Source: a virus. From it: a stretch of 5,084 nt of DNA. This document shows, one piece after another, positions 1-5,084 of the stretch. Where the stretch lies: the IMG/VR virus record IMGVR_UViG_3300029057_000122, positions 1-5,084 of that record; one strand, 5' to 3'. The notes below the pieces were generated by a model. That model had not been told where the DNA came from, ran no database searches, and worked only from the letters and a program-made list of their open reading frames with translations. The position numbers and the translations under genes were made by a program. Positions within the stretch are counted from its first letter, which is position 1. Every line of letters begins with the position of its first letter.

Positions 1-95
1 CTCCAATACCATTGATATAGATGTTGCCGATACCGGCCTTAACATCATCAATGCTTTGATGCAAAATGTCGGTCAGTTTGCTTTCATTGTTTCTC
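1..95. repeat. Terminal redundancy: exact copy of 4990-5084, marking the circular junction of a 4,989-nt genome
   Basis: Bases 1-95 (ctccaataccattgatatagatgttgcc...ttcattgtttctc) recur identically at 4990-5084. An ORF runs in frame across this join. Confidence 0.9.
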
Positions 96-154
96 TCCTT
101 TGTTTCGGTGCTGTTGTTCTCCGTGTGCTTATTCGAAAGGCGGTGGAAGGGTGA
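2..154 (+). CDS. C-terminal 50 codons plus stop of the same pIII-like CDS, wrapped around the junction
   Basis: Frame-2 codons from position 2 continue ...SNTIDIDVADTGLNIINALMQNVGQFAFIVSLLCFGAVVLRVLIRKAVEG*, with the stop TGA at 152-154. Confidence 0.7.
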   Translation, partial: SNTIDIDVADTGLNIINALMQNVGQFAFIVSLLCFGAVVLRVLIRKAVEG

Positions 155-282
155 CATTTCTTGATTTCTTCAAAGGCGTTATTACTTTCTTCGGTGCTGG
201 CGGGGCTTACGTCATTGCTTTTGTTGTCCTGCTCGTTGGTCTTGGTGTTTATAAGTTTGTGAAGGACTGGTTGCCATGGTAA
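151..282 (+). CDS. 43-aa leaderless small hydrophobic virion protein with pVIII/Pf3-coat-like architecture; a major or minor coat candidate
   Basis: GTG at 151 overlaps the pIII-like stop (GTGA), a translational-coupling arrangement, with GGTGG/GGAAGG just upstream. Product MTFLDFFKGVITFFGAGGAYVIAFVVLLVGLGVYKFVKDWLPW has an acidic N-terminus, a Gly-punctuated TM core (compare M13 pVIII ...AMVVVIVGATIGIKLFKKF) and a Lys-containing C-terminus. The ORF track lists this frame from TTG 100, but that start lacks an SD. Confidence 0.5.
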   Translation: MTFLDFFKGVITFFGAGGAYVIAFVVLLVGLGVYKFVKDWLPW

Positions 283-296
283 ATTTTGTTGAAACT

Positions 297-446
297 ATGA
301 AGGTGTGCACAGCCTTTGTTGCTAACATTCTTTCTATGTCTTTCTTCGGTTTCGGCACCTTCGGCAATTTCGTTCTAGTTTGTTTAGCACTTTCGCTTGT
401 CGGCTTTGTGCTTCGTTCAATCTGGGGTGGTGATAACAGTGATTGA
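297..446 (+). CDS. 49-aa small hydrophobic membrane protein (pVI/pVII/pIX-type candidate)
   Basis: ATG at 297. Product MKVCTAFVANILSMSFFGFGTFGNFVLVCLALSLVGFVLRSIWGGDNSD has two hydrophobic segments. Its 3' end overlaps the next start (GTGATTGA). The SD is weak. Below the size cutoff of the ORF track. Confidence 0.4.
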   Translation: MKVCTAFVANILSMSFFGFGTFGNFVLVCLALSLVGFVLRSIWGGDNSD

Positions 447-1074
447 GATTCCTAAAATTGTATACGGCCCTTGGCAAGATGCTCATGATGGCCGCATGTA
501 TTATACCGTCATGTATGACGGTCAAGACAAGTCCGAGGATATGCTTGTAGACGCTTACGATTATCTCGTAGCTTCTGCAAAGGCTGTGGAGACGCTGGAT
601 CAGCAGCAGTCCGCATCTGAGTTGGTGCCTGCGCAGTCCCCGCCTGAGCCGGCAGAAATTGTTCCTGTTGAGGAAGACCATACCGGCCTGCCGGAATATG
701 TGACAGCTCCTGAGGAGATGGAAGAGCTGCCGTTTGAAGGGAGTTTAACCGCATATGATGACCGAGCAGCAAATACTCCAGCTTTGTATGCTAATCTCCC
801 TGCTGTTAGTAATTCTTTCACTAACATTATGGATTGGTTCGGCGATACGTTTTTTATTGAACGTACTGAGACGGTTCATACATCCGGCTATACATCTCAA
901 AGGATCTCCACTTCTTCTTCGTATCAACTTATTCAACTGCCGTATGAGGAAGATTCCACGACTACTTCCCAAGTTCTCAACCCGCAAGCGTGCGTTTCTG
1001 CTCTTCTTGTTGTCCTCGTTTTTATTACTACTGTTACTTGGCTTAAAAACGCGATCTGGGGGCGCATGTACTGA
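439..1074 (+). CDS. 211-aa acidic, Pro/Ser/Thr-rich protein with a C-terminal TM anchor; function unknown. Track start is TTG 397, giving 225 aa
   Basis: Frame-1 ORF with GTG 439 preceded by GGGGTGGTGA (alternatives are TTG 397 and ATG 496). Contains an acidic Pro-rich linker ELVPAQSPPEPAEIVPVEEDHTGLPEYVTAPEEMEELPFEG, a Ser/Thr-rich region, and a C-terminal hydrophobic helix ACVSALLVVLVFITTVTWLKNAIWGRMY. No signal peptide. Stop TGA 1072-1074 overlaps the next ATG (TGATG). Confidence 0.6.
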   Translation: MIEIPKIVYGPWQDAHDGRMYYTVMYDGQDKSEDMLVDAYDYLVASAKAVETLDQQQSASELVPAQSPPEPAEIVPVEEDHTGLPEYVTAPEEMEELPFEGSLTAYDDRAANTPALYANLPAVSNSFTNIMDWFGDTFFIERTETVHTSGYTSQRISTSSSYQLIQLPYEEDSTTTSQVLNPQACVSALLVVLVFITTVTWLKNAIWGRMY

Positions 1075-1187
1075 TGGAAATTCTACCTTTTCAGTTCTGC
1101 TTCGGTATATTCTCGGTTCCTGAAATTGGCTATTTCATTGTTTTTGCCGCTGTTTTTTGCATGTTGGTTCTCCTATTCCGTCCGTGA
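1074..1187 (+). CDS. 37-aa very hydrophobic small protein (pVII/pIX-like minor virion or membrane protein candidate)
   Basis: ATG 1074 overlaps the upstream stop by one nt. Product MEILPFQFCFGIFSVPEIGYFIVFAAVFCMLVLLFRP. Third codon positions are T-rich. Confidence 0.4.
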   Translation: MEILPFQFCFGIFSVPEIGYFIVFAAVFCMLVLLFRP

Positions 1188-1216
1188 GTAGGTTCCAAAA
1201 TATTTTCGAAAGGGTG

Positions 1217-1315
1217 ATGACTTCAGACTCCTACTACTTCTATCATTGGTACGCTGCTTTCTCAGGTCGGCGAATTTTTCACTCAGATGATTACTTGGAT
1301 GGGTCAACTGATTGA
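1217..1315 (+). CDS. 32-aa ORF with a strong SD; possibly a leader ORF translationally coupled to the coat-like ORF it overlaps
   Basis: AAAGGGTG then ATG 1217. Product MTSDSYYFYHWYAAFSGRRIFHSDDYLDGSTD. Stop 1313-1315 lies 14-26 nt past the ATGs of the overlapping frame-3 ORF. Confidence 0.2.
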   Translation: MTSDSYYFYHWYAAFSGRRIFHSDDYLDGSTD

Positions 1316-1415
1316 CTTTTACGAGGAGCAGCCAATTCTCCTTGTTTTCGTCATTCTGACGATTGCAAGTATCGTGCTTCGTCTTCTCCGTCGCTGGATT
1401 CCCGGTCGCTCCTAA
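1287..1415 (+). CDS. 42-aa leaderless major-coat-protein candidate (Pf3/pVIII-like)
   Basis: Product MITWMGQLIDFYEEQPILLVFVILTIASIVLRLLRRWIPGRS has an acidic N-terminus (DFYEEQ), a 16-residue hydrophobic core and a C-terminal cluster of four Arg, the canonical inovirus major coat layout. It is followed immediately by a strong terminator, as gene VIII is in Ff phages. There is no clear SD. The frame is open and T3-biased upstream to 1221 without a canonical start, so the true N-terminus is uncertain (ATG 1299 is also possible). Confidence 0.45.
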   Translation: MITWMGQLIDFYEEQPILLVFVILTIASIVLRLLRRWIPGRS

Positions 1416-1420
1416 TGTGA

Positions 1421-1470
1421 GAGAAAACGCCGCCGACCATTTTTTTGGTCGGCGACGTTTTCTCGTTTTA
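1421..1470 (+). terminator. Rho-independent terminator or attenuator hairpin after the coat-like gene
   Basis: GAGAAAACGCCGCCGACCA (1421-1439) pairs with TGGTCGGCGACGTTTTCTC (1446-1464), a 19-bp stem with one mismatch and a T6 loop, followed by GTTTTAAG. Confidence 0.6.
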
Positions 1471-1487
1471 AGAAAGGATTATATGTC

Positions 1488-2108
1488 ATGCTTTATGGTA
1501 TTCTTATCTTTTGTGTTTGCTGGTTATTTGTTTATATCGATAACTATTGCAAAAACCCCTACAAATTGGAGGCTGTTGTGGGTTCAAAAGGTTCTGGAAA
1601 ATCTCTGTATATGTCTCGTGTTGCTGACCGCTGGCTTCGTTCTAACAAGGGGCTTATCTATTCTAATATGGGTATTGGTTACGAGTTAGAATCGGAATAT
1701 TGGAAACAGTCCTTTCTCCCTGATTCCCTTATTCTCATAGATGAGATTGGCGTCCTCCATTCTAACCGTGATTTTAAGTCTATGCCCCGTGAAGCTGTTG
1801 AATTTTTCAAGATGCAGCGCAAGTATCATCTGACAATTATTGTTAGCAGTCAGACCATGGATTTTGATAAAAAGATTCGTGACCTCTGCGACCGTATCTA
1901 TTTATGTAACCGGATTGGCTGGTTCTGCCGTCTCACTCCCTATCGCTCTTGTATCGCTATGGAACATCGCCCTGAGGGAGGCCAAGAGCTGGTTAACACG
2001 GTGCGAAAGGCGGGTCGGGCTAAGTGGTATACTATTCCAAAGTCCGTGAAGCAGGTAAGTGGTTTAGAATACGATACGGAGCAGGTTATCAGCAAGACCT
2101 CGAAATAA
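1488..2108 (+). CDS. Zot/pI-family assembly (morphogenesis) ATPase, short form of 206 aa with only the N-terminal P-loop domain
   Basis: AAAGGA lies 9 nt upstream of ATG 1488. Walker A GSKGSGKS and Walker B LILIDEIG are present. The sequence aligns in pattern with M13 pI (VTGKLGSGKT; LLVLDECG; HARKLGWDIIFLVQD versus QRKYHLTIIVSSQ). An N-terminal hydrophobic segment MLYGILIFCVCWLFVYIDNY precedes the P-loop. There is no C-terminal TM or periplasmic domain. Third codon positions are strongly T-biased. Confidence 0.85.
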   Translation: MLYGILIFCVCWLFVYIDNYCKNPYKLEAVVGSKGSGKSLYMSRVADRWLRSNKGLIYSNMGIGYELESEYWKQSFLPDSLILIDEIGVLHSNRDFKSMPREAVEFFKMQRKYHLTIIVSSQTMDFDKKIRDLCDRIYLCNRIGWFCRLTPYRSCIAMEHRPEGGQELVNTVRKAGRAKWYTIPKSVKQVSGLEYDTEQVISKTSK

Positions 2109-2115
2109 AAAACTT

Positions 2116-2154
2116 CCCCCCGTGCCCTTTAGGGTTAGGGGGGTTGTTTTTTTT
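2116..2154 (+). terminator. Rho-independent terminator after the pI/Zot gene
   Basis: CCCCCC-GTG-CCC-TTTA-GGG-TTA-GGGGGG forms a stem with an internal loop, followed by TTGTTTTTTTT. Confidence 0.65.
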
Positions 2155-2409
2155 AATAATTTTTATTTTTTTTATCTCCTTGAGCCTTGAAAGCCTTGCT
2201 ATTGCTGACTTTTTTGTTTCTGGTGCATCGTGCGGCTCTCCGGGCAGTTGCAACGTTTAGTCACGCGATAGCGTCTCCACCGCGTCCCCCGTCCCCGCAA
2301 GGGCAAAGCCCTTGCCCTTCCAAAACAAACTGGCAGGGGCTACCGTTGCGCTCCTTGCGGCGTGATGGTGGGGAAGGTGTAATACCCCCACCTGAGTAGA
2401 AGAAAGGGT
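2155..2409 (+). other. Non-coding intergenic region: an AT-rich tract then GC-rich structured DNA; candidate rolling-circle origin and packaging signal
   Basis: No ORF here shows coding bias. The region has T-runs (2155-2222), then GC-rich DNA with a tandem GTCCCC/CGTCCCC repeat and a perfect hairpin. This is the analogue of the Ff intergenic region and lies directly upstream of the rep promoter. Confidence 0.45.
2297..2315. repeat. Perfect 8-bp stem, 3-nt loop hairpin GCAAGGGC-AAA-GCCCTTGC in the intergenic region
   Basis: Exact inverted repeat read from the sequence. It is flanked by C-rich and G-rich runs and may be an origin nick-site or packaging hairpin. Confidence 0.4.
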
Positions 2410-2438
2410 TTGACAAGCCCCCCCGCCTGTGGTATGGT
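2410..2438 (+). promoter_or_regulatory. Sigma70-type promoter for the rep-ssb (and probably whole-genome) transcript
   Basis: TTGACA (2410-2415), a 17-nt spacer containing a C7 tract, a TG extended element at 2430-2431, and TATGGT (2433-2438). RBS AAAGGAGA at 2454-2461 and ATG at 2467. Confidence 0.6.
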
Positions 2439-2466
2439 TGCTGTAAAGAGTGAAAGGAGAAATATC

Positions 2467-3612
2467 ATGAGTACTTACGTTTTACGCCTTGACTATGCAA
2501 CTTTTGCCTTTACGCCCGGGTCGGTCGATTTGAACCGTGTGCAGTCGGTTCTTGCTGCTGGTGCTGACCTTGCTTTTCGTCAGTTTGGCATTTATGACAC
2601 TTCACCTTATCAGTCTCCCTTGGGATTGTACTATAAGCCGTATTGCGGCTCGAAAGAGAATCCGCATATCTTGCAAGTCTCCGGCTCGGCCTGTGAGCAT
2701 TTCCGTGAAACGCTCCCTTGTCTTGGTAAGGTTCTCCGCGATGGCGGGGAGCAGGCGCATTTCCGGCGTCTTGATTTCGCTTTCGATGTTATTATGTCCC
2801 GCTCCGACTGGCGTAAGTTTCTTTCTGATTGTTTCGCCTATTCGATGGAGCAGAACCGTCATAGAAAAAAGTTCCTGCTGCAAGGTTCCGGCGAAGCCAT
2901 GACTATTTATATCGGTTCTCGTAATTCTGACCACTTTTTCCGTGTCTATAACAAGACGCTTCAAGACCCTTCCTATTTGTTTATCAACGCTGACGGCACT
3001 ACTACTCCTGTTGCCGATGATCAGTGCGTTATTCGTTATGAGATTGAGTGCAAGCGCGTTAGTCGTTCTCGTGGCGGTCAGAATGTTACTTTTGACCCCT
3101 CCCCCATGTTTGACTGGTATTATTCCGATTCCCAGTTGCTTTTTGATGAGGTCAAAAAGCAGTGGCTTTCTTTTGGTAATGAAGTAATGCTCCCTGCCGG
3201 CTTCGAAGATGCTTCTTTTGTCACTGACATTGACGTGAAACACCTGCATCCGCTTGTAGGGGATATTGTATCCCCTTATAAGGAAGTCTGCTATGCCAAT
3301 GTCTCCGCGCGTCTCCATGACTATCCTCACGCTTTCGAACGGTCGCTTGAATTCGCCGCCCAGCGCTATGGCGCTTATGTACCCTATCTGCTTAGAGATG
3401 AGCGTTTGCTTACCATCTGCAAGGAAGCTGCTCGTGTTCGCTTCGGCTTTGACATTGATTTTTATGTTGACTTTGATGATACAGGCCGTTTTGAATTTGA
3501 AGTGATTTCCGATGATTCTTTCTCCCCGTGGTCAGAGGTCGGAGAGTTTGAACAAATAGATATTCTAAAAGGAAAGGAGCAATTAGTCTATGCGGATTTT
3601 GGTTGTAGGTAA
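2467..3612 (+). CDS. Rolling-circle replication initiation protein, Rep_trans family (381 aa)
   Basis: Motifs VSGSACEHF...HFRRLDFAFDV and IYIGSRNSDHFFRVYNKT match the Rep_trans (PF02486) signature seen in plasmid and inovirus Rep proteins such as RstA. Strong SD and ATG at 2467; the track start at 2410 lies inside the promoter. Third codon positions are T-biased. Confidence 0.9.
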   Translation: MSTYVLRLDYATFAFTPGSVDLNRVQSVLAAGADLAFRQFGIYDTSPYQSPLGLYYKPYCGSKENPHILQVSGSACEHFRETLPCLGKVLRDGGEQAHFRRLDFAFDVIMSRSDWRKFLSDCFAYSMEQNRHRKKFLLQGSGEAMTIYIGSRNSDHFFRVYNKTLQDPSYLFINADGTTTPVADDQCVIRYEIECKRVSRSRGGQNVTFDPSPMFDWYYSDSQLLFDEVKKQWLSFGNEVMLPAGFEDASFVTDIDVKHLHPLVGDIVSPYKEVCYANVSARLHDYPHAFERSLEFAAQRYGAYVPYLLRDERLLTICKEAARVRFGFDIDFYVDFDDTGRFEFEVISDDSFSPWSEVGEFEQIDILKGKEQLVYADFGCR

Positions 3613-3832
3613 ATCCCGCCGAGCTGGTACCTCTAAGGCTGGCAAAGACTACGATTTTACTACTCTCATGGTCGAGTATGACATGCGTGCAAACGATGAT
3701 AACTCGGGCGTGCAGGTCGATAGAATCAACGTTAGTGCCTCTATGATGCCTTTCGCGTTGGTAGAAGTTGGTGCAACCTATAATCTCGACTTTGACCGTA
3801 ATGGGTATCTGCTCGGTGTCGAAAAAATTTAA
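3590..3832 (+). CDS. Putative ssDNA-binding protein (gene V analogue), 80 aa
   Basis: AAGGAG lies 10 nt upstream of ATG 3590, and the ORF overlaps the rep 3' end by 23 nt. Size and position immediately after rep match inovirus pV. There is no recognisable motif, so the call rests on synteny. Confidence 0.5.
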   Translation: MRILVVGKSRRAGTSKAGKDYDFTTLMVEYDMRANDDNSGVQVDRINVSASMMPFALVEVGATYNLDFDRNGYLLGVEKI

Positions 3833-3854
3833 TTTCAACCTCCATTCACTCTTT

Positions 3855-3870
3855 GGCCGCTCCGGCGGCC
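3855..3870. repeat. GC hairpin GGCCGC-TCCG-GCGGCC immediately upstream of the tRNA
   Basis: Perfect 6-bp GC stem with a 4-nt loop. No T-tract follows, so it is not a terminator. It may be a processing or stability element. Confidence 0.35.
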
Positions 3871-3873
3871 TCT

Positions 3874-3947
3874 GGCGGGGTGGTGCAACGGTAGCACATC
3901 ACGCTCTGAACGTGAAACTTCTGGTTCGAATCCAGACCCCGCAACCA
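3874..3947 (+). tRNA. tRNA-Gln (anticodon CUG) with an encoded CCA
   Basis: Manual cloverleaf fold. Acceptor 3874-3880 pairs with 3937-3943 (6 bp plus a G1.A72 mismatch). U8. D-stem GTGC/GCAC with loop AACGGTA (G18 G19). Anticodon stem TCACG/CGTGA with loop CTCTGAA (U33, CUG, A37). A 4-nt variable loop. T-arm TCTGG-TTCGAAT-CCAGA. Discriminator A, then CCA. Resembles bacterial tRNA-Gln. Confidence 0.8.
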
Positions 3948-3967
3948 TTTAGAAAGGAAGTGCCGAT

Positions 3968-5084
3968 ATGCGTAAATTTAAGATGGGCATTCGCAGACTC
4001 GGGGCTTCCTTTGCTTCTTTTTTAATGGTTTGTTGTCTTTCCGCTCCGGCGTTCGCTGCTAATAATTGGCCTGTTTCTCCTTCTGATTCTGATTTTCGGG
4101 CTCATCCGAATTCTTGGTATGTTTGGCAGCGTAAATCTATTTCTGCTTATACCGGCTATGAGTTAATTTGTAGTCCTGTTGAAGAATCTTCTAGATACCC
4201 TGATTGTTTGTCGTCTGGTTGGTTTCCATATTCTACCGATTCTGGAACTTGGTCTTATTCTTCATCTAATTCTAAGCGTACTTATATGTATGCTGTTCCT
4301 TATATTCCTAGTTCTGATTTCGGTTATCTCTCTGATTTTCCCGTTTTCCCTGTTGGTGAACCTTCTTTTTCTACTGGTGTTCTTCGTGTTTACCCTGTTA
4401 AGTGGCGCGGGTATTTGAGTGGCATTTCTGATGTCTTTTCTGACCGTTCTGTATTCGGTTATTTGACTTCTTGGCCTTCCAATTCTTCTTCTTCTTCTTA
4501 TTCTGATTATTTCAATAACGAAGTTCTTAATTACAAGCCTATTTATTTTCCATCTAACATTTTCTTCTTTGGGGATAAAACTGATACTTCGACTAATCAT
4601 ACTTCTTTCTCCATTCAAAATGGAGATAATAATTTCTGGGCTACTCCTTCTAATAGTAATTATTTGCATTTGTCCAAGTCTCATTTGAGTACACCGGGGT
4701 TTCGTTCTTTCCCCTCTAATTTTTCTATTCCCTCTTCAGATGTTGGGCTCGTTTTTTGTAAGCGACCTTCTGGAGATGGTATGCACGTTTATAACTCGGA
4801 ATTTGATGTTTCTCTATCTTTTGGATTATCTCTTTGGGTTCCTGACGCCTTGCTTCCTGCTGATGTTGCTGTCGGTGACTGGATTTCGAAGACTGATGTT
4901 GAATCTCTTCAGGATCAGCTGGTAAAAGATTTCGATGTCAACTCCGATACTCTAGAAAACTCAAAGCAAAATTTCGATTCTTGGCAAAACTCCAATACCA
5001 TTGATATAGATGTTGCCGATACCGGCCTTAACATCATCAATGCTTTGATGCAAAATGTCGGTCAGTTTGCTTTCATTGTTTCTC
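3968..5084 (+). CDS. pIII-like minor coat/adsorption protein. Runs to the window edge and continues across the circular junction to a TGA at 152-154; full length about 391 aa
   Basis: ATG at 3968 preceded by AAAGGAAG 8-9 nt upstream. N-terminus MRKFKMGIRRLGASFASFLMVCCLSAPAFA|ANNW is a classical signal peptide with an AxA cleavage site. The body is Ser/Tyr/Phe/Pro-rich with paired Cys. The C-terminus (read in copy 2-154) is a hydrophobic anchor FAFIVSLLCFGAVVLRVL followed by IRKAVEG. Third codon positions are T-rich. The frame has no stop through 5084 and is missing from the ORF track only because it has no in-window stop. Confidence 0.7.
   Translation, partial: MRKFKMGIRRLGASFASFLMVCCLSAPAFAANNWPVSPSDSDFRAHPNSWYVWQRKSISAYTGYELICSPVEESSRYPDCLSSGWFPYSTDSGTWSYSSSNSKRTYMYAVPYIPSSDFGYLSDFPVFPVGEPSFSTGVLRVYPVKWRGYLSGISDVFSDRSVFGYLTSWPSNSSSSSYSDYFNNEVLNYKPIYFPSNIFFFGDKTDTSTNHTSFSIQNGDNNFWATPSNSNYLHLSKSHLSTPGFRSFPSNFSIPSSDVGLVFCKRPSGDGMHVYNSEFDVSLSFGLSLWVPDALLPADVAVGDWISKTDVESLQDQLVKDFDVNSDTLENSKQNFDSWQNSNTIDIDVADTGLNIINALMQNVGQFAFIVS
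4990..5084. repeat. Second copy of the terminal redundancy (same as 1-95)
   Basis: Exact 95-nt match to the window start, inside the coding sequence of the pIII-like gene. Confidence 0.9.

What the first reader, a model, noticed from the sequence alone, without database searches (positions are those of the whole stretch)
1..5084. Complete minimal inovirus-like circular genome of about 4,989 nt with a pared-down gene set
The 95-nt terminal redundancy and the ORF reading across it indicate a closed circle of only about 5 kb. It carries a Rep_trans initiator, an ssDNA-binding protein, a pIII-like adsorption protein, several leaderless coat-type small proteins and a short Zot/pI ATPase, all on a T-rich + strand. 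That is near the lower size limit for filamentous phages. It lacks a secretin (pIV), integrase, regulator and pVI-sized protein, which implies reliance on host export machinery or a Gram-positive host. The gene order (pIII before the coat-like ORFs) differs from the Ff paradigm.
Basis: partly seen in the sequence, partly recalled or inferred. Interest (0 to 1): 0.8.

Follow-up and report, generated by a model that had tools for sequence, protein, structure and literature searches.

The report
Known gut inovirus with switched initiator tRNA
This is a complete 4,989-nt circular genome of an already described, very common gut filamentous phage (the WW-nAnB group, host Oscillospiraceae), but it carries an overlooked initiator-type tRNA whose changed anticodon (CUG) matches the non-standard CAG start codon of its coat gene, which looks like a natural private start-codon system.

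Summary
The ends 1-95 and 4990-5084 are identical, and three independent human-gut assemblies give the same 4,989-nt circle with different breakpoints. Rep_trans and Zot pass Pfam's cut-offs, and all genes lie on the T-rich strand.

The genome itself is not new and is not near the lower size limit. It belongs to the WW-nAnB / "non-A non-B hepatitis" inovirus group (Cantalupo 2011). It is about 83% identical to porcine Inovirus sp. records, and relatives reach 4.1 kb. Integrated copies exist in Oscillibacter-type chromosomes, with attP inside the Rep gene.

ARAGORN calls it tRNA-Gln(CTG), but its acceptor stem (1x72 mismatch, A73) matches the bacterial initiator tRNA-fMet. The coat-like gene has no ATG/GTG/TTG start. 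Its conserved frame opens at SD GAAAGGG followed 9 nt later by CAG (1224).

Across 14 tRNA-bearing inovirus lineages the anticodon always matches the codon at that start position (CTG/CAG, TTG/CAA, CTA/TAG, CGT/ACG, AGT/ACT, TGT/ACA). Six of these lineages came from a blind test set. Ten tRNA-less lineages (12 loci) use ATG or GTG.

My best reading is a phage-encoded initiator tRNA with a switched anticodon that starts coat-protein synthesis. This is computational evidence only. I found no prior description.

The parts
1..95 (.). Terminal overlap, identical to 4990-5084. It is the assembler's overlap across the closure of a 4,989-nt circle.
   Evidence: 100% identity; independent assemblies with 127- and 55-nt overlaps and the same unit.
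2410..2438 (+). Best promoter-like site (TTGACA, 17-nt spacer, TG-TATGGT) upstream of Rep. Likely start of the polycistronic transcript.
   Evidence: Consensus match only (10 of 12); inferred.
2467..3612 (+). Gene A: Rep_trans rolling-circle replication initiator, 381 aa.
   Evidence: Pfam PF02486 36.4 bits; phrog_27843 E 1e-74.
3258..3277 (+). Inverted repeat GGGGATA-TTG-TATCCCC plus TT inside Rep. The att core (3261-3277) is duplicated at both ends of integrated copies. It is a candidate Rep nick site.
   Evidence: flanking repeats TATCGCATCCCCTTA (L076) and GGATATCGTATCCCCTT (L079) map here. The nick-site role is inferred.
3590..3832 (+). Gene B: 80-aa RstB-like protein, probable ssDNA-binding protein.
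   Evidence: phrog_929 E 5e-4; 28% identity, E 3e-11 to the bajarodino 60 'RstB-like' protein; structure model unusable.
3855..3870 (+). GC hairpin GGCCGC-TCCG-GCGGCC, 3 nt upstream of the tRNA. Possibly stabilises the 3' end of the upstream mRNA after RNase P cleavage.
   Evidence: Seen in the sequence and kept in close relatives only. Function inferred.
3874..3947 (+). Initiator-type tRNA with anticodon CUG (3906-3908). It has a G1xA72 mismatch, A73 and an encoded CCA.
   Evidence: ARAGORN; Rfam tRNA 58.6 bits; covariation; conservation island 0.83; best E. coli match is initiator tRNA-Met.
3968..5084 (+). Gene C, first part: 391-aa putative adsorption protein with a signal peptide. It continues across the junction to position 154. 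Canonical ATG with SD AAAGGAAG.
   Evidence: (phrog_24417 E 1e-58). Named the adsorption gene by Cantalupo 2011 (PMC3187576). The N-terminal two thirds are highly variable.
1..154 (+). Gene C, C-terminal part with its membrane anchor (stop at 152-154).
151..282 (+). Gene D: 43-aa small membrane protein (GTG start overlapping the gene C stop).
   Evidence: phrog_22214 E 7e-21; called as a gene in L052-L054.
276..446 (+). Gene E: 56-aa small membrane protein.
   Evidence: phrog_24276 E 5e-25.
439..1074 (+). Gene F: 211-aa protein with a C-terminal membrane anchor, function unknown.
   Evidence: phrog_27347 E 4e-87; annotated 'protein F' in MT135293.
1074..1187 (+). 37-aa small membrane protein.
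   Evidence: phrog_27039 E 6e-24.
1208..1214 (+). Shine-Dalgarno GAAAGGG of the coat gene, present in 25 of 25 complete relatives.
1224..1415 (+). Putative major coat protein gene, 63 codons, starting at CAG (1224-1226) with no canonical start codon. Product: (Q)TPTTSIIGTLLSQVGEFFTQMITWMGQLIDFYEEQPILLVFVILTIASIVLRLLRRWIPGRS.
   Evidence: coding signature upstream of ATG1287, CAG in 25/25 genomes, and alignment with the Met start of tRNA-less relatives. The coat role is inferred from size, an acidic N-terminal part, a membrane segment, a basic C-terminus and position.
1421..1470 (+). Intrinsic terminator-like hairpin plus T run after the coat gene.
   Evidence: I1, 19-nt arms.
1488..2108 (+). 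Gene H: 206-aa stand-alone Zot/pI-type assembly ATPase (Walker A GSKGSGKS).
   Evidence: Pfam PF05707 25.3 bits; phrog_25712 E 5e-144 and phrog_197 Zot-like.
2114..2152 (+). Terminator-like hairpin plus T run after Zot.
2251..2325 (+). Sharply conserved island in the otherwise variable intergenic region. It contains the hairpin GCAAGGGC-AAA-GCCCTTGC. Candidate packaging signal or single-strand origin.
   Evidence: 0.88 against 0.16-0.55 in the flanks; intergenic region folds with z -3.1. Role inferred.

Best explanation
The window is a complete 4,989-nt circular genome of a WW-nAnB-type filamentous phage (Tubulavirales) of gut Oscillospiraceae. It replicates by a Rep_trans rolling-circle initiator. 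It is assembled by a short Zot/pI ATPase without a secretin. It can integrate through a 17-bp site inside its own Rep gene.

Its single tRNA is not an elongator tRNA-Gln. It is a phage-lineage initiator tRNA whose anticodon has changed from CAU to CUG. It is made by processing of the polycistronic Rep-SSB-tRNA-structural transcript. It is then probably charged according to its anticodon and formylated, and placed in the ribosomal P site at the CAG that lies 9 nt after the Shine-Dalgarno sequence of the coat gene. Synthesis of the putative major coat protein would therefore depend on the phage's own tRNA.

Shown here: the tRNA gene and its selection, its initiator-type acceptor stem, the lack of any canonical start for the conserved coat frame, and the strict anticodon/start-codon co-variation across lineages.

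Inferred: expression, charging, formylation, actual initiation at CAG, and the benefit. The benefit may be timing or dosage control of a membrane-toxic coat protein, or insulation from the host.
For: Identity of the genome: circle; Rep_trans, Zot; 83-85% identity to MT135293/296/305/292; WW-nAnB description; WW-nAnB tRNA coordinates equal L038, L025 and L023; prophages in Oscillibacter-type contigs.

tRNA: Rfam 58.6 bits. The cloverleaf is 92% paired against 76.5% in shuffles, with 109 double-sided changes against 26 expected. It is a conserved island of 0.83 between flanks of 0.48-0.64.

Initiator character: the 1:72 pair is unpaired in 36 of 37 sequences. The best match in all 5,426 E. coli genomes is tRNA-Met in the triple cluster beside mltA. 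The acceptor stem and A73 are identical to it, and the anticodon loop differs only at positions 35-36. The same backbone in IMG/VR carries anticodon CAT in 58 of 77 hits.

Start codon: the coat frame opens after TGA TGA with no ATG/GTG/TTG. SD and CAG are present in 25/25 genomes, and the third-codon-position diversity signature extends upstream of the first ATG.

Co-variation: CTG/CAG, TTG/CAA, CGT/ACG and CTA/TAG. In the blind set, AGT/ACT (two genomes), TGT/ACA, CTG/CAG (two) and CGT/ACG. tRNA-less relatives use ATG or GTG at the aligned position. Gene C of L067 and L050 also opens at the cognate codon, which restores a signal peptide.
Against: There is no experimental evidence of any kind. 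Two initiator hallmarks are absent: the three consecutive G-C pairs of the anticodon stem (A-U/C-G/G-C in the window) and A11:U24 (U:A here). Some lineages have odd anticodon loops (pyrimidine at 37; C33 in L063). In four lineages a canonical codon lies in frame next to the cognate one: GTG abutting the SD in L005 and L067, TTG directly before ACG in L050 and directly before TAG in L063. Ordinary initiation followed by decoding or suppression is therefore not excluded there. The coat assignment of the 63-aa product has no family support. How a CUG-anticodon tRNA would be charged in a host that probably lacks GlnRS is unknown.
Confidence: 0.72

Rival explanations
1. The tRNA is an ordinary elongator tRNA-Gln(CUG) that supplements decoding of CAG codons in a host poor in that tRNA. 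The coat gene starts at ATG1287 and gives a 42-aa protein.
For: ARAGORN calls it tRNA-Gln. CAG is slightly preferred over CAA in the phage (26 against 18). Codon supplementation is the classical view of phage tRNAs (PMC4032129).
Against: The 1x72 mismatch and A73 are initiator features, not tRNA-Gln features, and the best E. coli match is initiator tRNA-Met. CAG usage is unremarkable. Supplementation does not explain why the anticodon tracks one specific codon at SD distance through seven codon classes, including TAG and the synonymous ACG/ACT/ACA series. The frame upstream of ATG1287 evolves as coding sequence, and Met22 is an internal residue in tRNA-less relatives.
Confidence: 0.08
2. The cloverleaf is mainly a processing or structural signal. 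RNase P and 3' processing would cut the polycistronic mRNA between the replication and structural modules, or the folded ssDNA would serve as a priming or recombination site. Decoding would be irrelevant.
For: The tRNA always lies directly 5' of gene C, with the SD a few nucleotides after CCA. No promoter-like site separates it from Rep-SSB. A GC hairpin sits 3 nt upstream in the window. Some lineages have non-canonical anticodon loops. It lies between two highly variable modules.
Against: The anticodon is invariant within clades while all five anticodon-stem pairs covary. Its switches are mirrored by the coat start codon roughly 2.2 kb downstream on the circular map, which a pure processing signal does not predict. 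Processing is, however, compatible with the best explanation and is probably part of it.
Confidence: 0.1
3. The coat protein is made by initiation at the out-of-frame ATG1217, or at another canonical codon, followed by a programmed +1 frameshift, or from a near-cognate codon such as CTT.
For: ATG1217 follows the SD and is conserved in the WW-nAnB clade.
Against: ATG1217 is only 2 nt from the SD. Its frame is not conserved at the protein level. It is absent in L008, L049 and the other lineages that keep the SD plus cognate codon. This reading leaves the anticodon co-variation unexplained.
Confidence: 0.05
4. The tRNA is the phage attachment site (integration into a host tRNA gene), or the contig is not a free circle but an artefact of a tandem or integrated copy.
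For: Many prophages integrate into tRNA genes (PMC6813254). Integrated relatives exist.
Against: In the integrated copies L076 and L079 the tRNA is internal, and the junction repeats map to window 3261-3277 inside Rep. In L067 it is also internal. Three independent assemblies close the same circle. Nearly all contigs that carry this Zot are 4-6 kb.
Confidence: 0.02

Closest known systems
[quoted passage not shown]' MT135292/293/296/305
   Same: Same gene order (A Rep, B, tRNA, C, D, E, F, small ORFs, H Zot), a circle of about 4.8-5.5 kb, Zot 94-99% identical, and 78-85% nucleotide identity over 70-98% of the window.
   Different: Sequence divergence is concentrated in Rep, gene B and the N-terminal part of gene C. 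None of the deposited records I examined annotates the tRNA or the CAG-start coat gene.
Propionibacterium phage B5 and pig/human gut Firmicutes inoviruses (Billaud et al. 2021 preprint; Sugimoto et al. 2021)
   Same: Small filamentous phages of Gram-positive-lineage hosts with a stand-alone Zot domain and no secretin.
   Different: B5 was not compared directly here. Those papers do not mention a tRNA in connection with the inoviruses.
Bacterial initiator tRNA-fMet (E. coli metZWV/metY)
   Same: Acceptor stem CGCGGGG/CCCCGCA with the 1x72 mismatch, A73, and an anticodon loop CUCNNAA. It is the best full-length match in E. coli genomes.
   Different: Anticodon CUG instead of CAU, U11:A24 instead of A11:U24, no run of three G-C pairs in the anticodon stem, and a shorter D loop.
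Engineered anticodon-mutant initiator tRNAs (amber initiator tRNA-fMet(CUA); i-tRNA(AAC); the phage biocontainment design of 10.1101/2024.07.29.605542)
   Same: The logic is the same: changing the initiator anticodon moves initiation to the complementary non-AUG codon placed after an SD. From memory (Varshney and RajBhandary 1990; Schulman and Pelka), CUA variants are charged with Gln and initiate at UAG, and anticodon changes can switch tRNA-Met to Thr identity.
   Different: Those are laboratory constructs. Here the tRNA and the matching start codon appear to have co-evolved naturally in a 5-kb ssDNA phage.
Phage-encoded suppressor tRNAs and stop-codon recoding in gut phages (from memory: Borges et al. 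2022)
   Same: A phage-borne tRNA changes how specific codons of late or structural genes are read. L063 carries a CUA anticodon and a TAG at the coat start.
   Different: That system recodes internal stop codons during elongation. Here the changed reading concerns only the initiation codon, and the tRNA has initiator features.

Membership tests
Filamentous phages (Tubulavirales / Inoviridae sensu lato) | pI/Zot-type morphogenesis ATPase | tested here: met
   PF05707 25.3 bits against a cut-off of 20.3; phrog_197 and phrog_1675.
Filamentous phages (Tubulavirales / Inoviridae sensu lato) | Small circular genome with all genes on one strand and a rolling-circle initiator | tested here: met
   4,989-nt circle; all ORFs on the + strand; Rep_trans.
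Filamentous phages (Tubulavirales / Inoviridae sensu lato) | Short alpha-helical major coat protein with a membrane segment and a basic C-terminus | tested here: inconclusive
   The 63-aa product of 1224-1415 has these features by inspection, but it matches no Pfam or PHROG family.
Filamentous phages (Tubulavirales / Inoviridae sensu lato) | ssDNA filamentous virion | not testable with these tools
   Only indirect evidence: T-rich strand bias; recovery from virion preparations by others (PMC3187576); filaments seen by EM in pig viromes (10.1101/2021.05.20.444921).
WW-nAnB phage group | High identity and collinearity with JN402401, KJ003981/2 and MT135293 | tested here: met
   L038, L025 and L023 are identified with the GenBank records by identical tRNA coordinates. 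That identification is an inference.
Rep_trans (pT181 RepC-type) initiators | Pfam PF02486 above the gathering score | tested here: met
   36.4 bits against 29.6. The match covers only residues 98-198.
Bacterial initiator tRNA | Mismatch at 1:72 with A72, and A73 | tested here: met
   Unpaired in 36 of 37 sequences; A at 72 and 73 nearly invariant.
Bacterial initiator tRNA | G2:C71, C3:G70, G4:C69 (formylase determinants, from memory) | tested here: met
   Invariant in 37 of 37 sequences; identical to E. coli metZWV.
Bacterial initiator tRNA | Three consecutive G-C pairs at 29-31:39-41 | tested here: not met
   The window has A-U, C-G, G-C, and these pairs covary freely. They are present in many CAT-anticodon members of the same phage backbone.
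Bacterial initiator tRNA | A11:U24 | tested here: not met
   U11:A24 in 37 of 37 sequences.
Bacterial initiator tRNA | Anticodon CAU | tested here: not met
   CUG here. This is the switched feature, and it is matched by the start codon.
Bacterial initiator tRNA | Formylation, IF2 and P-site binding, exclusion from EF-Tu | not testable with these tools
   Needs biochemistry.
Elongator tRNA-Gln | Anticodon YUG | tested here: met
   CUG.
Elongator tRNA-Gln | U1-A72 pair, G73 in GlnRS-type systems (from memory), and overall similarity to tRNA-Gln | tested here: not met
   G1xA72 and A73. The best E. coli match is tRNA-Met, not tRNA-Gln.
Ff pIII adsorption protein | Sequence or fold homology to pIII | tested here: not met
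   No Pfam hit; only phrog_24417 of unknown function. The position, signal peptide, C-terminal anchor and variable N-terminal part fit an analogous role.

The most novel reading that the evidence does not exclude
Small gut inoviruses, and at least some tailed phages, carry a natural orthogonal translation-initiation system. It consists of a phage-lineage initiator tRNA whose anticodon has been switched repeatedly (CUG, UUG, CUA, CGU, AGU, UGU; CCU in a tailed phage), together with structural genes whose start codons have co-switched to the exact Watson-Crick complement. Synthesis of the coat protein, sometimes of the adsorption protein, and possibly of terminase and portal, would then depend on the phage's own tRNA. 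These genes are invisible to standard gene callers.
Probability: 0.65. Interest if true: 0.92.

Novelty: new variant of a known kind. Interest (0 to 1): 0.82.

Why it matters

The tRNA/start-codon pairing matters for four reasons.

1. It would be the first natural case, to my knowledge and in the searchable literature, of a dedicated initiator tRNA that moves initiation to non-AUG, non-near-cognate codons, including a stop codon. So far this has been achieved only by engineering.
2. It explains why the probable major coat gene of this very common phage group has never been annotated. It also predicts systematic gene-calling errors in phage genomes that carry such tRNAs.
3. It gives a concrete function to a phage tRNA that codon-usage and anti-defence models do not explain. 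It also overturns the textbook statement that ssDNA phages carry no tRNA genes.
4. It offers naturally evolved orthogonal initiator/start-codon pairs for synthetic biology and phage biocontainment.

Tried and rejected
- **tRNA as attP:** rejected. The junctions of the integrated copies map to window 3261-3277 inside Rep, and the tRNA is internal.
- **TAG recoding in L063:** its main ORFs need no readthrough.
- **Codon supplementation:** Gln codon usage is unremarkable.
- **p80 structure:** the AlphaFold model from a shallow alignment had pLDDT 45.5, so I ran no fold search. The PDB sequence search found nothing.
- **Coat protein family search:** no PHROG or Pfam match.
- **Zot relatives in genome contigs:** the scan gave only two loci. 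One is a contig binned as Alistipes onderdonkii that carries Oscillospiraceae-like, CotJ-type genes. Phage homology there stops right after Zot, and I could not resolve that junction. An NCBIfam scan of its proteins failed on a coordinate error and was not repeated.
- **CAT-anticodon small contigs:** none of them is an inovirus, as none has a Zot homologue.
- **IMG/VR scans with the L063 and L049 Zot proteins:** no new relatives found.
- **CAG-anticodon tRNAs in L083, L092 and L155:** these could not be tested, because the tRNA lies at the edge of the fetched DNA and no SD+CTG ORF was found in it.
- **Literature:** five queries found no natural precedent.

Full report

Yes. Positions 1-95 and 4990-5084 are identical, so the unit is 4,989 nt. 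A 391-codon ORF beginning at 3968 reads through the junction and stops at 152-154.

The exact proteins of the window occur on three independent human-gut assemblies of 5,116, 5,044 and 5,044 nt. After their own terminal overlaps of 127, 55 and 55 nt are removed, each gives the same 4,989-nt unit. The breakpoints differ, and the units differ from the window at only 1-6 positions.

The repeat is therefore the assembler's overlap across a closed circle. It is neither an att duplication nor a biological terminal redundancy.

The + strand has 34.4% T and 20.8% A, and all credible ORFs lie on it.

**2. What the genes are**

- Rep_trans (PF02486, 36.4 bits, cut-off 29.6) and Zot (PF05707, 25.3 bits, cut-off 20.3) both pass Pfam's curated thresholds.
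- Nearly every ORF hits a small PHROG family very strongly, which showed at once that close relatives had already been deposited.
- The 80-aa ORF after Rep is probably the ssDNA-binding protein. The evidence is a weak hit to the RstB PHROG (E 5e-4) and a full-length 28% match to a protein annotated "RstB-like" in bajarodino virus 60.
- An AlphaFold model of that ORF was too poor to use (pLDDT 45.5), and the PDB sequence search was empty.
- Gene C has a signal peptide, a C-terminal anchor and a hypervariable N-terminal two thirds. It has no homology to Ff pIII. "Adsorption protein" is therefore an analogy, the same one Cantalupo et al. drew.
- One strong promoter-like site lies upstream of Rep (2410-2438). 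Terminator-like hairpins follow the coat gene (1421-1470) and Zot (about 2114-2152).

**3. It is a known phage group**

The window is 83% identical over 98% of its length to porcine "Inovirus sp." MT135293, and similarly close to MT135296, MT135305 and MT135292. These records come from the Pigs_VIRES survey (PMC8269232).

IMG/VR holds 37 contigs whose Zot is 92-98% identical. The closest Zot cluster in the 15-billion-protein collection has 3,081 members.

Three of the IMG/VR contigs carry their tRNA at exactly the coordinates listed for "Uncultured phage WW-nAnB" JN402401, KJ003982 and KJ003981 in the supplement of Morgado and Vicente 2019.

WW-nAnB is the 4,818-bp circle that Cantalupo et al. 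assembled from sewage virions. [quoted passage not shown]

Pig and human gut studies have since described hundreds of such circles and predicted Clostridia hosts.

Related complete genomes go down to 4,134 nt (Dulem virus 75). The window is therefore not at the lower size limit, and placing gene C before the coat genes is normal for the whole group.

**4. Host and life style**

Two long contigs carry a WW-nAnB-type genome inside chromosomal DNA: L076 from NCBI assembly GCA_027494185.1, and L079 from an ENA metagenome. Host GC is 55-62%, and an SLH-domain protein gene lies on the left side in both.

The inserts are flanked by direct repeats, TATCGCATCCCCTTA in L076 and GGATATCGTATCCCCTT in L079. 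These map to window 3261-3277, inside the inverted repeat GGGGATA-TTG-TATCCCC within the Rep gene. attP therefore lies inside Rep.

By analogy with pT181, whose origin lies inside repC (from memory), this hairpin may be the Rep nick site, and integration may be Rep-mediated. That step is inference.

The HSP20 gene beside the L076 insert is an exact match to a protein named from Oscillibacter sp. The RadA next to another copy clusters with Oscillospiraceae proteins. It contradicts the idea that the phage has no integrated state.

More distant relatives that carry a repressor are also found integrated (L056).

**5. The overlooked tRNA**

ARAGORN finds tRNA-Gln(CTG) at 3874-3947 on the coding strand, and Rfam scores it at 58.6 bits.

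It is present in all six GenBank relatives first examined, none of which annotates it. It is also present in 33 of the 37 IMG/VR relatives; the four without it are the shortest contigs.

On 37 distinct sequences the cloverleaf is 92% paired, against 76.5% in shuffles and at most 52.5% in slid controls. There are 109 cells with double-sided changes against 26 expected. All five anticodon-stem pairs covary at 98.4% pairing.

Among 25 complete genomes the tRNA is a conserved island (mean pairwise identity 0.83). Its flanks are much more diverged: a 0.48 spacer, 0.55-0.64 for Rep and gene B, and 0.51 for gene C.

The only earlier record I found is the ARAGORN listing in the 2019 survey, which carries no analysis. 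Chithambaram et al. state that ssDNA phages carry no tRNA genes.

**6. It is an initiator-type tRNA**

- Pair 1:72 is unpaired in 36 of 37 sequences (G, C or U opposite an invariant A72). Position 73 is A, and CCA is encoded.
- Against all 5,426 complete E. coli genomes, the best full-length match is a tRNA-Met, with a median of four places per genome.
- The hit I inspected is the middle gene of the triple tRNA-Met cluster beside mltA. From my own knowledge that cluster is metZWV, the initiator genes.
- The phage tRNA of L041 shares the entire acceptor stem CGCGGGG/CCCCGCA with it, together with the C1xA72 mismatch and A73. Its anticodon loop is CUCUGAA against CUCAUAA, differing only at positions 35-36.
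- A search of IMG/VR for the 5'-half backbone returned tRNA-Met(CAT) in 58 of 77 cases, mostly in tailed-phage contigs. Many of those also have the 1x72 mismatch and G-C-rich anticodon stems.
- The inovirus tRNAs are therefore anticodon-switched members of a phage-borne initiator-like tRNA-Met family.
- Two initiator hallmarks are not met: A11:U24, and the run of three G-C pairs in the anticodon stem.

**7. The coat gene has no canonical start**

The gene before the strong terminator was read by the first stage, and by ORF callers, as a 42-aa ATG ORF (1287-1415).

In all relatives the same frame is conserved upstream to 1221. The protein there reads LQTPTTSIIGTLLSQVGEFFTQ-M..., and the indels come in multiples of three.

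Nucleotide diversity by codon position upstream of the ATG is 0.12/0.06/0.34. That is the same signature as downstream (0.11/0.03/0.40) and as Zot.

The frame opens directly after TGA TGA and contains no ATG, GTG or TTG. The invariant Shine-Dalgarno GAAAGG(G/A) at 1208-1214 is followed 9 nt later by an invariant CAG at 1224, in 25 of 25 genomes.

The out-of-frame ATG1217 is only 2 nt from the SD, and its frame is not conserved.

In the tRNA-less Dulem virus 75 the homologous protein starts with ATG at exactly the aligned position: METTTS... against QTPTTS....

**8. The test: anticodon against start codon**

If the tRNA initiates the coat gene, lineages with other anticodons must have the complementary codon at that position. 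They do.

| Locus | Anticodon | Codon at SD distance opening the coat frame |
|---|---|---|
| L008 | TTG | CAA |
| L049, L050, L051 | CGT | ACG |
| L063 | CTA | TAG |
| L005, L067 | CTG | CAG |

- L067 and L050 have near-identical coat proteins but differ at the first codon (CAG against ACG), in step with their tRNAs.
- In those same two genomes gene C, which directly follows the tRNA, also opens at SD plus the cognate codon. This restores a normal signal peptide: QRKLFIILILVFALSASVYA, and TRRILILLLVASLCFAV....

I then fetched eight further GenBank genomes as a blind set.

| Locus | Anticodon | Codon at SD distance opening the coat frame |
|---|---|---|
| L190, L196 | AGT | ACT |
| L191 | TGT | ACA |
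| L193, L194 | CTG | CAG |
| L195 | CGT | ACG |
| L192, L197 | no tRNA | ATG |

Overall, 14 tRNA-bearing inovirus lineages obey the rule through six codon classes. Ten tRNA-less lineages (12 loci: L046, L047, L048, L056/57, L061, L065, L068, L069/71, L072, L192, L197) use ATG or GTG.

The ACG/ACT/ACA series is a synonymous change tracked by position 34 of the anticodon. That is hard to explain other than by direct codon-anticodon pairing at that codon.

For scale: four independent class matches at 1/64 each give about 6e-8, or about 4e-5 if any of five positions near the SD is allowed. This is a rough calculation, not a formal test.

**9. Caveats**

- Everything above is inference from sequence.
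- In L005 and L067 an in-frame GTG abuts the SD. In L050 a TTG directly precedes ACG, and in L063 a TTG directly precedes TAG. In those four lineages, canonical initiation followed by decoding or suppression cannot be excluded.
- In the window clade, L008, L049 and L051 there is no canonical alternative near the SD.
- Some anticodon loops are non-canonical, with a pyrimidine at 37 and C33 in L063.
- The amino acid carried is unknown. From memory of work in E. coli, CUA and CUG anticodons on tRNA-fMet give Gln identity, and NGU anticodons on tRNA-Met give Thr identity. The Oscillospiraceae host, however, probably uses the GluRS/GatCAB route.
- Calling the 63-aa product the major coat protein rests on its features and position only.

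**10. How it most likely works**

Transcription from the promoter upstream of Rep runs through Rep, gene B, the tRNA and the structural genes. It reaches the terminator after the coat gene, with some readthrough into Zot.

RNase P and 3' processing release the tRNA. This necessarily separates the replication mRNA, which ends in the 3855-3870 hairpin, from the structural mRNA.

The tRNA, charged and probably formylated, then allows 30S subunits positioned by the SD at 1208-1214 to initiate at CAG1224.

Coat protein output would be tied to the accumulation of the phage's own tRNA. Plausible benefits are delaying or dosing a membrane-inserting protein in a chronic infection, and making the gene silent outside the phage's own context.

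L005, L051, L194 and L195 each carry two coat paralogues, one with the special start and one with a canonical start. That fits a regulatory role. The benefit itself is speculative.

**11. Beyond inoviruses**

The backbone search also found initiator-like tRNAs with anticodon CCT or CAG in tailed-phage contigs.

In L145 (anticodon CCT) a small-terminase-like ORF opens exactly at SD + 10 nt + AGG. It scores 23.9 bits against Terminase_4, just under that family's cut-off. A portal-like ORF opens the same way. Neither has a canonical start upstream in frame.

This is a lead, not a result.

**12. Verdict**

The genome, however, is a further member of a well-known and extremely common phage group, so on that basis alone it would score low.

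The score is high because the window contains what appears to be a natural anticodon-switched initiator tRNA paired with a non-canonical start codon. The co-variation supporting this includes a blind test, and five literature searches found no description of it.

Noticed in passing
window 3258-3277; L076 9675-9689 and 14630-14644; L079 9672-9688 and 14916-14932: Integrated WW-nAnB-type prophages in Oscillibacter-type chromosomal contigs are flanked by 15-17-bp direct repeats. These map to an inverted repeat inside the Rep gene, so integration splits Rep. This suggests Rep-mediated integration, or integration linked to the nick site, in a phage without an integrase.
   Followed up: partly
L145 (reverse complement) 6321 and 11700; tRNA at about 5180: A 33-kb tailed-phage contig carries an initiator-like tRNA with anticodon CCT. 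Its small-terminase-like and portal-like ORFs open at SD + 10 nt + AGG with no canonical start upstream. The same system may exist in tailed phages.
   Followed up: partly
L083, L092, L155 (tRNA near the locus edge): Initiator-like tRNAs (N1xA72, A73, CCA) with anticodon CAG occur in A-rich phage contigs. The predicted CTG starts could not be tested with the DNA held.
   Followed up: no
L067 about 2090-7950 within a 42-kb IMG/VR contig: An inovirus module (XRE repressor, SSB-like ORF, a different Rep, tRNA-Gln(CTG), gene C, coat genes, Zot) lies between tailed-phage genes: large terminase on one side, and helicase, VRR-NUC and primase on the other. It is either an inovirus inserted into a tailed prophage or a chimeric assembly.
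   Followed up: no
L007 (CAVDWO010000002.1, labelled Alistipes onderdonkii): The 95.9-kb contig carries RadA, a CwlD-like amidase and CotJ-like spore-coat genes at about 65% GC, and its RadA clusters with Oscillospiraceae proteins. The contig is probably mis-binned. Phage homology ends right after the Zot terminator, at a different junction from L076 and L079, and this is unexplained.
   Followed up: partly
L005 4323-4505 and the next ORF before Zot; L051, L194, L195: Several lineages have two tandem coat paralogues, the first starting at the tRNA-cognate codon and the second at a canonical ATG or TTG.
   Followed up: partly
window 3899-3903 with 3911-3915 (anticodon stem): The anticodon stem is hypervariable, with more than ten variants among phages whose Zot proteins are at least 92% identical. 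It stays 98% paired while the loop is constant. This could reflect an arms race with a host nuclease, or simply relaxed constraint.
   Followed up: no
window 2251-2325: A sharply conserved 75-nt island (0.88) sits inside an otherwise very variable intergenic region (0.16-0.55) and includes the hairpin GCAAGGGC-AAA-GCCCTTGC. It is a candidate packaging signal or single-strand origin.
   Followed up: partly
window 3855-3870: The perfect GC hairpin GGCCGC-TCCG-GCGGCC lies 3 nt upstream of the tRNA 5' end. It is present in close relatives (one with a G-T wobble) and absent in other lineages.
   Followed up: no
L038 (= JN402401) 1578-1646; L019 coat region: The original WW-nAnB record has an 8-nt anticodon loop and a D-loop deletion in its tRNA. 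L019 has a frame disruption in the coat gene. These are possibly sequencing or assembly errors rather than biology.
   Followed up: no
L190 2354-2427 against CDS 2368-3849; L049 2428-2501 against CDS 2442-3914; L196 2954-3027 against CDS 2953-4404: In several GenBank bajarodino virus records the annotated start of gene C lies inside the unannotated tRNA. The porcine records annotate only 1-4 CDS. Annotation of this whole group needs revision.
   Followed up: partly
L046-L048, L056/L057, L192, L197: Most tRNA-less relatives sampled carry a repressor or helix-turn-helix gene, whereas the WW-nAnB-type tRNA bearers have none. L067 and L191 have both a repressor and a tRNA, so the correlation is not strict.
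   Followed up: no

Follow-up and report, generated by a model that had tools for sequence, protein, structure and literature searches.

A complete short Zot/pI-type ATPase with a predicted N-terminal anchor in a gut inovirus, and an overlapping reading frame that is probably a by-product of composition

Here, we analysed a window of 5,084 nt (IMG/VR record IMGVR_UViG_3300029057_000122, positions 1 to 5,084), which represents a circular 4,989-nt gut inovirus genome. With good confidence we conclude that the zot gene of this ~5-kb phage encodes a complete assembly ATPase anchored by its N-terminus, and that the hydrophobic frame-1 ORF overlapping its 5' end is a compositional by-product. A local dip in the synonymous diversity of zot, which coincides with the overlapping ORF, is explained only incompletely by this reading, and we therefore weigh recombination, selection on zot itself and a young overlapping gene as its possible causes.

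The genome carries matches to Rep_trans (Pfam) and phrog_27843, which provide an RCR Rep context, an 80-aa RstB-like protein (PHROG match) and hydrophobic ORFs of 37, 42, 43 and 56 aa in the ORF list. An RCR Rep, a small ssDNA-binding protein, several 30-90-aa single-TM proteins and a circular genome of ~5-10 kb, which together define the genome context of inoviruses, are thus all present, and with all ORFs of the genome accounted for, none matched Secretin. Four porcine Inovirus sp. genomes (GenBank MT135292/293/296/305) are 84-86% identical and share the gene order. The host appears to be a single-membrane, spore-forming member of the Clostridia, an assignment based on one junction-containing contig (L054) and three MAG bin labels. 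In L054, the phage segment adjoins DNA for RadA, CotJA/CotJB, a CotJC-type Mn catalase and an MFS transporter; the three other matches come from Roseburia, Clostridia and Oscillospiraceae bins. The bin label of L054 itself, 'Alistipes', was rejected as the host because its flank holds the CotJA/B/C spore-coat genes of Firmicutes. The strong Shine-Dalgarno sequence (SD) in use at zot was counted toward a Clostridia host as well, and secretion of inoviruses by gut Clostridia is known from Enterocloster (PMC10061712).

Within this genome, the structural operon ends with zot (Table 1). In the hairpin upstream of it, a terminator-like site is predicted at 1431-1454 and the DNA fold has a z of -4.7; the stem is kept in 20 of the 21 aligned clade members, and relatives at 57-84% identity have an analogous hairpin of different sequence, also upstream of zot. 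The position of zot between two terminator-like hairpins suggests a low, attenuated expression.

Table 1. Features at the zot locus, in window coordinates
Feature	Position	Strand	Remarks
Hairpin, GC-rich, with T-rich loop and T-rich tail, terminator/attenuator-like	1421..1464	+	between coat-like gene and zot
Shine-Dalgarno AGAAAGGA for ATG1488	1471..1478	+	AAGG[AT] ends 9 nt before zot ATG
Frame-1 ORF, 68 codons, considered non-coding and a by-product of composition	1483..1689	+	ATG 1483, TAG 1689
zot / gene I homologue, complete 206-aa morphogenesis ATPase (predicted)	1488..2108 incl. stop	+	ATG 1488, TAA 2108; profiles, structure
Reduced synonymous-site diversity in the close clade, zot codons 1 to ~70	1488..1700	+	~half of rest
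N-terminal hydrophobic helix LYGILIFCVCWLFVYIDNY, residues 2-20, predicted reverse signal-anchor	1491..1547	+	KD19, AF2
Walker A / P-loop GSKGSGKS, residues 32-39	1581..1604	+	aligns to 2R2A P-loop
Walker B LILIDE, residues 81-86	1728..1745	+	aligns to M13 pI LLVLDEC (D88/E89)
Terminator-like hairpin and T-run directly after zot	2124..2144	+	conserved in L001-L004

The first-pass annotation of this DNA, made from its letters, had described a pI homologue of 206 aa with the Walker A and B motifs of the ATPase domain, and this was borne out by the ORF, by Pfam and by alignment. The product scores 25.3 bits against the Pfam profile Zot PF05707 (cutoff 20.3, E=1.2e-5), matches phrog_25712 over its full length, and is also matched by phrog_197 (Zot-like, E=2.7e-9) and phrog_1675 (protein I of M13, E=1.2e-3). 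A comparison with M13 pI using hhalign gave a probability of 86% (E=5e-6). A profile was required to reach the PDB, where it matched 2R2A (E=5e-5); the single-sequence search of the PDB returned nothing significant. The AF2 model (pLDDT 80.6, with the C-terminal 22 residues disordered) also found 2R2A as its best PDB match in Foldseek (E=1.7e-7, 165 aligned columns, TM-score ~0.5). In a 30-sequence family alignment, G32, K34, G35, G37 and K38 of Walker A and I84, D85 and E86 of Walker B are invariant, and the counterparts of the Walker residues in M13 pI, K14 and D88/E89, are essential (PMC5408679). Judged by its sequence, the zot product is a Zot/pI-type P-loop ATPase and a predicted assembly and extrusion motor, a member of the Zot / pI morphogenesis ATPases, i.e. 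the FtsK-HerA-type P-loop NTPases of Tubulavirales. It is 97.5-99% identical to the proteins of the porcine Inovirus sp. records in GenBank.

How is such a short ATPase held at the membrane? Hydrophobic residues ahead of the P-loop had already been pointed out, and indeed residues 1-21 are the sole TM-like window of the protein (Kyte-Doolittle 19-mer mean 1.84), with AF2 placing a helix at residues 2-20 at a pLDDT above 90 (91-93). The alignment with 2R2A begins at zot residue 29 and chain residue 7, so that ~22-25 residues of zot form an N-terminal addition. Lys/Arg follow the helix, and the positive-inside rule fits a predicted topology with the N-terminus outside and the ATPase in the cytoplasm. 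The segment is hydrophobic in all relatives, although its sequence is variable. No hydrophobic window follows residue 21 by Kyte-Doolittle; a C-terminal TM and an extracytoplasmic domain are lacking, in agreement with the earlier statement that the Ff-type TM and periplasmic half are missing. An N-terminal TMD in pI-like proteins is already recognised in the literature: Roux et al. 2019 count it as a pI-like feature, with one or two TMDs located N- or C-terminally (PMC6813254), and the present protein has one by prediction. In phage B5, taken as a Gram-positive comparator, Orf8 has a P-loop and no strongly hydrophobic window at the threshold used, which is conservative in that the known TM of M13 also scores below it.

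The protein had been called truncated. It is indeed short, but the same layout recurs throughout its relatives, and a truncation is thus not upheld. In 42 close genomes, Zot has 204-207 aa; the seven intermediate relatives with contigs that were read have 205-220 aa, and three relatives at 57% have 206-207 aa. The relatives overall span 204-222 aa, and all of them share the N-anchored short design. A profile search of distant cluster representatives found a hydrophobic segment before Walker A in 125 of 139, with 115 classed as N-only and 1 as C-only. Most relatives have an extra 50-100 non-hydrophobic residues at the C-terminus, which places this clade at the short end, and BFVD holds Zot proteins of gut Inoviridae of 197-207 aa with the same fold. 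As far as sequence comparison can tell, the short Zot is complete, and its N-anchored layout is the standard design of a large family rather than the result of a loss.

The 68-aa ORF that opens in frame 1 at ATG 1483 exists exactly as first quoted, and frame 1 is open already from 1363. It had been proposed as a membrane partner analogous to pXI. Indeed, the frame is open in 108 of 110 close genomes; a control ORF in the same relative frame is, however, kept in 102 of 110, and the frame-1 region has half the substitution rate. ATG1483 is found in 91 of the 110 and absent from 19 (ATT, TAT, ATA or ATC in 14, TTG in 5), and its three positions are conserved no better than their neighbours in the spacer. 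Outside the close clade, the suggested check of conservation went against the ORF: stops near codons 27-33 interrupt the frame in all sister lineages, namely 7 intermediates, 3 distant relatives and 14 further sister contigs. By handle, contigs with stops in this frame are L005-7, L045-L051, L053, L054 and L180-L193, with the Zot architecture the same in all of them. The frame is broken in all lineages with a Zot identity at or below 85% (also given as below ~90%). Since these related genomes have the same short Zot and lack the open frame, the reading as a pXI-like partner is not supported; moreover, pXI is an in-frame product. The sole frame-1 stop of the sister lineages was removed by one third-position substitution at Val31, from the ancestral GTA-G to GTT/GTG-G. 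Even in the close clade, two genomes have a stop at frame-1 codon 29, one of which, L041, is a viable-looking recombinant, and where the identity of Zot is 100%, that of the frame-1 'protein' is ~76%.

The caveat raised at the outset, that T-rich sequence depletes stop codons, turned out to be the better explanation. The T-rich third positions of zot become second positions in frame 1, which yields F/L/I/V/M codons and excludes stops. When synonymous codons were resampled for the same Zot, 9-12% of trials kept the frame free of stops through codon 67 (a chance openness of 0.09-0.12). In the same relative frame, rep, the 211-aa gene and the pIII-like gene also contain hydrophobic ORFs, as does zot a second time at 1840-2049, with lengths of 61-122 aa. 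The +1 frame is nearly stop-free across the whole of zot in every lineage. The T content of third positions (T3) at the 5' end of zot equals or exceeds that of the rest in all lineages and peaks (0.64-0.67) in cluster 4, a cluster with a broken frame 1. A bias toward substitutions conservative in the frame-1 product (BLOSUM; p=0.001-0.003) was rejected as a coding signal, because control regions give the same coefficient, which points to a generic codon or context effect. Most likely, the frame-1 ORF is thus a by-product of T-rich codon usage and not a partner gene.

In the close clade, synonymous diversity drops at the 5' end of zot. Third-position variability is 0.31 over codons 1 to ~70 and 0.64 over the rest (Fisher p=2.5e-5). 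Among 4-fold T-major sites, pi is 0.135 versus 0.363 (p=0.0015), and T>C changes occur at 20 of 38 sites in the dip versus 39 of 42 elsewhere; as the dip remains within these 4-fold T-major sites, composition alone was rejected as its cause. The best change-point lies at codons 67-70, near the frame-1 stop, with a flat optimum from 58 to 79. Observed over expected values in the dip range from 0.3 to 0.8, and the dip is strongest over the two predicted frame-1 helices, but it is graded, extends to around codon 80 and reappears over codons 190-200. T>C changes that are radical in frame 1 (L>P, F>S) show an 11-17 fold depletion, compared with 2.8 fold for V>A, and the rank order of tolerated changes is the same in control regions. 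In three of four sister comparisons, with the frame broken, there is no dip (ratios 0.82-1.03), whereas the P0142 sister group shows an equal dip (0.40) despite 2-3 stops in the frame. A faster synonymous divergence of the 5' part from sister lineages was not upheld against the clade consensus and with more sisters. Other genes gave no usable genome-wide baseline of synonymous diversity, as their proteins fall to 28-72% identity and only 6 full-length rep genes were recovered. Searches of IMG/VR for sister-clade populations with P0004, P0039 and P0017 yielded the same clade only, or nothing, and one metagenome scan gave 80 loci, all of the same clade. Together, the dip, its change-point, the depletion of radical T>C changes, the sister comparisons without a dip and the lack of a conserved nucleic-acid structure as another explanation fit a young overlapping gene, and the by-product model accounts for them incompletely.

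Could the dip have arisen by recombination rather than by coding? The upstream hairpin and the 5' segment of zot may form a module junction that is homogenised among mosaic genomes, an explanation that we offer tentatively. Zot is at least 91.7% identical clade-wide, next to neighbour genes with the low identities given above, and L041 combines a cluster-4-type 5' third (6/59 synonymous differences) with a clade-type remainder. The P0142 dip stems from two members with a divergent 3' part, the profile is graded with its second dip at the 3' end beside the other junction, and the segment distance matrices are weakly correlated (r = 0.2-0.3). However, four-gamete incompatibility within the 5' segment is 0.65-0.71, which argues against the recent spread of one haplotype and by which a recent selective sweep was also judged unlikely. 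The reduction is moreover present in 92% of pairs at a fairly uniform ratio (median 0.53, IQR 0.40-0.67).

A further conceivable cause, of which we are rather doubtful, is that zot itself is under selection at the level of nucleic acid or translation. Such selection might favour a U-rich, weakly structured mRNA for the controlled initiation of a toxic protein, or a codon pacing suited to co-translational insertion of the N-terminal anchor; with the same reserve, it might preserve a cis-acting DNA element, for instance the minus-strand origin or part of a packaging signal. T3 is enriched in the 5' third of nearly all lineages regardless of the state of frame 1, codons 1-20 show an excess of synonymous identity among sister lineages too (0.71 vs ~0.58), and a conserved hairpin lies directly upstream. 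The strongest dip (codons 42-54) falls ~35-40 codons past the start of the anchor, where the helix would leave the ribosome. Yet the coding part shows no significant structure (RNA z = +0.47, covariation term -1.8), no compensatory pairs turned up in the zot 5' region beyond the upstream hairpin, and the three sister comparisons without a dip again speak against it.

A young, clade-specific overprinted gene for a 68-aa two-helix membrane protein is another candidate cause of the dip, which we consider unlikely. Purifying selection on a de novo frame-1 protein would explain a halved synonymous diversity that ends near the frame-1 stop, is deepest over the two helices and disfavours L>P and F>S changes; the ORF intact in nearly all close genomes and the dip-free comparisons with a broken frame point the same way. 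Such a gene, in what would be an improbable course of events, would have originated through loss of the GTA-G stop at Val31 by one synonymous change, in a frame whose hydrophobic character T-rich codon usage had already set, and through the appearance of an ATG in the spacer, 2 nt longer here; assembly accessory, superinfection exclusion and modulation of Zot translation are candidate roles. Against it stand a canonical start missing in 14 of 110 genomes (with TTG in 5 more) and no better conserved than its surroundings, an SD only 4 nt from ATG1483 compared with 9 nt from the zot ATG, and the codon-29 stops, including that of L041. The control ORF kept nearly as well, the control regions with their identical order of tolerated changes and BLOSUM coefficient, the P0142 dip over a stop-ridden frame, the graded profile with its recurrence and the divergence of the frame-1 product under an unchanged Zot all weigh in the same direction. 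We therefore give little credence to a de novo 68-aa protein that overprints the first third of the ATPase gene and is now under purifying selection in an abundant clade of the human and pig gut.

The start of zot itself is well marked. In 91 of 107 genomes, AAGG[AT] ends 9 nt before its ATG, with a conservation of 85-100% at positions -16 to -11. Among five genomes, no second position varies in residues 1-67, and across 110 these residues are nearly invariant. It is extremely improbable that the 206 aa represent a defective or truncated pI, or that translation starts downstream and leaves out the hydrophobic N-terminus: the protein is ~140 aa shorter than M13 pI and its Pfam score is just above threshold, but the length and layout are kept in hundreds of genomes and in 125 of 139 distant representatives, the constraint on residues 1-67 is strong at the amino-acid level, the next in-frame Met (M42) lies beyond the P-loop, and the ATG is found in 109 of 110 genomes with its SD 8-10 nt upstream.

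For the complete, N-anchored ATPase, we propose a simple mode of action. Inserted as a reverse signal-anchor, the helix may leave one or two residues outside and Lys/Arg inside, which would tether the ATPase to the membrane on its cytoplasmic side. There the ATPase may, analogously to Ff pI, oligomerise and use ATP to drive the swap of the ssDNA-binding protein for membrane-embedded coat proteins, so that the filament is extruded. The periplasmic, secretin-contacting half would be absent because there is nothing to contact, given a genome without a secretin gene and an apparent single-membrane host. An ATPase domain with an N-terminal anchor alone would then be the minimal export motor of a filamentous phage, likely in single-membrane hosts, and such a motor, without a pXI-like or secretin-contacting part, would offer a simple system for studying extrusion across one membrane. 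The assignment also corrects how a very abundant protein of gut phages is annotated; one 90% cluster counts 3,081 member sequences. A general trap becomes apparent as well: when the genome of an ssDNA phage is T-rich, long and convincing 'membrane protein' ORFs arise in the +1 frame of every gene.

How does this system compare with known ones? Ff (M13/f1) pI shares the homologous P-loop core, with Walker A and the LILIDE-LLVLDEC correspondence, and, like Ff pI, the present protein is (by prediction) membrane-tethered with a cytoplasmic ATPase. Like Ff gene I, zot belongs to the structural/assembly module of a small ssDNA filamentous phage, with expression downstream of a terminator located after a coat gene. 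The 348 aa of M13 pI, however, include a TM at 254-270 and, at the C-terminus, a periplasmic domain in contact with the pIV secretin, and pXI is the in-frame internal product of gene I from Met241, with the TM and periplasmic domain of pI (PMC5408679). Unlike Ff pI, Zot has its anchor at the N-terminus and no extracytoplasmic domain, and its genome encodes no secretin; unlike with pXI, zot has no TM-containing in-frame internal product, and the frame-1 ORF is out of frame. With the overprinted genes of phiX174 (B, K, E), the frame-1 ORF shares its location in an alternative frame of an essential gene of a compact ssDNA phage, here with a hydrophobic product, and a locally reduced synonymous diversity of the host gene. 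It differs from these genes in its non-conserved start, its poor RBS geometry, its interruption in all sister lineages and in being indistinguishable from control ORFs of the same frame.

The Zot of CTXphi and of a Neisseria prophage (2R2A) is the best match by profile and structure, the whole zot product corresponding to its N-terminal ATPase domain; the C-terminal TM and periplasmic half are missing here and a ~22-25-residue hydrophobic helix is added. In V. cholerae Zot, the C-terminal half carries the tight-junction-active fragment, and since this half is missing, labels such as 'Zot toxin' or 'moron' in gut viromes are no sign of toxin potential. The porcine Inovirus sp. records in GenBank name the protein 'protein H' and PHROG 25712 is listed as of unknown function; its predicted identity as an assembly ATPase comes from the present analysis. 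The N-TMD pI-like clusters of Roux et al. 2019 and the short 'Zot' proteins of gut Inoviridae, known from sequence alone, have the same architecture as the protein described here.

The protein encoded by zot is a member of the pI/Zot family by sequence, motifs, fold, genome context and the predicted N-terminal transmembrane domain (TMD), a type of domain that Roux et al. 2019 (PMC6813254) list as a pI-like feature. It clears the Pfam Zot threshold. Both the gene and the ORF overlapping it in frame +1 have exactly the positions and lengths described in the first-pass annotation, and the ATPase domain proposed there is indeed present, with Walker A (GSKGSGKS, residues 32–39) and Walker B (LILIDE, residues 81–86) following a segment at residues 1–21 that is the sole TM-like hydrophobic window of the protein. 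The family profile matched PDB entry 2R2A (E=5e-5, the alignment beginning at Zot residue 29 and chain residue 7), the N-terminal domain of Neisseria Zot. The same entry was the top match (E=1.7e-7) of an AlphaFold2 model (pLDDT 80.6) with a confident helix at residues 2–20, the P-loop fold next and then a disordered tail. With hhalign, the Zot family aligned with M13 pI over the Walker B region. The protein would work like pI/Zot.

Is this short protein a truncated pI, as had been suggested? Here, we found the same N-anchored layout in relatives and in most distant representatives, and conclude that it is the norm of the family. Zot is 204–207 aa long in the 42 genomes of the close clade that cover the whole gene, 205–220 aa in seven intermediate relatives (63–84% identity, contigs read) and 206–207 aa in Dulem virus 75 and bajarodino viruses 60 and 79; some protein-search products are called up to 261 aa, these being lengths as called from annotated start sites. 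All relatives share a hydrophobic, sequence-variable N-terminus, followed by an NPY motif and the P-loop. Searching 1.84 billion cluster representatives with the profile gave 756 matches at E<=1e-10. Among the best 139 with a recognisable Walker A (about 200–345 aa), a hydrophobic segment precedes this motif in 125, of which 115 have no other such segment, and just one of the 139 has a C-terminal segment only. Nor can the start lie downstream, the other option raised, because the next in-frame Met (M42) is past the P-loop, the SD ends 9 nt before ATG1488 in 91 of 107 genomes and the first 67 residues are nearly invariant. The window Zot is thus nothing out of the ordinary: it belongs to a known kind, the class with an N-terminal anchor, which surveys have already recognised and which is experimentally uncharacterised. 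Near-identical sequences are already public, mislabelled as 'protein H' or as of unknown function: GenBank MT135292/293/296/305 carry ill-fitting microvirus-style gene names (protein A, C, F, H), under which the Zot/pI ATPase appears as 'protein H', the Rep_trans initiator as 'protein A' and the pIII-like protein as 'protein C'.

The overlapping ORF had been proposed as a membrane partner analogous to pXI, with the caveat that T-rich sequence depletes stops. It is the caveat that better accounts for the ORF. The third position of zot codons is the second position of the overlapping frame and is T-rich (0.51 in codons 1–67, 0.38–0.60 across genes), which forces this frame to F/L/I/V/M and away from stops. 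The equivalent frame holds hydrophobic ORFs of 61–122 aa elsewhere, in rep (three), the 211-aa gene, the pIII-like gene (two) and again in zot (1840–2049), and resampling of synonymous codons left the overlapping frame open in 9–12% of trials. It is open in 108 of 110 distinct close genomes, and a control ORF over zot codons 118–186 in 102 of 110. The start at -5 is ATG in 91 of the 110, TTG in 5 and ATT/TAT/ATA/ATC in 14; its positions are conserved at 93%, 97% and 88%, not above adjacent spacer bases, and only 4 nt separate it from the SD. In every lineage checked outside the close clade (seven intermediates, three 57% relatives and fourteen more sister contigs), the frame is broken near codons 27–33 and the -5 ATG is absent, with TTG there in the sister group cluster 4. 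In all six intermediate lineages aligned codon by codon, Val30 or Val31 is encoded as GTA-G, reading TAG in frame +1, where the close clade has GTT or GTG. The family works without this ORF, which rules the ORF out as its counterpart of pXI.

In the close clade, zot codons 1 to ~70 show about half the synonymous diversity of the remainder. Third-position variability is 0.31 against 0.64 (p=2.5e-5), diversity at 4-fold T-major sites 0.135 against 0.363 (p=0.0015), and T>C is seen at 20/38 sites against 39/42. The sliding observed/expected ratio is 0.3–0.8 in the 5' part and has recovered by about codon 81, with a change-point at codons 67–70 (flat optimum 58–79). This dip is real but too unspecific to establish a gene. 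Homogenisation of a junction by recombination is at least as likely a cause: genomes are mosaic around the highly conserved zot, and intragenic recombination at the boundary is real, since L041 (IMGVR_UViG_3300029709_000161) joins a cluster-4-type 5' third (6/59 synonymous differences to cluster 4 over the first ~67 codons, including its stop in frame +1) to a clade-type remainder (33/124 differences to the clade consensus versus 48/98 to cluster 4). Selection on zot mRNA or DNA is likewise at least as likely as a gene; in the zot 5' region, no conserved structure was found besides the upstream hairpin. A young, clade-specific overprinted gene we regard as improbable. The tolerated T>C classes rank as in controls, yet changes that would be radical in the overlapping frame are more strongly depleted; in sister groups whose frame is broken, the dip is missing from three comparisons (0.82–1.03) and equally deep in a fourth (0.40). 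T enrichment at third positions of the 5' third is general across lineages, and highest where the frame is broken. A selective sweep is unlikely, because most site pairs are four-gamete incompatible. Two candidate signals were discarded: a preference for changes conservative in the overlapping frame was of equal size in control regions, and an excess 5' divergence from sisters vanished with the clade consensus as reference.

Elsewhere in zot, the family-invariant Ser59 (1662–1664) is TCT in some clade members and AGT/AGC in others, a switch taking two nucleotide changes, and frame +1 there reads L, V or A. A second, smaller dip lies at codons 190–200 (~2055–2087; observed/expected 0.42–0.53), beside the downstream terminator.

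The window is a circular genome of 4,989 nt (its first 95 nt repeated at the end), 34% T, with all genes on the + strand.

Features of the genome
Feature	Position	Strand	Remark
Pf3-coat-like ORF, 42 aa	1287-1415	+	MITWMGQLIDFYEEQPILLVFVILTIASIVLRLLRRWIPGRS; upstream of first hairpin
Terminator-like hairpin upstream of zot	1431-1454 (whole hairpin 1421-1464)	+	
Overlapping ORF, 68 aa	1483-1689	+	start ATG1483
zot, 206 aa	1488-2108	+	start ATG1488
Terminator-like hairpin downstream of zot	2124-2144		
Rep_trans initiator	2467-3612	+	
RstB-like ssDNA-binding candidate, 80 aa	3590-3832	+	
tRNA-Gln	3874-3947	+	
pIII-like protein, 391 aa	3968 wrapping to 154	+	signal peptide, C-terminal anchor
Hydrophobic ORFs, 43, 56, 37 and 42 aa		+	
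211-aa protein gene		+	

The hairpins on both sides of zot fit low, attenuated expression. The upstream one is strong and GC-rich with a T-rich loop, and an analogous hairpin of different sequence, in some cases without a T-run, occupies the equivalent site even in relatives whose Zot is only 57% identical. Termination or attenuation is one conceivable role for the upstream hairpin, a packaging signal or origin-type element another. The 42-aa ORF, with its acidic N-terminus, hydrophobic core and basic C-terminus, resembles a major coat protein of the Pf3 type that has no signal peptide. All relatives keep the RRW(I/L)PGR motif at its C-terminus; ATG1287 has no SD in front of it, and a 56-aa gene is called at this site in sister genomes, so the gene may begin elsewhere. 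After the zot stop the window has only the terminator, where several relatives carry a gene of 65–108 aa starting at or overlapping that stop (621–947 / 631–897 in L005–L007, 1286–1483 in L049), a more plausible place than frame +1 for lineage-specific assembly accessories. The 358-nt intergenic region 2109–2466, GC-rich and repeat-like at 2270–2400, is the probable location of the replication origin(s), and directly before rep lies a promoter-like site close to consensus (TTGACA-17-TGnTATGGT, 2410–2438). Between the ssb-like and pIII-like genes of this 5-kb inovirus stands a complete tRNA-Gln(CTG). Relatives carry Gln-TTG (L049, L050, L055), Thr-CGT (L053) or Thr-AGT (L057) at the equivalent place, and L005–7, L047, L051 and L056 have none; such a phage tRNA may serve as an attP mimic through which the phage integrates at a tRNA of the host, or may be functional.

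Members of the clade turn up very often in gut metagenomes of humans and pigs (37 loci in IMG/VR and 80 in metagenomes; 3,081 members in one 90% protein cluster of Zot), and four GenBank porcine 'Inovirus sp.' genomes are 84–86% identical to the window. Several observations point to Clostridia as host. A contig of 95.9 kb (L054, CAVDWO010000002.1; 84% Zot identity) ends in a phage-like segment, GC rising from 0.47 to 0.62 in a flank that encodes RadA, CotJA/CotJB, a CotJC-type Mn catalase and an MFS transporter. The CotJ genes are spore-coat genes of endospore-forming Firmicutes, at odds with the bin label Alistipes onderdonkii, which looks wrong. The segment could represent a prophage, integrated or degraded, beside radA; beyond zot it has four small ORFs in place of rep. 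Three further matches lie in bins of Roseburia, Clostridia and Oscillospiraceae, and inovirus production is documented for gut Clostridia (Enterocloster; PMC10061712).

In summary, the analysis yields a useful correction to the annotation of Zot, a warning that hydrophobic ORFs overlapping a gene can be spurious, and a single population-genetic signal, modest in size, that is left unexplained. Because the Zot N-terminus is uncharged before the helix and has Lys/Arg after it, we infer a reverse signal-anchor, which would put the ATPase on the cytoplasmic side of a single membrane. ORF and domain searches found no secretin gene in the window genome, which would explain why the half of pI that touches the secretin is missing. 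M13 pI spans the membrane at 254–270 and contacts the pIV secretin through a periplasmic domain, and pXI starts in frame at Met241 (PMC5408679). Unlike this Ff pI/pXI system, the window system has neither the C-terminal TM and periplasmic domain, whose lack the first-pass annotation had rightly noticed, nor an in-frame pXI, and it is therefore not of the Ff type.

What the first reader, a model, noticed from the sequence alone, without database searches (positions are those of the whole stretch)
3874..3947. Full-length tRNA-Gln(CUG) gene embedded between the replication and structural modules
tRNA genes are not expected in about 5-kb filamentous phages. The cloverleaf here is canonical (U8, GG in the D-loop, TTCGAAT T-loop, U33, A37, encoded CCA), so it is unlikely to be chance structure. 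No promoter is evident upstream, so it would be excised from the polycistronic transcript. That would make it a tRNA punctuation site separating rep-ssb mRNA from structural mRNA. It could also supply CAG decoding, serve as an attP-like target homologous to a host tRNA-Gln, or serve as a priming or packaging structure. The G1.A72 mismatch is also unusual for tRNA-Gln.
Basis: seen in the sequence. Interest (0 to 1): 0.7.

Follow-up and report, generated by a model that had tools for sequence, protein, structure and literature searches.

The report
Phage tRNA for a private start codon
This 5-kb filamentous gut phage carries a real tRNA with anticodon CUG that most likely acts as a private initiator tRNA, starting translation of the phage's coat-like protein at a CAG codon instead of AUG. 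I found no report of a natural system of this kind in the held literature.

Summary
ARAGORN and Rfam (58.6 bits) call a 74-nt tRNA(CUG) at 3874-3947, and 11 of 21 cloverleaf pairs show compensatory changes across relatives.

The window is a 4,989-bp circular inovirus of the WW-nAnB / X53411 sewage and gut lineage. A 2019 in-silico survey already listed a tRNA-Gln in that lineage, with no function proposed.

The new result concerns a small coat-like gene. It is called from ATG 1287 but is under coding constraint from 1224. There an invariant CAG sits 9 nt after an invariant Shine-Dalgarno (SD) site and directly after in-frame TGA TGA CTT, so no in-frame start lies upstream.

Across related inoviruses and prophages the tRNA anticodon matches this first codon:
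- CUG with CAG: 43 of 43 loci.
- CUC with GAG: 29 of 31 loci; the two misses are short partial contigs.
- CUA with UAG: 4 of 4 loci.

Sister lineages have switched pair. tRNA position 37 also covaries with mRNA position -1. Two tRNA-less relatives start their coat genes at ATG.

The tRNA has the acceptor-end features of a bacterial initiator tRNA (1x72 mismatch, A73, G2:C71, C3:G70). It lacks the full three G:C pairs of the anticodon stem.

Best reading: a dedicated non-AUG initiator tRNA. The evidence is computational only. Codon supplementation, an attP site and a DNA origin are not supported.

The parts
3874..3947 (+). 74-nt tRNA with anticodon CUG (3906-3908), G1.A72 mismatch, A73 and encoded CCA. 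Proposed dedicated initiator tRNA.
   Evidence: ARAGORN; Rfam 58.6 bits; compensatory changes; family alignment A4.
3873..3873 (+). T at position -1 of the tRNA. It is invariant whenever N1 is not U. A role as an RNase P site determinant is inferred.
   Evidence: -1 is T in all but one of 47 genomes (L032, which has U1-A72), while -2 and -3 vary.
3855..3870 (+). GC hairpin GGCCGC-tccg-GCGGCC that ends 3 nt before the tRNA 5' end. It may protect the 3' end of the upstream mRNA after tRNA excision (inferred).
   Evidence: Hairpins of different sequence sit at the same place in most lineages. It forms in the minimum-free-energy fold.
1208..1214 (+). Shine-Dalgarno site GAAAGGG of the coat-like gene. 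GAAAGG is invariant in 43 of 43 relatives.
   Evidence: Column counts.
1215..1220 (+). Tandem in-frame stops TGA TGA just upstream of the proposed start. They exclude any upstream in-frame initiation.
   Evidence: Sequence; conservation.
1224..1226 (+). CAG, the proposed start codon of the coat-like gene, complementary to the tRNA anticodon CUG. The preceding T1223 can pair with A37.
   Evidence: Invariant in 43 of 43 relatives while the flanking codons vary. It is the only SD+CAG site in the window that follows an in-frame stop. Anticodon and codon covary across the family.
1224..1415 (+). Coat-like gene of 63 codons plus stop. The product has a Thr/Ser-rich N-terminus, a transmembrane helix and a basic C-terminus. 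Standard gene finding sees only ATG 1287-1415.
   Evidence: Codon-position entropy in 1227-1286 is 0.45/0.18/0.79, like the downstream ORF. Indels are multiples of 3 nt and there are no stops. The homologous L007 protein hits phrog_2186, virion structural protein.
1431..1454 (+). Strong terminator-like hairpin followed by a T-run, directly after the coat-like gene.
   Evidence: Consensus scan.
2467..3612 (+). Rolling-circle replication initiator (Rep_trans), upstream in the same transcription direction as the tRNA.
   Evidence: PF02486, E = 5e-9; phrog_27843, E = 1e-74.
3590..3832 (+). 80-aa ORF with a weak match to RstB-like ssDNA-binding proteins; the last gene before the tRNA.
   Evidence: phrog_929, E = 5e-4; conserved in relatives.
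3968..5084 (+). Large variable ORF (391 aa; it continues at 96-154 of the circular genome). It has a signal-peptide-like N-terminus, is a presumed adsorption protein, and has a normal SD+ATG start right after the tRNA.
1488..2108 (+). Zot-like assembly ATPase, the inovirus hallmark gene; 92-99% identical across the window's clade.
   Evidence: PF05707.
2410..2438 (+). Best promoter-like site (TTGACA-17-TATGGT), upstream of Rep. It is the likely source of the transcript that carries the tRNA (inferred).
   Evidence: Consensus scan, 10 of 12 matches.

Best explanation
The element is a genuine tRNA gene that is co-transcribed with the replication genes and excised. The mature tRNA(CUG) most likely works as a phage-private initiator tRNA. 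Its acceptor end carries the determinants that let bacterial Met-tRNA formyltransferase and IF2 accept an initiator and that disfavour EF-Tu: an unpaired 1x72, A73, G2:C71, C3:G70 and G4:C69. Its anticodon pairs with a CAG codon at 1224-1226, placed at the normal start-codon distance from a strong Shine-Dalgarno site (SD). That CAG opens the small coat-like gene 1224-1415. A fourth pair, A37 with U(-1), probably reinforces the interaction. Translation of this virion protein would therefore depend on the phage's own tRNA, and the protein would begin with the residue carried by a CUN-anticodon tRNA (Gln or Glu, possibly formylated) instead of Met. Shown by computation: the tRNA and its conservation; the coding extension back to CAG; the absence of any in-frame canonical start upstream of that CAG in the window; and the family-wide covariation of anticodon with first codon and of position 37 with mRNA -1. 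Inferred: excision by RNase P, the amino acid charged, formylation, delivery by IF2 to the P site, and the biological benefit.
For: 1. The tRNA is real and conserved.
2. The coat-like ORF extends upstream of ATG 1287. In 43 relatives the segment 1227-1286 has codon-position entropies of 0.45/0.18/0.79, against 0.24/0.06/0.86 for the downstream ORF and a flat 0.33/0.30/0.35 for the intergenic stretch. Only 3-nt and 6-nt indels occur and there are no stops. Ten of 43 sequences have no ATG, GTG or TTG at all between CAG 1224 and ATG 1287; the others have only a TTG in the middle of the extension with no SD.
3. In the window, frame 0 reads TGA TGA CTT CAG. GAAAGG and CAG are invariant in 43 of 43, while the codons either side of CAG vary. 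This is the only SD+CAG site in the window that follows an in-frame stop.
4. Every divergent tRNA-bearing lineage I examined in which the coat gene lies within the held sequence has an SD, 5-9 nt, then CAG opening a coat-like ORF (in L037 that gene lies beyond the held stretch). In L007, L026, L028, L030 and L032 this ORF directly follows the tRNA.
5. Anticodon and first codon covary. Among Zot-positive loci: CTG with CAG 43/43; CTC with GAG 29/31, the two misses being 2.0-kb and 3.3-kb partial contigs; CTA with TAG 4/4. Off-diagonal hits number 0-5.
6. Sister lineages have switched pair: L007 (CUG/CAG) against L127 and L195 (CUC/GAG), Zot 63% identical; L070 (CUA/UAG) against L133, L165 and L185 (CUC/GAG), Zot 63%; L028 (CUG/CAG) against L132, L141 and L202 (CUC/GAG), Zot 64-68%.
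7. tRNA position 37 covaries with mRNA position -1. C37, found in three separate lineages, always faces G(-1). A37 faces U(-1) in 48 listed contexts.
8. The tRNA-less relatives L068 and L071 start all their coat paralogs at SD+ATG. L005, L070 and L185 each carry one ATG-start paralog and one NAG-start paralog, with the same spacing from the SD.
9. Position 1:72 is unpaired in 49 of 51 distinct family tRNAs, achieved in four different ways (G.A, C.A, A.A, U.C). A73 and G2-G5 are invariant.
10. There is an engineered precedent: E. coli tRNAfMet with anticodon CUA initiates at UAG with formyl-glutamine (PMC11744186).
Against: There are no experimental data. Two classical initiator features are missing in the window tRNA. 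Only one of the three G:C pairs at 29:41, 30:40 and 31:39 is present; across the family 26 sequences have two and only 3 have all three. Position 11:24 is U:A, the elongator type. Cellular elongator tRNA-Gln(CUG) genes of several phyla share G2-C3-G4 and A73, and one cellular gene even has C1.A72, so the acceptor sequence alone is not diagnostic. In some lineages an in-frame GTG or TTG lies 1-3 codons upstream of the special codon and abuts the SD, so initiation there followed by elongation cannot be excluded for those members. The SD/ORF filter behind the contingency table is my own heuristic, and many loci are close relatives, so the number of independent events is small: at least 3 codon switches and 3 origins of C37. 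CAG is also an ordinary sense codon in the phage, used 26 times, so an additional elongator role is not excluded.
Confidence: 0.78

Rival explanations
1. It is an ordinary elongator tRNA-Gln(CUG). The phage carries it to boost decoding of internal CAG codons, or to replace a host tRNA that is depleted or cleaved during infection.
For: The cloverleaf is canonical and CCA is encoded. The anticodon is conserved. The architecture (74 nt, 7-nt D-loop, 4-nt variable loop) matches cellular tRNA-Gln(CUG) genes of several phyla. Replacement of cleaved host tRNAs by phage tRNAs has been proposed for other phages (PMC10264068, listed).
Against: CAG makes up only 26 of 1,464 codons and is barely preferred over CAA, which is used 18 times. 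CAG is already the preferred codon in the host genes next to a related prophage, 31 against 2. This reading does not explain the near-universal 1x72 mismatch, the switches to CUC and CUA in sister phages that match the coat gene's first codon, or the covariation of position 37 with mRNA -1. Pyrimidine-37 and non-U33 variants are odd for an elongator.
Confidence: 0.08
2. It is purely an RNA-processing signal ('tRNA punctuation'). RNase P and 3'-end processing cut the polycistronic transcript between the replication and structural modules, and the mature tRNA has no decoding role.
For: The tRNA sits at the same module boundary in phages with different Rep families. No promoter-like site lies upstream. 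A structurally conserved hairpin ends 3-4 nt before the tRNA in most lineages, and T(-1) and ACCA are invariant.
Against: A pure processing signal places no constraint on the anticodon. Yet the anticodon is fixed within lineages and changes only together with the coat gene's first codon and its -1 base. Processing is compatible with the main explanation as an added effect.
Confidence: 0.05
3. Translation starts at a nearby canonical or near-cognate codon and the phage tRNA reads the NAG codon as an elongator. In the CUA lineage it would act as an amber suppressor.
For: In L070, L147, L137, L141 and L165 an in-frame GTG or TTG lies 1-3 codons upstream of the special codon.
Against: In the window the in-frame context is TGA TGA CTT CAG. 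In L007, L026, L030, L032, L126, L127, L171 and L180 no canonical start lies between the upstream stop and the NAG codon. The upstream GTG or TTG codons overlap or abut the SD, with 0-3 nt spacing. Host tRNAs already decode CAG and GAG as sense codons, so no phage tRNA would be needed. The larger genes of L070 contain no in-frame TAG.
Confidence: 0.05
4. It is an attP-like integration target homologous to a host tRNA gene, or a DNA structure used for complementary-strand priming or packaging.
For: Some inoviruses integrate at tRNA genes (PMC6813254; PMC8530359). The packaged strand would carry the cloverleaf as DNA.
Against: The window encodes no integrase. In the integrated relative L037 the tRNA is internal to the prophage, about 1.4 kb from the junction with a recombinase gene and transketolase genes. 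A separate structured intergenic region exists at 2109-2466. Neither role explains the covariation of anticodon and start codon.
Confidence: 0.02

Closest known systems
Engineered orthogonal initiator tRNAs, for example E. coli tRNAfMet with anticodon CUA ('amber initiator')
   Same: An initiator-type acceptor end is combined with a non-CAU anticodon, and initiation occurs at the complementary non-AUG codon placed after an SD. A CUA anticodon leads to (formyl)glutamine at the N-terminus (PMC11744186).
   Different: Those are laboratory constructs derived from tRNAfMet and keep its three G:C pairs. Here the pair appears natural, is phage-encoded, serves one virion gene, occurs in at least three codon versions (CAG, GAG, UAG), and mostly lacks the full set of three G:C pairs.
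Bacterial initiator tRNA-fMet
   Same: Unpaired 1x72, A73, G2:C71, C3:G70, G4:C69 and a CAACCA 3' end. Inferred P-site decoding of the codon that follows an SD.
   Different: The anticodon is CUG, not CAU. The window tRNA has 1 of the 3 anticodon-stem G:C pairs and U11:A24 instead of A11:U24. It is 74 nt long with a 7-nt D-loop. The amino acid is presumably Gln or Glu, not Met.
Phage-encoded tRNAs of tailed phages (codon-usage, anti-defence or suppressor tRNAs of stop-codon-recoded phages)
   Same: A tRNA gene carried by a phage. The CUA members resemble the amber-suppressor tRNAs of recoded phages.
   Different: The genome is only 5 kb of single-stranded DNA and carries a single tRNA. The codon read is already host-preferred. 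No in-frame TAG occurs in the larger genes of the CUA lineage. The tRNA is tied to one start codon.
tRNA-Gln(CUG) listed in WW-nAnB inoviruses (Morgado & Vicente 2019)
   Same: It is the same gene family in the same phage lineage. KJ003981/2 were listed as tRNA-Gln(ctg) and JN402401 as an odd tRNA (PMC6409571).
   Different: That survey only listed the gene. It proposed no function, no link to the coat-gene start and no mention of the mismatch.
Cellular elongator tRNA-Gln(CUG) of the UGCGGGA...A73 type (Patescibacteria, Saccharibacteria, Planctomycetota)
   Same: Same length and architecture, the same G2-G6 acceptor sequence, A73 and anticodon loop CUCUGAA.
   Different: The cellular genes have the canonical U1-A72 pair, which bacterial GatCAB uses as an identity element (PMC2811023). 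The phage tRNAs almost always break it.

Membership tests
tRNA (Rfam RF00005) | Cloverleaf with conserved tertiary nucleotides (U8, G18-G19, T-loop TTCRANY, U33) that scores above the family threshold | tested here: met
   58.6 bits against a gathering score of 29; ARAGORN; 11 of 21 pairs with compensatory changes.
Elongator tRNA-Gln | Anticodon CUG or UUG | tested here: met
   Anticodon CTG at 3906-3908.
Elongator tRNA-Gln | U1-A72 first base pair, the identity element for bacterial GatCAB and the pair opened by GlnRS | tested here: not met
   G1.A72 in the window. The position is unpaired in 49 of 51 distinct family members. Role of U1-A72: PMC2811023 and PMC1635274.
Elongator tRNA-Gln | Charged with Gln and delivered by EF-Tu to internal CAG codons | not testable with these tools
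   Needs aminoacylation and EF-Tu binding assays.
Bacterial initiator tRNA | Mismatch or weak pair at 1:72 | tested here: met
   G.A in the window. Across the family: G.A 31, C.A 13, A.A 1, U.C 4, U-A 2.
Bacterial initiator tRNA | Formylation determinants A73, G2:C71, C3:G70, G4:C69 (definition from my own knowledge of the RajBhandary and Blanquet work, cited as refs 16-17 in PMC11744186) | tested here: met
   These positions are invariant in alignments A2 and A4. Cellular tRNA-Gln genes share them too, so they are not specific.
Bacterial initiator tRNA | Three consecutive G:C pairs at 29:41, 30:40 and 31:39 | tested here: not met
   The window has A-U, C-G, G-C, so 1 of 3 in the right orientation. 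Across the family: 3 of 3 in 3 sequences, 2 of 3 in 26, 1 of 3 in 16, none in 7.
Bacterial initiator tRNA | A11:U24 in the D stem | tested here: not met
   U11:A24 in the window and in most relatives; a subset of the CUC-anticodon members has A11:U24.
Bacterial initiator tRNA | CAU anticodon reading AUG, GUG or UUG | tested here: not met
   The anticodon is CUG. This is why I file it as working like an initiator tRNA, not as a member of tRNA-fMet.
Bacterial initiator tRNA | Decodes the first codon of an ORF at SD spacing | tested here: inconclusive
   Comparative evidence is strong, but there is no direct evidence of P-site use.
Inovirus (Tubulavirales) | Small circular genome with all genes on one strand, a Zot/pI-like assembly ATPase, a rolling-circle Rep and small hydrophobic coat proteins | tested here: met
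   95-nt terminal redundancy gives a 4,989-bp circle. PF05707 and PF02486. 83-86% DNA identity to GenBank 'Inovirus sp.' records. WW-nAnB lineage (PMC3187576).
Stop-codon-recoded phage with suppressor tRNA | In-frame reassigned stop codons inside essential genes | tested here: not met
   The larger genes of L070 (the CUA lineage) contain no in-frame TAG. The only relevant TAG is the SD-proximal first codon of a coat paralog.
tRNA-gene attP/attB integration module | The tRNA lies at the prophage boundary next to an integrase, with a partial duplicate at the other end | tested here: not met
   The tRNA is internal to the L037 prophage. The window encodes no integrase.

The most novel reading that the evidence does not exclude
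A whole group of gut inoviruses, with prophage relatives in Oscillospiraceae genomes, uses natural orthogonal translation initiation. Each phage encodes its own initiator-type tRNA with a CUN anticodon. It starts one coat-like gene at the matching NAG codon: CAG, GAG or UAG, with AAG predicted for the CUU tRNA in L158. A fourth base pair forms between tRNA position 37 and mRNA position -1. The coat protein would then begin with Gln or Glu rather than Met, and its synthesis would be conditional on the phage tRNA.
Probability: 0.75. Interest if true: 0.95.

Novelty: categorically new. Interest (0 to 1): 0.9.

Why it matters
In bacteria, start codons are taken to be AUG and its near-cognates, read by a single initiator tRNA-fMet. 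Non-AUG initiator tRNAs are known to me only as engineered tools.

A natural, phage-encoded initiator tRNA paired with a private start codon would be a new way for a virus to control one of its genes. It would mean that CAG, GAG and even the UAG stop codon can serve as genuine start codons in nature.

It would also explain why gene callers miss or truncate this coat-like gene. The region is unannotated in PQ006129, and in the window the gene is called only from the internal ATG.

Practical consequences follow:
- Ready-made orthogonal initiation pairs for synthetic biology.
- An explanation for why the smallest tRNA-bearing phage genomes keep a tRNA for a codon that is already host-preferred in the only host sample examined.
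- A direct test bed for which initiator features (1x72 mismatch, three G:C pairs, the 37:-1 pair) are really needed for P-site selection.

The lineage was reported as among the most abundant viruses in raw sewage (PMC3187576), so material for testing should be accessible.

Tried and rejected
**Codon compensation.** Rejected. CAG is 26 of 1,464 codons, and the other small hydrophobic ORFs contain 0-1 Gln codons. Host genes beside a related prophage use CAG 31 times and CAA twice.

**attP or integration target.** Rejected. The tRNA is internal to the L037 prophage, and the window has no integrase.

**Amber-suppressor recoding in L070.** Rejected. The larger genes contain no in-frame TAG.

**The acceptor stem proves descent from tRNA-fMet.** Not sustained. 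Cellular elongator tRNA-Gln(CUG) genes share G2-G6 and A73. Region-by-region identity to cellular tRNA-Gln (0.68) and to tailed-phage tRNA-Met (0.67) is equal. Both comparison sets were also found with patterns taken from the inovirus tRNA, so the comparison is biased.

**Frame 2 as the coding frame.** Rejected. The ATG(ATG) at 1214-1219 lies 0-2 nt from the SD, and its frame stops at different places in relatives.

**Searches that led nowhere.**
- Rep-based search of viral contigs.
- L007 Zot search.
- A profile from five divergent Zot proteins, which was too divergent to search with.
- Pfam and PHROGs on the window coat protein, no family.
- L158 (anticodon CUU): the contig ends before the coat gene, so the predicted AAG start could not be checked.
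- L066 and L067: these carry SD+CAG coat genes but are partial contigs whose tRNA status is unknown.
- Literature searches combining inovirus with tRNA-Gln or with initiator tRNA returned nothing.

**A filter that failed.** My first strict contingency filter was faulty: TAG translated as a stop, and the N-terminal composition cut-off was too tight. I replaced it.
Full report
**1. The observation**

ARAGORN finds one tRNA in the window, at 3874-3947 on the + strand, with anticodon CTG. Rfam's tRNA model scores it 58.6 bits against a gathering score of 29, E = 3.4e-11. The cloverleaf is the minimum-free-energy fold of 3845-3965, z = -2.5.

**2. The genome around it**

The first and last 95 bases of the window are identical, so the window is a 4,989-bp circle. 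All credible genes lie on the + strand:
- a Zot-like assembly ATPase (1488-2108, PF05707);
- a Rep_trans rolling-circle initiator (2467-3612, PF02486);
- an 80-aa ORF with a weak RstB-like match (3590-3832);
- a 391-aa variable ORF with a signal-peptide-like N-terminus (3968, wrapping to 154);
- several small hydrophobic ORFs.

The DNA is 83-86% identical to GenBank 'Inovirus sp.' records from pigs. The lineage is the WW-nAnB / X53411 'non-A, non-B hepatitis' stool phage, which Cantalupo et al. reported as a novel inovirus abundant in raw sewage (PMC3187576). That paper's main text does not mention a tRNA. A 2019 in-silico survey did list one tRNA in 3 of 47 Inoviridae genomes, the WW-nAnB strains, without comment on function (PMC6409571). 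The bare presence of the gene is therefore already on record.

**3. Conservation**

All seven related phage records found by BLAST carry a tRNA(CTG). A search with the Zot protein, which is independent of the tRNA sequence, returned 37 IMG/VR contigs of about 5 kb. Every one that covers the orf80 / large-ORF junction has the tRNA. The four without it are partial contigs that stop short of that junction.

On 25 distinct sequences, 11 of 21 cloverleaf pairs show changes on both sides. 92.8% of cells are paired, against 80.2% in shuffles, and 0 of 500 shuffles reach the observed values. Sliding the 3' partners destroys the signal.

More distant inoviruses with other Rep families also carry the tRNA. 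These are L005/6, L007, and relatives in Oscillospiraceae assemblies: Oscillibacter sp. MSJ-31, an Acutalibacter MAG and UBA4632. The tRNA always sits after the replication genes. Oscillospiraceae are therefore the likely hosts of those relatives. This fits CRISPR targeting of gut inoviruses by Clostridiales (PMC8530359).

**4. Conventional explanations fit poorly**

CAG makes up 26 of 1,464 phage codons and CAA 18, and the other small hydrophobic ORFs contain 0-1 Gln codons. In bacterial genes flanking the L037 prophage, CAG outnumbers CAA 31 to 2, so the phage tRNA reads a codon the host already prefers.

In L037 the tRNA is internal to the integrated prophage, about 1.4 kb from the junction with a tyrosine recombinase gene and transketolase genes. 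It is therefore not the attachment site.

Position 1 is G, C or A and almost never U, so 1:72 is unpaired, while position -1 is always T. Cellular tRNA-Gln(CUG) genes with the same G2-G6 acceptor sequence and A73 have the normal U1-A72 pair. Bacterial GatCAB uses that pair as an identity element (PMC2811023).

**5. The lead**

A pattern built from the 5' half of the tRNA, with the anticodon left free, also hit about 45 compact tRNA-Met(CAU) genes of tailed phages. These have an N1xA72 mismatch, A73 and GGG/CCC next to the anticodon loop, so they are initiator-type tRNAs. That prompted the question of whether the inovirus tRNA is an initiator with a changed anticodon, and so whether some phage gene starts with CAG.

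**6. The CAG start in the window**

Standard ORF finding calls a 42-aa hydrophobic ORF from ATG 1287 to 1415, but that ATG has no SD. An alignment of 43 relatives shows that the ORF is under coding constraint further upstream:
- Between 1227 and 1286 the codon-position entropies in frame 0 are 0.45/0.18/0.79. The downstream ORF gives 0.24/0.06/0.86, and the intergenic stretch is flat at 0.33/0.30/0.35.
- The only indels are 3 or 6 nt, and there are no stops.
- The two codons before ATG 1287 vary as ACN and as TCN or CAR.

Frame 0 opens immediately after tandem stops: TGA TGA CTT CAG. The SD GAAAGG (1208-1213) and the CAG (1224-1226) are invariant in 43 of 43 sequences. The codon before CAG (CTT, TTT or CAT) and the codon after it both vary. 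Ten of 43 sequences have no ATG, GTG or TTG anywhere between the CAG and ATG 1287; the rest have only a TTG in the middle of the extension with no SD.

The ATG(ATG) at 1214-1219 lies 0-2 nt from the SD, in a frame that is not conserved. This is the only SD+CAG site in the window that follows an in-frame stop.

The product is 63 aa: QTPTTSIIGTLLSQVGEFFTQMITWMGQLIDFYEEQPILLVFVILTIASIVLRLLRRWIPGRS. It has the layout of a signal-less inovirus coat protein and is followed by a strong terminator-like hairpin at 1431-1454. The homologous L007 protein hits phrog_2186, 'virion structural protein'.

**7. The same arrangement in the other tRNA-bearing lineages examined**

| Locus | SD, spacer and first codon | Position |
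|---|---|---|
| L030 | GAAAGGAG, 9 nt, CAG | directly after the tRNA |
| L007 | AAAGGGGGT, 7 nt, CAG | directly after the tRNA, in a stretch left unannotated in PQ006129 |
| L026, L032, L028 | GGAAAGGAGG.., 5-6 nt, CAG | directly after the tRNA |
| L005 | GAAAGGGGTG, 6 nt, CAG | next in-frame ATG is 39 codons later, inside the transmembrane helix |

L037 could not be checked, because its coat gene lies beyond the held stretch. The tRNA-less relatives L068 and L071 start all their coat paralogs at SD+ATG. L005, L070 and L185 each have two tandem paralogs, one with ATG and one with the special codon, at the same distance from the SD.

**8. Covariation**

L070 carries the same tRNA with anticodon CUA. 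Its second coat paralog begins AGGAGGTG, 6 nt, TAG ACT ACT GTC....

A metagenome scan for family tRNAs whose third anticodon base is not G returned many inovirus and prophage contigs with anticodon CUC. Each is followed by an SD, 5-8 nt, then GAG and a homologous coat ORF. The scan also found three more CUA phages with SD-TAG.

Using one fixed filter on Zot-positive loci:

| Anticodon | Loci | With the matching SD+NAG coat-like ORF | Hits to non-matching NAG codons |
|---|---|---|---|
| CTG | 43 | 43 (CAG) | GAG 5, TAG 0, AAG 2 |
| CTC | 31 | 29 (GAG) | CAG 4, TAG 1, AAG 4 |
| CTA | 4 | 4 (TAG) | none |

The two CTC misses are partial contigs of 2.0 and 3.3 kb.

The switches separate sister lineages:
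- L007 (CUG/CAG) against L127/L195 (CUC/GAG), Zot 63% identical.
- L070 (CUA/UAG) against L133/L165/L185 (CUC/GAG), Zot 63%.
- L028 (CUG/CAG) against L132/L141/L202 (CUC/GAG), Zot 64-68%.

A fourth position covaries as well. The otherwise puzzling pyrimidine at tRNA position 37 (C37 in L005/6, in the L070 group and in the L133/165/185 group) always faces G at mRNA -1. A37 faces U(-1) in 48 listed contexts; of these, two lineages have C or A at -1. That table also includes a few false-positive sites, such as ATG-GAG starts and an internal CAG site in the window's clade.

**9. Interpretation**

The tRNA pairs with the first codon of a coat-like gene at the place an AUG normally occupies. That is what an initiator tRNA does.

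Its acceptor end has the determinants known for formylation and for exclusion from elongation: 1x72 unpaired in 49 of 51 distinct members, achieved as G.A, C.A, A.A or U.C, together with A73, G2:C71, C3:G70 and G4:C69.

The engineered precedent is direct. tRNAfMet(CUA) initiates at UAG with formyl-glutamine, and IF3 checks codon-anticodon pairing rather than AUG as such (PMC11744186).

All observed anticodons are CUN. This would fit charging by GlnRS or by a non-discriminating GluRS. With the U1-A72 identity element broken, GatCAB might not amidate the product, so the N-terminal residue could be Glu in every class. This point is inference only.

**10. Weaknesses**

- The window tRNA has only one of the three anticodon-stem G:C pairs. 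The family mostly has two, and three members have all three. Position 11:24 is U:A.
- In some lineages an in-frame GTG or TTG abuts the SD 1-3 codons upstream.
- The number of independent switches is small.
- The filter is heuristic.
- Nothing here is experimental.

**11. Punctuation**

A GC hairpin of different sequence but the same position ends 3-4 nt before the tRNA in most lineages. In many lineages the coat mRNA would begin right after the excised tRNA.

**12. Literature**

Searches of the held library found no report of a natural non-AUG initiator tRNA in phages, nor any link between inoviruses and initiator tRNA.

Noticed in passing
window 1-95 and 4990-5084: The two ends are an exact 95-nt repeat, so the window is a complete 4,989-bp circular genome assembled with terminal redundancy.
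   Followed up: yes
window 3855-3870; same position in L001-L024, L007, L028, L037: A GC-rich hairpin with a tetraloop ends 3-5 nt before the tRNA 5' end in most lineages (after a longer AT-rich spacer in L037). The stem sequence differs between clades (GGCCGC/GCGGCC, GAGAGCGG/CCGCTCTC, GAGGGC/GCCCTC, GTGCCGG/CCGGCAC). It could protect the 3' end of the upstream mRNA after RNase P cleavage.
   Followed up: partly
L008-L024 and most IMG/VR relatives, 2-3 nt after the tRNA CCA: A conserved hairpin ACGGA-nTTGACC-TCCGT (or CTGTCG...CGACAG) with loop motif TTGACCTCC lies immediately downstream of the tRNA. It is absent from the window, where an SD+ATG follows directly.
   Followed up: no
window 2109-2466: A 358-nt non-coding region with GC-rich palindromes and the best promoter-like site (TTGACA-17-TATGGT, 2410-2438). 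It is the probable replication origin and packaging region.
   Followed up: no
window 2467-3612 and 3968-5084, compared with 1488-2108: The genome is strongly mosaic. Zot is 92-99% identical across the clade, while Rep ranges from 37 to 91% and the large ORF from 33 to 66%, in uncorrelated combinations. The conserved tRNA lies at the boundary between the variable modules and could act as a recombination joint.
   Followed up: partly
L077-L121 (tailed-phage contigs): About 45 compact (72-74 nt) phage tRNA-Met(CAU) genes have an N1xA72 mismatch (C, G or A at position 1), A73 and often GGG/CCC in the anticodon stem. Their first 25 nt are nearly identical to those of the inovirus tRNA. This may be a phage-specific lineage of initiator tRNAs.
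   Followed up: partly
L158:1231-1304: A partial inovirus contig carries a family tRNA with anticodon CUU (C1.A72, T at -1). The hypothesis predicts an AAG start codon, but the contig ends before the coat gene.
   Followed up: partly
L005:4284-4685; L070:3976-4392; L185 (15-194 and 5656-5820): Tandem coat-gene paralogs occur, one with a normal SD+ATG start and one with the tRNA-matched NAG start. This suggests two differently regulated or differently N-terminated coat variants.
   Followed up: partly
L001-L004 and L007 (GenBank annotations): The pig records are flagged UNVERIFIED and name their genes 'protein A/C/F/H', following the old X53411 ORF names. None of the records I fetched (L001-L007) annotates the tRNA. 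PQ006129 leaves 4390-4762, which holds the tRNA and the CAG-start coat gene, unannotated.
   Followed up: yes
L028:2297-4603: The large structural ORF of the Acutalibacter-associated relative contains a Peptidase_M23 domain, which is unusual for an inovirus adsorption protein.
   Followed up: no
window 1214-1220: The nearly invariant GTGATGA (ATGATGA in most relatives) between the SD and CAG extends complementarity to the 16S rRNA 3' end. It also supplies both the tandem frame-0 stops and an out-of-frame ATG too close to the SD to be used. What it does in initiation is unexplained.
   Followed up: partly
L045, L059, L070 (tRNA anticodon loops): A few members have non-canonical loops: G33 in L045, an 8-nt loop in L059 (WW-nAnB JN402401, called tRNA-Ser(act) in the 2019 survey) and C33 in L070. 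These may be sequencing errors or tolerated variants.
   Followed up: no
L035 (Planctomycetaceae MAG, tRNA cluster): A cellular tRNA-Gln(CUG) inside a tRNA gene cluster also has C1.A72 and T at -1. A 1x72 mismatch in tRNA-Gln is therefore not exclusive to phages.
   Followed up: no
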